64,000 bases of DNA from IMG/VR virus record IMGVR_UViG_3300030329_001671, positions 1-64,000 of that record, one strand, 5' to 3'. Both the position numbers and the translations under genes were made by a program. The stretch is from a virus. Shown here piece after piece: positions 1 through 64,000 of this stretch. The notes beneath the pieces were generated by a model. The model had not been told where the DNA came from and ran no database searches. It worked only from the letters and a program-made list of their open reading frames with translations. The first letter of the stretch is position 1; every line of letters starts with the position of its first letter.

Positions 1-22
1 ATATGTATGGGGTAAAGGCATA

Positions 23-643
23 ATGTCTGGTTTTATAGGGACAGGACTCCCTACCACTACAGAAGATAAAAACGTCGGATGGGTTTTTATAAAGTCACAA
101 AAAGTAACAAGTGGTGTTTCTACTGTCCAATTCCAAGACGGTACAAATGATGTGGTGATGGATTCAACTTATGATGAATATATGTTTGTTCTTACTAGCT
201 TACACCCCAATAGTAACGATGAAGGTATCGCTTTTCAAGTAAACGGTTCAGGGGAAAGTGGGTATAATGAAGCAATTAATTCAACTTTTTGGAGAGCAAA
301 ACATGATGAAGCAGATAGTGGGAGTCATGCAGCAATAGGGTACACAGCCGATTACGATCAAGCATCGACGGGAACTGCGTACCAGCGTTTATGTAATGAC
401 GTTGGAAACGACGCTGACCAATGCGTAAGTGGAACTTTTACTTTATATGAACCAGCAAATGCAGGGAAAGTAACTCATTTTATATCTAGAATGGTTGAAG
501 CTCACGCATTAGACATAATAATGGATAATTATGTAGCTGGTTATATAAATACAACCGCAGCTATTGACGAGATTAGCTTTGCGTTTACGAGCGGAAATAT
601 TGATGCAGGAACTATTACTATGTTCGGAATGGCGAAAACATAA
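23..643 (+). CDS. Putative tail-fibre/virion beta-rich protein, paralog 1
   Basis: Shares motifs with the next two ORFs (Y..Y.F...hP, FQVN, SG.FTLYEP, HF.S, SGNI.GTI.MYG). This C-terminal motif is common in aquatic phage tail-region proteins. Confidence 0.55.
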   Translation: MSGFIGTGLPTTTEDKNVGWVFIKSQKVTSGVSTVQFQDGTNDVVMDSTYDEYMFVLTSLHPNSNDEGIAFQVNGSGESGYNEAINSTFWRAKHDEADSGSHAAIGYTADYDQASTGTAYQRLCNDVGNDADQCVSGTFTLYEPANAGKVTHFISRMVEAHALDIIMDNYVAGYINTTAAIDEISFAFTSGNIDAGTITMFGMAKT

Positions 644-1248
644 TGTCATACTTAGGAAAACAACCCAGAAAAAATAGGGGCGGGGTAATCGCACTTAAAT
701 CTCAAACTGCTGACGGAACTGCGTCTTTAACTTTTAATAATATGGATGCCACTTACGTTGCGTATGAATTTCATTTTATAAATATTCATCCAGTAACCGA
801 TCAAGCATATCTCACCTTTCAAGTAAACGCTGAGGGCAATACCGCATTCGCTGAGAATATGACTACAACTTTTTTCAGAACCAAAAACCACGAAAACGGG
901 TCGGATCAAGAAATAGCATATGTAGCTAGTTACGACCAAGCTGACGGTGACGATGCGGAACAAGCTTTATGTAATGAAACTGGTAACGGTAACGACGAAA
1001 GTATAAATGGGGTATTTACTCTATATGACCCCGCCAATACAACTGTTGTAAGACATTTTGCGTCTAGGGTTATTGAATACCACGCATCAGATATAGTAAT
1101 GGATAGTTTTTGCGCCGGGTATATTACCCCAGCCGACATAACAGACCCTATTGATGAGATAAGGTTCAAGTTTCACAGTGGAAATATAGATTCTGGGACA
1201 ATTAAAATGTATGGTATTAAAGCACTCGACACAACGGAGGTTTCGTAA
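643..1248 (+). CDS. Putative tail-fibre/virion protein, paralog 2
   Basis: Clearly similar to 23..643 (FQVNA, YDQA, GVFTLYDP, IDEIRFKFHSGNIDSGTIKMYG); TAATG coupling. Confidence 0.55.
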   Translation: MSYLGKQPRKNRGGVIALKSQTADGTASLTFNNMDATYVAYEFHFINIHPVTDQAYLTFQVNAEGNTAFAENMTTTFFRTKNHENGSDQEIAYVASYDQADGDDAEQALCNETGNGNDESINGVFTLYDPANTTVVRHFASRVIEYHASDIVMDSFCAGYITPADITDPIDEIRFKFHSGNIDSGTIKMYGIKALDTTEVS

Positions 1249-1839
1249 ATGCCAAAAACAATAGGTTACAATGACCATTTCCATGGCGGATATGACACTT
1301 TTACTGTTGGGGAAACAGGGGGACCTGTTTTATTAAATCGTGTAACACTTGCAGATATTTCTACTGTTACCTTTGATATTCCAAAGACCTATAACGCCTA
1401 TACATGGAGATTTTACAATATATCTACCGCATCTAACGGAGCAAATTTGGTATGGCAAGTTAATGCTCAAAAGGATGAGTCTATTACATCTTCCGCTTTT
1501 AGAGCATACAATAATGAAGCTGGTGATGACAATGGGTTAGGTTACCAGAGTGGGGAAGATCAAGCACAAGGTACTAGTAACGATCAGCTTATGAATAATA
1601 TAGGTTATGACCCAAAGGAAAGTTGTAGTGGGTTCTTTACAATGTACGAGCCTTCTGGTACTACCTTTGTAAAACATTTTATGTCAGAAATGACTACCAA
1701 AATGAATGGGTCAGGACCTAAACACGATCTTAGGTCGGGGTACGTTAACTACGCAAGTTTTCCGATATTCCAAATCCATTTTATGTCAAGTAGTGGAAAC
1801 TTTAAATCAGGAACCGTAGCTATGTATGGAATATTATAG
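1249..1839 (+). CDS. Putative tail-fibre/virion protein, paralog 3
   Basis: Same motif set (WQVNA, DQAQG, CSGFFTMYEP, FVKHFMS, SSGNFKSGTVAMYG). Confidence 0.55.
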   Translation: MPKTIGYNDHFHGGYDTFTVGETGGPVLLNRVTLADISTVTFDIPKTYNAYTWRFYNISTASNGANLVWQVNAQKDESITSSAFRAYNNEAGDDNGLGYQSGEDQAQGTSNDQLMNNIGYDPKESCSGFFTMYEPSGTTFVKHFMSEMTTKMNGSGPKHDLRSGYVNYASFPIFQIHFMSSSGNFKSGTVAMYGIL

Positions 1840-1847
1840 ATAAAGTA

Positions 1848-1855
1848 GTATAATA
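1848..1855 (+). promoter_or_regulatory. GTATAATA -10 promoter motif (one of about 10 intergenic copies)
   Basis: Intergenic, followed by a GGAGG RBS; motif recurs before many modules. Confidence 0.6.
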
Positions 1856-1875
1856 AACAAGGGGAGGAAATTACC

Positions 1876-2238
1876 TTGGCAACTAAATCAGAATGGGTGA
1901 CAACACTAAAGTCACAACACGCAACTTTAAATAAGATGGTTAACGGTGTTACTATTCAGCTAGACTCTACTGAATATGAAGCCACGATTGACGAATGGGC
2001 AACTGTTAATGCTGCAACAGATGTCCGTAACGCTCTTATAGCAAGCGGCGGGAAATCAGCAGATTACAAAGATTTGCGTTCCAATAGTATGGTTGCAGGA
2101 AGCTACCCAAGTATTGGTGACCAACTAGACAAACTATATCATGACGTAGATGGCGGAAAGTTTGGCTCAGATGCAAAAACTGGTACATGGTATGCAGCAG
2201 TAAAAGCAACCAAAGACAAGTACCAGAAACCAGATTAG
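1876..2238 (+). CDS. Tail fibre assembly/chaperone-like protein
   Basis: C-terminal YPSIGDQLDKLYHD...W...VKATKDKY.KP motif typical of small phage tail-fibre-associated proteins; TTG start with GGAGG RBS. Confidence 0.55.
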   Translation: MATKSEWVTTLKSQHATLNKMVNGVTIQLDSTEYEATIDEWATVNAATDVRNALIASGGKSADYKDLRSNSMVAGSYPSIGDQLDKLYHDVDGGKFGSDAKTGTWYAAVKATKDKYQKPD

Positions 2239-2330
2239 TTGACTCTAATCCAGTTTTTCTAAATTTTTTCTAAAAATTTTTGTATAATGAATATAGAACC
2301 AGATAGGTTCTTTAGGCGTAGAACAGGAGA

Positions 2331-2567
2331 ATGGATTTTATGGCTGAGTATGGTGATATTACCCAAGATATAGTAGAGATTCAGGCAGAGCTACAGGAAC
2401 TTGTAGTAGAACTTAGAACTCTAGATTCTCAACGAAATCAGAAGATGTCCGAATTTAATTCCAAGCAAGGTATTTTTCAATTCCTATTAGATAAAATTCC
2501 TGTGGAAGAGAGAGAAAGTATATTAACACCCCCGTCAACTGAGGAGTCTGCTGACAGCGACTCCTAA
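2331..2567 (+). CDS. Hypothetical coiled-coil protein
   Basis: AGGAG RBS; heptad pattern. Confidence 0.6.
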   Translation: MDFMAEYGDITQDIVEIQAELQELVVELRTLDSQRNQKMSEFNSKQGIFQFLLDKIPVEERESILTPPSTEESADSDS

Positions 2568-2578
2568 GAGAGGATAGA

Positions 2579-3694
2579 TTGTCCGCAGGAACCCCGTACT
2601 TTACCGCAGTTTGGACTTATGATACTTCAGGTACTTCATATGGAAATCATACCAATGAAGCTAGACGAAGAGGCGGTACATCATTTGAATTATTTGATGC
2701 TGCCGCCGATTACCTAATTATAGGTGACGAAGATCGCTTTGATTTAGCTTACTTTGATATAGATACAGCAGGTAGCCTAGGTGATTTGACTTGGGAATAC
2801 TGGAATGGTAGTGCTTGGACTACATTTATTCCTTCTTTAGCTGATTTAGAAGGGAATGATGAAGAAACCGAATACGACTTCTCCGAAGATGGGGCAGAGT
2901 TATTTTTAGATTTACCGGGTTGGGCTACTTACGTATACGCTGCTAGTGGAACAGAACCAGATAGCACCTCTAGGTACTATATTAGGGTTTCTCCTGCGTC
3001 CGTATCCACTAGCCCCACCGTAAAGATGGTTCGTAAGCGATCTTATAATGCTTACTGTAGTCCTGCTGAAGTGTATGAGTTCCTAAACCTTAGGTGGACA
3101 ACTGGGGCGTTTACTACAGCCACCACTCCTGCCTTAGCAGCGGTGGAAAATATAATTCATAGGAGACAGTCCTATATAGATCGTATGACTAGAAAGAGTT
3201 GGCGACCTAATATAGCTTATGAGTATCACGATTTCAACCTAGCAGGTGTTTCTATGAAGAAGAAGCCTGTTATTGATGTTCTAAAGGTAGAAATTTGGAA
3301 TGGTACTGAATGGGAGAATAGAACTCAAGGACGTAATGAAGAGTGGTTCTTTACTCCCAACACCAACAAAATTAACTTCTCTAGACTTTTCTTGCTTCCC
3401 GCTAGGTTCACGGGTTTGAACAGAGGATATTACGGAGCAGGAATCGGAGAATTCTCTAACGCCGTAAGGATTAAGTACTTATTCGGGCGGAATAGAGTAA
3501 CAGATGAATTGGAAGGAGACACGATAAAAGACGCAGCAATCAAGTTGGCTACGATTGATCTTTTGACCCACCACGACTACACCAAGATTCTAACGACAGG
3601 TGTAAATAGTGTGGATATTCAAACCAAGATTATGACATGGCAAGAAGAAACAGCAAACACCTTACAATCACTAAGATCGTGGGAGACTTTTTAA
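2579..3694 (+). CDS. Head-tail adaptor/connector-like protein with N-terminal beta domain
   Basis: AYCSPAEVYEFL...IDRMTRKSW...VRIKY.FG...IKDAAIKL pattern resembles gp6/gp15-type adaptors; lies upstream of the tail genes. Confidence 0.55.
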   Translation: MSAGTPYFTAVWTYDTSGTSYGNHTNEARRRGGTSFELFDAAADYLIIGDEDRFDLAYFDIDTAGSLGDLTWEYWNGSAWTTFIPSLADLEGNDEETEYDFSEDGAELFLDLPGWATYVYAASGTEPDSTSRYYIRVSPASVSTSPTVKMVRKRSYNAYCSPAEVYEFLNLRWTTGAFTTATTPALAAVENIIHRRQSYIDRMTRKSWRPNIAYEYHDFNLAGVSMKKKPVIDVLKVEIWNGTEWENRTQGRNEEWFFTPNTNKINFSRLFLLPARFTGLNRGYYGAGIGEFSNAVRIKYLFGRNRVTDELEGDTIKDAAIKLATIDLLTHHDYTKILTTGVNSVDIQTKIMTWQEETANTLQSLRSWETF

Positions 3695-3957
3695 TGAGTC
3701 CTAAGAAAACAGAAGAGCTTCAAGAATTTTTAAAAAATCAACCAAATTTCCTGATGAAAGAACGGGAGGAACGACAACGAGCTGCGGAAGAACGAGGCTC
3801 GTGGAATGAAAACCCCGAAGAAGATGGATTTTGGATATCTCCAGATAGGAAAATTATAGAGATTTTTTACAATTGGGATTTGGATGATCTGGAACACATG
3901 GATTGGATTAGAACTGCCCGAAAACGACCTCCTGTAAAAGGTGTTAATGACAACTAA
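3694..3957 (+). CDS. Small hypothetical protein (probable start ATG 3694) with DxxHxDWIR motif
   Basis: TAATG coupling to the upstream gene; immediately precedes the kinase-ART gene. Confidence 0.55.
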   Translation: MSPKKTEELQEFLKNQPNFLMKEREERQRAAEERGSWNENPEEDGFWISPDRKIIEIFYNWDLDDLEHMDWIRTARKRPPVKGVNDN

Positions 3958-6900
3958 GCTCATTAATTTTAAAACTTTCCTAAGTAAGGCTCCTTATCAA
4001 CCAAAAGGTTTAAAGCCCTGTCCACCCGGTGAACATCGACATTGGGGTAGGATGGATTGTCACGAAATTCCCCAAAAACACAAGAAATACCTAAAGCAGG
4101 GAATTGATCTGCACCACGGAATGGATATTGGAACAGGTCAAATTCCAGAAGGCACAATTCCTCCTAATGCCCATGACTTTTATGATGACGGTCATCACAT
4201 GGCTACAGCACATGGAGAACATACCGGAAGTAAGGGAGGAATGTGTAAGCCGGGAGAATATCCTAAAGGGTCAGGTAAACTAGCTCCCTACCACAGGCAT
4301 CCCGGAGCAGATTATTGCCACCCTGTCCAACAAAAACATGGTGGTTCCTCCCAAAGTAAGCAAATTGCTCAACAATGGCACAATACTCACGCCGCTGACA
4401 TTCAAGCATCTTGGTACGAATTTAATGAACAACATGGGCTTCCTCAAGAGGAAACTGTACCGGATCCTGTTTCTGATCCAGTAGACCCTTATGAGGGAGA
4501 TAATAAAGACAATGTACCTACCCCAACGGATAATGTAGATGTTGTCTCATCTACTGAAGAGGATCAGCCAGCAATAGACTCTATAGATTCGCCGGGAAGC
4601 GTATCTAACCCGTTTAATGCTCAAGTAAATGACATAATTACACTCACAGAAGATTACGTTGTGGATCATCCTTCTAAAACGTACAAAATTACTGATATAA
4701 GTGAAAATGCCTATGGGGAGGAGTTTGCCCAACTTGAGCATACCGAAACTGGGAAAAAATCTGGAATATGGTTAAGTGAAGATAACATAGAGAGTATAGA
4801 AAAATGGCAACCTGAAGGAGAGGCGGTAAACTCCTTAAATCCTCATGAGTTTACGATAGGCTCTAAATTTATTAGTTCAGCAGGAAAAACTTATGAGATT
4901 ACTGGTTTAGATGCCACCGCCAATAAAATTTACTACAACGTGACGGATGAAAATGGTGAAGATCCTGCCACCATGGAATTCAAATTAGATAAGTTTAATA
5001 ATTGGGTTACGGAGGAGTTAGGAGATTCTGAGGATTCTTGGGGAACTCAAAACGCTTCTATAGAGCATCCACAACCCCCTAAGGGATTTACTCCTATAAA
5101 TATAGGAGATACTCTAACCGAAGACAACATTAGTAGTTTAAAAATAGGTGATTCGTGGCATGGGACAACAACGCATGCGGATGGCACTACTAACATCACC
5201 ATACAAGGAACATTAAAGGAAATTGATAAATCCTCAGGCGGTATACCTGTTTTTTCTGTAACTTGGCAAGAAATTTTCCAACATGATGACGGGGATTTAG
5301 AAAAAACAGGTGAGTCTTGGGACGGTATGATTACGGGTTCTAACCTGATTGAAAATGACTACGTACTTGCTGAAGACGTTAGCCATGCTACAGTCACTAC
5401 TCCGACTCCATCCGAAGAACAGGTAAAGAACGCTCCGCCCGCAGGAACGATACTAACGTCTTACGACGAATTAAAAAATATTCCTGTAGGAGCTGTTTTA
5501 ATATCTCCCGGAAATTCAGAACTGACTATTTTGGGTAATACTGAAGAGGCAGGTACATATCATGGCGGAGTTATAGAATTTTCTTGGGCAGGATCGGATA
5601 AAGTCCAATCACTAACATGGGAAGCAATGCTTCAAGAAGGTTACGACGGAGATCAATATGCCGTTGGCACTCTTCCAGATGGGATAAGCACTCTCAAAAA
5701 TTTTGGTTACGAACTAGGTGGTAAGGTCACTAGTGGTAATTTTAAGGATTTACCTGAAGGTTTATCCTTTTTAGATGCTACAGGTAGTACGGTCACCGTA
5801 ACTGGAAAGAAAGATACCGCAGAGGGTTCAGGTATATATGTGGATATACATAAACCAAGCGGAGCGGTATACGGAGCGCAATTTGTCTCCGAACTGACTG
5901 AATTATCTACTGACGATAACATCATGGAAGATGGATTTAAAATTGTTGGGTTACCCGATGGAACAACCCTCCAAGAGGCTTCCGAACCAAAACAACCAGT
6001 TAAAATTAATAAACATGGATTGGATAAAGGGACAACGGTTACAGTTAAAAATATGGCAGGAGATGTTTCTTCCGCTAAAATCGTAAAGACTCATAAAACT
6101 AAAGCGGGACAGAACTATACTCTAGAATACACAGATGGTCCGAATGCGGGACAAACTACTAAAATATCCTCAGGACAAGTAAAAGATGATTTAGAGGGTT
6201 ACCAAGGATATGGCGGGGTTGCCGTAGATGTTCCTATATATAAACCCGGACAAGAACCCGAAGAAACCGTAGAACTAACCTTACCTCCATTAGGCTCTGA
6301 ACCCGGTAATTGGGACGATGTTCTAGAAAAAACTTCGGGGAAATTGGGTTACAACGAAGGTGGGATATTTAAACACAAACAAACGGGTCAGCAATATTAC
6401 ATTAAATTTAGTAGTTCTGGAAACGACCAACAGGTTAACTCCGAAGCTTTAGCTAATAAGTTGTATGAACTATGTGGAATTGGTACTTTAGGAGCCGATG
6501 TAATTAGCTTTCAAGGTAAAACCGCTTTAAAATCTGCTTGGAATCCTGATTTGGAACAAGTCAACATCAACGATATGAAAAACGAACCGGGCATCATGAA
6601 TTCGTTTGTCATTGACGCATGGTTAGCGAATTGGGATGTTATAGGACCAAATCACGATAACACCCAAAAATCTGGAGATAAAATAATTAAAGTTGACAGC
6701 GGGGGATCTTTAAAATTCCGAGGCGCAGGAGAATCCAAACCATTCCCATCTACTGTGTCGGAATTAGAGTCTCTGCGAGATCCTGCCAAAGCTAAAGTAG
6801 CTTACCAAGTTTTCCAGAATATTTCCGAAGAGAACTTGAAAGCAGGAGCTCAAATCCTGAAAGGTGTTAAAGACTCCCATATTGAAGACATAGTAGGTGC

Positions 6901-7939
6901 GTCGAGTATCCCTATTTCCCAACAGCAGGAAATGGCGGATACGTTAAAAGCTAGAAGGGATGATATCCTCAGCAAAATAGGTCAGGATGCAGATTCTATG
7001 GCGCATCCGGGTCAGCACAAACACGCTGGATACAGTGGATGGCACAGCAAAACCCAAGAACATGGTGGACATCTTGTAGAAGCTAATGAAGCACATAAGA
7101 AATTAAAGGAAGGTCCCTACACAAAGGGTGCGACTTCTGAACCGACTAAGAGAATTTGGTCGAGAATTGATTCGACTAGATCTCCAGAAGTTCAACAATT
7201 AGCGCAGAAGGCTAGGAATACTAATTTCTTAGTGGGTTCTCAGTCAGCTAACGCAGCAGCAGTTGGTAAATTCCTAAAAGAAAATAATATTAAAGATACT
7301 TTTCAGAGCCACTTTCAGGGTTGGCAATCTGGAAACCACGCAAGTATGTCTAACGTAAGAAGGATTACAGCTATTCGAGCTGCTTTACATTTCCTAAAAG
7401 GCGAGGGAGATTCTTGGGAAGACACAGAAAAACAATTCTGGCAACAGATGGGAGCAAAACCTTCCGACGTAAGTAAGGGTTGGACTCAAGGAATCAATAA
7501 TGCCATGGCCATCCTTCCATATATTGCTTTATCACAACAATATGTTAAAGCTAATATAACTAATAAAAAGACAGGTAAGGTCAATACGGTGTTCAGAGGT
7601 TTATCGGATAAATCTTCCTACAGTGGTACTAGTACTAATGTGGCTACAAACGTAGTAACTGCTTTAAAACTAGCTAAATCTGAGGGTGAAGTAGAAGACC
7701 AAGTAATTCGTATGCCTAATGATGGTATTTCGGGATACTCTACAAGCGAGGGAACTGCAAAAGGATTCGCTGGTGGAGGAGGTAAAGGAGTTGTGTTTAA
7801 GAAGGAAGGACTTGACCCAGAAGATGTCCTAATACACTTTAACGCATTCTCCAATAGTCATACATCCGAACAAGAATTATTAGTGGATAGCGCAGCCGTA
7901 AAAGAGTTTAGTGTCAACGAAGTGTATCAGTCACATTAG
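3941..7939 (+). CDS. Multidomain effector: His-rich repeats + HipA/PI3-4K-like kinase + C-terminal ADP-ribosyltransferase (start probably ATG 3947)
   Basis: Kinase-like motifs YYIKF, EALANKLY, DAWLANWDVIG..HDN, KVDSGG (about 6350-6970). ART R-S-E motifs VFRG, GYSTS, EQE (about 7580-7939). Confidence 0.7.
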   Translation: MLMTTKLINFKTFLSKAPYQPKGLKPCPPGEHRHWGRMDCHEIPQKHKKYLKQGIDLHHGMDIGTGQIPEGTIPPNAHDFYDDGHHMATAHGEHTGSKGGMCKPGEYPKGSGKLAPYHRHPGADYCHPVQQKHGGSSQSKQIAQQWHNTHAADIQASWYEFNEQHGLPQEETVPDPVSDPVDPYEGDNKDNVPTPTDNVDVVSSTEEDQPAIDSIDSPGSVSNPFNAQVNDIITLTEDYVVDHPSKTYKITDISENAYGEEFAQLEHTETGKKSGIWLSEDNIESIEKWQPEGEAVNSLNPHEFTIGSKFISSAGKTYEITGLDATANKIYYNVTDENGEDPATMEFKLDKFNNWVTEELGDSEDSWGTQNASIEHPQPPKGFTPINIGDTLTEDNISSLKIGDSWHGTTTHADGTTNITIQGTLKEIDKSSGGIPVFSVTWQEIFQHDDGDLEKTGESWDGMITGSNLIENDYVLAEDVSHATVTTPTPSEEQVKNAPPAGTILTSYDELKNIPVGAVLISPGNSELTILGNTEEAGTYHGGVIEFSWAGSDKVQSLTWEAMLQEGYDGDQYAVGTLPDGISTLKNFGYELGGKVTSGNFKDLPEGLSFLDATGSTVTVTGKKDTAEGSGIYVDIHKPSGAVYGAQFVSELTELSTDDNIMEDGFKIVGLPDGTTLQEASEPKQPVKINKHGLDKGTTVTVKNMAGDVSSAKIVKTHKTKAGQNYTLEYTDGPNAGQTTKISSGQVKDDLEGYQGYGGVAVDVPIYKPGQEPEETVELTLPPLGSEPGNWDDVLEKTSGKLGYNEGGIFKHKQTGQQYYIKFSSSGNDQQVNSEALANKLYELCGIGTLGADVISFQGKTALKSAWNPDLEQVNINDMKNEPGIMNSFVIDAWLANWDVIGPNHDNTQKSGDKIIKVDSGGSLKFRGAGESKPFPSTVSELESLRDPAKAKVAYQVFQNISEENLKAGAQILKGVKDSHIEDIVGASSIPISQQQEMADTLKARRDDILSKIGQDADSMAHPGQHKHAGYSGWHSKTQEHGGHLVEANEAHKKLKEGPYTKGATSEPTKRIWSRIDSTRSPEVQQLAQKARNTNFLVGSQSANAAAVGKFLKENNIKDTFQSHFQGWQSGNHASMSNVRRITAIRAALHFLKGEGDSWEDTEKQFWQQMGAKPSDVSKGWTQGINNAMAILPYIALSQQYVKANITNKKTGKVNTVFRGLSDKSSYSGTSTNVATNVVTALKLAKSEGEVEDQVIRMPNDGISGYSTSEGTAKGFAGGGGKGVVFKKEGLDPEDVLIHFNAFSNSHTSEQELLVDSAAVKEFSVNEVYQSH

Positions 7940-7948
7940 GAGATAATA

Positions 7949-8398
7949 ATGGCATCTTTAGTCGCACAAGACGACGTAAAAGCTTTACTAGATGCACAAT
8001 GGAACGCTAGTAATGTAACAGAACCAACTATGAGAGTCATAAACCATAATGACACTCAGATTAGACACGACTTGGTAAATGCGGGAGACTTGCTTACTGT
8101 TCGGGCTGACTCACCATTTTTTAGGGAAACTCCTATAGGAAATCATAAGTACGGACACAGAGTTACTAACTTACTAATAGAAATTTGGACTACTAACAAT
8201 TCCGACGGTCGGGACAGACTTTACGACCTAGCCGAAGAAATAAGGCGCATAATCCATAATCAACGTCATAGTATGACGAACTTCCAAAGAATTCTCTATA
8301 TAGGTATGGATGAGATAGGGATTGAGGAGAATGAACAGGTTTGGGGGGCGCAAGTTCAGGTTGAATTAGAAAACCGAGCAGTATTATTAGAGACATAA
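7949..8398 (+). CDS. Tail terminator/completion protein
   Basis: 149 aa, IEIWT...RLYDLAEEIRRI pattern, directly before the tail tube gene. Confidence 0.55.
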   Translation: MASLVAQDDVKALLDAQWNASNVTEPTMRVINHNDTQIRHDLVNAGDLLTVRADSPFFRETPIGNHKYGHRVTNLLIEIWTTNNSDGRDRLYDLAEEIRRIIHNQRHSMTNFQRILYIGMDEIGIEENEQVWGAQVQVELENRAVLLET

Positions 8399-8449
8399 TA
8401 CGTATAATAACAATAGGGATTATCCCATGATTGATAGGAGATTAAAAAA

Positions 8450-10174
8450 TTGGCAGTATATCGTAATGACCAAGTAGATTTTTCTTTCGCTTCGGAAGTA
8501 GCGTTAGGTGGATATTTTGCGCCTTTGGAAGCGACTCTAGAAAGTTCAGGGGGTTTTTCAGGAGCTTTGACTGCTGCTGTATCTCCCGGCTCTAGAACTA
8601 TTGCTGTAGATGGCGATAGTATGGATGATTTAGCCGCAGGGACTTATGTTATAATCGGTAACGATGCAGATACTCACGCTGGTGCTGATGACGCAACTCT
8701 AAATAGCGAAATTAGAAGGGTTGTATCTTTTACGGGCGCAGGAGGCTCTTCAGGTGTAATCACCTTATCTGCTCCCCTAGGATATCCTCATAAAGACAAC
8801 TGTACTGTCAAAGAAGCCGACGTTAATTCGGGCGTAATTCAAGGATTAGGAATTTCTGAGGATTCGGAAGGTGACGTAACTATGGATCACATCCGGTTTA
8901 CACCGGGTGTTTGGGAAACTATAGAGGCTCCTGACCCAACTATGGAATTTGAAGGTCGTTACTTCTTAGGATCTGAATCCAAGAGAGCATTTTATACTGC
9001 ATTCAAAGGACAACAGAGTTTCTCAGGAACTTTGTCTAACATGGAACTTATCAACGGGTATCCTCTTAGATTCCCTATTGGTAAGGTAGCCACTCAGGGG
9101 ACAGATCAAACTTCTAGTGGAGGAGGTTCTGTAACTGGCGCAGCAGTTAGCGCAGGAGATTACTTTGTTCTAGTCGATGCTGACACCAACTACTTAGACG
9201 ATGAGTATATTCAGGTAGGGGCTAGTGATAGTGGGCTAGAAGAAGTTAGGAAGATTATTCAAATTGACTCTAATACTGAATCTACGACTAAAGACCGAAT
9301 TTGGGTTGATTACCCCTTCCTTCTAGACCATGCAGCGGGAGTAGCGTGTAATCAGGTAATTGCCCCATTTACACATAGAATAATAGAAACTGTAGACTTA
9401 TCCCCCATAACTTGGCAGATAAAAAATAATGATTCTGCTGGAACGGCTGCTAATGTTTGGCTTAGGCGTTACATAGGTGGAAAAATTGGGCAAGCTACTA
9501 TAACTGCGGAAGAGGGCGGAACTCTCAGGATGAGTTGGGAATCTGCTCCGTTCATAGATATGCAGCATAACCAATATGACAGTAGTGCGGTAACTGCGCC
9601 CAATAATAAATATGATGCTGGGTTATCTGCTGTAACAGTAGAATACCCCGGTACGGAACCATATTTCTTCTCTCAAGGTTCTATTACTTTGTTTGGTGTA
9701 GAGCTCGCTAGAGTTACTAACTTTACCCTAAACATCAATAACAACCTTGAACCACGATATTTCATAAGAAACGATGGGTCAGAGAGAACCCCGTCAGATA
9801 TTTATGAAGGTCGGCGTGAATATAGTATGACAGCTACGGTTGTTTTACCAGACTCTACCGCAGGGGCTACCGATACTACTAGAAGCCTTTTCAAGGAACT
9901 TCTAGCAGAAGGTGACTATGGTTCAGGTACAGCAGGATTTGATATTGATCTAGTGTTTACTAGGGGAACTAACGATACCTTATCTATCAATATTCCTGCA
10001 AATAACGTAGCTGGAGCAAGCGTTGCGGCAGCAACGGGGGGTAATGCCCAAGGAGCATTTATACGATCAGCTAACACGAGTGTATCTACTGATAACCCGG
10101 TTTCTACTGAGGTAGATATTCTATTTAGGAATATTTCTATGGAGGTAGTAGACTCTGAACCAGTCTATCCGTAA
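8450..10174 (+). CDS. Major tail tube protein with inserted accessory domains
   Basis: C-terminal FF.QGSI...ARVTNFTLNINNNLE...EGRREYS tube motif; GTATAATA at 8402 and strong RBS. Confidence 0.7.
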   Translation: MAVYRNDQVDFSFASEVALGGYFAPLEATLESSGGFSGALTAAVSPGSRTIAVDGDSMDDLAAGTYVIIGNDADTHAGADDATLNSEIRRVVSFTGAGGSSGVITLSAPLGYPHKDNCTVKEADVNSGVIQGLGISEDSEGDVTMDHIRFTPGVWETIEAPDPTMEFEGRYFLGSESKRAFYTAFKGQQSFSGTLSNMELINGYPLRFPIGKVATQGTDQTSSGGGSVTGAAVSAGDYFVLVDADTNYLDDEYIQVGASDSGLEEVRKIIQIDSNTESTTKDRIWVDYPFLLDHAAGVACNQVIAPFTHRIIETVDLSPITWQIKNNDSAGTAANVWLRRYIGGKIGQATITAEEGGTLRMSWESAPFIDMQHNQYDSSAVTAPNNKYDAGLSAVTVEYPGTEPYFFSQGSITLFGVELARVTNFTLNINNNLEPRYFIRNDGSERTPSDIYEGRREYSMTATVVLPDSTAGATDTTRSLFKELLAEGDYGSGTAGFDIDLVFTRGTNDTLSINIPANNVAGASVAAATGGNAQGAFIRSANTSVSTDNPVSTEVDILFRNISMEVVDSEPVYP

Positions 10175-10203
10175 GAAAAAATTAAGTAATCAAGGAGCGA
10201 AGT

Positions 10204-10554
10204 ATGAGTTACGAAAAGTATATGTTAACTAGAGAGGTAGAAAAGGTAACACTAGATCTACCTTATGAGGAAGATGAAGAACAACTAGAAGTGTCTGTTA
10301 GACCTCTATCGTGGTCTAAGAAAAACTCGCTAGTGTCTCAGTGTACTAATTACACAGGAGATGGGGGTGTAGCTTTCGATGGGCAAAGGTACATCAATGA
10401 AGTATTGAAGTACATTATTACCGAAGCCCCGTGGGGAGCCACAACTGATATGTTCTTGGCTAAGGTAGATTTAAGTTTAGGAGGAGCCTTAGAAAAATTA
10501 GTTCCTTCCGCTACGGATTCAGATGTAGCTGAAAATGCTGAAAATTTAGCGTAA
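10204..10554 (+). CDS. Tail assembly chaperone (gpG-like)
   Basis: Lies between tube and tape-measure-like genes; ends in slippery heptamer A AAT TTA. Confidence 0.7.
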   Translation: MSYEKYMLTREVEKVTLDLPYEEDEEQLEVSVRPLSWSKKNSLVSQCTNYTGDGGVAFDGQRYINEVLKYIITEAPWGATTDMFLAKVDLSLGGALEKLVPSATDSDVAENAENLA

Positions 10555-10775
10555 AGGTCCTATCCTACTTTAGAGGTAGGAAGGATGCTTTAAGTGTAGA
10601 CGAACTTAGGCATATAAGTTATTGGGGTATGGTTATGCGGTTGCTAGATGCCGGGTTCACTTATGATGTAATCCAAGACTTACATGAGGGTGATTTGACT
10701 TCTATATTAGCTATATTAGCTGCTAGGGATAAAAAAATGCACGAGGATCAACAGGCTAATGCCCACCGACGTTAG
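10542..10775 (+). CDS. -1 frameshift extension of the tail assembly chaperone (gpGT-like)
   Basis: The -1 frame is open from 10542 to TAG 10773-10775 (FSVKVLSYFRGRKDALS...LLDAGFTYDVIQDL...), with a hairpin just downstream of the slip site. Confidence 0.7.
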   Translation, partial: KFSVKVLSYFRGRKDALSVDELRHISYWGMVMRLLDAGFTYDVIQDLHEGDLTSILAILAARDKKMHEDQQANAHRR

Positions 10776-11964
10776 CGGAACTATAAATATCATTGCCGAA
10801 GTGGTAGGCCGTAATCAAACGATGTCTAGTGCTGGACATGATATTACCGAAGCTAAGGATAAGCGCACCAAGGAGAAAAATAGAAAAAATCTCCTTGGTG
10901 TTGCCTTAGAAATGAAAACCTTAGTTAAGATTCTCACTGTTGGAGGATTGGTATATCAATCTAAAGTTCTGTCACAAAGTTTGAGTACAATAGGAAATCT
11001 TTTAGGATTTTTAGTTGACGTTCTCTTATTGCCTTTCGTACCGTTATTTACGAGAGGTTTAAACGTTATGGCAAACATTCTAAATGCTGCGAATAACTTT
11101 GAATGGCCAAAGGGCAAAGAAGGTTGGAAAACAGTTTGGGAAGATTTGTTAGCGTGGTGGCAGAAGCAATGGGATGAAAAAGGTGGTTTAGTCGGCATTA
11201 TAAAAGAATTCTTTTTGGATGTCACTGGAACTATTTTACTAACGGCTTTACTGTCTACTCTTGTGTTTGGACCTAAAACTGGAATGTGGATTCTCAGTAA
11301 TACATTTGGATGGGGAACCGGACAAGGGGTTCGGCTAACTAAAAGCTTTTTAGGTACTTTACTTGGGTGGAGTAAACAGGTAGGGTCCGCTTTAATAAAT
11401 GCGACTAAAATGGGAGTAACCCTTATTGGGGAAGGGCTCGCAAGTTCAGGCACACTCCTAAGACGAATGTTTCCAAAGTCCGCCGCCCTATTTACGAAAA
11501 AACTGGTGAGTAGCGCATTTGGACTAGTTCATTATTTACCGGGAGGTAGGAAGGCAACTAGATCGGCAAGTAGAGCAGCTAGACTAGGGTGGGCAGCTCT
11601 ATTGTTCTCTACTAGTTACATAGGTGGAAAACTAGGGATAGTAAAAAACATTCTCACGAGTTTAGGTATACAAGCCACATTGATGAGTGTAGGTAAATTA
11701 GTTCTATTAAAATTTTTATTCGTTCTTTTTGTAGGAGCCGTTGTAGTTACCGGAGCAATGGTAATTAACTATATATTACAAAAAACCATTGGAAAGTCTC
11801 TTGGCGAAGTAATACCTTTTGTAAACACAAACAAAACGTATGAACAGGAATATAATGATGCAATGGCTTGGATGAGAATGTTTGGGTTTGACCCAAGAAC
11901 ATTCATGATGGGAGCTTTTGGTGGCACTTATGGTGTTGGTGGTGTAGGAGGTAATAGGCAATAA
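10759..11964 (+). CDS. Tape-measure-like membrane protein, paralog 1
   Basis: Canonical TMP position; hydrophobic/amphipathic helices with W spacing. Confidence 0.55.
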   Translation: MPTDVSGTINIIAEVVGRNQTMSSAGHDITEAKDKRTKEKNRKNLLGVALEMKTLVKILTVGGLVYQSKVLSQSLSTIGNLLGFLVDVLLLPFVPLFTRGLNVMANILNAANNFEWPKGKEGWKTVWEDLLAWWQKQWDEKGGLVGIIKEFFLDVTGTILLTALLSTLVFGPKTGMWILSNTFGWGTGQGVRLTKSFLGTLLGWSKQVGSALINATKMGVTLIGEGLASSGTLLRRMFPKSAALFTKKLVSSAFGLVHYLPGGRKATRSASRAARLGWAALLFSTSYIGGKLGIVKNILTSLGIQATLMSVGKLVLLKFLFVLFVGAVVVTGAMVINYILQKTIGKSLGEVIPFVNTNKTYEQEYNDAMAWMRMFGFDPRTFMMGAFGGTYGVGGVGGNRQ

Positions 11965-13064
11965 TGGCCTCTGATGTCGGTGGAACTATACATATAATTG
12001 CAGAAGTTATGGGGGATGCCTCTTCTCCCCTTGCGGGTCAAGGTGAGGCTGTTGGTCCTAGACAGCGAAAGCAACAAAGAGAAGAAGCTAAAACCATTTT
12101 TGGTATGACGATTAGTGCATTAACCATAATTAAAGCCTTAACTATTGGGGGACTCCTTCGATACTCTAAAGTTATCTCTATGACAGTAAATTCTATGATG
12201 TTTATGTTAGGGATATTTTTGGATATATTTTTACTTCCTCTAACCCCTATGATTATGAGAGTATTTAACACTGTTTTTCCCATACTTGGCTATTTAGATA
12301 AGCTTAGAACAGGAGAAAAGTCTTGGGGAGATATATGGGGAGATATAGGAAAGTGGTGGAATAAGCAATACCACGAACATGGATTTTTCGGGGCTTTAAA
12401 AGAAATTTTTGCTACTATGACAGGGGGAGTTGTACTTGCTTTCTTGTTTGCTAGCGTAGTTCCCGGACTAAGTGGGAAATGGGTTTTAAATAATGTATTT
12501 AAAATACTCGGTGGACGATTCTTATGGAACGAGTTAACTTCTTGGTTCGGATTCAAGAAAACTTATACGGCTCGTAAAAAGAATATGGAAGCGATGAAAA
12601 GAGGAAGAAAGCTTAAACATGGGCTTCTAACTACAAAAAGTATGATGGCTCACTATTGGGATAAAGGAGCTTACCTACTAAAAGAGAATATGCGTAGAGC
12701 GTTAGATTTAGCAGTTGATTTATCGACTACATTTGGGGGAAGATTGTGGAAAGCCTTAGCCTTTAGGGGCAGAATGGTAATACCTATTTTATCTGCTTTA
12801 TTAGGAGGTTTAGGTTTAGCTAAATTAGGTAAGTATGGAACTTTAGCCTTACTACTTGGTGCAATTCTTTATGTTAGTGCGATGACAGCTAAGGAAGCGG
12901 TAGAAAAAGTAAAAGAATATCTACCTCAGGTAGACATACCAGATATGCCCAACATGACAGAGATACCTGATTGGATACAGCAAACTATTAATAACCTAGA
13001 TGAAGCTTTGTCTGGCAATTGGGGAACTCCTGAAATTAGTGGGACTAGAAACTTAGGCCAATAA
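11964..13064 (+). CDS. Tape-measure-like protein, paralog 2
   Basis: DV.GTI.IIAEV.G, GGL..YSKV.S and WW.KQ shared with 10759..11964. Confidence 0.55.
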   Translation: MASDVGGTIHIIAEVMGDASSPLAGQGEAVGPRQRKQQREEAKTIFGMTISALTIIKALTIGGLLRYSKVISMTVNSMMFMLGIFLDIFLLPLTPMIMRVFNTVFPILGYLDKLRTGEKSWGDIWGDIGKWWNKQYHEHGFFGALKEIFATMTGGVVLAFLFASVVPGLSGKWVLNNVFKILGGRFLWNELTSWFGFKKTYTARKKNMEAMKRGRKLKHGLLTTKSMMAHYWDKGAYLLKENMRRALDLAVDLSTTFGGRLWKALAFRGRMVIPILSALLGGLGLAKLGKYGTLALLLGAILYVSAMTAKEAVEKVKEYLPQVDIPDMPNMTEIPDWIQQTINNLDEALSGNWGTPEISGTRNLGQ

Positions 13065-13084
13065 TTAACGAGGATTAATGTAAA

Positions 13085-13513
13085 ATGGCGGCAACTTTAG
13101 ATGTAACTTTAAAATTTACTCCATCAGGGGGGTCATTGACGACATACTCTTTACAGGTAGAAGAGTTAGTTGTTAATATACGTCGTCAACCTTTGCACCA
13201 GCCTATTCCGGGATCTGACCCCCTACAAAACGACTTCGGACTAAGTGACCCTAATGTACGAGTTAGAGGTATTCTTCCAATAGCCCCCGGTAGTGACGGA
13301 ACGAATACTATATGCGATAAAGTGCAATTAGAGGATGTGGTAACGGATCATTACCAAAATGATATCACGCTAACCATAGGGGCGGGTTCAGGAGATGCTA
13401 GCGCACAGGCTTACGTAGGAAAAATTCAAGATTTTTCTGCAACTTTAAATGCTGGTAAAGAAGAAGTTTACTGGACATACTCCCTTACGTTATTAGCTCA
13501 ATTGAGGTCTTAA
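13085..13513 (+). CDS. Distal tail (Dit-like) protein
   Basis: 142 aa beta-rich protein in the tail-tip position (P.PG.D...DFG, YSLTL). Confidence 0.45.
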   Translation: MAATLDVTLKFTPSGGSLTTYSLQVEELVVNIRRQPLHQPIPGSDPLQNDFGLSDPNVRVRGILPIAPGSDGTNTICDKVQLEDVVTDHYQNDITLTIGAGSGDASAQAYVGKIQDFSATLNAGKEEVYWTYSLTLLAQLRS

Positions 13514-13515
13514 TC

Positions 13516-14682
13516 ATGGCTGCAAATGGCGTTATAGGCATTACTGCCCAAATATTAGAAAGCACCGACCTTGATGGGCAACAACAACCTACCCCAGATA
13601 TGTCTCTACTACAAAGAATTTCTGTAAGTCTACGTAACATGAGACAGAACTGGAAAAAGATGGTGGGAAGTAAGGCGACAGGCTTGTTTTGGATTATGTT
13701 AGCTAACTCTAAAATTGCCCAAACTCTTATAAATACAACCTTCCGTATGATAGCCACTCTTATGGATATCATAGTAGGAGCCTATATACTTCCTATTCTT
13801 AGATGGATTATAGAAAATCTAGGGGGTCTTATAGACACATTCCAAAATGTCGTAGAGGGACTTTGGAATTGGATGAAAGATACATTTGGACCTGTTTGGG
13901 ATTGGATAAAAGGAGCGGCTATGGAGGCTTGGGCAGCCATAGGTGAAATGGCGGGATTGTTAGGATTTGAAGGCGTGAAGGAAAACGTAGATTCTCAAGT
14001 AGAGCAGTTCTATAAAGATAAAGTTCTTTCAGAACTTACCCAAGAGGAATTAGAGGCTTGGGCAAAGGATCCCAATACTGGTCTTATAAAGGGCGGACCT
14101 ATTCCACCCGAACATTGGAAGTCGTTGTTAGAAGACGACCCCGATTTAGAAGGATACAATCCCGATTTGGAAGAGGAAGAAGACTTCGAGGAAGTATCGT
14201 GGGTTTATCAGAATGGTCCGGGCGCACCCGCAGATGGGAAACTAACGGCTGATAAAGTTGCTCTAGCAAACGCTAGAGGAGATTTAAAGTTAGTAGATGA
14301 ACAGTTTACGGAATCCGATATGGACGATGATAGTGACTCGTTTTGGACTAGTTGGCTTGATGGTGTAGAGCAGTTTGGATGGACTGACGTTCAATCGTGG
14401 TTTGATAATGGTACACAAGAGAACGAGGGAGGCCTTAGTTGGGAATGGGTTTTAACGGCAATGTTTGGAGATCATTTCGGAAGTAGTAAGGCTAGTGGAC
14501 AAGAGGTTGTAGAATCTCTGATTGATGCTTCCATTGAAGGTACAGAAGGTTCGCTTGATACGACATCAAGATATGCAAATGAAAATCCATTTCCATATTA
14601 CGAACCTTATATGGGAGGCACTACAATGCACCCCTTACCCGGTGTTGGTTCAGACTCACAGTATTGGTTCTCAGCGCAGTAA
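13516..14682 (+). CDS. Tape-measure-like protein, paralog 3 (acidic C-terminus)
   Basis: N-terminal GVIGITAQIL, NSKIAQT...LMDII...LP, and W..IK amphipathic repeats. Confidence 0.5.
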   Translation: MAANGVIGITAQILESTDLDGQQQPTPDMSLLQRISVSLRNMRQNWKKMVGSKATGLFWIMLANSKIAQTLINTTFRMIATLMDIIVGAYILPILRWIIENLGGLIDTFQNVVEGLWNWMKDTFGPVWDWIKGAAMEAWAAIGEMAGLLGFEGVKENVDSQVEQFYKDKVLSELTQEELEAWAKDPNTGLIKGGPIPPEHWKSLLEDDPDLEGYNPDLEEEEDFEEVSWVYQNGPGAPADGKLTADKVALANARGDLKLVDEQFTESDMDDDSDSFWTSWLDGVEQFGWTDVQSWFDNGTQENEGGLSWEWVLTAMFGDHFGSSKASGQEVVESLIDASIEGTEGSLDTTSRYANENPFPYYEPYMGGTTMHPLPGVGSDSQYWFSAQ

Positions 14683-14697
14683 AGAGGAATTGAATAT

Positions 14698-17130
14698 ATG
14701 GTAGCAACATTACAACATGGTAGCAGTTTCGGAACAACAGAAACCCAAACTATCCGAATACGAATAGTGGATGAAATAAATCACCCTAAATATTTAGAGG
14801 TTGATGTCGCTAGTCCCGCAGGTAACCGTAAAACCACGTATAACCCTTTCGATGAAGTTAGAATCGTGGAGTCGGATGTTACGGATGATCCAGTTTTATT
14901 CCGAGGCAAGATAGTCAAAATTAGTAGTCCTATTCACCCACAATTTGGGCAAGTTGTTAAGTTTATAGCGTTTGATAATTTACGAGAATTACATAATCTT
15001 AGAATCAACGATGGAGATTATAGTCAAAATGGTATAGATGCTTTAATTAACCATTTAATTAGAGAGCATGTTAAAACTATTAGCTCCTCTGGTATAAACT
15101 TACCTTCGGTAGACTCTAATACAACTAAGTTTACGTCTTCTGAAAATACGGGTGGCAGGACCGTTTACGCTAAAAATACAGGCAAATCTATATTACAAGT
15201 TTGTCAAGAACTCGCTGAAGTAGATCCGTGGACTAACACACCACAAACAGATACAAATTATGGATTTCATTTTTATATAGATGAAGATAATGACTTTAAC
15301 TACTATCGAAATGAAACTGTTCCTTCTAACGCCTACACTAACGGACTTAAAATAGTTTCGGGAGCCACTAGTGAAACCGACCTACAAAGACCAATGTTAG
15401 TTGGAGATTCGTGGGATGAGATAACGGATGACGTTATAACCGAAATTAAGTGTAACTATACCTTGGCTGGCGAACCTAAAGTTTTGAGGCTAAAAAGACT
15501 TACTCATCAATCGGTAGGGGGTTCTGGATATCCGTTTCACGCTAATGATGAAATTAGAGGTCAAAGTAGCGGAACAGTTGCTAAAGTTCAATTAGTCACT
15601 AGTTTGGCTTTAATAGTATCACATGTAGATGAGGGAGATAACGAGGTTCCAGTGTTTACGGCTGGTGAAACTATTGTTTCTACTAAGGTAGATAGGAATA
15701 GTGACGGAGTTTATAATACAGATACAGGAACATCCGCAGATGAAACTGGTCATGCTAGTTCTAATCCTGTATATAAATATTCTGTGGCAGATGGAGCTAC
15801 TGGACACGGAACATCCGCATATGTGACAACTGCTGGAGCATCTGCTGTATTTACGACTACTCCAGAAATTGAACTAGGCCAAAAGAGCGTTATAGAGTTA
15901 AATCTTCCAGAATTTAATTTCCCTTCGGGATTTTCCGACATCTCAGCTAGATCAAATGTAGCCACAGTAGCTGCCCCTTATTTAACCAAATCCTTTTTGG
16001 ATATCGACGTTTACACACATAGAAAAGGAATTTGTCAGATAGTTGGATTTCCATGGTATAGAACAGGAGGTAGTACTTATGTAGTTAGGGCAGGAAATGA
16101 AGTCTACTGCCAACAAAATGTAATACACGCCATAGCAGACAACTACACAGTATCTAAAATTGATTATGTTCAAGATTATGGAAGTGGTATGGCTAAGTCT
16201 ACTCTCTATGTAACTGACTCTAATGCGGGTGCTTGGAGGAGAACTTTAGTACAAGAGGCAAAAAAGGTGGGTGAGGACGCACCTAAAAATGCTGTTGACT
16301 CTGTGGGTAGGGGTCAGCTAGCATTTTTTAATGACGCAACCGCAAGTGGCTATATCCCAACTTCATCTGCAAGCCCAACTTATGGCATGTTTAGATATGC
16401 GTTAGACGGTGGTGGGGGTTCAGCAGATACACTAGCCTTCCTATCGGGACAAACTAGTGGTACTCCCGCAGCAGCAACGGCGGGATCCGCATTTTGGTCC
16501 ATGCTGAATGAAAGTGATGGCTCTACGGGCAGTAGACTTCTTTTTGAACCTATAGTTGATTATGACACAACTGATACTACTAAGAATCGTGCATGGATTG
16601 GATACCATAATTACCTATTCGGAATACAAGCTTATTACCAAAACGCAGGTACCGGAAGTGCGTCGTTCCCCGCCCACACTTTTATTACCGATACTAATAC
16701 TGGTATGTATCTTTCAAGCTCTGACACTATAGGGTTTTCTACTGGCGGTACTGCACGAGCTACTCTTAGTTCAAGTGGTCTTGCGATAGTCTCAAGCGTG
16801 GCTAGTGACGTTGAAGTTAACATAAATTCCTCTACTGGGTTACTTACTAAAGTAAGCTCTTCTAGACGTTATAAAGATAATATAGCAGACTTAGGTATAA
16901 ATACAGAAAATATTTATGATTTACGCCCGGTTTCTTTCGACTGGAAAAGTAATGGAAAGCCCGATTTTGGGTATATAGCAGAAGAAGTTCACGAAATATT
17001 ACCTGAACTAACTATTTATGATGATAAAAACAGACCCGAAGCAGTAAAGTATAAACAACTTTCAATTCTTATGTTGGAAGAACTTAAAAAACTTAGAAAA
17101 GAAGTTAAAGAATTAAAGGAGAAATTATAA
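14698..17130 (+). CDS. Baseplate hub/tail spike with C-terminal intramolecular chaperone (peptidase S74)
   Basis: N-terminal hub-like LFRGKIVKI...AFDNL; C-terminal SSRRYKDNI..L...LRPVSFDWK...GYIAEEV...coiled coil. Confidence 0.75.
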   Translation: MVATLQHGSSFGTTETQTIRIRIVDEINHPKYLEVDVASPAGNRKTTYNPFDEVRIVESDVTDDPVLFRGKIVKISSPIHPQFGQVVKFIAFDNLRELHNLRINDGDYSQNGIDALINHLIREHVKTISSSGINLPSVDSNTTKFTSSENTGGRTVYAKNTGKSILQVCQELAEVDPWTNTPQTDTNYGFHFYIDEDNDFNYYRNETVPSNAYTNGLKIVSGATSETDLQRPMLVGDSWDEITDDVITEIKCNYTLAGEPKVLRLKRLTHQSVGGSGYPFHANDEIRGQSSGTVAKVQLVTSLALIVSHVDEGDNEVPVFTAGETIVSTKVDRNSDGVYNTDTGTSADETGHASSNPVYKYSVADGATGHGTSAYVTTAGASAVFTTTPEIELGQKSVIELNLPEFNFPSGFSDISARSNVATVAAPYLTKSFLDIDVYTHRKGICQIVGFPWYRTGGSTYVVRAGNEVYCQQNVIHAIADNYTVSKIDYVQDYGSGMAKSTLYVTDSNAGAWRRTLVQEAKKVGEDAPKNAVDSVGRGQLAFFNDATASGYIPTSSASPTYGMFRYALDGGGGSADTLAFLSGQTSGTPAAATAGSAFWSMLNESDGSTGSRLLFEPIVDYDTTDTTKNRAWIGYHNYLFGIQAYYQNAGTGSASFPAHTFITDTNTGMYLSSSDTIGFSTGGTARATLSSSGLAIVSSVASDVEVNINSSTGLLTKVSSSRRYKDNIADLGINTENIYDLRPVSFDWKSNGKPDFGYIAEEVHEILPELTIYDDKNRPEAVKYKQLSILMLEELKKLRKEVKELKEKL

Positions 17131-17315
17131 TGCCAGATGTAACGGTATCATTCACAGACGCACAATGGACTAGGGTTGTAGCAGCATCTTCAGCCATTCT
17201 TTTTCCACCTGATCAGACTGTAGATGTAGATAAGTTGGCAGCTAAATGGAAAACTGAAGTAACTAATGCTGTAAAATCGTATGAACATGAAAATGCTTCT
17301 GTAGCTGAATTCTAA
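17130..17315 (+). CDS. Small hypothetical protein
   Basis: TAATG coupling on both sides. Confidence 0.6.
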   Translation: MPDVTVSFTDAQWTRVVAASSAILFPPDQTVDVDKLAAKWKTEVTNAVKSYEHENASVAEF

Positions 17316-17623
17316 TGAAACTTCATAAATGGCGACGTAGACAAGTCAATAAGATGAAGAAAAAAGATCCTGCTAGAACCGCTACAAGCATCGCACAGGA
17401 GCTAGGGATATCTATAAGCAGGGTAACTGAGATATTGAAGCAGGACGGGCTGTATGAGTCTCCGTGGACTTCATTTACCTGTAATTATTGCGGAGAGGAA
17501 AACGCCATCCTAAAATCCGCTTTGGCTCAGAAAAAGCTACGAGGAAACCAAAATCTCTATTGCAATAGGGAACATTACGATAGAGACAGAAATGCTTACC
17601 CTTACTTAAGTAAGGGTACGTAG
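17315..17623 (+). CDS. HTH + zinc-finger protein
   Basis: TSIAQELGISISRVTEIL HTH; CNYC...YCNREH. Confidence 0.6.
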   Translation: MKLHKWRRRQVNKMKKKDPARTATSIAQELGISISRVTEILKQDGLYESPWTSFTCNYCGEENAILKSALAQKKLRGNQNLYCNREHYDRDRNAYPYLSKGT

Positions 17624-17775
17624 GTAGTATAATATAAAGACCTTAAAAATTGACCATTTATTTTTGAAAAACTTGAGTATAATAAAATTATATTTGGGTA
17701 GGAAAATATATAATTCGTCCAATGTTCTTAAATCTATGCTATACTTACAGTCCTATAAAGCTTAAGGAGAGCATA

Positions 17776-18480
17776 TTGAACATACACACAGTAACTTTTA
17801 GTGGAGCGAGCAATGGAACGTCTATTACAAAGATGTGTGACCTCTACGAAACCCATCCATATATTGAATGGGGTATACAAACACCACATTTTGGAGGCGG
17901 GCTTTTTCCTGATGCTGGTTGGGTTAAAGAATTAACCTCTACCGACCTTCCTCTTTCTGCTCATATGTGTTCGGTAAAAGAACTATTAGAGAACTCTAAC
18001 CCGGTAGAAGTATTGTCTATTGAAGGATGGGATTCTTTTCAACGAGTACAGATTAATACTCACGGTCACCCTCACCACACTCAGCACACTACGTTAGAGT
18101 TGTTAAAATCGGATTTATTTTCGGACAAGGAAATTATATTTCAGTTGGATGATGTTCCTATGAACACGTACACATTTGAACTTGCTAACTCATTAGGCGT
18201 AAATGTATCAGGACTATTTGATACTTCTCATGGAAGTGGAACTTCTCCTAGCGTTTGGCCTAAAGCAGATCACGTTCTTTTGGGTGGAAAGTTTGGATAC
18301 TCAGGTGGCTTAGGTCCTGACAACATGAGAACTGTTCTTCCTCAAATTGCTACGGCAGCGGGAGATGCAGACATATGGATTGATATGGAAGGTAAAATAC
18401 GAAATTACGGCACGTTGGATTTTGATAAAATTCAGAGGGTTTTGGACGAAGTTGAAAACTCTGGATATCTAAAGCAATAG
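17776..18480 (+). CDS. PRAI-like TIM-barrel phage protein (probable TTG start 17776)
   Basis: RVQIN, LFDTSHGSG, GYSGGLGPDN, WIDMEGKIR motifs; AAGGAG RBS before the TTG. Confidence 0.65.
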   Translation: MNIHTVTFSGASNGTSITKMCDLYETHPYIEWGIQTPHFGGGLFPDAGWVKELTSTDLPLSAHMCSVKELLENSNPVEVLSIEGWDSFQRVQINTHGHPHHTQHTTLELLKSDLFSDKEIIFQLDDVPMNTYTFELANSLGVNVSGLFDTSHGSGTSPSVWPKADHVLLGGKFGYSGGLGPDNMRTVLPQIATAAGDADIWIDMEGKIRNYGTLDFDKIQRVLDEVENSGYLKQ

Positions 18481-18491
18481 GAGTTAAATTA

Positions 18492-19937
18492 GTGTGGATA
18501 CACATCCCGAAATCAAATACATCAGTCTCTACTCAGGAGGCGGGGGACTCGACCTTGCCTTCAAACTCGCAAATCCAAGTGCTAGAGCAGTCTGTTACGT
18601 GGAAAGGGAAGCATCGAGCCTTGCGCTCTTGGTTGACCACATGCAAACGGGACAATTGGATGATGCGCCTATCTTTGCAGATTCCGGAACCTTCGACGGT
18701 AAACCATGGCGTGGAAAAGTGGATTGGATCATTGGAGGATTCCCTTGTCAGCCCGCCTCCGTTGCAGGACGAAGATCAGGACAAGACGATGAGAGATGGC
18801 TTTTCCCTCACATTAGGAGAATCGTGTCAGAAGCGCAGCCACAAGGGTTGTTCTTGGAGAACGTGCGTGGACTCCTATCTGTTAATGATGGGGGCGGATT
18901 CGAAGAAATCCTCAGGGACTTGGCCAACCTCAGGTACCATGTTGAATGGGGTGTTTACAAAGCGTCCGATGTTGGAGCCAGTCATAGACGAGAACGGGCG
19001 TTCATCTATGCCCAAATGGCCGACCCCCGACACGACGGACAGGAATTACAAGCCAAAGAACTTCCGAAAGGATACGAACTTCAATCCCGAAACGGGTTTG
19101 GGGAGACATTCGGTATCGTTGGGTCAGGTAGTGAGCAGTTGGTCCACCCCTACAGCGAGGGACGTAAAGGGAACCAACAGTCAACCGAAGTTTATGACGC
19201 AACTTCCGAATCAAGTAGCGCACGAATTCGTTCCCAGTTGGAAAGAAGAGTACAGTCAGGATATGAACTGGCCGACTCCCGATACGATGCCCGAAGCACC
19301 GAACCAGAACAGCAACGTGAAGAATCGTCCGAAATCTTTGCTGAAGGCAGCGGAACTAGCCCAAGAAGTGGGGAACAACTGGGCTTCTCCTACTACCTCA
19401 AACGCCAACGACAAGTTCAAGAACCGTCCGAAGGATCCCTCTCGTCTGATGGGACAAGCGGTGATGTGGTCAACTTGGCCGACCCCCACGACTCAGGAGA
19501 CCCCGCATCCCGATATGGAATTAACGGAAACGGGACGACGGAAGACGAAGGACGGAAAGAACAGCCACAGTCTGAACTTACAGGACAGGGTGGCGGGTTG
19601 GAGAACGCCAAGCGCATCAGATCCAGATGGTGGGATAGTGAAGAAGAACTACGGAGGCAATCCGAAGATAAAACTACGGGATCAAGCGTCGAATTGGTCA
19701 ACGCCAATGGCGGGGGACGACGGAGCGAAATCAACGGTGAATTCCCATCAACGGGGATTGATTTCGGATGCAGACCATTTTCATGGCCGCCCCGTCCAAC
19801 AAGCCCTGAGTGGGGACACATCCTCAGGGAAAGACCCGACCTTGCCCCGGCTAAACCCGAAGTTCGTGGAGTGGTTGATGGGTTGGCCGGAGGATTGGGT
19901 AGAGCTGACAAACTTCGCATACTTGGAAACGGAGTAG
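18492..19937 (+). CDS. Overlapping-frame methyltransferase partner (beta chain; W-x-T-P repeats + motif IX)
   Basis: 481-codon frame lying within the MTase gene; about 7 W[PSAR][TS]P repeats and RLNPKFVEWLMGWPEDW. Confidence 0.7.
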   Translation: MWIHIPKSNTSVSTQEAGDSTLPSNSQIQVLEQSVTWKGKHRALRSWLTTCKRDNWMMRLSLQIPEPSTVNHGVEKWIGSLEDSLVSPPPLQDEDQDKTMRDGFSLTLGESCQKRSHKGCSWRTCVDSYLLMMGADSKKSSGTWPTSGTMLNGVFTKRPMLEPVIDENGRSSMPKWPTPDTTDRNYKPKNFRKDTNFNPETGLGRHSVSLGQVVSSWSTPTARDVKGTNSQPKFMTQLPNQVAHEFVPSWKEEYSQDMNWPTPDTMPEAPNQNSNVKNRPKSLLKAAELAQEVGNNWASPTTSNANDKFKNRPKDPSRLMGQAVMWSTWPTPTTQETPHPDMELTETGRRKTKDGKNSHSLNLQDRVAGWRTPSASDPDGGIVKKNYGGNPKIKLRDQASNWSTPMAGDDGAKSTVNSHQRGLISDADHFHGRPVQQALSGDTSSGKDPTLPRLNPKFVEWLMGWPEDWVELTNFAYLETE

Positions 19938-20008
19938 TTCCGCAACAAGCAGCGGTAGCGTTTCTTATGCTAGAAAATCGAATGTTAGGTGTACACGAAG
20001 GAAGTTAA
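18494..20008 (+). CDS. DNA cytosine-5 methyltransferase, catalytic (alpha) chain
   Basis: SLYSGGGG (motif I), GGFPCQ (IV), LENV (VI), HRRER (VIII), RILGNGVV (X). Confidence 0.85.
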   Translation: MDTHPEIKYISLYSGGGGLDLAFKLANPSARAVCYVEREASSLALLVDHMQTGQLDDAPIFADSGTFDGKPWRGKVDWIIGGFPCQPASVAGRRSGQDDERWLFPHIRRIVSEAQPQGLFLENVRGLLSVNDGGGFEEILRDLANLRYHVEWGVYKASDVGASHRRERAFIYAQMADPRHDGQELQAKELPKGYELQSRNGFGETFGIVGSGSEQLVHPYSEGRKGNQQSTEVYDATSESSSARIRSQLERRVQSGYELADSRYDARSTEPEQQREESSEIFAEGSGTSPRSGEQLGFSYYLKRQRQVQEPSEGSLSSDGTSGDVVNLADPHDSGDPASRYGINGNGTTEDEGRKEQPQSELTGQGGGLENAKRIRSRWWDSEEELRRQSEDKTTGSSVELVNANGGGRRSEINGEFPSTGIDFGCRPFSWPPRPTSPEWGHILRERPDLAPAKPEVRGVVDGLAGGLGRADKLRILGNGVVPQQAAVAFLMLENRMLGVHEGS

Positions 20009-20009
20009 A

Positions 20010-21218
20010 ATGGTAACGGCTACTAAACAAATAGTACCCATAACCGAATTAGAACAATCGGCTTTTTGTCAGTCGGATGGAAACCTACGCACCAAAACTT
20101 TAGAAGAAGAGTTTAAGGCAGGAGTTCGTTGGCAGAAGATACCTACTAGATATGCAAAATTAACTCCTGAGGAATTGACCGAAGGAATTGCGTTTGCTAG
20201 GAAGGAAATTGGAACTAAGGCTGTAGTGTTAGGTCACCACTACCAACGTGACGATGTAATACAATTTGCAGACATAACAGGAGACTCGTATCAACTATCT
20301 AAACAAGCGTCGGAAATCACAGACGCTAAATGGATAATTTTTTGCGGTGTCCACTTTATGGCTGAAACAGCCGATATTCTTACTTCAAACGACCAAAACG
20401 TTATACTGCCTAACTTAGCTGCAGGTTGTTCTATGGCGGATATGGCTGCGATAGATGATGTAGAGACTAGTTGGAGTGCGTTGAAATATGTGTTGGGTTC
20501 TACAGAGGATATTATTCCTATAACCTACATGAATTCCTCCGCCTCCATAAAAGCGCATTGTGGAGAAAATGGTGGCTTGGTGTGTACTTCATCTAACGCT
20601 GATAAAGCTTTTGACTGGGCGTTGGAACGAGGGAATAAAATATTATTCCTACCTGACCAACACTTAGGAAGAAACACTGGACTAGCTAAAGGCATACCTG
20701 AGTCGGATATGAAAGTCTGGAATCCTCACCTACCTATGGGTGGATTAGAGGAAGAAGAAATTCACAAAGCTACTGTGTTATTGTGGCAGGGACACTGTTC
20801 TGTTCATACTAGATTTACCACCGATCAAATAGACACTATCAGGGATAAAAATCCTCTGACTAATATCTTGGTACATCCTGAGTGTACTAGAGAAGTGGTA
20901 GACGCAGCGGATATGGCAGGTTCTACAGAGTTTATTTTGAAAACCATAGCTAACGCTCCCTCAGGAACGTCTTGGGGAATCGGAACTGAAGTTAATATGG
21001 TAAAACGGTTAGCTCAACAGTATCCCGATAAAGAGATATTTTGTCTCGACCCTATAGTGTGTCCTTGTGCTACAATGTATAGAATACACCCTGCGTACAT
21101 TCTTTGGGTATTGGAGGGGATATTGGCGGGAATTGCGATAAACAGGATTGAGGTTGAGTCAGGGCATAAGAGACATGCTTTAGTTGCGCTTGACCGTATG
21201 CTGAAGTTAGGGGCGTAA
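20010..21218 (+). CDS. nadA: Quinolinate synthase
   Basis: LGHHYQ, GDS, FCGVHFMAE, AGCSMADM, YMNSSA, CTSSNA, PDQHLGRN, CSVH, HPEC, CPCATM; probable ATG start at 20010. Confidence 0.95.
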   Translation: MVTATKQIVPITELEQSAFCQSDGNLRTKTLEEEFKAGVRWQKIPTRYAKLTPEELTEGIAFARKEIGTKAVVLGHHYQRDDVIQFADITGDSYQLSKQASEITDAKWIIFCGVHFMAETADILTSNDQNVILPNLAAGCSMADMAAIDDVETSWSALKYVLGSTEDIIPITYMNSSASIKAHCGENGGLVCTSSNADKAFDWALERGNKILFLPDQHLGRNTGLAKGIPESDMKVWNPHLPMGGLEEEEIHKATVLLWQGHCSVHTRFTTDQIDTIRDKNPLTNILVHPECTREVVDAADMAGSTEFILKTIANAPSGTSWGIGTEVNMVKRLAQQYPDKEIFCLDPIVCPCATMYRIHPAYILWVLEGILAGIAINRIEVESGHKRHALVALDRMLKLGA

Positions 21219-21253
21219 TTTTTAGATAAAATACTGTATAATATAGTATCCAT

Positions 21254-21328
21254 TGCGGGGTAGAGAAGTGGTATCTCATCTGGCTCATTACTAGAAGATC
21301 GTGGGTTCGATTCCCACCCCCGCTACCA
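21254..21328 (+). tRNA. tRNA-Met(CAT), initiator (fMet)-like, atypical anticodon arm
   Basis: Cloverleaf: GCGGGG/CCCCGC acceptor with 1:72 mismatch, GAGA/TCTC D-stem, TCTGG/CTAGA stem, CAT at 21286-88, GTGGG-TTCGATT-CCCAC T-arm, encoded CCA. Confidence 0.9.
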
Positions 21329-21350
21329 ATAAATTTATAGGAGATAAGGT

Positions 21351-21662
21351 ATGTCAGAAAAGTTGGTAGCTTACGATAGTAAGTATCTCGTTGTGGAAGA
21401 CGATAACACTATGACCAAAGGCGGGTTGCATGTTCCGGGAGAACTAATGACAGTTCACGGATATGGGACTATAGCTAGTGTAGGTCAAGGTCGAGTAAAT
21501 GAGTTTTCTGGGGACACCATTAAACCCCGATTAAAGGTTGGAACTAGGGTGGTTTTTATAAAGCACTCTCAAATGGTGATAGACCATGAAGACACTAAGT
21601 ATTTTGTTCTAACTGACCACGAAATTGTGGCCACGTTGCACAAAACCAAGAAAGGTAAGTAG
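21351..21662 (+). CDS. groES: Co-chaperonin GroES-like
   Basis: TKGGLHVP mobile loop, GTIASVGQG, LKVGTRVVF, EIVA. Confidence 0.8.
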   Translation: MSEKLVAYDSKYLVVEDDNTMTKGGLHVPGELMTVHGYGTIASVGQGRVNEFSGDTIKPRLKVGTRVVFIKHSQMVIDHEDTKYFVLTDHEIVATLHKTKKGK

Positions 21663-21872
21663 ATGTCAATAATCCAAGATAAACGAACCGAGTTGAGTGA
21701 GAATTTTACCTGTAACACAATAGACGAAGTTCATAAAGTTTTAACTGAGTTTATTGACAATAGAGCAGATGAAGCTAATTGGGATTTGCAAGTGCAGTTC
21801 CTAAAAGATAGTAAACTATGGTTAGTAGTTGCTAGGGCTAGTGTCATAGAAGGAGATATTCAATATGGCTAA
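21663..21872 (+). CDS. Hypothetical protein
   Basis: Tightly coupled ORF. Confidence 0.55.
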   Translation: MSIIQDKRTELSENFTCNTIDEVHKVLTEFIDNRADEANWDLQVQFLKDSKLWLVVARASVIEGDIQYG

Positions 21873-22269
21873 TATTACAGATTTAATGAATCTTCCTCTT
21901 AGCGGAAATTTTGTCCGAAGTTTTTATGGTTTAGATACTCGGCGTCCTATGGATATAATAGATAGAGAGGCAGAATATTTAATAAGAGTATCTACACCGG
22001 GAGCAACGGATGTAAGCGTATCGGTTGAAGATAATTCTTTACTTATAGACGTAGAGCGAGATTTCTCTGAGAACGATAAAGAAGAAGGACAGTTTAATAT
22101 ACACGGTATATCAGACTATAAGTTTTCTAAAACTTTATCTCTGAATAATACTAATGTTGACGTAGATAAGATAACGTCAAAATATTCTAAGGGAATTCTA
22201 GAGATTACTCTTCCTAAAACTGAGGAAGCAAAACCTAAAGTAATTCCAGTAGATGTGACTATGGAGTAA
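21865..22269 (+). CDS. Small heat-shock protein Hsp20
   Basis: DII......IRV.TPG...VSVSVE...F.K.L.L...VD.DKI.SKY.KGILEITLPK...PK.I.V alpha-crystallin pattern. Confidence 0.85.
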   Translation: MANITDLMNLPLSGNFVRSFYGLDTRRPMDIIDREAEYLIRVSTPGATDVSVSVEDNSLLIDVERDFSENDKEEGQFNIHGISDYKFSKTLSLNNTNVDVDKITSKYSKGILEITLPKTEEAKPKVIPVDVTME

Positions 22270-22272
22270 GTT

Positions 22273-22425
22273 ATGATTGGAAAACTTAGACCTCAAATCT
22301 TTTTAGCTATTATTGTCTTAGGCGTCCTAGCTTATACGGGAGCAAATAACGGTCTTCCAGAAATTGCTACAGGTACCATTGGGGGCATCATAGCTCTTGG
22401 AATGAAGGTACTGGAGAACGAATAA
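22273..22425 (+). CDS. 50-aa two-helix membrane protein
   Basis: MIGKLRPQIFLAIIVLGVLAYTG...IATGTIGGIIALGMKVLENE; GGAG RBS; below the ORF-track cutoff. Confidence 0.6.
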   Translation: MIGKLRPQIFLAIIVLGVLAYTGANNGLPEIATGTIGGIIALGMKVLENE

Positions 22426-22475
22426 TGCTTTCTGAATGCAAATGTGGCGGAAATTGCCAATGTGGTAAAAAGGGG

Positions 22476-22504
22476 TTGACACACTAAATAAAATAGTGTA
22501 TACT
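22476..22504 (+). promoter_or_regulatory. Near-consensus sigma70 promoter
   Basis: TTGACA-17 nt-TATACT. Confidence 0.85.
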
Positions 22505-22511
22505 AATATGT

Positions 22512-22683
22512 ATTCGCATGATCTACTTTGTACGGTAGATGGTAAGGGCTATTACATAGGTGGGAAGTCGTACACTATCCCACTAATGGTGCAAGTATAG
22601 CTAATGGATATGAACTGTGCATGAGTGAATATCTTGAACAGGCGTAGAGATGGAGCGGGAGTGGGAATCCCCGCCATGCGAAT
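22512..22683 (+). ncRNA. Candidate structured ncRNA of unknown family
   Basis: Directly after the promoter; terminal stem ATTCGCATG/CATGCGAAT with internal stems; T-run downstream. Confidence 0.55.
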
Positions 22684-22735
22684 TATTTAACACCCCCTTA
22701 TTTTTTTATTTGTGATAAGGTATATAATATGTATT

Positions 22736-22875
22736 GGGGGCGCATGGTTTCGACTGGTTCCCTAGCAATCAATCAGAGATGTAATGTCTCAACTGCTAAA
22801 AAGCCCACAGCAAATACGGCAGGGTTGACCGAGTAGGAAGTCAGGACGAGGGTTCGATTCCCTCCGCTTCCACCA
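22736..22875 (+). ncRNA. ssrA: Minimal (140-nt) tmRNA
   Basis: 5' GGGGGCGCATGGTTTCGAC; 3' GGACGAGGGTTCGATTCCCTCCGCTTCCACCA; G3.U70 Ala identity pair; TATAAT at 22723. Confidence 0.85.
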
Positions 22876-22944
22876 AAACATAGAGTGCGTGACCGCCACA
22901 TGAAGACGGCCCTCCACACTCCTTAGTGCGTTTAGGAGAAAACA

Positions 22945-23043
22945 ATGCGTACTATTAGAGAGTTTTTTAGGGTGATTGTTCAAAAACTGGAGTTAGAAGA
23001 GTATTTAGGTCATAGAGACTCTTACATAAAATGGATAAGGTAA
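22945..23043 (+). CDS. 32-aa hypothetical peptide
   Basis: AGGAG RBS; MRTIREFFRVIVQKLELEEYLGHRDSYIKWIR. Confidence 0.45.
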   Translation: MRTIREFFRVIVQKLELEEYLGHRDSYIKWIR

Positions 23044-23047
23044 ACGT

Positions 23048-23635
23048 ATGACGCATAACGAAGCACAGTTGCTAGAACAGTGGGAGCCTAAGGTAAATTC
23101 TATGCTTCGTAGTGTGTCTATCGTAGGACTTGATCGGGAAGATATCGCCCAAGAACTTCGGATTTCAATACTGAAATCTGCTAGAGGGTATAATTCCGAA
23201 AACACTTCAGCTAAATTCCATACGTATTTACACGTATCTATGTTAAACGTAATTAGAAGTTTAATGGCGAAGGCGAAGAAACACGTACCGACTGTTTCTT
23301 TAGATCAACATCTAAGTTCTTCTATGTCTCAATCCGACACTAGAAATATAGGGTCGGTATCTAATAAGTTGCTAACGGCTTTAGAGGATCCTGCCCAGAT
23401 AGAAATTTTCGATGAAGTGGATTTATTGTCTCTGATAGATAAATGTAATCTCACCCCTAAAGAGTTAGATTTTATAGATTTACGAACCCAACGGTATAGG
23501 TTAAGGGAAATTAGTGATATACTAGAGGTTAATGCTGTAAAGCTACGAGAAAGCGTCAAACTTAAACTAGAATGGGGACTTAAATCAGAATGCCAATTAA
23601 CCTTTATGAGTTATCAGAACAATATAAAACTTTAG
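23048..23635 (+). CDS. Sigma70-family RNA polymerase sigma factor
   Basis: Region 2 EDIAQELRI.ILKSA..Y....KFHTYL; region 4 LTPKE...EISDIL. Confidence 0.75.
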   Translation: MTHNEAQLLEQWEPKVNSMLRSVSIVGLDREDIAQELRISILKSARGYNSENTSAKFHTYLHVSMLNVIRSLMAKAKKHVPTVSLDQHLSSSMSQSDTRNIGSVSNKLLTALEDPAQIEIFDEVDLLSLIDKCNLTPKELDFIDLRTQRYRLREISDILEVNAVKLRESVKLKLEWGLKSECQLTFMSYQNNIKL

Positions 23636-24129
23636 TAGATTTTGCCGAAGAAGAAGATGTAGATATTTCGGAAGTCTTATTAGGTATTGCTGAAACACTA
23701 GACCAAAGAATGGAAAGTTTAGTGTTGTCGGTAAAGACTCTAGAGGCGCAATCCGCAGTAGTGGATTCAGAAATCACCCGGCTGAAAGATAAAAAGAAAG
23801 CTATCAATAACCACGTAACTCGAATAAAAGATTACATGAGGCAGTTACTAGAGGCTTCAGGAAGAACTAAAGCCGGGGGTACGCTAGGTTCTGTAAATAT
23901 ACAAAACAGTCCTCTGAGTTTAGTGGTAGATGATGAGAATGTGATTCCATCGGACTTTATGAAAGCCACACTAACCCTCCAACTAAATGAATTACCCGAA
24001 GAACTATCAGGACACCCCACACTAAAATTAGCTGTGGATAAAAAAGCTATTATAGATTTAGCTAGGAACGATGATTTTGAAGTTCAAGGAACTCACGTAG
24101 AAAGGAATCAACACCTAAGGCTACGATGA
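23590..24129 (+). CDS. Siphovirus Gp157-like protein
   Basis: NLYELSEQY, EITRLKDKK...RIKDY, VDKKAI, G...E....LR.R. Confidence 0.8.
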   Translation: MPINLYELSEQYKTLVDFAEEEDVDISEVLLGIAETLDQRMESLVLSVKTLEAQSAVVDSEITRLKDKKKAINNHVTRIKDYMRQLLEASGRTKAGGTLGSVNIQNSPLSLVVDDENVIPSDFMKATLTLQLNELPEELSGHPTLKLAVDKKAIIDLARNDDFEVQGTHVERNQHLRLR

Positions 24130-25742
24130 TTCGGATAGACTACAAAGCCCCATTCTTTATTTTAGACTTTCCTTATAATAAGGGAGACTTGAAACTTGTC
24201 CAAAATTTACCAGTTCGTGAATGGAACAAATCAACCAAAGAGTGGAGAGTTCCTAGGTTAGCTAGTAAATCCTTAGAGCAATTAGGTCCCCCACGGACAG
24301 TACCCGCTACTTGGACAGATGCAGCTCAGGCAGCCAAACAAAAAGTCGAAGACACGATACTAAAATTAGTGGATTTGAAGTTTCAAGAAGGGGAGTCTGG
24401 CGGATTACTTCGCCCGTATCAAACTGTTGGAGTTGAGTTTCTAACGTTTGCTAAAAAAGGATTATTAGCGGATGATATGGGGTTAGGTAAATCCATTCAA
24501 GCTATTAAAGCTTCTATGGATGTATCTGCCGATAAAGTATTAGTATTATGTCCTGCGTCGTTAAAGTGGAAATGGGCTGACGAGTTTAAAAAACATTTCA
24601 ATATTGATGCTTTTGTGGTCGCAGGAAAAAAGGAAGAACGTAGAGCAGTTTGGAAATCTAAAGCTAAGTATATTATAGCTAACTATGACCTACTCCACCC
24701 TAATAGGGATTGGGACGATATGCCCCACAAATGGGATGTTATTATTGCCGATGAAGCGGTGTACCTAAAAAATCCCAAGGCCATAAGAACTAAACGAGCT
24801 CTAAAGTTAGAGGCAGAATATAAGTTCGCCTTATCGGGAATATACATAGAAAACAGCCTAACGGAGTTCTTTTCTATTATGAAATTTATCCGCCCTGAGG
24901 TTGTCCCCGATAACGTTTACACATTTACTAAACGCTATTGTGAAGTCGATTGGAACGGTAAAGTTTTAGGAGCGAAAAAAGAAAAATTACCAGAGCTCCA
25001 CGCCCTGACTTCTCCATTTGTGTTGCGTAGAACTAAGCTAGAAAAGCTGAAGGAGTTACCTCCAAAAATCTATACGCCTATTCCACTGGAGATGTCGGCG
25101 GAAGAAAAATCTGAATACTCAAAACTATCCTCAGAATTTAAAGCATGGGTTGAGGGTGGGAGTAAAGAAGAACATAAAACTGTGGGATCCGCTACGCTAG
25201 ATGTCAGATATTTCGTTGAAGGTATGTATGGTAATTTAGCTACTAAAACTAAAAGACAATGGCTAGAAGAGTTATATAAAACTGTAGATAAGTTAGTCGT
25301 ATTCACATTCTTTGAAAAAAGTGCCAGAATGTTGAAAGAGTATTTTGATACTCCTTATTACATATCTGGAAAAGAAAAGAACAATAGGTTTGAAGTAGTT
25401 AGGGATTTCAACAAAATTAAAAAGGGAATTCTCATATCTACCGATGCTGGAAAATTCGGCTTAGATATGGTGGGTGCGGATACATTAGTTCACTACGGAT
25501 ATGTCCATAACCCCGGTACGATGATTCAGCGTGAAGATAGATTATGGCGTATGGGTCAGGAAAAAACAGTTAACATTCTATTACCGTATTTAATCGGTAC
25601 AATAGATGAAGGAATACAGAAAGTTTACAATACTAGGTTGGCAGAATCTAATAATTTTATGGAAGGCGCAGAGCAAATGCAAGAAGTAAAATTATCGGTA
25701 CAAGATTATGCAAAATTAGTTGATGGAAATTATTATGAGTAG
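24126..25742 (+). CDS. SNF2-family helicase with N-terminal HARP-like domain
   Basis: LRPYQ, LADDMGLGKS, IADEA, LSG, QREDRLWRMGQ. Confidence 0.85.
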   Translation: MIRIDYKAPFFILDFPYNKGDLKLVQNLPVREWNKSTKEWRVPRLASKSLEQLGPPRTVPATWTDAAQAAKQKVEDTILKLVDLKFQEGESGGLLRPYQTVGVEFLTFAKKGLLADDMGLGKSIQAIKASMDVSADKVLVLCPASLKWKWADEFKKHFNIDAFVVAGKKEERRAVWKSKAKYIIANYDLLHPNRDWDDMPHKWDVIIADEAVYLKNPKAIRTKRALKLEAEYKFALSGIYIENSLTEFFSIMKFIRPEVVPDNVYTFTKRYCEVDWNGKVLGAKKEKLPELHALTSPFVLRRTKLEKLKELPPKIYTPIPLEMSAEEKSEYSKLSSEFKAWVEGGSKEEHKTVGSATLDVRYFVEGMYGNLATKTKRQWLEELYKTVDKLVVFTFFEKSARMLKEYFDTPYYISGKEKNNRFEVVRDFNKIKKGILISTDAGKFGLDMVGADTLVHYGYVHNPGTMIQREDRLWRMGQEKTVNILLPYLIGTIDEGIQKVYNTRLAESNNFMEGAEQMQEVKLSVQDYAKLVDGNYYE

Positions 25743-26133
25743 AACACACATATCCGCTATCGAATTGAAAGGACCGTATAAGTGTTTAGCTAATTCATAC
25801 CCAACCTCTGTTATTGTCGAGGGAATTACCTATCCGTCGGTAGAACATGCTTTCCAAGCTGCTAAAGTTTTAGACAGAACCGTGAAATTTAAAATTTCTA
25901 AAATGTCTAATTTAGCTGAAGTTAAGAAGTTGTTACTAAATGAATGGACTCGACCCAACTGGAATGAGGTTAAGTATGCTACACTACATCAATTGGTAAA
26001 ATTAAAGTTTGAGTCTAATAAAGATTTAGCTAAAGTGCTAACTAATACTGGTACCAAGCGTATAGGCGGTAAAAAGGATTCCGAATTAGGCTCTATTTTG
26101 ATGAAAGTTAGAGGCGAAATACTTCGTGCCTAA
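25735..26133 (+). CDS. NADAR (YbiA-like) family protein, shortened
   Basis: LANSYP...YPSVEHAFQAAK...W...KF...LG.ILM.VR; lacks the usual E..D..WG segment. Confidence 0.7.
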   Translation: MSRTHISAIELKGPYKCLANSYPTSVIVEGITYPSVEHAFQAAKVLDRTVKFKISKMSNLAEVKKLLLNEWTRPNWNEVKYATLHQLVKLKFESNKDLAKVLTNTGTKRIGGKKDSELGSILMKVRGEILRA

Positions 26134-26539
26134 AAAAGTTCATCCAGAAAAGTATACTAGTAAACATCTTCTAGATTATTGGAACTCGGAATTTATAGTT
26201 CACCAGTCTAAACCATATGTGTCTTTACGATGGGGAGGTTTGGACTTACAATCTTTTAAGGACTTGCTGAACTATTATGATGTGTATACTATTTTATTGG
26301 CGATAGAGGTGGCCACTAAATCGGGTACGATAATTTCCGAATTCCGTAATAACTTTGAGGATTACGATTCTCACTCCGCCCACCCGAAGTTAGAATGGTT
26401 GGTAAAGGATAGAGGGAATAAGAGACAGAAAAATCTTTGGTATGAATATGAAGATATTTCTACTAGGTGGTTTCCGTCTGCATCTGACCGTAAGCGATTA
26501 TCAGAAATAGAAGAAGAGTTAAAGGAGTGGGCTAAGTGA
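26126..26539 (+). CDS. Hypothetical protein (replication module)
   Basis: Coupled ORF preceding the helicase. Confidence 0.55.
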   Translation: MPKKVHPEKYTSKHLLDYWNSEFIVHQSKPYVSLRWGGLDLQSFKDLLNYYDVYTILLAIEVATKSGTIISEFRNNFEDYDSHSAHPKLEWLVKDRGNKRQKNLWYEYEDISTRWFPSASDRKRLSEIEEELKEWAK

Positions 26540-27807
26540 GTAACCTTTCATACACCTACGTAGAAAGTGGAATAGTTCTAAATATCTCATCTTATGCCGA
26601 TTTGAAGAAGATTAATGTAACTCCCCAACATTTTGCCGTTTTTGGGGAAGCCTTCCAGTTCATCTTGAATGAGTTAGATGATAGTAGGCAAGTTCCATCA
26701 AGATCTGTGCTTCTAGCAAAGTATCCAGAATTAGACCAAAGTGCCGCAGACGCAGCTGACGTAAGTTTCTTTTCGGGAGAACTGAAACATCAACTAATGT
26801 ATCGTACTGCCATCCAGTCTGCCAATGAGTGGGTTCCCCAAATACAGGGAAATAATCCACAACAAGCGATAGAGCGTTTGATTCAAGAATTAGAGGCTGT
26901 AACCGCTACCGTCGATGATGATATAGAAGTCTATGACTCAGGCAGTATAGATCGTCTAGCAGAGTACTCTGAGAGGGTTGCACAGCGTAAGGATAAGTCG
27001 TTGGGTATGTTGGGTATACCCACCCCGTTCAAGACGCTTAACAGGCTTGGTGTAGGGTGGATGCCGGGTGAACTATATTCACTCTTTGCTCGACCTACGG
27101 TAGGTAAGTCGTTCATGTCTGTAAAGGTAGCTGCTGTTGCCATGAAACAAGGGCATAAAACGCTACTGATATCTACAGAAATGCCCGTGAAAGCTATGTC
27201 CATGCGAATGGATGCTTTTTTGGGGAAACTATTGGGGTATGAGTTTTCTCTAACTAAACTTAGAAGAGGAGAAGAGGGGATAGATGAAGAACAGTATAGA
27301 GAATTTCTTACTTCTATGGACTCTAGAAATATTTTGTTTCCTCACCATTTGGGCTTTGATGCCTTAAGCATATCGACCATTAGAAATTTGGTGCGAAAAT
27401 ATACCCCAGACTTAGTGGTAGTTGATGGGGTATACCTACTTAGCGATGATTCTAGTAGGGCTAAGTGGGAACAGAATGATAATCTATTTAAAGGTTTGAA
27501 GAATATAGCGATGGCTCATGAAATTCCTGTGTTTTGTACCACTCAGGCAGGACGAGAAGCTGTAGACTTATTCAAGCCACCTAAGTTGAATCAGGTAGCT
27601 AATGGAGATGCGTTGGTTCGGGCTAGCGACATTGCGTTTGCGATGAGTAAAGTAGAAGATGATGATAATCAAAGATTTCTCTATTATATGAAACAACGTG
27701 ACGATGCAGAAATTACAGCTAAAAGTGTTCTGAGTTGGAATGTAGATGTTGGGGATGTTCAAGAACTAATGCAGGAAGATTTACAGCAAGAAGATGCCAA
27801 ATTCTAA
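26536..27807 (+). CDS. dnaB: DnaB-like replicative helicase
   Basis: ARPTVGKS Walker A, STEM, VVVDG, TQAGR. Confidence 0.85.
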   Translation: MSNLSYTYVESGIVLNISSYADLKKINVTPQHFAVFGEAFQFILNELDDSRQVPSRSVLLAKYPELDQSAADAADVSFFSGELKHQLMYRTAIQSANEWVPQIQGNNPQQAIERLIQELEAVTATVDDDIEVYDSGSIDRLAEYSERVAQRKDKSLGMLGIPTPFKTLNRLGVGWMPGELYSLFARPTVGKSFMSVKVAAVAMKQGHKTLLISTEMPVKAMSMRMDAFLGKLLGYEFSLTKLRRGEEGIDEEQYREFLTSMDSRNILFPHHLGFDALSISTIRNLVRKYTPDLVVVDGVYLLSDDSSRAKWEQNDNLFKGLKNIAMAHEIPVFCTTQAGREAVDLFKPPKLNQVANGDALVRASDIAFAMSKVEDDDNQRFLYYMKQRDDAEITAKSVLSWNVDVGDVQELMQEDLQQEDAKF

Positions 27808-28324
27808 ATTAAAAATATATACTGATGGTTCTTGTAGGACAAACCCCGGCGGAGTAGGTGGATGGGGGGTTGTGATAACTAATGAAGATGAAGATATTTT
27901 GTTTATTCTTTCGGGGGGCGAACCCAACACTACTAATAGTGAAATGGAGTTGACGGGAGTTGTGCGGGGGCTGGAAACTTTGTATTTAGACGATTTATCT
28001 GAATGTGTTACTATTTATTCCGACAGTAAATATGTTATAGATAATTGTACTAAGTTTAGTACCTCCCCTAGTGATTTATGGGGTAAGTATTTCGCCTTAC
28101 ACCAATCGTTCAAGGATATTAGCCATGTATGGGTTCCGGGGCATTCGGGACATACTCTACAGGAAATGGCAGATACCTTGGCTACGAATGCGTCTGGAGA
28201 CTTGAAAGAATGGTTAGAGAAGAAAAGTCGAAACAGGAAACGGAAGTTCAATTTTACCCGTGGGAAGACATCCTCAACGAAGCAGGATTTGAAACCACAC
28301 TTGAAACAAATTCTGAGCGATTAG
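27794..28324 (+). CDS. rnhA: Ribonuclease HI
   Basis: IYTDGSC..NPG.GGWG, TTNSEMEL, SDSKYV, WVPGHSG, E.AD.LA. Confidence 0.9.
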   Translation: MPNSKLKIYTDGSCRTNPGGVGGWGVVITNEDEDILFILSGGEPNTTNSEMELTGVVRGLETLYLDDLSECVTIYSDSKYVIDNCTKFSTSPSDLWGKYFALHQSFKDISHVWVPGHSGHTLQEMADTLATNASGDLKEWLEKKSRNRKRKFNFTRGKTSSTKQDLKPHLKQILSD

Positions 28325-29166
28325 ATCAGAGGGTTTATCATTGTCCATTTCACGACGATAAAGCACCATCTCTTTCTATTAATTTAGATAGCGGTAAGTG
28401 GATTTGTTATGCTAATTGTGGGGCGGGAACCTTGGATTCGTTTATATCCAAGTACACAGGCTGGTCACGGTTACAAACCGATGTATTTATTAGAAAATTT
28501 TCTGAAAACGTAGGGTTACAACTTCAAGATACTTGGAATACAGCGGAAGAAGTTGAAGCTCCGTTAGAAGAAGTAAATTTAGAGTATACGAAAGGAGAAG
28601 TACCTAACTGGATTTTCGATAGAGAATTCACAGCAAAAACTCTGATTGACGCTGAGGCTGGAACAAACGGTCGTGGAGGATTAGTTCTTCCCATCAGAGA
28701 TGATAGAGGTGTTATAGTAGGAAGTGTAACCCGACAACCATCGGGCTATAACCCTAAATATTTATACAGTTTTGGATTGAAAAAGAGCAAAATCGTTTAT
28801 GGACTGTATAATATAGATGAGTCTAGTTTTATTTGTCTAACTGAAGGCATACTCGACACATTATGGCTTAAACAACATAACTTCGAATCAATAGCAATAC
28901 TTGGGGCTTCATTGTCTAAAAAACAAGAGTCCCTCATCAATACACTCCATACCTCTGAACTAGTCCTATGTTTGGACAATGATGAGACAGGAATAACCGC
29001 TTCTAAGCGGATTGCGTCTAAATTATCGAAGCATAGGTTAGTCAGTTTTGCTAGACTCCCTGATGGCTATAAAGACATTCAGGAAATTAGGGATGCAAGT
29101 CTTTTGCATTCTGTAATAACTAACCGAACCGTTTTAGGTTTGGAAGGGAGTTTTAAAAAATGGTAA
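28210..29166 (+). CDS. dnaG: DNA primase (CHC2 zinc finger + TOPRIM)
   Basis: CPFHDD..PS...C...C; EGILD; LDND; KD. Start uncertain (frame open from 28129; ATG at 28210). Confidence 0.85.
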   Translation: MVREEKSKQETEVQFYPWEDILNEAGFETTLETNSERLDQRVYHCPFHDDKAPSLSINLDSGKWICYANCGAGTLDSFISKYTGWSRLQTDVFIRKFSENVGLQLQDTWNTAEEVEAPLEEVNLEYTKGEVPNWIFDREFTAKTLIDAEAGTNGRGGLVLPIRDDRGVIVGSVTRQPSGYNPKYLYSFGLKKSKIVYGLYNIDESSFICLTEGILDTLWLKQHNFESIAILGASLSKKQESLINTLHTSELVLCLDNDETGITASKRIASKLSKHRLVSFARLPDGYKDIQEIRDASLLHSVITNRTVLGLEGSFKKW

Positions 29167-30017
29167 GTGGTGGAATTGCTGGCATCAGCCAGCGAGCCGA
29201 CAAAGAAGAACAGGAACGCTCTTCTCGTAGGGGTCCCGGTTCTGAATTATGGCTTTACGATGGCGATATTGCTACCGTTTCTATAGTGCCTTCAGGCGAC
29301 CCCGAAGACTACCGAATTCAAGACTTTTCAACATATCGTGCTACTGGCATGGGACGTAATGGTGCCTATACCTATGACGCTATGGCTATTGGACAGTCTG
29401 CTGAGGGTGATTACAAAGCTGCGGAAGTAGATTCTGGAACTCAACTCAGGACTAAGTTTGGTGTTTGGTTGTACGTGGAAAATGTTATGAGGAACCCCGC
29501 TAACTTCCCAACGTTGTCAAAGAACTTTGGGGACGATGCTGTAGCTTCTTGGGAGTCAATACAGAGTCCTAGTGGAAAAGCTTTTATGCAACAGCCCGCA
29601 GGAAATTTCCAAATGTGGTCACAAGGTTTTGGTCGCAGTAAGTATCTATGGAATCAAATTGTAGATATTTATGATGAAGATGGGGCGTTGAATAAGCATA
29701 AGGTTAGAATCCGTCGAACTGGTAGTGGAAGAGATGACACATCGTACTCCATAAAAACCATTGCTGAGGATGCACAGGTTCCTTCTGAGGCGCAGGGTCA
29801 ATCAGCAGATTCTTTAGTTCGACCTGTAGACTTTTTCCTACAAAAAGAACGTGCTATAGCCGCAGCTGTAGAGAAGCGTAATTCAGATAACCAAACTACT
29901 TCCCTAAATGGAGTAGGTGGGTCGTCTAATCAGCCACCATGGAATGTGGATAGTTCGTCGGAAGTTCCGTCGTTCAACACATCCTCTGTGGATAACGATC
30001 AAGAGTCGTTATTCTAG
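29160..30017 (+). CDS. Putative single-stranded DNA-binding protein
   Basis: IRRTGSGRDDTSYS motif, acidic tail ending DNDQESLF, replication context. Confidence 0.6.
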   Translation: MVSGGIAGISQRADKEEQERSSRRGPGSELWLYDGDIATVSIVPSGDPEDYRIQDFSTYRATGMGRNGAYTYDAMAIGQSAEGDYKAAEVDSGTQLRTKFGVWLYVENVMRNPANFPTLSKNFGDDAVASWESIQSPSGKAFMQQPAGNFQMWSQGFGRSKYLWNQIVDIYDEDGALNKHKVRIRRTGSGRDDTSYSIKTIAEDAQVPSEAQGQSADSLVRPVDFFLQKERAIAAAVEKRNSDNQTTSLNGVGGSSNQPPWNVDSSSEVPSFNTSSVDNDQESLF

Positions 30018-30033
30018 ATAAGGAGAGACCAGT

Positions 30034-30231
30034 ATGGGAATACTTGGGTTTGTAAAGGGGTTGTTCGGCGGAACTGCTATTGAGCCAGATTTCGCAAAGC
30101 CAACTCAGACATCTTCTAACCATAATGTAGCTAACCAGTTACACAGGCCAACTATGTCTGCTCCGACTACTAAACGTAGTCGAAAGCCCCGAAAACGAAA
30201 TGCTAAGGGTCAATTTGTATCCGAGGCGTAG
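30034..30231 (+). CDS. Small basic hypothetical protein
   Basis: AAGGAG RBS; C-terminal RKRNAKGQF. Confidence 0.55.
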   Translation: MGILGFVKGLFGGTAIEPDFAKPTQTSSNHNVANQLHRPTMSAPTTKRSRKPRKRNAKGQFVSEA

Positions 30232-30235
30232 AATA

Positions 30236-30265
30236 GTAGGGGGGATGCTTAGGTGTCCCCCCTAC
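30236..30265 (+). terminator. Strong GC hairpin (terminator or processing site)
   Basis: GTAGGGGGGATGC-TTAG-GTGTCCCCCCTAC; no clear U-tract. Confidence 0.5.
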
Positions 30266-32406
30266 ACTCTATAACATTTATAAGAATTGAGAATTTTTTG
30301 ATAAATTACGGTATAGACACTTTATTCAGCAATGAATCTATAATTGTGACCCCTGAGGATTTTGATGACTGCCTTAGGAAATTAAATGAGTCTGATACTA
30401 TCTTTTTAGATATTGAAAGTAACGGGTTTGAATTTAATAAAAATGAGATATGTGGAGTAGGGTTGGCTACACCTGAGAGTGTGGTTATGTATTTCCCTTT
30501 CCGACACGCTGACCACCCGGAAGTGTATGGTAATCTGTCAGAAGATCACATGTTTAAGATGCTGAAAGCCTTAGAGCATACTAAAACGTTAGTTGGGTAT
30601 AACTTAAAGTTCGACTTAAAGTTTCTAGAGTATGAGTGTGGACTGACCGACATAGAGGATAGTTTTACTTGGTTGAACACTCAGGATAAAAATCTTGTTG
30701 ATGTTCTAGTCATGACACGCTTGACTGAAAAAGCCAAACATGAAAGATTAGATTTAACTCATACGATAACCCGTGAATTTGGAGAGGAAGCTTCCAAATA
30801 TGACGCTAATTGTAAAGAGCTCCTGAGAAAAAATAAGTGGAGCAAAAACTTCTCTTTAGCCCCCATAAGTTTATTAGGTCCATATTGCTGTAATGACGTA
30901 TTTTGGACTAGGGAATTATATTTTTCTAGAAAGAAAGCTATAGAAGAAACTAAACAGGTTGACATTTGGCAACAAAGTATCAAATTAACTTCTGTTCTAT
31001 ATGATATGGAGTACAGAGGAGTTAAAATAGATACAGAGTATGCTTTAGATGGGGCTAAACGTGTAGGGGCTAGACAAGAAGCGGTTCTGAAACGAATTTA
31101 TGAAATAGCGGGTGAAGAATTTAATGTTGCATCTAATATACAGTTAGGTAAGATATTTGAGTCGCTAGGTATTGAGTCCCCAGATAAAACTGACAAGGGT
31201 AACCCGTCATGGGGAGAAAAATCCTTAGTCAAAATTAACCATGAGTTAGCAGGCCGAGTAAGAGAGTACAGAACATTAGGTAAGATGTTGAGTACCTACA
31301 TTGAACCCTTCTCTCAAACGGATGTTCTTCACTGTACCTATGCTAATTGGGGAACAGTAACAGGTAGATTATCTTCCCGAAACCCTAACTTACAGAATAT
31401 TCCTAGAGGGATTATAAATACTGTAGAACAAAATCTCAATGAAGAAGAGATGAAAGCATTACAAGGGCGATTAGAGGCAATTGTAAAGGCTAATAAGGGT
31501 CGTATATCTTTGGATAACCAAGATATTTCGGCGTGGGCTTTTGTGGGGGAAGAAACTTTCGTTGACGGTGACCCCACTAAGTTTGCAACTAGGAAGGCTT
31601 TTGTTCCTAGAGAGGGATACACCCTATATGGTTTAGATTATAAACAGATGGAAGTTTGGGTCTTTCTTTCATATTTTATGAACGATAAAGAATTAGCAGC
31701 TTTGAAAGACAAAGGGGTTGACCTTCACGATAATTCCGCTAAGGCAGCATTCCATGTAGATGAAAATCATGCAGAGTGGAAATTCTATCGACAAGCGGCT
31801 AAAAACCTATCCTTTGGTATTTTATATGGTTTAGGATTAGAGAATTTAGCCAATTCTTTGGATTGCACTATCCCAGAAGCCAAGAAGTATAAAGCTAACT
31901 TTTTGAATGGACTACCGGGTTCTAAAGATTTTATTAAAAATGTCATGAGTAAAATCACCAAAACTGGTATGGTTCAGAATAGGTATGGTCGGAAATACTG
32001 GATTCCAGAAGATTTCGCATATGCGGGCATTAATTACTTAGTACAGGGTACATCGGCTGATATAATGTCTGAGCGTATGATTGCGGTGCATGAGTATCTC
32101 AGAGATAAAAAATCTGCCCTCATAATGCAGGTTCATGATGAATTATTAGTAGAGGTAGCTGATGGTGAAGAAAGCGTGGTGGAAAACATCCGTCGATTGA
32201 TGGAAGAAAATTCCATAGGCATTCCGTTGCTAGTAGATGTAGAAATTCATGACCCCTCATGGGCGCATGTAATGGACGCTGACAAGGCAATTAGGGAAGC
32301 ACAATATCCTGCTGACAGGGAGAAGGAGCAATTGGAAGACCATTATTGTATATGGAGACAAAAGTACGAAGATTTAGTTAAGACTGAAGAGGTAGTAATA
32401 CTATGA
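30253..32406 (+). CDS. polA: Family A DNA polymerase with 3'-5' exonuclease (true start probably slightly downstream)
   Basis: FLDIE, YNLKFD, TGRLSS.NPNLQNIP, DYKQME, RQAAKNLSFGILYG, QGTSAD, VHDE. Confidence 0.92.
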   Translation: MSPLHSITFIRIENFLINYGIDTLFSNESIIVTPEDFDDCLRKLNESDTIFLDIESNGFEFNKNEICGVGLATPESVVMYFPFRHADHPEVYGNLSEDHMFKMLKALEHTKTLVGYNLKFDLKFLEYECGLTDIEDSFTWLNTQDKNLVDVLVMTRLTEKAKHERLDLTHTITREFGEEASKYDANCKELLRKNKWSKNFSLAPISLLGPYCCNDVFWTRELYFSRKKAIEETKQVDIWQQSIKLTSVLYDMEYRGVKIDTEYALDGAKRVGARQEAVLKRIYEIAGEEFNVASNIQLGKIFESLGIESPDKTDKGNPSWGEKSLVKINHELAGRVREYRTLGKMLSTYIEPFSQTDVLHCTYANWGTVTGRLSSRNPNLQNIPRGIINTVEQNLNEEEMKALQGRLEAIVKANKGRISLDNQDISAWAFVGEETFVDGDPTKFATRKAFVPREGYTLYGLDYKQMEVWVFLSYFMNDKELAALKDKGVDLHDNSAKAAFHVDENHAEWKFYRQAAKNLSFGILYGLGLENLANSLDCTIPEAKKYKANFLNGLPGSKDFIKNVMSKITKTGMVQNRYGRKYWIPEDFAYAGINYLVQGTSADIMSERMIAVHEYLRDKKSALIMQVHDELLVEVADGEESVVENIRRLMEENSIGIPLLVDVEIHDPSWAHVMDADKAIREAQYPADREKEQLEDHYCIWRQKYEDLVKTEEVVIL

Positions 32407-32612
32407 AGATAGATCAGGCTTTAGGATTTACCGTCAATTTAGGTGATTATAACAATGCTAAAATTGAAGTAACTATCCGAGATATAGACACAGAAGAAGA
32501 TTTGGATGAACAAATGGCTAAAGCTAAAGTCGCTATAAATAAGGCATGGCCTTTGGTTTTGTCTGCGGCTGATGCCGAGGTAACAAAAATAAGGAGTCTA
32601 GCTAATGGCTAA
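32403..32612 (+). CDS. Hypothetical protein
   Basis: LGFTVNLGDYNNAKIEV; coupled ORF. Confidence 0.6.
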   Translation: MKIDQALGFTVNLGDYNNAKIEVTIRDIDTEEDLDEQMAKAKVAINKAWPLVLSAADAEVTKIRSLANG

Positions 32613-33624
32613 AACTAAGACAGAAACCCCTTTGATGGATCAGCTTCTAAAGGGAGTGGATGGGCTTACGTTAGCGTCGGATAACGAGTTTAAATTTGAG
32701 CGTATACCTTTCGGTATCCCCCAGTTGGATAAATTGACAGGTGGGGGAATTCCTAAGAAGCGGTTTACACTACTAACGGGTCAGCCTAGTGGTGGTAAGT
32801 CGTATCTTGCTATGAAAGCGGTCGAATCTGTCCAAAAAGCAGGAGGAACGGCGGTTTGGATTGATACTGAGATGTCTTTAGATGACTCATGGTTCCGTAA
32901 GTGTGGAGTCAACCCCGACTTACTTCTTGCGTCCCAACCAGAAAATGGGGAGGCGGCAATAGAAATTGCTAGAGCCGTTATGGAAGCAGGAGTGGACTTG
33001 GTGGTGATAGATAGTATTGCAGGTATGGTTCCCGCAGCAGAATTAGCGGATTTCGATAAAAGTCCTATGGGATGGTTGGCTAGGTTTGTAAACGATTCCC
33101 TTAGTAGGTTGATGAGTCGGCTAAAGCATGGGTCGTCCTTGATTTGTATAAACCAACAACGATCAGCTATTGGACCTGTGGCGATTAAAGACATGCCGGG
33201 TGGTAAGGGTCAGGTGTATTGGAACCACATGATGCTTGAAGTACGAAGATCCGGGTGGATAGAGAACAAGAAAACTAAAATTAAAGAAGGCTTCGATATG
33301 GAGGTCACTCTAAAGAAGAATAAAACTTCGGCTGACCATTGGCAAAAAGTGGTTGTACCCTTTAAAGTAGATGGTGGAATAGATACTATGGAAAGCTATA
33401 TGCGTGAAGGCATAGCTTATGGCTTCATCCAACAGTCTGGAGCATGGTACGAGTACAATGATAATAAGGTCATGGGATTAAATGGACTTAAGACTTTATT
33501 GGTAACAGAACAACCAGAGTTAGGACAAAAATTAAAGGAAGATGTAGATAATGCCTCTCAACGTTCAATCGGCACCTCAAGCGATGACTCCGCAGGAAGT
33601 AAAAATAGCCAACTACTTAAGTGA
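32605..33624 (+). CDS. recA: RecA/UvsX-like recombinase
   Basis: LD..TGGGIP, GQPSGGKS, IDTE, VIDSIA, INQ.R, PGG, GAWY. Confidence 0.88.
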   Translation: MAKTKTETPLMDQLLKGVDGLTLASDNEFKFERIPFGIPQLDKLTGGGIPKKRFTLLTGQPSGGKSYLAMKAVESVQKAGGTAVWIDTEMSLDDSWFRKCGVNPDLLLASQPENGEAAIEIARAVMEAGVDLVVIDSIAGMVPAAELADFDKSPMGWLARFVNDSLSRLMSRLKHGSSLICINQQRSAIGPVAIKDMPGGKGQVYWNHMMLEVRRSGWIENKKTKIKEGFDMEVTLKKNKTSADHWQKVVVPFKVDGGIDTMESYMREGIAYGFIQQSGAWYEYNDNKVMGLNGLKTLLVTEQPELGQKLKEDVDNASQRSIGTSSDDSAGSKNSQLLK

Positions 33625-33898
33625 GTTGGGGTTGCGGTGGGAGTCTCAGAGGGAAATAGGTAAATATTTTGTAGACTTTTGGATAGCCGAAATTGGGACA
33701 GTTATTGAGGCGGATGGGGTTTACGGTCATTTTTCTAAAAAAGATAAAGAACGGAATGAATTCTTGCTAGAAAGTGGAGTAGATTACGTTTTACATATTA
33801 CGTCGGAAAATGCTTCGGAAATTCAACACGATATTGACGCATTTTTAGTTGATATTGCTATAGACATGAATCGTAAAAAAGGAAATAAATGGGCGTAA
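33551..33898 (+). CDS. DUF559/Vsr-like endonuclease
   Basis: TPQE, YFVDF, IEADGVYGH, D.ER...L. Confidence 0.75.
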   Translation: MPLNVQSAPQAMTPQEVKIANYLSELGLRWESQREIGKYFVDFWIAEIGTVIEADGVYGHFSKKDKERNEFLLESGVDYVLHITSENASEIQHDIDAFLVDIAIDMNRKKGNKWA

Positions 33899-34587
33899 AA
33901 GAAATAACAGAAAATGTTACTAAATCTTGGGATACCAAAGATTTAGGTCAATTGCTAGTAAAACAGTTGGATAAACAGTTAGCCCATCCTCAAAAAAGTA
34001 CTAGTAAAGGTAAGTTCTTTGTATCTGCTATAGGGAACCCTTGTGACCGATACTTGTGGCTTCACTACAATGGACTAGTGCCTAAAAAATCAATTTCGTC
34101 TACGTTACAACGTATATTTGGTGTAGGTAGTTCCGCTGAGGATAGGTACGCTAAGTATTTTGGCGATATGATGCTATACAGGGAGCAATCCTGTAAGATA
34201 GAGAGCCCTGTTACTTTATCGGGTCGTGCTGACTTCATACTTCACCATGATGGTAGATTATTTGTGCTAGAACTCAAAACTATCAATCAAAGAGGTTGGG
34301 ACGAGGACATATCTAATGGTCCCAAGACTGAGCATTCTACCCAATTACAGTGTTACCTACATATGTTAGGACATTCCGAAGGAGTAATTTTGTATGAAAA
34401 CAAAAATACTCAACAGATTAAGACTTTTGTAGTAAAACGAAATGACGACTTATGGGATGGAATTTTGTCCAGAGCGCAAGCTATCGTTAATATGCCAGTT
34501 CCACCTAGATTAGCGGAAGTAGAGTCCACGCATTATCATTACTGTGATTGCAAATTAGTAAAAGATGAGGAATTAGGTCTTGGCTAA
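33889..34587 (+). CDS. Cas4-like PD-(D/E)XK exonuclease
   Basis: CDR, GRAD, ELKT, QLQCY, C-terminal Cys. Confidence 0.75.
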   Translation: MGVKEITENVTKSWDTKDLGQLLVKQLDKQLAHPQKSTSKGKFFVSAIGNPCDRYLWLHYNGLVPKKSISSTLQRIFGVGSSAEDRYAKYFGDMMLYREQSCKIESPVTLSGRADFILHHDGRLFVLELKTINQRGWDEDISNGPKTEHSTQLQCYLHMLGHSEGVILYENKNTQQIKTFVVKRNDDLWDGILSRAQAIVNMPVPPRLAEVESTHYHYCDCKLVKDEELGLG

Positions 34588-35170
34588 ACTAATTGGGCTA
34601 CACGGTAAAATGCACACAGGCAAGTCTGCTGTAGCTAAACTAATTAAACAAAAAGATCCTAATAGAATTGAAATTATGTCCTTCGCTGGAAAACTCAGAG
34701 AAGTACTAAATGTTTTAGGCATTCAGGAAACTAGAGAGTCTATGCAACAAGTAGGGCAAAGTTTGAGGGATATATGGCCAGATGTTTGGGTGAAAGCCGT
34801 TCATAAAGATGTTCAGCGGAGGTTAAATTTAGGGCATTCTGTAATTTTCGATGATTTACGGTATCTTAATGAATTCGATTACGTCCGGGAAGAAAATGGT
34901 TTACTAGTTAAGTTGTATGCGGATGAGGAAGTGCGGTGGGACAGATATCAAAAGTCTAGTAAATGGGAACCGGGGGCAACTAGGGAAAAATGGAATTACG
35001 CTCAAACCCATTCATCCGAATTAGAATTAGATGATAAGGAATTAGATTGGAATCTAGCTATCGACACGAATAATTTATCTAAACGTGACATGAACGGTGT
35101 GGCCGACGCACTAGTGATAAGCCTTCAAGGTATGAGGAATATAAATGATAGAAGAAACTTGGACAGTTGA
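34580..35170 (+). CDS. Deoxynucleoside monophosphate kinase
   Basis: GKMHTGKS, FA..LR, R..MQ.VG..LR, DDLRY.NE. Confidence 0.8.
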   Translation: MAKLIGLHGKMHTGKSAVAKLIKQKDPNRIEIMSFAGKLREVLNVLGIQETRESMQQVGQSLRDIWPDVWVKAVHKDVQRRLNLGHSVIFDDLRYLNEFDYVREENGLLVKLYADEEVRWDRYQKSSKWEPGATREKWNYAQTHSSELELDDKELDWNLAIDTNNLSKRDMNGVADALVISLQGMRNINDRRNLDS

Positions 35171-35645
35171 AAAAGGCTACAATAAAGCTAATCAATATGT
35201 AGAGGATATGGAAATTCCTTTTATTAGAATTGAAGACAACACTCGTGAAGATATTACGTTTGGGAATTTGTCGGAAGCGACTAACGAACAACTACAGGAA
35301 TACTTATCTGTGTCTGGAGCTTGGTTAGCTTTTGTTGAATTAAATTTAGCCGCTTTGGGCGCAAAAAAGGGCGCATATGAAACGGCGTTTGAAACAGGGA
35401 TGAAGGTAGAAAAAGCCAAGCTAGCTGAAGAATATTTAGAAAAAGGAATCCGTAAACCTACTATTGATGAAATGGAAGGTATAATACTAAGAGACAATAA
35501 ACGTCTAAACACTAGTATGAAAACCCTAATAGAAATCAGAGCTGCCTACGATAAATTATTAGGGCGTAAAGAAGCCTTTAAGGGATTGTTTAATACATCT
35601 AGTAGAGTATTATCCGCTAGAAGCCTAGAGGCAGGAAAAGGATAA
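35145..35645 (+). CDS. Putative UvsY-like recombination mediator
   Basis: Helical protein ending SR.LS.R; recombination context. Confidence 0.4.
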   Translation: MIEETWTVEKGYNKANQYVEDMEIPFIRIEDNTREDITFGNLSEATNEQLQEYLSVSGAWLAFVELNLAALGAKKGAYETAFETGMKVEKAKLAEEYLEKGIRKPTIDEMEGIILRDNKRLNTSMKTLIEIRAAYDKLLGRKEAFKGLFNTSSRVLSARSLEAGKG

Positions 35646-36124
35646 TGGATATTATAGAAAAAGATCGGTTTATGGAAATAATGACGATAATAGCCGAGGC
35701 GGTTTACGACTTCCACGATAGATGGGGATTTACTCACACCGGCTCTTATGAAGGTCAATCCGATCAGGCTTTGGCCAAAGAGCGAATTCCTATTATAAAG
35801 GAAGAAGTGAAAGAATGGCAAGCCTCCATTAAAAATTTCCGAAAGGATCCTGCTAATTTTGATGAAGAAACTGGAGATTTGTTGTGGGTAGCTATGGGTA
35901 ATTTGATGGCTGTAGCTACTTCGGACGCTAGGGATAGAATTGTTAAATTAGTAGTAGATAAAAATAATTCTAAAAATATTGAAAATTATGCCATACGTAA
36001 AGATATTGGCAAACTCATTTCTATCCATAAACCCGAAAAGTGGAAAGGTGCTGAGGAGCAACTAAAAGAAGAATGGAGTCAGAGAGGCTTTGTTCTGGAG
36101 GAAGGGTCATCCACACAGGAATAG
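35645..36124 (+). CDS. MazG-like nucleotide pyrophosphohydrolase
   Basis: IKEEVKE...EETGDLLWV all-alpha NTP-PPase motif. Confidence 0.65.
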   Translation: MDIIEKDRFMEIMTIIAEAVYDFHDRWGFTHTGSYEGQSDQALAKERIPIIKEEVKEWQASIKNFRKDPANFDEETGDLLWVAMGNLMAVATSDARDRIVKLVVDKNNSKNIENYAIRKDIGKLISIHKPEKWKGAEEQLKEEWSQRGFVLEEGSSTQE

Positions 36125-36555
36125 ATTGTAGTTCTAAGGCGGTTCACGCCACAACTATAGATAATAACGGCAATATAGTTAGATGTCTAAAATTTGACGC
36201 TAAAGGTAAGACTTCAGCAGATAGGTTCCCTGATATAGCTAAAGGTTTAGGAGTTCTTCCTTCCATGGTTGAGGGTGGAACAGTGGCTATAGAGAAACCA
36301 TTGTATTTTAAAAATCCCCATTCCACTATTTCTATATCTGAGGTAGTTGGAGCAGTAAAAGAAGTGTTAGAGTTGGCTAATATTTCATATAAAACTGTGG
36401 ATAATCGAGTGTGGAAAAAGGAAATTATAAGTATGGGTAATGCGTCTAAAGATGATATAATTAAATATGCGACTAAATATTTTGACGCAGATTTTGAAGA
36501 GCAAGATTGGGCTGATGCAGCCTGTATAGCAGAATGGAGCAGAAGAAATGCCTAG
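36073..36555 (+). CDS. ruvC: RuvC-like Holliday junction resolvase
   Basis: GIDCS, AIE, WKK....GNASK, D.ADA. Confidence 0.8.
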   Translation: MESERLCSGGRVIHTGIDCSSKAVHATTIDNNGNIVRCLKFDAKGKTSADRFPDIAKGLGVLPSMVEGGTVAIEKPLYFKNPHSTISISEVVGAVKEVLELANISYKTVDNRVWKKEIISMGNASKDDIIKYATKYFDADFEEQDWADAACIAEWSRRNA

Positions 36556-37054
36556 AAAGCCGGGATCAATCCGTCGAAAGCCGAAGAAGCCTACTTTTGT
36601 AGTAACCAAGAAAGGAGATCCTAAGCACACTAGTGCTTTTGTACCTCCTGTTGAACATGTTCCAAATTCTGTCGAAGACTATAAGAAAGTTGTATACTGC
36701 AACGCCGCAGATTGTATGTTTAATAAGCAGGTAGAGGAACTTGTACATACTGAAACAGTAGTACGGCGGGGAAATAACAAACATTCTACTTGGAAGCCTC
36801 TCACCCCACAAATGGAGAAAATCTGGAAGTCTGTATGTACCCGAAGTGAAGTTGTAATCGACATTAAGACTCAGATGGGTCCAAGTGGGAGTAAAACTAG
36901 AGTACCGGGATGCCATACACCATGGGAACGTGGTCGATCAGGGCATGTTGATTTTAGCAAACGCATGGGAGAATCTTACACTATAGATGATAGTCAAGAC
37001 CCAATGGCTAGAGATGAAGGATGGGTAATGGAAAATTCCCCATTCCAAAACTAA
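36548..37054 (+). CDS. Hypothetical Cys-containing protein
   Basis: Coupled ORF, C....C.FN motif. Confidence 0.55.
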   Translation: MPRKPGSIRRKPKKPTFVVTKKGDPKHTSAFVPPVEHVPNSVEDYKKVVYCNAADCMFNKQVEELVHTETVVRRGNNKHSTWKPLTPQMEKIWKSVCTRSEVVIDIKTQMGPSGSKTRVPGCHTPWERGRSGHVDFSKRMGESYTIDDSQDPMARDEGWVMENSPFQN

Positions 37055-37063
37055 GGATTTTGA

Positions 37064-37573
37064 ATGAATCGAAAATACTCTCAAGAAGTTAAAGACTTTG
37101 CTGCAAAAACGTATATTCACGACGATGTAATAATTCCTAAAATTAAAGAAAATATTTTAGAAAAATTCGAGGTCGAAATTCCAGAAGATACGTTATACCA
37201 ATGGTCTAAAGAGCAAGGTTGGAAAGAATTACGTACCAAAGCTATTGCTAAGGCAAGGGATAAGATGGTAGAGCTTGAAGCAGATCATAGGCGACTAGAA
37301 TCAGAAATTCATTTAGATCAATATAAGAAAATAACCTCTAAAGCAGCAGAAGCTCTAGGCATTCTTCAATTTGATAGGGCTTCAGATGCCGCTAAAGCGG
37401 TGGATATGGGCATCAAGGGTGAGCGCACTATTCTAGAAGGTTTGATTTCTCGAAGATTTATTCAAGGAATTGTTACTATCATCATGGAAGAGGTAAATGA
37501 CAAAGAATTGCGTCAAAGACTAGGAAATAGACTCCAAGACTTTTTGCTAGAATTTGAGGACACTAATGGTTAA
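37064..37573 (+). CDS. Terminase small subunit
   Basis: N-terminal HTH (TLYQW....GW..LR), directly before TerL. Confidence 0.65.
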   Translation: MNRKYSQEVKDFAAKTYIHDDVIIPKIKENILEKFEVEIPEDTLYQWSKEQGWKELRTKAIAKARDKMVELEADHRRLESEIHLDQYKKITSKAAEALGILQFDRASDAAKAVDMGIKGERTILEGLISRRFIQGIVTIIMEEVNDKELRQRLGNRLQDFLLEFEDTNG

Positions 37574-39263
37574 CGCTTCAAAAAGCGAAAACGCTAAATT
37601 ATCTTGGTCAGAAGCCGTTAATGAACTAGTTTCAGATTTAACTAATGATACTAGTATCGAGGTTCCGGAAACTTTTAAAGAATTTGTCTCAACAATTTGG
37701 AAATTTAGTTTCCCCCACCCCGAATTATTCGACATTTGGCATGTTGGTTTTATTTGCGATGAGTTAGATAGAGCCTTAGATGAGGGACAAAACTTTATTT
37801 GTGTGCTTCCCCGTGGACACTGGAAATCTACGATTTTAGGTCATGGGTATACGATTTGGCAATTAATGAGGACTCCTTCTAATAGTAAGAGTCTGTTGTA
37901 TGCTTCTTACAACCACGATATGGTAAGATACCATGTTAGAACTATGAAAGATGAGATACGAGCAAATCCTATTTTGTCTAATGAGTGGTTTACTAGAGAT
38001 TTGGCTAGAGGAGCAGATAACTCCATACGATACCAAACCGCAGATGGGGGTATTGTACGAGTAGAAATGGCAGGAGTAACTCAGTTTAAACGAGGACTTC
38101 ACACTAATGCTGGAATGGTAGTAGACGACATACTAAAAGATGCTAACTCTCCTACTGATCCCGGTGAATTGCCTAAAATTAAAGATTTATTCTTTAGGGC
38201 GTTGATGCCTATTCCTAACCCCGGAACTCCTACAGTTGTAGTGGGAACGCCAATGGCACCCGGCGACTTGATGGCTACGCTTATAGACGATGAAAAATTT
38301 AATAGTGTAGTACTACCTGCATTTGACCCTGTACCCGGTAGACATGTTTTAGCTCCAGAAATTCGGGATAAAGAGTGGCTAGAAGCGTACAAAAAGAGTA
38401 ACCGTAGTTCTTTTGCCTCAGAATATATGCTACAACCCCATTTTGGAACGGATGGGTATTTCACAGAAGAAGAAATTGAAAAGTGCGAAGATGAATCGCT
38501 GAAAATTTACAGGAGAACTCTAGATCACGCCGACGACTTAACTGAGGATTATGAATGGGTAGTAGCTGGATATGATGTAGGAAAACGTCGCCACCCTGCC
38601 CATTTAGCTATTTTTGGAAAGCGTAAAACGGACGGACACATTGTTCAATTGTACCACGAGTTTATACGGGGCATGTCGTATCAGGCGCAGGTTGACATAT
38701 TAAATCAGGTAGCGACTAATTTTCAAATAGATAAAGGTTTTATTGATAACACAGACAGGGCGTTAGAAGAAAGGGGTTTGCAAACCGATCACGAGCAAGG
38801 ATTAAGTGATAAAGAAAATACTGAACGAGTTAGACATTTAAGAGGGTTGAATAGAAAGTGGGATTTGATGCACTTTAGCCGTAGAGCCAAAAACAACATG
38901 GCTACAAAATTTGAACATTATGTTGTTAGCGAAAAACTTCATTTATTACCTGATGCTGTACAGAAAGAGCAAATTTTGGTGGTAAATAGAGATTTATACG
39001 CAGCGGAGACACCTAACGGTCACGGAGACTCTTTTTGGAGCATAGGATTGGCCTGTTTAGCAGCCGATAAGTTAGAAGGGCCTGCGTCGTATACAGGGGT
39101 AGGTGACGCTCAAGTTTTCTCCGGAAATTCGGTCGAAAATAGCGAACCAGTAGCCGATCATCCAGCGTATAATAATGACATGCCTGAAGACGAAGAGCTG
39201 ACTGCTGCGCTGGGCAATATTTACGCTAAAGCCGTTGAAATGTACGGCGAAGAATCCCTATAG
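37554..39263 (+). CDS. terL: Terminase large subunit
   Basis: PRGHWKST Walker A, VVDD, VGTP, AGYDVG nuclease, HGDSFW. Confidence 0.88.
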   Translation: MRTLMVNASKSENAKLSWSEAVNELVSDLTNDTSIEVPETFKEFVSTIWKFSFPHPELFDIWHVGFICDELDRALDEGQNFICVLPRGHWKSTILGHGYTIWQLMRTPSNSKSLLYASYNHDMVRYHVRTMKDEIRANPILSNEWFTRDLARGADNSIRYQTADGGIVRVEMAGVTQFKRGLHTNAGMVVDDILKDANSPTDPGELPKIKDLFFRALMPIPNPGTPTVVVGTPMAPGDLMATLIDDEKFNSVVLPAFDPVPGRHVLAPEIRDKEWLEAYKKSNRSSFASEYMLQPHFGTDGYFTEEEIEKCEDESLKIYRRTLDHADDLTEDYEWVVAGYDVGKRRHPAHLAIFGKRKTDGHIVQLYHEFIRGMSYQAQVDILNQVATNFQIDKGFIDNTDRALEERGLQTDHEQGLSDKENTERVRHLRGLNRKWDLMHFSRRAKNNMATKFEHYVVSEKLHLLPDAVQKEQILVVNRDLYAAETPNGHGDSFWSIGLACLAADKLEGPASYTGVGDAQVFSGNSVENSEPVADHPAYNNDMPEDEELTAALGNIYAKAVEMYGEESL

Positions 39264-39273
39264 GAGAACCTCT

Positions 39274-41592
39274 GTGACGACACTTATTGCCCATCCCCAA
39301 GTACAGACAGAATCACACACTAATTCAGAAGACCACATCCACGACCATTCAGCACATACCCCCATTCAACTCTCTCCAAGTTTCTTAGATAAATACGAAT
39401 CGCAAGATTCTCCACTAAGTCCTATGGGATCTTTTGTATTTTATAGAACTTATTCTAGATTTTCTAATAAATTAGGTAGGCGAGAGACTTGGTTAGAGGC
39501 ATGTAAGCGAGCGATAGAGTATAACGTTGGATTGGCGTATACGCACCTTGAAAAAATCGGATACACTCCAGATGTAGATAAGTTGAATAAGGAAGCGGAA
39601 TCTTTATTCGATTCAATGTATAACACAAAACAGTTTGTTAGCGGGCGAACTCTTTGGATAGGCGGAGGAGAAAATCACGTTGCAGATAAGTATCCTCTAG
39701 CCAATTATAATTGTTCTTTTACCGCTATAGAAAAATGGGGAGATTTAGCCGATCTATTTTACCTCCTATTAGTGGGGACAGGCGTAGGATTCAAATGCAC
39801 CCCCGAAATGGCAGAAAATCTTCCTCCGATTAGAGCGAATATCGAAGTTTTGCATGATGATTATGTACCCGCTGCTCCCGAAAAACGTTTAGAAAACACT
39901 AAATGGATAGACTTAGAGCAAGGGTATGCCAAGATTTACATTGGGGACTCTAAGGAGGGCTGGGTTGAAGCCTTACGATTGTTCCTAAAGATTCTGACTG
40001 AATATGAGTATGAACACATCAAAACAGTCAAATTTGATTATAACTCTGTTCGACCTAGAGGTGAAAAACTTAAGACTTTTGGAGGAACCGCATCAGGACC
40101 CGAACCTTTGAGGGAAATGTTCGATGGATTCCATCAAGTACTCACAAATCAAATTGACCCTCACCTTGAACCACTACAAAGGGTTTATCAGGGCTATTAC
40201 AAAGTCCGCCCTATTCATATATTAGATATGGGTAACTTGATAGGCAATAACGTAGTAGTCGGGGGAGTCCGACGTACGGCAGAAATTTTTCTGATGGGTG
40301 AAGGTGATTATGAGTCACTACTAGCTAAATACGCCATAAATGGTCTTTGGACAGATGAGCAATTTGAAGCCCACGACAAGTTAGGGAAACAATTAGAAAA
40401 TATAGGTGAAAAACCTGCTTGGTGGGATTCTCTAAAGTTAGAGAATGGTCAAAATTCTAGAGAAGGATTAGATCATCGAAGGATGTCTAATAACTCTATA
40501 GTATTTTCCGACCAGCCAGATAAGCAATATCTTGACATGGTTTTTGATATGATGCGTTATGAGGGCGAACCCGGATTCTTTAATGAAGAAGAAGCATCTA
40601 GACGACGACCTAATGCTGTGGGAACCAATCCTTGTGGAGAAATTCTTTTAGATAGTCATGGTGTATGTAACCTCACTACAGTAAACATGTCAGCCTTTGT
40701 AGAAAATGGTGACTTGGATATAGATGGTCTAATCGAGGCTCAAAAAATGTCCGCTAGGGCAGGTTTACGTATGACGTTGGTGGATTTGGAGTTGCCCGCA
40801 TGGAATCTAGTCCAACAGAGGGATAGATTACTAGGAACATCTCTAACTGGAGTCAAAGATGCGTTTTCTGCTGTATCATATAGTAAGAGTGAACAAAATT
40901 CTGTTTTGCAGCGTCTACGAGAAGCTGCCAATTCGGAGGCCATCAGATATTCTAAGGAGTTGAGAGTTAACTCGCCTTTGTTGGTAACAACCGTAAAACC
41001 TGAGGGAACGTTAAGTTTGGTAGCCGGGGGAGTCTCGGCGGGAATTCACATGTCCCACAGCCCATACTACATTCGCCGTATGCGTATTAGTTCGATTGAC
41101 CCCATGGTACAGGTAATTCGGGAATTAGATTGGCCTATATCTCCAGAAGTTGGAACTCCGGGAGATAGTTTAGAAGAAAAAATGAATAATGCTAGAACTC
41201 TAGTTATAGATTTTCCAGTTAAAGCTAGTAGCACAGATACTAAAAACAATGTGTCTCTAGCAGATCAAATGGATACGTATTTTCAGTTTCAGGACAATTA
41301 TACCGACCACAATACTTCCATAACCATGACTGTAAAGAACGATGAATGGGATTTAGCTAAAGAATTAGCATGGAAAAATTGGGATAAATGGATGGGAGCA
41401 TCCTTTTTAGCCCATGATGGAGGAACTTACGAGTTGGCTCCGTATGAGGAAATCACTGAAGAGGAGTATAATAATATTAGTGCGTCATTTAGAGAATTCG
41501 ATCCAACTTTGTTATATAAGTACGAATCGGTGGAAGTAGACACCGAACTCATAGACGAAGCGTGTGAGTCGGGAGTATGCCCGATTAGATAA
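39274..41592 (+). CDS. nrdJ: Class II (adenosylcobalamin) ribonucleotide reductase, monomeric RTPR type
   Basis: RTYSR, SGR.LW, NCSF, GGVRRTA, TNPCGEI, TTVKPEGT, C-terminal CESGVCPIR; GTG start after AGGAG. Confidence 0.92.
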   Translation: MTTLIAHPQVQTESHTNSEDHIHDHSAHTPIQLSPSFLDKYESQDSPLSPMGSFVFYRTYSRFSNKLGRRETWLEACKRAIEYNVGLAYTHLEKIGYTPDVDKLNKEAESLFDSMYNTKQFVSGRTLWIGGGENHVADKYPLANYNCSFTAIEKWGDLADLFYLLLVGTGVGFKCTPEMAENLPPIRANIEVLHDDYVPAAPEKRLENTKWIDLEQGYAKIYIGDSKEGWVEALRLFLKILTEYEYEHIKTVKFDYNSVRPRGEKLKTFGGTASGPEPLREMFDGFHQVLTNQIDPHLEPLQRVYQGYYKVRPIHILDMGNLIGNNVVVGGVRRTAEIFLMGEGDYESLLAKYAINGLWTDEQFEAHDKLGKQLENIGEKPAWWDSLKLENGQNSREGLDHRRMSNNSIVFSDQPDKQYLDMVFDMMRYEGEPGFFNEEEASRRRPNAVGTNPCGEILLDSHGVCNLTTVNMSAFVENGDLDIDGLIEAQKMSARAGLRMTLVDLELPAWNLVQQRDRLLGTSLTGVKDAFSAVSYSKSEQNSVLQRLREAANSEAIRYSKELRVNSPLLVTTVKPEGTLSLVAGGVSAGIHMSHSPYYIRRMRISSIDPMVQVIRELDWPISPEVGTPGDSLEEKMNNARTLVIDFPVKASSTDTKNNVSLADQMDTYFQFQDNYTDHNTSITMTVKNDEWDLAKELAWKNWDKWMGASFLAHDGGTYELAPYEEITEEEYNNISASFREFDPTLLYKYESVEVDTELIDEACESGVCPIR

Positions 41593-41602
41593 GGAGGCTA
41601 TT

Positions 41603-42082
41603 ATGCCGGCAGGAGAGCAGTTACGTCAAAGAACGCAGCAGTTTGCAGTAAAGTACGATGAAGCTAGCCATATATGGAGAATTCTCGATACATGGAATAA
41701 ATCTTTAGAAGCTTTACAGGCAACCGATGAAATTCCAGACGATCATCCCGCTATGGTGCTATTACCCATGGCAGGTATGATTGAGGTTGTAAGGGTAGCG
41801 GAGGAGTTAAATTTACTCGAACATATGTTTGGGGGAGTTTCCGAGGATGAGTTGGCGGAGGTGGAGGAGCGATTAGCCGCTTCTGAAGCCACAGTAAAAA
41901 CTTTGAAAGAGCAATTAGACTTAGCCAGAACGTCTAAGCCTGATTCTAGTGAACCAGAAATTGTAAAGGAAGCATTATCCGATCAATCTCAGGTAGCTAT
42001 GGCAGCTATACACGCTCTTACACAAATAACAGGCCAAAGTCAGATCGACAAGGTGGTAAATGGCAGGACGACTAACCCTTAA
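41603..42082 (+). CDS. Hypothetical coiled-coil protein
   Basis: AAGGAGG RBS before ATG 41603. Confidence 0.6.
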   Translation: MPAGEQLRQRTQQFAVKYDEASHIWRILDTWNKSLEALQATDEIPDDHPAMVLLPMAGMIEVVRVAEELNLLEHMFGGVSEDELAEVEERLAASEATVKTLKEQLDLARTSKPDSSEPEIVKEALSDQSQVAMAAIHALTQITGQSQIDKVVNGRTTNP

Positions 42083-44066
42083 TGATTTTGCTCCAGAAGC
42101 TGGTCATTTAGCCCAAAAGGAATATGAGCTCAGTAGCCTTCTTAATACTATGGGGCAACAGGCTCTAATAAATAAAAGCGGAGAAACTTACAGAAACCCA
42201 ACTTTTGGGGTAGATCAAGTAGTAAACGTTTGGGTTCAACAACAAGCTGCCTTTAGGCAGCATATGATTCAGGATATCCAGCAGATTGCACAATCTGTGG
42301 AAGAAGTTAGATCTCCTGTCAACCATATTATTTCAGAAATTTTCCGTCGTGGTGTAACGTGGCAACCAGCGTTTGCCGTTAAATGTAGTAGTTGTTCCAC
42401 GGAATATAAAAACAAGCCTGAGGCGTGTACTAATAAGGGTTGTGATTACGAAGGAAGTTCAGAAACTCTCGTAGAACCTGATGCCGATCAATACCAAAAA
42501 CTCAAGTCTTTTATAACTGATTGTAACGTCTTCGACCAAACTCTAGAGGATGTTCTTAGGGAATTTTGGTGGGACGTAAACACTATAGACGACGGATTTA
42601 TTTATTTCGCCAAAGAATATAAAGATTATGGAGAGAAAGTCCGTTCTAAAGTTATTTCCGTGGAACGATTGAATCCGGCTCTTATCGAGTACGATTTAGA
42701 TAAATCTACAGGTGTTCCTAAAGCATTACATTATGTTTGTTACATTCACAGGGATGCTGCAGCTTCTGAGGTACCCGAAAACTGTAATGCGTGTGGAAAA
42801 CCGTTAGTTCCTGCTATGTTTACTTACCGATATAGAGGTAAGGAAGTTTATCTCTTAGATTCGGAAGTTCTACACGTATCTAAATTTATGCCCACCCGAA
42901 CTTACGGGTGGTCACCAGTTCTAACGCTATTTGATAAAGTCTTAACGATTATCGGTATGGATAAGACTCTTTACCGTTACTTCTTTGAGCGTAAGATGCC
43001 CGCATCCATGATTTTGATTTCTACGGATGATCCGGATAGTTTGAGGGCAGAACGGGAGCGGGTAGAACAAGAAATTCGACAAAACCCAGAATATATTCCT
43101 ATGATTGCAGTTAGCAACGAATCTCAACGTGGAAAGGTTGACATGATTCGTTTGTTCCACAATTTGCAAGAAATGGACTATTTACCTGTTAGACAGGAAA
43201 TTAGGGAAAGAATTGCAGCTATGTGGGGTGTAACTCCTGCATGGCAGGGTGCGCCTGAAGGATTCGGCGGACTATCGACCCAAACTCAGCAACTAGTTGT
43301 CATGAGCAGAGTGGTTGAGGGCGACCAACGTATTTTCCACGAAAAGGTATTCCCGATTATCTTGGATATGTTTGGAATTACTGACTGGAAGCTAGAGTTA
43401 CTCACTCCAGAAGAAAAAGCCGAAGCTACCCAACTTCAGTTCGTACAACAAAAAGTTATGATTGCGAGCCAATTGCTACAAGAAGGATATGACGTAAAAT
43501 TGAAGTCTTTGGACTCTGGAATAATGAGTTTGGACTTTGAAATATCTGGAAAGGGTCTAGGACCTAAAGAGCAGATGGAGATGCAACAGCAACAAATGAT
43601 GGGTGGCGGTATGGAAGGCATGGGAATGAGTATGGAAGGCATGCCTGATGGTATGGGCGACGCTGAACAAGGTATGACTGAACCTCCAGTTGCTCAAGGG
43701 CAACCCGGAATAGGTGGAGCAGGTAGAGACCAGACAGGTCAAATGGATTCTGGTGTTCCCGAAATGCAACCGAACATCCAAAATGCCTTTAATAGTAATT
43801 ACAATGGCACAAAAACGATGTTGAAACAAGTTATAGATAGGGGACATATCCCAGAAATACAAGATGTTACTACCGATATGGGTAAAATGTGGTTCAAGTC
43901 TAGCGGAGATGATTACGTCGCTACGTTTAATAAAACTGGTGATTTGATGGATATCGAACCTGCCCATTTCCCTAAACCCCCAGAAGATAGGGGTAAAAAC
44001 AAGCAAATGAATGCTATATACCAACCAGATAAATTAGACTTGCCGGATGGACTAGATGACCTCTAA
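42060..44066 (+). CDS. Portal protein with zinc-ribbon insertions
   Basis: E.LH.....P....YGWSP, RERIAAMWGVTP portal motifs; position after TerL. Confidence 0.8.
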   Translation: MAGRLTLNDFAPEAGHLAQKEYELSSLLNTMGQQALINKSGETYRNPTFGVDQVVNVWVQQQAAFRQHMIQDIQQIAQSVEEVRSPVNHIISEIFRRGVTWQPAFAVKCSSCSTEYKNKPEACTNKGCDYEGSSETLVEPDADQYQKLKSFITDCNVFDQTLEDVLREFWWDVNTIDDGFIYFAKEYKDYGEKVRSKVISVERLNPALIEYDLDKSTGVPKALHYVCYIHRDAAASEVPENCNACGKPLVPAMFTYRYRGKEVYLLDSEVLHVSKFMPTRTYGWSPVLTLFDKVLTIIGMDKTLYRYFFERKMPASMILISTDDPDSLRAERERVEQEIRQNPEYIPMIAVSNESQRGKVDMIRLFHNLQEMDYLPVRQEIRERIAAMWGVTPAWQGAPEGFGGLSTQTQQLVVMSRVVEGDQRIFHEKVFPIILDMFGITDWKLELLTPEEKAEATQLQFVQQKVMIASQLLQEGYDVKLKSLDSGIMSLDFEISGKGLGPKEQMEMQQQQMMGGGMEGMGMSMEGMPDGMGDAEQGMTEPPVAQGQPGIGGAGRDQTGQMDSGVPEMQPNIQNAFNSNYNGTKTMLKQVIDRGHIPEIQDVTTDMGKMWFKSSGDDYVATFNKTGDLMDIEPAHFPKPPEDRGKNKQMNAIYQPDKLDLPDGLDDL

Positions 44067-46683
44067 AAAATTAGAGAAATTTAAGGCTTTCTTGCAAAAA
44101 GAAGGTGGTGGTAACGGTGGAGGCGGCTCTGGCGGTGATGGTGGTGGCGGTCTTGCGGGAACAGTTTTTACGGTAGAATCTTCAGGATTTGTTCCTACTT
44201 ATGGTGGGGGTAAAAGAAAAAAGCCTAAGAAACGGGATATCAAGAAAAATACTCCCGAAGGGTTTGCTGAGGAATTGATGCAGTACGCCTTAGATAAGTC
44301 TATGGAATTAAAGAAAAATATGGCTCTAGGTATAGGACAGAAAGATGTAAGGAACACTGACTTAGGACAGTCTTCTAGAAGTGGAGATAATAGGAAATAT
44401 ACTCGCACCGCCGACGTAGGAGGAAAGAATCAGTACAAAGTTCTAAATCCTCCCGAAATTCCCTTTCAACATGACCCAGTTCTGTCTTGGGAAGATATTT
44501 TCCAAAAAGCTGAAGATGAAGATTTACAAATAACGGCTAAAGTTCTTATACGTGATGAGTCAGACAAAGTTTTAATTTTAAAGGATAGTTTCTCCGATTG
44601 GTGGGATTTACCGGGTGGACATATACACACCGAAGAAACTCCCGAAGAGGGAGCGTTGAGGGAAGTTGAAGAAGAAACGGGAATAAAGCTAAATGATGTC
44701 GATTTGGTTATAGGTCAAGAAGTTGAAACTGATTTAGGGCGTAAACTAGGGCTATTTCTAGTTGCTTATGTACCTTTAGACTCACCTAAACCCCTCCTTA
44801 GCGACGAGCATACGGACTATGCTTGGATAAACATGGAATCTACCTATTACTATAAATTAGGTGTTTGGGGTCCGATTATACGATATATCCTAAGATTTTT
44901 ATTTGAAGGCGCACATGAGGAAGATAATCCTTATGTGGAAACCCAATCGGCAGCTTTAGAGCGTTTAGATAAAGCTATGGTAATCCATACAGACGAATCT
45001 GGTGATAAAACCGCTTTGGCATCAGATGGAGTGTATTTGGTCAAAAGTGATGGAAAAGTGTTCAAACAAGAACCGTGGCCAGCATCGGAAGAAACTGGAG
45101 ACTTGTTGAATATAGAGGAGGATGATTTTCTCAACCATAGTTGGGTGTTGGAAAAGCGAAAAGATACTCCGATTCCTATGAAATTTTACCGGCCGATTTC
45201 AGAAGAGCATGACCAAATTGTAAATCGCCCATTTAAGCTATTGAGAGGCTCCCCTAAAGATTATGTTGTAGCCAAACCTCCCGCTCCCAACTCTGGAGAA
45301 GTTTTAGAAGATTTAGAACAAATTCAAGCGGATTTTAGAGCTTTATCTGAGAAAGGTCAGGAGCGGTTAAAAGAACAATTAGATATGGCTGATGAAGAGA
45401 TACTAAAACCTTTTTTGAGGTACGGCTTAGACCACGGGTTAGATTTAGGTGATTATGTGCCTATGTTGGAGGATTTTCTATCCGACATAAACACTATAGT
45501 TATGAGTAAAAAATATCAAATAAATTACCCTAGACCGTGGCAGTATGAAATGGATGAGCCTTACTTCATTTATGATGTTGTATCTGCCCTGCGACCGAGT
45601 ATAGACACTCCTTCGTACCCATCAGGACACTCTACCCAATCTTTGGTGGTAGCTGAGATATTAGGAAACTTATTTCCGGGACACGAAGAAAACTTCCAAG
45701 ATATTGCGGAAAGAATAGGTGTCAATAGAGTAAAAGCTGGTTGGCACTTTCCGATGGATCACACCGCCGGCCAGAAATTGGCATTAGAAATTATAGATTC
45801 TTTACCTAATGCTATTCAACTAGAAAAAGATAGAGTTTATCTGAAACCCGGTCAAGAGGCTCCTGAGGGAGTTAAAGTCGAAACGGGACCAGCGGGGGGT
45901 CGTTATTATGATGCCGAGGTTGATCCGGGACTAACGGAACTTGAAGGTCACGAAGAGCGTTCTGAGGCATCTTTCTACGGAGCAGTAGAGGGTAGAGAAC
46001 CGGGGATGACAGATAACTTCAATAAAGACTTCAATGAAGCTTATTTAGATATATCTAATCGAATCGTAGGAGAAATAGGTTTAGACTCAGAGGAATATAG
46101 GAATAAATTACAGGATGCTTTTTCAGAACCAGATGAAAATTTTGTGGATCACTCCGATATGCAATTTTTAGGAGATTGGTCAGGAAGTAGTGTAGAAAAC
46201 AGTTCAATAAGTATGCAATACGCCGCCGCAGAACTGTTCGGAAGTTCTTCGGAAAAATTAGATAACGTTAACTTTTTTAAAGCTACCTACCCAGAAGAAA
46301 CTGTAGAAGACTATAAGTATCCACAAGCTATAAATAGCGCAGGAACGTATCTGAAAGATTTGTATTCCAATACTCAAAGGAGTTTTGAAGAACGGGGTAT
46401 TAAGGAAATTACTTTGTACCGAGGTGTTAACACTAAACGACAAGTTCCCGTGAAATCGGGAGAAAGAGTAGCCATGAAGGATTTACCACTATCTTCTTGG
46501 ACTGCCCATCCGCACGAGTCCACGTATTTTGGAGATGTAGTGGTATCTAGAACATTTGATGTAAAGGATATTATAGCCTCTTGCGTGGACAAGCTTCCAC
46601 TTGGGGAGTTTGAATTTATAGTCCACACCCCAGATGTGGGGGTAGAGTCTACAGTAGAATACGTGTCGCATACAGGCATGTAG
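44056..46683 (+). CDS. Multidomain protein: Nudix + PAP2/haloperoxidase-like + repeat module + ADP-ribosyltransferase
   Basis: Nudix box GGHIHTEETPEEGALREVEEETG; PRP/PSYPSGH/RVKAGWHFPMD; LYRG...SSWT...EFE. Confidence 0.8.
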   Translation: MTSKKLEKFKAFLQKEGGGNGGGGSGGDGGGGLAGTVFTVESSGFVPTYGGGKRKKPKKRDIKKNTPEGFAEELMQYALDKSMELKKNMALGIGQKDVRNTDLGQSSRSGDNRKYTRTADVGGKNQYKVLNPPEIPFQHDPVLSWEDIFQKAEDEDLQITAKVLIRDESDKVLILKDSFSDWWDLPGGHIHTEETPEEGALREVEEETGIKLNDVDLVIGQEVETDLGRKLGLFLVAYVPLDSPKPLLSDEHTDYAWINMESTYYYKLGVWGPIIRYILRFLFEGAHEEDNPYVETQSAALERLDKAMVIHTDESGDKTALASDGVYLVKSDGKVFKQEPWPASEETGDLLNIEEDDFLNHSWVLEKRKDTPIPMKFYRPISEEHDQIVNRPFKLLRGSPKDYVVAKPPAPNSGEVLEDLEQIQADFRALSEKGQERLKEQLDMADEEILKPFLRYGLDHGLDLGDYVPMLEDFLSDINTIVMSKKYQINYPRPWQYEMDEPYFIYDVVSALRPSIDTPSYPSGHSTQSLVVAEILGNLFPGHEENFQDIAERIGVNRVKAGWHFPMDHTAGQKLALEIIDSLPNAIQLEKDRVYLKPGQEAPEGVKVETGPAGGRYYDAEVDPGLTELEGHEERSEASFYGAVEGREPGMTDNFNKDFNEAYLDISNRIVGEIGLDSEEYRNKLQDAFSEPDENFVDHSDMQFLGDWSGSSVENSSISMQYAAAELFGSSSEKLDNVNFFKATYPEETVEDYKYPQAINSAGTYLKDLYSNTQRSFEERGIKEITLYRGVNTKRQVPVKSGERVAMKDLPLSSWTAHPHESTYFGDVVVSRTFDVKDIIASCVDKLPLGEFEFIVHTPDVGVESTVEYVSHTGM

Positions 46684-46691
46684 GATGTGTT

Positions 46692-47429
46692 ATGATGAAA
46701 ACTATTGACATAACGGAACTTGACCCTAGTAATTTGAATTGGTTACGTGCGGGTAAGAAGTCAAAAGAAGCAGAATTGCAGAAAGGAAGGGTTTACTTGA
46801 AACCCGGACAACAAGCCCCTGAGAACGTACAAGTTCAAACTGGTCCTAGAGGCGGTCAGTTTTATGATGAGGCTCCTAGCCAATCAACTGCTGATGAGAC
46901 TGACCCCATCACTATACAACCGGAAGGTTCTATTTCTCCAGAGAATCAGGCGTTGATTGATGACCTAAAGGAAATTGGACAAATAAATCCAATTGATCCC
47001 GATGAAATGATTATTGATAACGTTAAAGTTGGACCGATAAAGGTTTGGAATGATAGAGTTAACCTTACTGGACTTACCTCCCTTGATCCAAGGTCGGGGG
47101 CAGGATCAAAAGCATTGAAACGTATAACCGATTTAGCCGATAAACATGGAGTCACGTTAGAAGATGCGGCTGTCCCGTTCAGAGGGGCTGATGGGGAAAT
47201 GATTCCAAAAGATAAGTTACGGGCGTTTTATTTACGACATGGGTATCAATTTTCAGATCCCAATGATCCAGACAGAATGGTACGTTTTCCCCAACCAACG
47301 GGACCCATTAGAATAAATATAGGCGGTGATGATAGTTGGACATCAGTACCAAGAGATCAAGAATACGGAGAAGACGAAGAAGATGAAGGGTATAATCCTT
47401 TTGCAGGAACAAATGTTTCGATTAGATAA
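46692..47429 (+). CDS. Repeat module + GNAT acetyltransferase
   Basis: RVYLKPG module; RSGAGSKAL...ADKHGV.L...LRAFY.RHGY. Confidence 0.7.
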   Translation: MMKTIDITELDPSNLNWLRAGKKSKEAELQKGRVYLKPGQQAPENVQVQTGPRGGQFYDEAPSQSTADETDPITIQPEGSISPENQALIDDLKEIGQINPIDPDEMIIDNVKVGPIKVWNDRVNLTGLTSLDPRSGAGSKALKRITDLADKHGVTLEDAAVPFRGADGEMIPKDKLRAFYLRHGYQFSDPNDPDRMVRFPQPTGPIRINIGGDDSWTSVPRDQEYGEDEEDEGYNPFAGTNVSIR

Positions 47430-47444
47430 GTAAGCGAGGTTACT

Positions 47445-48701
47445 GTGCTTATTATAGAACAAGAAAAGCGGGACTGGTTACTAGAACAAGTTAATTCTAC
47501 ACCACATCCCAATTGGACAGAAATAGCCCGTCAGTACGAAGAAGTATTTGGCGAAAGGCGACACCGATCCACCATACGTAGGTGGGTTTTGACTTTGATG
47601 CGGGACGAGCATATCCTTGAACATTATGGGGAAGACGGGTTGCTCAGAGATGAGGTTGGTACCCGCAGAGCTAAACTAGAAAGCGCACATTTTAAGAAGC
47701 GTGTTAGCGACCTAGTAAATAAACAACTTTCCCACGAAAATATTGTAGATGTTATAAAAATGTCTGCTCAGGCGTTACCACCTAATAAGATACGTCTGAG
47801 AGAAACGCAGAAAACTACTTCGGAAAGCCCCATCGTAGCAGTAGCTCCACTTACGGATTTACATATTGGGGAATTCGTAGACACCCAGCAAATGGGAGGT
47901 CTTAATGCTTACGATTTTGAAATTTTTACTAATAGACTCTTTGGTTGGACTAATCAAATTAGTGATCTTTGCTCTTTACGGCGTTCCTTTGTTTCGGTAC
48001 CAATCCTTAAAGTGCCAATGCTCGGAGACATGGTGTCAGGAGAAATCCACGAAGAATTAGTTCGTACTAATTTAGATAATGTCATCATGACCATGGCTCG
48101 TGGTGCTTACATGGTATCCCAATCTCTCATGACGCTTGCTAGCCAATTTGAAGAGGTTCATGTGGATTCTGTGGTGGGTAATCACCAACGTCTAAGGAAA
48201 GAAATTTACTACAAAGATAAATATGTGGGGTGGGATTATTTATTCTACCAATGGGTGGCTGCTTTCTGTAAGGATCAGCCCAACATTAAATTTACTATTC
48301 CGAAAACTTTTTATCAGTTGATAGACGTAGCCGGATTTAATGTTCTCATACATCACGGGGATGCTATGAGAGGGTCATCCATGCAACAAAAAGTACACTC
48401 TCTACGACAGGCTTTACAACCACAAGGGAAAGCTTTCCAATACATGTTTATGGGACACTACCACCATGTAGAGGAACATGATATAGGTACAGGTACAGCA
48501 TTGATGTGTGGATGTATGAAGGGAACTGACGAGTATGCTATGCTGCAGGGATTAGCTTCTAGAGCAACACATGTTCTAACGTTCTTCCATCCCAAGTATG
48601 GATTGATTAGTAGGGATACTATTTACTTAGAAAACTTTGATGACGAGAGGCATGGTTTTAATGATTATGTCCCAGAGATTTGGGCGGAGCTTATTGAATA
48701 G
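47445..48701 (+). CDS. Calcineurin-like metallophosphoesterase with N-terminal HTH
   Basis: DLHIG, GD, GNH, HGD, GHYH. Confidence 0.8.
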   Translation: MLIIEQEKRDWLLEQVNSTPHPNWTEIARQYEEVFGERRHRSTIRRWVLTLMRDEHILEHYGEDGLLRDEVGTRRAKLESAHFKKRVSDLVNKQLSHENIVDVIKMSAQALPPNKIRLRETQKTTSESPIVAVAPLTDLHIGEFVDTQQMGGLNAYDFEIFTNRLFGWTNQISDLCSLRRSFVSVPILKVPMLGDMVSGEIHEELVRTNLDNVIMTMARGAYMVSQSLMTLASQFEEVHVDSVVGNHQRLRKEIYYKDKYVGWDYLFYQWVAAFCKDQPNIKFTIPKTFYQLIDVAGFNVLIHHGDAMRGSSMQQKVHSLRQALQPQGKAFQYMFMGHYHHVEEHDIGTGTALMCGCMKGTDEYAMLQGLASRATHVLTFFHPKYGLISRDTIYLENFDDERHGFNDYVPEIWAELIE

Positions 48702-48737
48702 AACCTAGTATAATATCATTAGGGAGGATTTTTCCTA

Positions 48738-49328
48738 ATGCCAGTTGACCGAGCTACTCATAGACGAATTAAAGATAAGATATTAAAAGCTATCACTAAA
48801 GGCGTTCAGGTCAACGGTAAGCATGTGTTCCAAAGATCACAACAATATGTTCCTGTACAAACAGGACAACTAAAAAAGAGTGGAGGTTTTTCAGCTAAAA
48901 AAGATGGTTGGATTTTAAACTATAGAGCCCCTTATGCTGCTGATGTACACAGTAGACCTTATAGTTCTAATGAAGAGGAGCAACCTCAAACTGTGGGGGC
49001 GCATATAAGGCGAGCCTTTAGGCGTAAGGATGGAACTCAGGTAAAAGCTACTAAAGTAAAAGGATACTACCTAACTAAATCGGGAAAACGTTTACGTCGT
49101 GATCCTAGACAAGGAGGAAAGTATCTTACTAGGGCAGTAGACACGGAGATGCCAGATTTGACTACTAATGTATTCAACGCATTACAGAGACAATTTGGCA
49201 GAGTAAAGTTATCATCTTCAACGGCTGGAAAACCAGCATCTTCTGGTGGAAATCCTACATCAAAGTCTGGTGGAAAACCTCAGACACAGGGATCGAAACA
49301 TAAGAATAAGTTTGGAGGAAAGAGATAG
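48738..49328 (+). CDS. HK97 gp10-like neck/tail protein
   Basis: SQQYVPVQTGQLKKS...APYA..VH...KYLTRA. Confidence 0.65.
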   Translation: MPVDRATHRRIKDKILKAITKGVQVNGKHVFQRSQQYVPVQTGQLKKSGGFSAKKDGWILNYRAPYAADVHSRPYSSNEEEQPQTVGAHIRRAFRRKDGTQVKATKVKGYYLTKSGKRLRRDPRQGGKYLTRAVDTEMPDLTTNVFNALQRQFGRVKLSSSTAGKPASSGGNPTSKSGGKPQTQGSKHKNKFGGKR

Positions 49329-49567
49329 TGCCGAGCAAACAGGAAATTCAAAAAATTATAGATAATATTACACCTTTTCAAGAATACATCATGCGGGGGG
49401 CATCTCGGATGGTAGGACAGACTCTAGACCAACTAGAGTCTTCTATGCCAGAAGGGAAACAACTAGAAAAACTGAAGCAGTTGATAGAGGATATTTTGTA
49501 CGAATACAGAGATAGTCTATTAAGGGCAACAGTTGAGTTAGATATACAGCAGAAGACAAAAAAGTAA
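49328..49567 (+). CDS. Hypothetical protein (similar to 56126..56344)
   Basis: RMVG..L..LE.S.P shared motif. Confidence 0.55.
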   Translation: MPSKQEIQKIIDNITPFQEYIMRGASRMVGQTLDQLESSMPEGKQLEKLKQLIEDILYEYRDSLLRATVELDIQQKTKK

Positions 49568-49580
49568 TTAGGGGAAGTTC

Positions 49581-50204
49581 ATGTATCAGTCTGTAAGAAG
49601 GATAGACGGAGAAGTAGTTAAGCAAGATGAAATGCAAACCCTGTATGAAGGGTTGGCTACCAAACATCGAAATTTGTTTTTGTATGGAACTATAGTAGGA
49701 CCAATCGACAGGATAGATAATTGGAATTCTGGATTTACAGCAGACTCAATTATTTCTCTAAGTTTAGAGGATTCTAAGGCACCTATTATTTTACATATAG
49801 ATTCACCGGGGGGTTCGGTTAGGGACGGATTGAGGTTGATAGATATAATGAAGACAGTAGATGCTCCAGTTTGGACTGTGGGTTCTAATTGTTATAGTAT
49901 GGGGGCTATGATACTAGCGGCAGGTGAAGCGGGTCACAGGTACGTATACCCACATGCTCACACTATGTTGCATTTACCTTCGGGTACAACTAGAGGAGAT
50001 GCAAAGCAAGTAGAAATCCAAAGTAAAGAAATGCAAAAAGTCAAGAAAACTTTGGTCGGATTAATAAAGGAATGGGGAGTGTCTAAGGAAGAACGCACTA
50101 TAATGAAAGATATAGACAGAGAATTTTACTTAGATGCGTCGGAAACAATCGAGTATGGTTTAGCAGATAAATTCATTACTCAGAATACTTTTATTGGGAA
50201 GTAA
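49581..50204 (+). CDS. clpP: ClpP-family protease
   Basis: IDSPGGSV, SMGA.ILAAG, MLHLP, EYGLADK. Confidence 0.88.
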   Translation: MYQSVRRIDGEVVKQDEMQTLYEGLATKHRNLFLYGTIVGPIDRIDNWNSGFTADSIISLSLEDSKAPIILHIDSPGGSVRDGLRLIDIMKTVDAPVWTVGSNCYSMGAMILAAGEAGHRYVYPHAHTMLHLPSGTTRGDAKQVEIQSKEMQKVKKTLVGLIKEWGVSKEERTIMKDIDREFYLDASETIEYGLADKFITQNTFIGK

Positions 50205-50216
50205 CCCAGAGGTTTA

Positions 50217-51848
50217 ATGAACGAATTCACCTTACTAAGGGTGTGTAAAGACATCAAGGGTCATAGAGTTACTAATGATGAAATTAAGCATCTAGTAAAG
50301 GATGTTTCTACTAGAACTTTATCTTTCCCTAAGTCTAACGATTTTAAATCTTCTACAGCCTTTTTGGTAGATACTGCTTCGCAGTTCTCGCTAGATAAGT
50401 CTTTTTTCACTAGAGCATACCCTAAAGGTGATTATTCGTATTTTTCTAAGGCTATGCAAAATTTCATTGAAGACGATGAAATTTTAGAAAAAGAGGATGT
50501 GGTAACCCAAAAATCTGAGTACTTAGACTTTTCCGATACAGAAACCGGAGAACTTCTGAACTTATCTAAAGCTGCTCCCTCAGGCGGAATGACTACTAAA
50601 GGTAGTATTAAAGACGCTATTGATGAGTATGAACGTTTATATAAAGCAGGGTTCTCAACCGCCGCAGAAATTTTAACGCTATCTCGTTATTACCCTAACA
50701 ATAAAGCATATGCCCAACTTGCGGGTGATATTTTAGAGAAAAATGAACCTCTAGTGGTGGGTGGTCCCGCTTCAGTTGAAATGGTAGACCGAGAGGGACA
50801 CCTTATTACCATGGATGCTATGGATAGAGCATTTAGAAAGTTTATGGGTAATATCAGAACCCGTAACGCCATGGTTCTACACTCGGACGTACAAGTTGGG
50901 TGGGCGTTACCAGCGTACATAAATAAGTCGGGTCAAATATTTAAAAGTGGTGTGTATGAGAACCACCTGTTTTTCATTACAGAAATGCGTAACGACACCA
51001 AAATTGCCGACAGAGTAAAAGAGCAGGTGAAAGAGGGGCGTATACGAAGTTACTCCATCGCAGGCTCCGCCCTTGAAACCGACTCAGAGTTGGTTCAGGA
51101 AAAAGGTAAGGACAGAATTATAACTAAGGTAACTGAGTTAGAGTTAGCCGAAGTTACGGTCTGTGAAAAAGGGGTAAACCAAGGAGCTCATTTTAACTTA
51201 CTAAAAGCCCATGGTTCAGAAAATTCGGGAACTTGTATAGATGGCAGTTGCCTAATAAAGCTAGAAAAGGAACAAGCTGGACCGGGTTCAGGTGTTCCCC
51301 ATGGGGCGGATACTGGTGGAAACTATAACAAGTTTTATGGCGGATTCGACCCCGACAAAGATTTACCAAACGGATGTTACCGGTACGCAGGTAAAACGGT
51401 AGAAGAATATTCTCTATCTATGGATAATAATACTCAAGGGAGCATGTCCCCCGGATTAGAGTCGTACTCTGAGTATAATGAAGATAAGGTAGAAGAAATT
51501 ACTGAATATGATGAAAAGTTAGAAAAACGCCGACAGGAGGTTTTTAAAATGGTTACGGGAAAGCGTTCCTCTTTGGAACAACTGAAAAGTTTCATAAAAG
51601 CTGAGGTTGGTCCAGAAGGGACTTTGACCGAAATTTTTGACACTCCAGAGGAAATTTTAGAGCGAACTGAAGAAATTCGAGAAAAACATGGCTGGCCGAA
51701 AGAAAAGGAAGCCCTAAACGAATTACACGATATGAAAAACAATCCTGAATCTAGAGGAACCACTCAACGTGGTACTGCTGTCACTACGGCAGGACAGGAT
51801 TACCAAACTTTAGATATCACTAAATCTGAAGACTGCGGGTGTAGTTAA
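50217..51848 (+). CDS. Prohead (maturation) protease, HK97/XkdF-like
   Basis: GPASVEMVDREG, MVLHSD..VG, SYSIAG, AEVTVC..GVN..A. Confidence 0.75.
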   Translation: MNEFTLLRVCKDIKGHRVTNDEIKHLVKDVSTRTLSFPKSNDFKSSTAFLVDTASQFSLDKSFFTRAYPKGDYSYFSKAMQNFIEDDEILEKEDVVTQKSEYLDFSDTETGELLNLSKAAPSGGMTTKGSIKDAIDEYERLYKAGFSTAAEILTLSRYYPNNKAYAQLAGDILEKNEPLVVGGPASVEMVDREGHLITMDAMDRAFRKFMGNIRTRNAMVLHSDVQVGWALPAYINKSGQIFKSGVYENHLFFITEMRNDTKIADRVKEQVKEGRIRSYSIAGSALETDSELVQEKGKDRIITKVTELELAEVTVCEKGVNQGAHFNLLKAHGSENSGTCIDGSCLIKLEKEQAGPGSGVPHGADTGGNYNKFYGGFDPDKDLPNGCYRYAGKTVEEYSLSMDNNTQGSMSPGLESYSEYNEDKVEEITEYDEKLEKRRQEVFKMVTGKRSSLEQLKSFIKAEVGPEGTLTEIFDTPEEILERTEEIREKHGWPKEKEALNELHDMKNNPESRGTTQRGTAVTTAGQDYQTLDITKSEDCGCS

Positions 51849-52576
51849 TGTCTAAGTATTTACTGTCCAAACTATTTCCTAATTTCGTAAAAAAGACTCA
51901 AACTCAACATTTGGCTAAAGGTCCCTTTGGTGAAGGTTTGGACGCTGCGGAATTGGATAAAGCTAGAGTTTACCTTAAGCCCGGTGAACAAGCTCCTGAG
52001 GGAGCGCAGGTACAAACGGGTCCTAAGGGTGGACAATACTACGACGACATGGGTGGTGGAGCCGTCCCTACAGATGAAGCTCAACCATACCCGGCTGAAG
52101 CGTATGACCAAGCTATGGATGCTGAAGTAGATGCTTTAAGTGGAATTCCACAAGAAACGCTTTCGCCTCCCGACGTATCCGAAGCTACATTTGATGGACA
52201 AGGTAATATACAGTTGCCGGGTAGTGACCCCTATCCTATTAGCGAACTTATTGGTTCAGACACGGAAGCTGTAAATGCCCTTGGGGAACGATATCAACAA
52301 GAAGGTGGAGCTAATCCGGCCGAATTACTTTCTGGTTATGACGGACCTCTGACTCAGGATGGTATACACGAGTACCTAAGCGATATAGTTCAATATGATG
52401 ACGCCTTCGTATCTGACAATGATTATCATAATGCTATAGATTTTGCTAGCTGGGTTGGTGAACAATCAGGATTATCCGAAACTCAAAAAATGGTTAAGAT
52501 GATGCAGAAACACAATATAGATAACAAAAGGCGTGATCCAATAGTATTGTCCAACAAGGGCGGTACACATAGGTAA
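51848..52576 (+). CDS. Acidic head-module protein carrying the RVYLKPG repeat module
   Basis: LDKARVYLKPGEQAPEGAQVQTGPKGGQYYD. Confidence 0.6.
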   Translation: MSKYLLSKLFPNFVKKTQTQHLAKGPFGEGLDAAELDKARVYLKPGEQAPEGAQVQTGPKGGQYYDDMGGGAVPTDEAQPYPAEAYDQAMDAEVDALSGIPQETLSPPDVSEATFDGQGNIQLPGSDPYPISELIGSDTEAVNALGERYQQEGGANPAELLSGYDGPLTQDGIHEYLSDIVQYDDAFVSDNDYHNAIDFASWVGEQSGLSETQKMVKMMQKHNIDNKRRDPIVLSNKGGTHR

Positions 52577-52588
52577 TAGGAGGTAACT

Positions 52589-53059
52589 ATGCTCTCATCT
52601 CTTTTTATGGGTACACTTCTGTTACAGAAGGAGAAACCCCATAAGTATATCAGTCGAACTATGGGACCTAATGGTAAGTGGCAATATGACTATGGTAACG
52701 ATGTAGTCTCACATGGCGCAGACGAGAATGCCTCTAGTAGAGATCAAGCTTGGCATCACCAAGATCAAGCAAAGATGCACCAAGAGAAGGTAGATTCTCA
52801 CCAAAGGCATCTCGATAGATGGGAGCCAGAAGGTCAAGCACCTGACTACTTGACCCCAATTGAGGAGTCTCAGGCTAAACGAGATGCTCATCAGGCAGCA
52901 GTAGATCACCACACAGCGGAAGCACAGCCTCATGAAGAGGCGTGGCAGCAAGAGCGACAAGCTAATATTGACGCTCTCGCAGCTAGGAGGGCTGCCCGAA
53001 GTCAAATGACTCCACATGAGAGAAATATGGAACAGGGTCGCATCTACGGATGGGACTAA
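52589..53059 (+). CDS. His/Gln-rich head-module protein
   Basis: LQKEKPHKYISRTMGPNGKWQYDY followed by an H-rich helix; GGAGG RBS. Confidence 0.55.
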   Translation: MLSSLFMGTLLLQKEKPHKYISRTMGPNGKWQYDYGNDVVSHGADENASSRDQAWHHQDQAKMHQEKVDSHQRHLDRWEPEGQAPDYLTPIEESQAKRDAHQAAVDHHTAEAQPHEEAWQQERQANIDALAARRAARSQMTPHERNMEQGRIYGWD

Positions 53060-53071
53060 GAGGAGACAACT

Positions 53072-53290
53072 ATGCTCGCATTTTTAAGTAAACTACTTCC
53101 AAAGGAATATAAAGGGTTATTGGCTTTGGGTCAACAAATCTTTGCTAACTTGGACACCAAGGAGGAACGGGCTGACGCTCTAGCTTACATTAAGGAAGCT
53201 TTGTCTGACGGTCAAGTAACCGTTCCAGAGTGGGGTCGGATTGGCGGTAAGTTAGGCATTCTAAAAACCCGTAAAAAGAAGAATGGCTAA
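53072..53290 (+). CDS. Small hypothetical protein
   Basis: GAGGAG RBS. Confidence 0.55.
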   Translation: MLAFLSKLLPKEYKGLLALGQQIFANLDTKEERADALAYIKEALSDGQVTVPEWGRIGGKLGILKTRKKKNG

Positions 53291-53471
53291 AATTAAAGAG
53301 TATTTCCCTATTCCCTTAATTTTATTCGGTGGGATAACTGCCGATATAGCTAATTCTATAGACACGGAAATAATAACGCTACAGGTAGTTGCGTGGTCTT
53401 CCGTAATTGTAGGTTCTATAGGTTTAGCCCGAATAGTGTGGAATAAAGTCCGGTGGTTCAGTAATTCGTAG
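53283..53471 (+). CDS. Small membrane protein
   Basis: Two hydrophobic segments. Confidence 0.5.
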   Translation: MAKIKEYFPIPLILFGGITADIANSIDTEIITLQVVAWSSVIVGSIGLARIVWNKVRWFSNS

Positions 53472-53700
53472 GAGGAAGTGGCGTGGCTAATCTAGAGGCG
53501 TGGGAGAATCGGGATCGGAAGATTACCAAACGTAGACGTTTAAAGAGTATGAATAAATTAGACCCCCCTACTCCCAACCCTAAAAAGAGTAAAAAACCTA
53601 GAATTTCGGAAACTAAACTTCTCGCAGACTTAGATTTGGATGAAATATTTAAAATCTAAGTTCATTTCCTTCTAATGTATGTATAATAACAATAGACAAG

Positions 53701-53735
53701 AGAAAGCAGTTGCTTTGGCATCTGCTTTTTTATTT
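53701..53735 (+). terminator. Intrinsic terminator-like hairpin
   Basis: AAAGCAG-T-TGC-TTTG-GCA-T-CTGCTTT followed by T-run. Confidence 0.6.
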
Positions 53736-53832
53736 GTTATTTCGCACAATTACGAGGGCATGCGGCGAGACCACCCTCCAAAGCGATAGAAAGGTTATGG
53801 AAAAAGTTTTTATTCTCTTTGGAGGAATAATA

Positions 53833-54660
53833 ATGACGGATCAAAACGATTTGCTAAAGGGTAACACCCTTGCGCTTGAGGCTATTGCCGAGCAGCTTCA
53901 GAAGTCTAACGACTTGTCAGCTAAACTCGCAGCCCGATTCGCAAAAGAAGACGAAGAAGCAGAAGAGAAAGAGCATGCAGAGGCCGAAGAGCTTGCTAAG
54001 GCTGCATTTACTAAAGAAATTGTAAAGGCAGTTGGTAACGCTTTTGGTCTTGCTAAAGGTGACGAGGCTCCTTCAGGAGAATCTCCTCAAGGTATGCCAG
54101 TTGACGACTACAACCCAAAGCCAGTTTCTAGCCCTGCCACTCCGCCAGCTGCGGACACAGAGGAAGACGCTGACCCTGACACTGACACTGAGACTGTTCA
54201 GCAGCCTATTGCTGCTGCTGCAGAAATTAAGTTGGCAGATGAGGGCGCAGACGAGTATCCTCAGGTAGAGGATCCCGGCGTTGTAGAAGATGAAGAAGTT
54301 AACATGGCGTACATGAAGTCTCAATTGACTTCAATGGCTAAGGCTATCGCTGACCTTGCTAAGTCTCAGGCTTCTACCGACTCTGCGGTTGCTTCGGCAG
54401 TCGAGAACCAGATGCGGAAGATTGGCTGGAAAGAGGCTGAGGTTGGTGGACGACCACAGAGCCGGATTCTTCCAGATGTAGGCGACCCACTTCAGAAAGC
54501 AGCAGAAATTGGTGAACAGGTTGCCGACGGTAACTTCGACCCTGAAGCTGTTGTAGACCAACTTACCAAAATGAGTTACGCTGACATGGCAGAAATGCAG
54601 GTTAGCATGGCTGGACAGGGCGACTCTCTAACGGGTATCCTTTCTCAGCCCTCAAAGTAA
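53833..54660 (+). CDS. Capsid scaffolding protein
   Basis: Acidic Ala/Glu-rich coiled coil directly before the MCP; GGAGG RBS and ATG at 53833. Confidence 0.7.
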   Translation: MTDQNDLLKGNTLALEAIAEQLQKSNDLSAKLAARFAKEDEEAEEKEHAEAEELAKAAFTKEIVKAVGNAFGLAKGDEAPSGESPQGMPVDDYNPKPVSSPATPPAADTEEDADPDTDTETVQQPIAAAAEIKLADEGADEYPQVEDPGVVEDEEVNMAYMKSQLTSMAKAIADLAKSQASTDSAVASAVENQMRKIGWKEAEVGGRPQSRILPDVGDPLQKAAEIGEQVADGNFDPEAVVDQLTKMSYADMAEMQVSMAGQGDSLTGILSQPSK

Positions 54661-54680
54661 TTACGGAGATAAGATAGATA

Positions 54681-56045
54681 ATGGCTACTAATCCATCACT
54701 ATTTCAGTACTTCAGTCAGGCGCAACGTGGCCGTGGCTTGCTTGAGAACGTCTTCGGACCGGATTTCATGCAGAAGCAGTCTTACTTTACGGTTGACTCC
54801 GCTACTGGAATTTTCAATGCTACATACGGACGCAAAGTGTGGCATGCTCTAAACAACCAGACTCGATTCTGGAATGCCCTTCCCCGTGTGGTTTGGGGCA
54901 ATAGCGTTGGTTGGCGTGTACGAACCGACCGTGGTTCTGGGCGATCTCGTCCGATCACGGAAACGGGAACTCTCCCGACCGTTGACATCTCGAATATCGA
55001 GAATGTCCAGTCTCTACCGAGAATCGTGGGTACAACCTTCGGTGCAGCTGTGAAGGCAATCTTCACCGCCAACCTTGAGGGTGGTGCTGGCGACATTCTT
55101 GCGATGGAGCATGAGAACGCAGAAATTGACCACGTAAAGGAAATCAACGAAGAACTCCTTGCTGGTTCTGCTTACTTGACTAGCGCAGGTGCAACTACCA
55201 CTTTCACGGTTCCAGCTTCCGTAGCTAAGAACTTTAAAGTTGGTGACGCAGTTTCGCAGTACGACAACTCAGCAACCGACTGGGATCGCACAAGTGGTTC
55301 CGCAGTTTCCGCTGTCAACACCTCAACTGGTGTTGTAACGGTTGCTACTGGCACAACTTTCGCAGACAGCGACGTTGCTGCGATTTACAGTCGTGCAGGT
55401 ATGACCTCAATTGATGATATCGTCTGGGAAGACGGTGCAGCAGTTGGTGGTGCATCCCACGCTAACTACACCGCTAACGGTGGTGTACGAGCATACAACC
55501 TAACGTATGCTGACCGTACCGCTGGTACGTGGAATGCTGGTGCTTCGGTCCAGTATAACTCTGGTACAGGCCGTGACCTGTCGTTGAACCTTTTGGACAA
55601 CGCAATCATGAACATTCGTAAGAATGGTGGTGAGCCTAACCTCATCCTCATGGGTCATGACCAGTACTTCAAACTTGAGCGACTCTTGAACTCTCAACAG
55701 AGGTACTTGGGTCAGGAAGAGTTTGAAGTTGGTGTCGGTGACGAGCGAACATTCCCCGGTACTCGAACAGGACTTGTCCTCTCGACCTACCTTGGTATTC
55801 CGATTCTTACTGACAACGACGTTCCTGTTTCAGTTTCATCTGCTGATGCAGTTCTTGGTCAGAACGTTTACGTTCTTGACACGGACTCCATCGAGATTGC
55901 TGTAGCACAGCCTACTCAGTATGTTGAAAACCGTGACTACTTCGCAGCTAACGCTCTTGTAGTTCGTGGTCTTCTCTACACGATGGCTGAACTTCGAGCT
56001 CGCAACATTTGGCACACCGCCAAGATTGCTGACTTGAACACATAG
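54681..56045 (+). CDS. Major capsid protein (HK97 fold)
   Basis: Follows protease and scaffold; LDNAI..IRKNGG.P.LILM, YLGIPI..D; strongly biased codons; strong terminator downstream. Confidence 0.85.
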   Translation: MATNPSLFQYFSQAQRGRGLLENVFGPDFMQKQSYFTVDSATGIFNATYGRKVWHALNNQTRFWNALPRVVWGNSVGWRVRTDRGSGRSRPITETGTLPTVDISNIENVQSLPRIVGTTFGAAVKAIFTANLEGGAGDILAMEHENAEIDHVKEINEELLAGSAYLTSAGATTTFTVPASVAKNFKVGDAVSQYDNSATDWDRTSGSAVSAVNTSTGVVTVATGTTFADSDVAAIYSRAGMTSIDDIVWEDGAAVGGASHANYTANGGVRAYNLTYADRTAGTWNAGASVQYNSGTGRDLSLNLLDNAIMNIRKNGGEPNLILMGHDQYFKLERLLNSQQRYLGQEEFEVGVGDERTFPGTRTGLVLSTYLGIPILTDNDVPVSVSSADAVLGQNVYVLDTDSIEIAVAQPTQYVENRDYFAANALVVRGLLYTMAELRARNIWHTAKIADLNT

Positions 56046-56061
56046 TCTAAAAGACTTGTTT

Positions 56062-56098
56062 AGGCGACCCCTTCAAATGGAGGGGTCGCCTTTCTATT
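56062..56098 (+). terminator. Rho-independent terminator
   Basis: AGGCGACCCCTTC-AAAT-GGAGGGGTCGCCT-TTCTATT. Confidence 0.85.
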
Positions 56099-56125
56099 GA
56101 ATGTAATGTAATGTAATGGTGAATA

Positions 56126-56344
56126 ATGAGAAGTGTGTATGCTGATGGCGTGTTGAAAAGTTTGAATATTCAAACTAATAGAATGGTTGGGGAAGTGATG
56201 AATCTTCTTGAAGCTTCATTACCTGACTCTGGTGCAACGACAGCTTTAAAGAAATCTATAAAGCAAGCCATGTGGCGCACGAATCGAAATATTCAAGATG
56301 ATGTGAACGGTCTGTCTTTCACAAATGAGGACAATATAGAATGA
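56126..56344 (+). CDS. Hypothetical protein (similar to 49328..49567)
   Basis: RMVGEVMNLLEASLP. Confidence 0.55.
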   Translation: MRSVYADGVLKSLNIQTNRMVGEVMNLLEASLPDSGATTALKKSIKQAMWRTNRNIQDDVNGLSFTNEDNIE

Positions 56345-56979
56345 CTAAACATACGTTTAAACAATCGGATGTAACAGGGGATACCCGTGGACTAGCACGA
56401 TCAGCCCTAGGTTACGACTGGAACTACTTGGCTGACGCTGAGACTCTTCTTTTCGGTAGCACCGATGAGACTGCATTCCGAATGCAGAATATGTCTCCCG
56501 GTACTGGTATTTCTACTGCTACAGGTGGTGTTTATAAGGCTAACGTTACATATGCAGGAGATTTAATCAAGACTGAGATTCTTATAGATTTGACTGGATT
56601 ATCTTCCGCTGCTGCCGCTGACATTATTGGTGTCAATGACGCTGCTAACTGTCACATAGGGCAAATTACTGCTGCTCTAAATGGTACAATTGTTGCGGGT
56701 CACATTGAATGTTTTGAGACTCCTACAACTGGTGAGCCTGACATTGATGTATACTCAGCTACAGAAGCTACTGGTACAGAAAATGCTGCAATCGGTGATC
56801 TAACTGAGACAGCTTTGTTGAACACTGGAGCGGATTGGACGCTGACTAAGCAAAAGATGGCTCTTACAGCGGTTCCTGCTGCTGACCAATACTTGTATCT
56901 GGTTGCATCTGGTGGTGGTGATGCTGGTGTTTATGACGCTGGTATTTTCCTACTCACGTTGTACGGTTACGCATCCTAA
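56341..56979 (+). CDS. Putative capsid decoration/virion protein
   Basis: Ala/Gly/Thr-rich beta protein after the MCP with MCP-like codon bias. Confidence 0.5.
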   Translation: MTKHTFKQSDVTGDTRGLARSALGYDWNYLADAETLLFGSTDETAFRMQNMSPGTGISTATGGVYKANVTYAGDLIKTEILIDLTGLSSAAAADIIGVNDAANCHIGQITAALNGTIVAGHIECFETPTTGEPDIDVYSATEATGTENAAIGDLTETALLNTGADWTLTKQKMALTAVPAADQYLYLVASGGGDAGVYDAGIFLLTLYGYAS

Positions 56980-56987
56980 TAAAAACG

Positions 56988-57016
56988 GTAGCCACCTCCT
57001 TGTTGGAGGTGGCTAC
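56988..57016 (+). terminator. Hairpin terminator
   Basis: GTAGCCACCTCC-TTGTT-GGAGGTGGCTAC, perfect 12-bp stem. Confidence 0.7.
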
Positions 57017-57067
57017 TACAGATAATGAGTTTACAGTTACAGATGAAGAATATGAAATAAATAAAGT

Positions 57068-57097
57068 AACGCCATAGTTTGATATGGCGTTTTTTGT
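57068..57097 (+). terminator. Rho-independent terminator
   Basis: AACGCCATA-GTTTGA-TATGGCGTT followed by T-run. Confidence 0.7.
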
Positions 57098-57110
57098 TGG
57101 GAGAATATAG

Positions 57111-57425
57111 GTGGCAATAGACGCTTTAATATCTTCCGTGTTTTCTACTTATGGTGTATCGGGAGTGTTAACTTTAGTATCAGTTTATCTGGTGACTAAA
57201 TTATATTATTTGGAACGAAGGTACACTAAATTGGAGATGGACTTGAACGACATACAAAAATCAGTCGAACTTCATATGAATGACACTAGAGCTCATATGA
57301 TGGCAAGAGCCAAAGAGGTAGATTCTAACATGAAAGCGTTAGATAATAAATTAGATTCTTTGGTGAATTGGGCAATATCCACACGGCAAGGGGATGTTGG
57401 GTGGCTTCAAAAGAGGGGTAAATAA
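57111..57425 (+). CDS. Holin-like protein (N-terminal TM + coiled coil)
   Basis: YGVSGVLTLVSVYLV TM segment, then coiled coil. Confidence 0.4.
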   Translation: MAIDALISSVFSTYGVSGVLTLVSVYLVTKLYYLERRYTKLEMDLNDIQKSVELHMNDTRAHMMARAKEVDSNMKALDNKLDSLVNWAISTRQGDVGWLQKRGK

Positions 57426-57616
57426 TGATTGCCCTAAGAGTTTTAGGACCAAAACGAGCTTGTAAATATTCCTTTGCTGCTACGGTGTCCTTACTCTTTT
57501 TATTATTGGTTAGTTTATCGTCATCAGCAAAAGGCGCAGTTGAGGTCTATTCTGAGGCAATTGATGATATAATAGAAGTAGAGGCAAAAATGTCTCCCAC
57601 AAATAGCGAGGATTAG
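57425..57616 (+). CDS. Small signal-peptide/membrane protein
   Basis: Hydrophobic stretch; TAATG coupling. Confidence 0.4.
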   Translation: MIALRVLGPKRACKYSFAATVSLLFLLLVSLSSSAKGAVEVYSEAIDDIIEVEAKMSPTNSED

Positions 57617-57624
57617 ATAGGAAA

Positions 57625-58602
57625 ATGGGAAATTTTACCACTGAGACACAAATTTTAGATACTTTAGTAAGGTCGCAATCAGATAACCTAGTAGATTTCT
57701 CTGTAAAGGAAAGTGTTCATGCTTGGAATCGCATAATTCCAGTCAGTGGAACCTTGTCTACTGCCGAAACTCCTCAAGATTTATATAACATCGGAGATGA
57801 GAACGCAAATCGTCCGGCTGCCGTAAACCTATTTACAAATCCTAGCTTTGAAAACTCCACCACAGGTGTAACCAATGATGGAGCCGCAGCCACTAGAGTT
57901 ACTACAACTCCCCGACTAGGGACTTATTCCCTTCAAGTAAATCCGGCTAACTCAGCAGCCCTTGAAGGCTGTTATGCCACCGTAAATAATATAGGTGGGT
58001 TAGATACTTATTTGATTGCCTCTATATATGTTCGTGATGCCTCCGATGCAGATGCCACAGTAATTTTAAAAATTAAAGACAGCGATGGTACTGACTTAGC
58101 TACCTCTGGGGCAGTCAACGTAACAGATTCTTATCAACGTCTAGAGGTTAGGTATGCCCTACCTGCTGCCTCTGCGTCGTATCGAATTTGGTTTGGAACC
58201 TCCTTACAACACAATACAGACACATTTTGGGATAGTTTACAGATAGAGCATCGTCAGGACGGTATGGCTACAGAGTTTATTGACGCAGTAAACCAAGCAA
58301 ACTGTTCTTGGCAAGGAACTGCTGACGCATCATACAGTCAGAGAATATCCCCACTTACGGTCATTAAAGGATTCAGACTCAATTTCTCTCATGATACCTT
58401 GATAGCATTTGATACCACAGCCGATGTAAAGGCTGTAGCAGCAGCTAGCAGGGAACGAAGCCATCTAATTGATGTCTCTGTTTCGGCAATATGGGAACCT
58501 AGTTGGCCTTTAGATATAAGACAAAATATTTCATTCACTAATGGAGCAGGTTCCGAAACTCCCACGGTATCCGGGACGCTGTTCGGAAGAAGTTCCGTCT
58601 AG
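57625..58602 (+). CDS. Virion protein with carbohydrate-binding-like jelly-roll domain
   Basis: NLFTNPSFE...ASIYVR...WDSLQIE pattern. Confidence 0.55.
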   Translation: MGNFTTETQILDTLVRSQSDNLVDFSVKESVHAWNRIIPVSGTLSTAETPQDLYNIGDENANRPAAVNLFTNPSFENSTTGVTNDGAAATRVTTTPRLGTYSLQVNPANSAALEGCYATVNNIGGLDTYLIASIYVRDASDADATVILKIKDSDGTDLATSGAVNVTDSYQRLEVRYALPAASASYRIWFGTSLQHNTDTFWDSLQIEHRQDGMATEFIDAVNQANCSWQGTADASYSQRISPLTVIKGFRLNFSHDTLIAFDTTADVKAVAAASRERSHLIDVSVSAIWEPSWPLDIRQNISFTNGAGSETPTVSGTLFGRSSV

Positions 58603-58783
58603 CCGTGAAGTTGTTTAAAAAATTATTAAGTTTTAGACATAAACATACACCTGTTATGCAGTTATCTAACTTTAAGGGAAGAAACCCTAGAGTACAGGTT
58701 ATTTGTGATTCTTGTGAACAACCAACAAGTCTTAAAACAACCAAGGAACGGTTTTTTCCTCCAAGCATTTAAAGGATAAGAAT

Positions 58784-59311
58784 ATGAAATTATTCCAATC
58801 CTACAGAGTTGTTCCGTGGGAACCTGAAATAATAGCAGTAGATGATTTAGATGATGCTGTCCAATTGATTCACGCTAACCAAGAAGTTGATGATGAGTTG
58901 TTCTATAATACTAAAGATGCTATTGAGTTAGGTGTGGAGGAGCTATACGATTCCGAAGTTGACCTAGAAATGTCGGAACATATAGTAGTAACTCAGGATA
59001 GTTTACAAGCTGTACACCGATATATCTATCCCCAAACTCGTATCCCGAACCAATTTAGAGGAATTCCGATTATAATAAATAATCATCTTACTCCAGAACC
59101 AACTATTTTATCTAAACTTCTAACTAGGTTTGAGTCTGAGGCTAGAATAGCGTCTATTAGAGATTTAGAAGATTGGTATTGGGATTTCGGAACTATCAGT
59201 CCTTTCGCAGTCGGCAATAACGTAATCGGTGGTATAATACTATCAGCGGTGTCTTGTTTTTTGCAGGGTAATTATTTAGTTGAAGTCACAGAAGGAGTTC
59301 ATTATGACTAG
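58784..59311 (+). CDS. Degenerate Fic/Doc-like protein
   Basis: H......QFRG..I.I..H..PEP and F.TISPFAVGNNVIG versus canonical HPFxDGNGR. Confidence 0.5.
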   Translation: MKLFQSYRVVPWEPEIIAVDDLDDAVQLIHANQEVDDELFYNTKDAIELGVEELYDSEVDLEMSEHIVVTQDSLQAVHRYIYPQTRIPNQFRGIPIIINNHLTPEPTILSKLLTRFESEARIASIRDLEDWYWDFGTISPFAVGNNVIGGIILSAVSCFLQGNYLVEVTEGVHYD

Positions 59312-59510
59312 TTTAGCTATGGAAGAAGAACAGAGTTGTTCAACGTGTGGAACGGAGTTAGGTAAATATGAGTTAAATATATGCGATGTGTGTAAAACTT
59401 GTCCATTCTGTAGTAGTTCTTTTACGGTTACCCACTTGAATGGAATTGTAGTTGAGCGTAGGTGTCATAAATGTAATGCTTATACAGAAACTTATTTGGA
59501 TCCAATCTAA
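59304..59510 (+). CDS. Small zinc-ribbon protein
   Basis: Four CxxC pairs; AAGGAG RBS. Confidence 0.55.
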   Translation: MTSLAMEEEQSCSTCGTELGKYELNICDVCKTCPFCSSSFTVTHLNGIVVERRCHKCNAYTETYLDPI

Positions 59511-59513
59511 CAA

Positions 59514-59723
59514 ATGCAAAAAATAGAAAACGCTGTTAACGTGTCCGTTTTGGAGGCACGAGAAATCATTAGTCGATTAGAGGAATGTGTGGCTGATGTG
59601 AAAATGGGAGTTCCGATTACAGAATGCGATCTGGATTTACATTTAGACAGGTTGATGAAGGTAGTAGATAGGGTTTTCAGTAAGGATCAACCTCATATTC
59701 CAACCCCGGAAGTCCCTTTTTAG
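59514..59723 (+). CDS. Hypothetical protein
   Basis: ORF in the gene run. Confidence 0.5.
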   Translation: MQKIENAVNVSVLEAREIISRLEECVADVKMGVPITECDLDLHLDRLMKVVDRVFSKDQPHIPTPEVPF

Positions 59724-59724
59724 A

Positions 59725-60117
59725 ATGGTTATGGAGATAACAGGACTTATGGAGAGTATAAGTAAGCTTTATGTCGATGTAGATGAAACGTTGATATTTT
59801 GGCCTAATCCGGATAAACCATACGTTGGAGAATACACTGTCAACAAGGATTTGGTGGATGTTTTACATAAAGTATTAGAAAAGAATTTATACGATGTGTA
59901 CATTTGGTCGGGTGGTGGTAAAGTTCATGCAGAGTCGATTAGTAGAAAACTTTTTGGGAACTACGACTTGCCATCTTATGGTAAATTTCAAATTTGGTGG
60001 ACACATATCACGGAAGAAGATTTTGCCATAGATAACAGAAGGCAGGAAGAAAGACGTTACTTAGAAAAATTTAAAAAGGTGTTCTCGCCTAGCGAATTTA
60101 TACAGGAGTACAAATGA
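59725..60117 (+). CDS. HAD-superfamily hydrolase
   Basis: YVDVDETL, IWSGGG, AIDN. Confidence 0.7.
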   Translation: MVMEITGLMESISKLYVDVDETLIFWPNPDKPYVGEYTVNKDLVDVLHKVLEKNLYDVYIWSGGGKVHAESISRKLFGNYDLPSYGKFQIWWTHITEEDFAIDNRRQEERRYLEKFKKVFSPSEFIQEYK

Positions 60118-60449
60118 TTTCGGTATCAAATGAAACATTCGACAAACTTGTTTTGGAAGCCAGTGAAAAACGACCAATTGTGTTAGATATGTGGGCAGAA
60201 TGGTGCGGCCCGTGTAAAGTATTTTCCCCAACGTATGAAAAAGTCTCTGAAGACTATTCCGATTCTATGGATTTTTATAAGTTGAATATAGATGAAAATC
60301 CAGAGTTAGCAGATAAATACGGTATAAAGAGCATACCCACAGTACTGGTGTTTAATAACTCCGAACCAATAGATCAAGTTGTGGGGATTATTCCAGAAGA
60401 TAAATTGCGCTATGAATTAGAGTATGTTTTGTCTATTACGCAAAATTAA
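60114..60449 (+). CDS. trxA: Thioredoxin
   Basis: WAEWCGPCK, SIPT. Confidence 0.93.
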   Translation: MISVSNETFDKLVLEASEKRPIVLDMWAEWCGPCKVFSPTYEKVSEDYSDSMDFYKLNIDENPELADKYGIKSIPTVLVFNNSEPIDQVVGIIPEDKLRYELEYVLSITQN

Positions 60450-60507
60450 CCGTATAATAAAGTAGGGAGTTTTATAACTTCCTTTATATAGTAAACAAGG
60501 GGTATTA

Positions 60508-61632
60508 ATGAAACTACGTAACTTTTTAGGGGCTGTGAAAGACTTGATTCTGATGCCCTTTAAGAAAACTCCTGTTAGAAAATTAGGAACACTTCTACTT
60601 TGGACACCAAAAAAGATTGGATGGGTTCTTAGGAAAATACTCCATGGTATTGTAATAGGTCCTAGTTACGTATTTAGAGCGATTATAAAATCCCCTAAGA
60701 AAGCGTTTAGAAAAGCTATGATTATTAGAGATTGGATGTTGGAAAAGATAGATTACCTAGAAGCGGAGTCGGCCAAGTGGAAGCGTACATTCCAGATTAT
60801 AAAGTCTCCATACAGTTTACTACTAAAGATGGGATTCTCACCCCAGTATGCGATTGGTTTAATAGCTGTAGGTACGACTGCTACTACTGGTGTTGTGGCA
60901 AACGAAGCTATGAAGCCACCGTCTTTCGCAGCAGGAGACCCCGGCATTTATAATGCACCGACAGACTCACCTATATTTAGTGCTAAAGAATTTAATACGT
61001 TGCGCCTAGATTTGGGTACAACTCCTATTGGGTTAGTTGAAATCTCAGATATTACTGTAGGTACGGCATATAGTAACTCTGCTTTGCCTCAAGGTGAAAC
61101 AAAGCCTGTAATCGTTGGTGGTTTGCCGGCGGTTTCCGATCCTGCCTTTGCGGAAACGTTCCTTGAGGTTGGACACATGACTGTGGAGAAGTGGAGGTGT
61201 GACCAACTGTTGCTAACTAATATTGAGGCTCATGATCTCATAGTCAGGGATAATGCTTCAGATGGGCAATCAATCTCTGCAACTGCGGGTACTCCAAGAG
61301 ACCGGGGTATTTCTGGTGGTAACAGAGCAGCGGATATGTACACAAGCGGTGGCTACTATGACCAAGTGAAAATCACAGCAGCAACCACAAACGTAAACGG
61401 AAAGATCGACAGACTAGTTCTAAACAACCTCTACACGAAAGGTGGGGCTTGTGTTCTCGACAGAATCAAGGCGGGTACACTGGAAATAATTTTGAATGAG
61501 GTTGGACTTGGTAATGGTTTTGCGACTAAGGAATTCCAAATAGCTACTAGCGTTGTATACAAAAACTTCACAAACGAAGACAACGTAGAAGTTTCTATTG
61601 CATCCGCTCCTGCCGCAGCGGGACCAAGCTAG
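60508..61632 (+). CDS. Hypothetical membrane-anchored protein
   Basis: Basic amphipathic N-terminus, TM segment, beta-rich C-terminus; GTATAATA at 60452. Confidence 0.6.
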   Translation: MKLRNFLGAVKDLILMPFKKTPVRKLGTLLLWTPKKIGWVLRKILHGIVIGPSYVFRAIIKSPKKAFRKAMIIRDWMLEKIDYLEAESAKWKRTFQIIKSPYSLLLKMGFSPQYAIGLIAVGTTATTGVVANEAMKPPSFAAGDPGIYNAPTDSPIFSAKEFNTLRLDLGTTPIGLVEISDITVGTAYSNSALPQGETKPVIVGGLPAVSDPAFAETFLEVGHMTVEKWRCDQLLLTNIEAHDLIVRDNASDGQSISATAGTPRDRGISGGNRAADMYTSGGYYDQVKITAATTNVNGKIDRLVLNNLYTKGGACVLDRIKAGTLEIILNEVGLGNGFATKEFQIATSVVYKNFTNEDNVEVSIASAPAAAGPS

Positions 61633-61853
61633 TGGGCGATTTCCGTATAATATCTGAAGACGTAATTGTTGCCTCAAACAAAGCTTCGTATGACTTTTTA
61701 AAGTCTAACTATCCTAGTCTAAGCACGACTGAATCTGTAGTTAAATCCCAAGTTAATGAACTTCTAGAGGGGTATGTTATCCCGCCCGAAGATAAAGAAA
61801 GTATGGTATCATCTATACAACGTAATGGAATGAGTATCCGATATACAGCGTAA
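61632..61853 (+). CDS. Hypothetical protein
   Basis: Coupled ORF. Confidence 0.45.
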   Translation: MGDFRIISEDVIVASNKASYDFLKSNYPSLSTTESVVKSQVNELLEGYVIPPEDKESMVSSIQRNGMSIRYTA

Positions 61854-61863
61854 GGAGATAGGT

Positions 61864-62154
61864 ATGGATTGTTATATGTGGGTGGAAGCATCAACTGGAG
61901 ATAGTCTGATGATTCCCTACAATGATGCGTCTGAGACATTTTTAAATGCTCAGTTTTCAAGTTTGGTGGAGAAACCAAATAACTCTTTTGTCAAAACTCA
62001 TAAGGCGTATGTACTTCCGTCATCAGGTTCGGATTTAACTAAATTTAATAGCCTTTTAGATGCTAATTGTAGCCACACTGTTATTACTCACGACACTTGT
62101 GACGAAGATCCCGACTGTGATTCCAAGATACGACTTATACCTCAGGCATCTTAA
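61864..62154 (+). CDS. Hypothetical protein
   Basis: AAGGAG RBS. Confidence 0.55.
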   Translation: MDCYMWVEASTGDSLMIPYNDASETFLNAQFSSLVEKPNNSFVKTHKAYVLPSSGSDLTKFNSLLDANCSHTVITHDTCDEDPDCDSKIRLIPQAS

Positions 62155-62427
62155 GTATGAAATTATCTCAAGACGTATTTGTAGTAGGTAGTAACTCAAA
62201 GTTCCCTCAGTGTTCAGTAAAGAAGTGTTTTTATACTGTTGCGAAAGACGGGTTATGTAAGAAGCATTTAGAAAGGATAGATAGGTGACATCAGACTCCT
62301 ATTGGAACGACCATTTTGATGAGTGTCCCGCCGGGGCAGAAGAAAAAGATTGGGTAGAGAATCCAGTCTGTAGATGTGATTCTATAATGAAGACTCTAGA
62401 AGCTTTAGATACAGTAGAGGAGTATTA

Positions 62428-62757
62428 ATGACTAGGAATACACATACAATAATTCGTAATATCGGCGGGAAGTATGTAAGAAAGATAGTACCGGCTGACC
62501 CGGAATCTATCCCAATATCCCATCACATTAACCTAGCTAAAGAGATGCTTGCTGAAAACATAGCTACAGTACCACCCCACGGTTGCAAGAGAGAAAGAGT
62601 ATTAGATGTACTCAATAAAGTAGACTTATCGAATGTAGGTAGATTAGACCCATTTGTAGAAGCCTTACAGGCCATAGTGGTACTTAGTAATGATGATGAA
62701 GTAGTAATATTAGCAGACAGAGCTCTAGAGGTGTATTATGACCAGTATAAGTCTTAA
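62428..62757 (+). CDS. Hypothetical protein
   Basis: GAGGAG RBS. Confidence 0.55.
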   Translation: MTRNTHTIIRNIGGKYVRKIVPADPESIPISHHINLAKEMLAENIATVPPHGCKRERVLDVLNKVDLSNVGRLDPFVEALQAIVVLSNDDEVVILADRALEVYYDQYKS

Positions 62758-63022
62758 AGACGTAGTAGATGACATTATAGAAGGAAACGGCAGGAGTAAA
62801 GAAGGGGGAGAGACTATAACTCATATAATTGAGTACCATAACATCTTCGACCGCTCCCCTACGTGGAAACTATGCCGGGATGAAAAAGAATATAAGCATG
62901 CTATGGAAACTGGAGCATTCATCAACCCTAGACTAATCTGGCAGAGAGAAGAAACAAGTGACGAGGACGACTCCTCCCCCACTATCCCAGATGATGATGT
63001 GCTTGAGTTTCATTTAAGGTAA
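62738..63022 (+). CDS. Hypothetical protein
   Basis: GAGGTG RBS. Confidence 0.5.
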   Translation: MTSISLKDVVDDIIEGNGRSKEGGETITHIIEYHNIFDRSPTWKLCRDEKEYKHAMETGAFINPRLIWQREETSDEDDSSPTIPDDDVLEFHLR

Positions 63023-63045
63023 GTAATGTATCAAAAGGAAGACTA

Positions 63046-63282
63046 ATGCAATCAGAACACAGAAGATGGATGACAGAACGAAGTTACACAGACAAAGTAG
63101 ACGATGCTTTAATTGAGTTAGAATTCTTAGCGAAACGTATAAATAGGATAGAGCGCAAGATAAGTAAGATGAATAAAGATTTCTTCAGAGTAACCAAAGC
63201 CCGCTCGAAGAAAAAGAAGGGACAACAGAACAAGTACGTAAGAAAACAATTAGTAGGTGTACTAGACGAAAAGGAAACATAA
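63046..63282 (+). CDS. Hypothetical basic coiled-coil protein
   Basis: AAGGA RBS. Confidence 0.5.
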   Translation: MQSEHRRWMTERSYTDKVDDALIELEFLAKRINRIERKISKMNKDFFRVTKARSKKKKGQQNKYVRKQLVGVLDEKET

Positions 63283-63467
63283 TGTCCTTATACAACATAG
63301 ACCAAACAAATAACCCATGTGTAGTATGCGGAAAACCCTCAACAATAATACAGACTGAAACTCACTACTGCTCCCCCTGCTACTACCAAAGATACATAAA
63401 AACAATACATAATTATACCGACCAAGGACTCAATACTGACCTATGTCAAGACTTCGGAACTAAGTAA
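63282..63467 (+). CDS. Small zinc-finger protein
   Basis: CVVC...YCSPCY; TAATG coupling. Confidence 0.5.
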   Translation: MSLYNIDQTNNPCVVCGKPSTIIQTETHYCSPCYYQRYIKTIHNYTDQGLNTDLCQDFGTK

Positions 63468-63720
63468 AATTAGTAAATCTCTAAAATAATAAGAAATAAC
63501 CTCATATAGTATAATAGAAAGTACAGTCACCGTGTAATAATAAGCCTGTTTTACGATGGAACATAAGTATTTTACGATAAATATATTTCAAAATATTTCA
63601 AATCAGTTCAAATTAGTGTTTTCATGGCCATATTTTCGGCTGAATGTCAAATCCAAAACTATCTTATATAATTATATGGTGAGTTCAAATCATAAGGTTT
63701 TGCCCCTAGGGAAACATAAA

Positions 63721-63992
63721 AAGGGAATTGGGAATCCGGGGAATCGGGAATTCGGGGAAACACTGGGGAATCGGCAATTACGGGGAATCGGGAATGCAGG
63801 GAATCGGGAATGTGTGGGCAATGCGGGAATACGCAGGGGAATAGGGGAATACGGGAATGTACAGGCAATGTAGGGAATACGGGAATATATAGGGAATCTG
63901 GGAATTGGGGGAATTAGAACATACGTTCTAAAGGAATTCGTAAATTAGGGAATTAGGGAATGTAGGAATTCGTAAATTAAATTAAGGAATTC
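63721..63992 (+). repeat. Irregular tandem array of about 20 GGGAAT units plus variants
   Basis: Directly visible; spacers of 1-6 nt; strongly G-rich + strand. Confidence 0.9.
63915..63930. promoter_or_regulatory. Gram-positive/Chloroflexi-type LexA (SOS) box
   Basis: TAGAAC-ATAC-GTTCTA perfect palindrome matching GAAC-N4-GTTC. Confidence 0.55.
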
Positions 63993-64000
63993 GACGACTT

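Follow-up and report, generated by a model that had tools for sequence, protein, structure and literature searches.

A reduced tmRNA gene of 140 nucleotides, conserved in uncultured marine phages

Introduction

What use has a phage for a tmRNA gene from which most of the interior has gone? The question is raised by a 140-nt stretch (22736-22875, + strand) in the DNA of an uncultured marine phage. The DNA analysed here, called the window throughout, is the first 64 kb (64,000 nt) of IMG/VR record IMGVR_UViG_3300030329_001671, an 88,486-bp genome that CheckV rates as complete. A first-pass annotation of the window had read the 140 nt as a mini-tmRNA endowed with a putative tag that does not condemn the tagged protein to degradation, and had offered a decoy for SmpB and alanyl-tRNA synthetase (AlaRS) as the alternative. 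Comparison of sequences, set out below, marks the mini-tmRNA as a real and conserved stand-alone phage gene specifying a reduced tmRNA. What it does is a separate matter, for which five explanations are weighed where the evidence bears on them. Ranked by probability, competition with the host's own tmRNA comes first, followed in order by a working minimal tmRNA, a rescuer of ribosomes that adds no tag, a scaffold and a relic.

The gene and its tRNA-like domain

The Rfam tmRNA model RF00023 matches 22736-22875 (+) from end to end (model positions 1-374) with a score of 64.9 bits (E 5e-23), to be set against a gathering score of 47 bits, and bears out the identification of the whole interval as a mini-tmRNA; five distinct homologs of 138-140 nt, described in the next section, stand beside this match. 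Within it, 54 nt stand in for 288 internal positions of the model. It is the sole tmRNA match in the 88,486-bp virus record, and a permissive Rfam scan of 22300-23100 turned up nothing else above noise. ARAGORN calls no tmRNA at 22736-22875; it reports only a tRNA-Met at 21254. The check by Infernal and ARAGORN that the first-pass annotation had proposed has therefore come out divided, with the Rfam match above the cut-off and ARAGORN silent.

[quoted passage not shown] The 5' strand of the acceptor stem (22736-22742) pairs with 22865-22871, and this first helix is 100% paired in the alignment, with two of its seven pairs changed on both strands. G3.U70 (22738/22869) is invariant in five of five homologs, as are the discriminator A and CCA (22872-22875). 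The D-loop analogue, GGUUUCGAC (22743-22753), differs among lineages at its first two positions and is invariant in its UGGUUUCGA core (alignment columns 10-18); RF00023 aligns this core to the tmRNA consensus with a posterior probability near 1. The T arm, GAGGG / UUCGAUU / CCCUC (22848-22864), has compensatory changes in two of the five pairs of its stem (helix 6), and its loop is invariant with a single exception, a purine-to-purine substitution of A for G in the contig L005.

Relatives and lineages

Related viral contigs, retrieved by way of the flanking helicase gene (24126-25742), carry the mini-tmRNA at the same place. L005, whose helicase is 99% identical to that of the window, has a 140-nt copy, and L003 and L004, with helicases 85% identical, have a 138-nt copy; all of these score above the Rfam cut-off. 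Additional copies came from stricter DNA patterns that include GGAC before the T arm and from one metagenome scan. (The first exact DNA pattern had found zero relatives because the T stem differs among them; a loose pattern, TTCGAC-N80-110-T arm-CCACCA, was discarded, its matches, at least 119 in number, being nearly all tandem tRNA genes.) There are five distinct versions, 138-140 nt long, from about ten independent marine virome or metagenome contigs, and they form three lineages: A (the window and L005), B (L003 and L141) and C (L130/L142). Lineages A and B are 71% identical over the mini-tmRNA gene. The concern voiced in the first-pass annotation, that homologs might prove to be full length and expose a local deletion or an assembly error, has been disposed of: every relative found measures 138-140 nt, and copies of that size in about ten contigs of three lineages rule out both accidents.

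The lineage C copy (L130 11474-11613, - strand) recurs with identical sequence in L140 and L142. It is a mosaic: its first 100 nt are nearly the same as those of the window's gene and its last 40 nt, which hold the 3' strand of helix P2 (see below), a T stem with compensatory changes and acceptor-stem position 69, are different. Its surroundings are unrelated (an HNH endonuclease, a methyltransferase and small ORFs), with a hairpin upstream and no promoter. Lineage C looks like the outcome of horizontal transfer accompanied by recombination within the gene. The presence of a mini-tmRNA in a phage of different gene context implies that it behaves like a transferable accessory gene.

Such recombination could also be taken as the mark of a dead relic, either an attP site or integration scar or else a decaying, functionless fragment of a captured host ssrA. 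The 3' ends of ssrA genes are frequent sites of phage integration (PMC9004378), and it is the 3' 40 nt of the lineage C gene that differ. Yet the TLD has kept its two halves, which co-vary, the length is constant across lineages that are only 71% identical, the gene has its own promoter and the complete genome encodes no tyrosine integrase. The lack of an integrase and the co-variation of the two gene halves lead us to reject the attP/integration scar specifically, and to regard the relic explanation in general as highly improbable.

Searches of reference collections found no cultured relative. The mini-tmRNA region has no blastn match among 50,697 phage records and the mini-tmRNA itself has none in E. 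coli genomes; tblastn against reference collections gave only matches below 30% identity for the flanking helicase and no matches for the flanking sigma factor, whose relatives form a graded series from 78% down to ~36% identity. The 3' end, GGACNNGGGTTCGATTCCCNNCNCTTCCACCA, has at least 120 matches in 185,579 species genomes (in Clostridia, Campylobacterota, Fusobacteria, Scalindua, Gammaproteobacteria and others), and none of these resembles the mini-tmRNA outside the TLD. Among public sequencing runs, only four marine ones were found with 5% of the sampled words; all four consist of contigs, three are merely guessed to be RNA, and the mini-tmRNA gene as such is covered by none of the four.

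Fold and covariation

A fold of six helices (acceptor stem, P2, P2b, hairpin A, helix B and T arm; 39 pairs) was tested on alignment A2, which has five sequences and affords only two or three independent comparisons. Standard pairs occupy 96.9% of its cells, as against 43-54% when pairing partners are slid by 1-3 columns, and 13 of the 39 pairs are changed on both strands in compensatory fashion, with at least one such pair in every helix, as against 0-1 in the slid controls. Covariation, which the first-pass annotation had recommended examining, accordingly upholds all six helices in these five sequences. The single-sequence folding energy of the mini-tmRNA is unremarkable (z = -0.64), so that it is covariation, not energy, that supports the fold.

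P2, the counterpart of tmRNA helix 2a, pairs 22754-22764 with 22834-22844; four of its 11 pairs are compensatory and it is 89% paired, with one or two internal mismatches per lineage. P2b pairs 22769-22774 with 22823-22828 (six pairs, three of them compensatory, 100% paired). Hairpin A (22776-22790), a 5-bp stem with a 5-nt loop, is the small GAGAU/GUCUC hairpin already remarked on at the site of pseudoknot 1, and it does occupy the spot at which pseudoknot 1 begins in normal tmRNA; its stem (helix 4) has undergone an A-U to C-G double change and its loop drifts freely, even between the two lineage B sequences. Helix B (22793-22797 with 22818-22822), which has one G-C to A-U double change, closes a 20-nt loop. 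Infernal's alignment of lineage B places P2b on tmRNA helix 2d and the beginning of hairpin A on the first strand of pseudoknot 1; the body of the RNA can therefore be read as helix 2, a remnant of pseudoknot 1 and a loop, leading back into helix 2.

Helix 2 is thus represented by P2 and P2b, and the rest of the interior is made up of two simple hairpins, with pseudoknots 1-4 and helix 5 absent; the first impression that no room was left for pseudoknots 2-4 agrees with the contraction of the model's interior noted above. Inspection of A2 by eye for a loop-loop pseudoknot found no complementary co-varying segments. What this RNA has kept is the set of tRNA-Ala-like recognition features, helix 2, a hairpin at the pseudoknot 1 site and a conserved loop; what it has lost is helix 5, pseudoknots 2-4 and a recognisable tag template.

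The open frame

An open frame of 13 codons and a UAG does exist at 22795-22836, as first described. It reads AKKPTANTAGLTE before the stop, and the caveat attached to it was apt, the UAG lying inside the 3' strand of P2. If this frame were used, the RNA would be a working minimal tmRNA: translation would resume at GCU 22795 or, in the same frame, at GCA 22810 and end at the UAG in helix 2, freeing the ribosome and adding (A)AKKPTANTAGLTE or (A)ANTAGLTE, peptides that do not end in Ala-Ala. Several observations speak for it. All lineages have the frame open, with the stop at the same alignment position (a UAG in lineages A and C, a UAA in B). The sequence before 22795, CAACU or, in lineage B, UAACU, agrees with the natural resume signal in a relaxed form, and natural tmRNAs offer parallels such as AACAACU|GCU and |GCUAAAAAG; GCA AAU lies in an invariant loop. 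According to the literature, pseudoknot 1 is reducible to a hairpin, natural tags of two residues exist and a ribosome can be recycled once no more than the resume codon has been translated (PMC4236655, PMC11915505). An unrelated phage RNA of 133 nt (58.3 bits) in the contig L128 has a textbook AUAAAU|GCA followed by a frame of 10 codons, AFKTTTGRLN and a stop, whose end lies directly ahead of the 3' strand of helix 2; as a candidate for a natural minimal tmRNA that tags, L128 is preferable to the window's gene.

The frame itself, however, is no better than expected by chance: when the interior is shuffled with its dinucleotides preserved, 77% of the shuffles have a frame of 8 or more codons that starts with GCN and stops ahead of the T arm. 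Nor has the peptide been conserved. In lineage B the frame reads TTMPTANTVGMFK and a stop, with 5 of 13 residues kept and 8 changed, and the entire C-terminus is replaced (LTE in A, MFK in B). The codon differences between A and B arise from compensatory substitutions in helix B, P2b and P2, so that the two peptides differ because of RNA pairing; there is no sign in them of peptide conservation. The examination of frame conservation among relatives that the first-pass annotation had suggested has, in other words, lent its tag no support.

All of 105 natural tmRNAs annotated with ARAGORN, our reference set, have a G-initial resume codon and almost all have N-U-A-R-N-Y before it, a pattern that agrees with the literature on A86 and U85 (PMC2481249, PMC4236655). 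The first candidate has the acceptable context CAACU|GCU in lineages A and C and reads UAACU|ACU in lineage B, where it departs from the rule of G at the first position; moreover, the codon sits in helix B, where a change on the opposite strand compensates for the replacement of its G by A. The second candidate, GCA at 22810, lacks the near-invariant A at position -4. Neither candidate resume codon fits the natural pattern in both lineages. Of the 8 reduced tmRNAs scanned, 6 show the relaxed pattern (5 of 6 unrelated types), roughly what chance would give. Base pairing involves nine of the 14 codons in whole or in part, counting the stop, helix 2 closes a ring of only 69 nt, and no experiment has shown tmRNA function without the arc from helix 5 to pseudoknot 4. 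ARAGORN's failure to make a call points the same way. Because the frame is at chance level, its peptide unconserved, neither resume codon in keeping with the natural pattern in both lineages and most of its codons at least partly paired, we do not count it as evidence, and the claim of a non-degradation tag is not sustained.

It is unlikely, by our estimate, that the RNA works as a minimal tmRNA, although that explanation stands second in the ranking; we would, correspondingly, be surprised to find in it the smallest natural complete tmRNA, 140 nt long, devoid of helix 5 and pseudoknots, with a frame of 8-13 codons encoding a peptide that is not a ClpXP-type degron. Were that so, the pseudoknot ring would be dispensable in nature, and phages would have separated the rescue of ribosomes from the destruction of proteins.

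The invariant loop

A 13-mer of the body, ACAGCAAAUACGG (22807-22819), is invariant in the alignment and located mostly in the loop of helix B. The GCA AAU that it contains resembles a natural tag start of the commonest kind among natural tmRNAs. Comparison of lineages A and B shows changes at 0 of the 11 unpaired positions in the 13-mer and at 9 of the 26 other unpaired positions of the body (p = 0.025), which argues that something reads that loop. The 13-mer is found once in the window, and its complement, with up to two mismatches allowed, is found nowhere else in the window.

These properties are what would be expected if the RNA were a scaffold. The TLD would then be a handle for stability, processing or delivery, and loop and body would bind a protein or RNA of host or phage: S1, RNase R or a defence nuclease directed at tRNA or tmRNA, for which the RNA would be a decoy, are examples of such partners. 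The significantly greater conservation of 22807-22817 relative to other unpaired positions favours this idea, as does the maintenance of stems whose hairpin loops drift. No partner has come to light, however, the search for a complement in the window was fruitless, and the elements of alanine identity are strictly kept, for which a mere handle has no need. We consider a scaffold improbable and place it fourth.

Promoter and flanking DNA

A TATAAT box can be read at 22723-22728, 7 nt upstream of G1, the first nucleotide of the gene. Lineage B has a perfect TTGACA-17-TATAAT promoter that ends 6 nt before G1, a spacing that would let transcription begin at the 5' end of the mature RNA. In the window, a 216-nt insertion (~22498-22713, defined relative to the sibling L005) parts the TATAAT from its -35 box, and the displaced -35 box now belongs to a TTGACA-17-TATACT promoter (22476-22504) for a structured RNA of the insertion. 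That RNA, ~190 nt long, folds into a closed three-way junction (z = -1.7), matches no Rfam family and begins with a repeat of the mini-tmRNA leader (TAATATGTATT). At 22425-22487 (+) lies a Cys-rich frame of 20 codons, MLSECKCGGNCQCGKKGLTH, known from its sequence only, that is present in lineage A and absent in B; it overlaps the stop of the preceding gene for a small membrane protein and extends into the -35 box.

A search 3' of the mini-tmRNA found no intrinsic terminator, so that transcription may continue into a small ORF and a gene of the sigma-70 family. This side of the gene is occupied by a conserved block that starts with GAGUGCGUGACCGCCAC (22883-22920, extending to 22960). Lineages A and B differ in it by only one A/G position and a 2-nt indel, as against 71% identity over the gene itself. 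Contigs from four marine 'RNA-Seq' runs (three studies) contain sequence ~95% like 22883-22960. In three of these runs the block is preceded by the 3' end of a different, permuted-type tmRNA (…GAGTTCGACTCTCCCCGCCTCCACCA-GTTC), and in the fourth by a garbled variant; in IMG/VR this alternative 3' end was found only in ordinary two-piece phage tmRNAs, all of them without the 3' block. Since differing tmRNA 3' ends adjoin one and the same block, this locus seems to be a place of exchange between tmRNA genes of more than one kind.

Function

The neighbours of the mini-tmRNA are a tRNA-Met, a GroES-like co-chaperonin and an Hsp20 protein, followed by the sigma factor, Gam and helicases. The complete 88-kb genome encodes no SmpB, no RF-1/ArfB domain and no peptidyl-tRNA hydrolase. 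The lack of a phage SmpB implies that the RNA must act through the SmpB, AlaRS and EF-Tu of its host.

The experimental precedent for such action comes from E. coli, in which a TLD-only tmRNA strongly inhibited tmRNA (Mao et al. 2009, as related in PMC4131195 and PMC11915505). In these accounts that construct is the one case given of a TLD-only form inhibiting a resident tmRNA, and it underlies the suggestion, made there, that the TLD-only gene of phage DS6A titrates SmpB. The SmpB/AlaRS decoy put forward as an alternative in the first-pass annotation would fit this sole precedent. The explanation that we favour, tentatively and with a confidence somewhat short of even, is that host SmpB and AlaRS are bound by the RNA, which acts as a competitor or modulator of trans-translation in the host; put more broadly, the mini-tmRNA probably acts by disturbing or short-cutting rescue and tagging in the host, and not by supplying a defined tag. 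The mini-tmRNA would be synthesized early from a host-type promoter and be bound by host SmpB, and it would probably be charged by AlaRS and carried by EF-Tu. It would then compete with the full-length tmRNA of the host for SmpB and stalled ribosomes, and the normal outcome of trans-translation, the degradation tag and the recruitment of RNase R, would be blunted or bypassed during infection. Transcription, charging, SmpB binding and the competitive effect are what we infer for this RNA.

Much of what has been described is consistent with competition: a match to the full tmRNA model with the TLD consensus intact, the invariance of G3.U70, A73 and CCA, six helices maintained by compensation, a length held at 138-140 nt in three lineages and about ten assemblies, the perfect sigma-70 promoter of lineage B, a genome lacking SmpB, ArfB/RF-1 and peptidyl-tRNA hydrolase, a tag frame with neither coding signal nor conserved peptide, and the recurrence of the gene in the different context of lineage C. 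DS6A and the inhibition in E. coli, as those accounts relate them, serve as precedents. The main weakness is one of economy. About 80 nt are enough for a plain decoy, as in DS6A and in the ~82-nt forms of L137, L266, L271 and L273 that are described below, and pure competition leaves unexplained both the 69-nt body and the invariant loop with its likeness to a tag start. In addition, GroES-like and Hsp20 neighbours hint at support of protein quality control, not at its sabotage.

Those same proteostasis genes could be enlisted for an explanation of opposite sense, in which the RNA, like the tmRNAs of jakobid mitochondria, is a rescuer that adds no tag. It would donate its alanine, and host ArfB, or drop-off combined with peptidyl-tRNA hydrolase, would free the ribosome, so that ribosomes would be kept available for the phage and rescue would not be inhibited. 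Alanine identity and the TLD are intact, as this requires, and the jakobid mitochondrial tmRNAs, which have no mRNA part, are thought to be limited to freeing ribosomes (PMC3590771). Set against this, the TLD-only molecule in E. coli is reported, in the account given in PMC4131195, to have inhibited tmRNA function and not to have rescued; the phage has no release factor or hydrolase of its own; and the conserved body goes unexplained here too. We think it a doubtful proposition, third in order, and return to competition with the host tmRNA as the preferred reading.

Comparison with other tmRNAs

With the standard one-piece SsrA RNA (RF00023) the mini-tmRNA shares the acceptor stem with its G3.U70, the discriminator A, CCA, the T arm with its GGUUCGAnUCC loop, the D-loop analogue, helix 2 and the 5'-to-3' order of these parts. 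Unlike it, the mini-tmRNA has no pseudoknots 1-4, no helix 5, no frame that carries the natural resume signal in every lineage and no Ala-Ala C-terminus, and its ~140 nt compare with the 374 positions of the Rfam model for SsrA; about three-quarters of a normal tmRNA is missing from it. Engineered E. coli tmRNAs in which a hairpin replaces pseudoknot 1, and others with very short frames down to two-residue tags, still recycle ribosomes (PMC4236655), and the architecture of the mini-tmRNA is similar; those variants differ from it in keeping helix 5, pseudoknots 2-4 and the natural signal that sets the frame.

Full-length tmRNAs of phages (those of the mycobacteriophage Bxz1 group and the two-piece ssrA of the marine phage Melnitz, PMC9004378) likewise stand behind an early-type promoter, and the Melnitz ssrA, like the mini-tmRNA, lies directly upstream of a gene for a transcription factor. 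In contrast to the mini-tmRNA, they have complete tag templates and are detected by ARAGORN. In the marine phage contigs L290, L292, L295 and L301 we observed two-piece permuted tmRNAs of the Melnitz-like type, which are promoter-driven and laid out as TTGACA…TATAAT, acceptor piece, long hairpin spacer and 5' piece. The jakobid mitochondrial tmRNAs (Jacob et al. 2004; PMC3590771) resemble the mini-tmRNA in being reduced, in having kept alanine identity and in having lost the mRNA-like region, and their function is presumed to be confined to the tRNA-like step; they are mostly in two pieces (permuted), organellar and served by a nucleus-encoded SmpB, whereas the mini-tmRNA is viral, in one piece and has a structured body.

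The closest counterpart is the TLD-only or 'CDS-less' tmRNA of DS6A (tmRNA Website tmID 11587), characterized as 'little more than the TLD' (PMC4131195, PMC11915505). We located its gene at JN698994 28478-28560, where it scores 43.2 bits, below the Rfam cut-off, over 83 nt, and where the GenBank record has no feature. The two RNAs have in common that they are phage-encoded, with a non-permuted alanine-type TLD, no recognisable tag template and no phage SmpB, and that routine annotation missed them. They differ in size and score (83 nt and 43.2 bits for DS6A against 140 nt and 64.9 bits) and in that the mini-tmRNA has helix 2a, an equivalent of helix 2d, a hairpin at the pseudoknot 1 site and a conserved 20-nt loop. 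Their phages differ as well: DS6A is a temperate actinophage with an integrase, and the phage of the mini-tmRNA is marine and without one. Measured against the CDS-less class as a whole (DS6A, Mallomonadaceae plastids and jakobid mitochondria), the mini-tmRNA has the alanine-type TLD of the class and exceeds its size (~65-85 nt), being 140 nt long with a conserved 69-nt body; as to the absence of a tag frame, no frame with a coding signal was found in it, yet it retains an open frame and an invariant motif that looks like a tag start.

Pattern scans of IMG/VR show that reduced forms are not confined to these two. TLD-only forms of ~82 nt occur in L137 (about 805-887), L273 (2991-3072), L266 and L271, and several of them share a small hairpin of the GCCCGAAnGGG type. 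Unrelated intermediates of 117-133 nt occur in L272 (2413-2529, -), L050 (1727-1851), L134 (10684-10809), L131 (9520-9646) and L128 (1305-1437, -); the four checked, those of L272, L050, L131 and L128, score 54-72 bits and are each the sole tmRNA match of their record. ARAGORN called none of four such phage intermediates of 117-127 nt. Because it misses genes of this kind, and because the DS6A record is equally silent, interference of phages with ribosome rescue has probably been under-counted.

Reduced phage tmRNA genes are represented in print by essentially one example, DS6A, and one inhibition experiment. To these the mini-tmRNA family adds an intermediate design (TLD, helix 2, hairpin and a loop resembling a tag start) that is under selection in several marine lineages and moves between unrelated phages. 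It raises the questions of whether phages use such RNAs to switch off or redirect host trans-translation, and of what minimum of tmRNA is needed for SmpB-dependent entry into the ribosome, for frame setting and for release. Among the reduced forms found, the mini-tmRNA family is the largest and most structured, a structured relative of the TLD-only tmRNA of DS6A.
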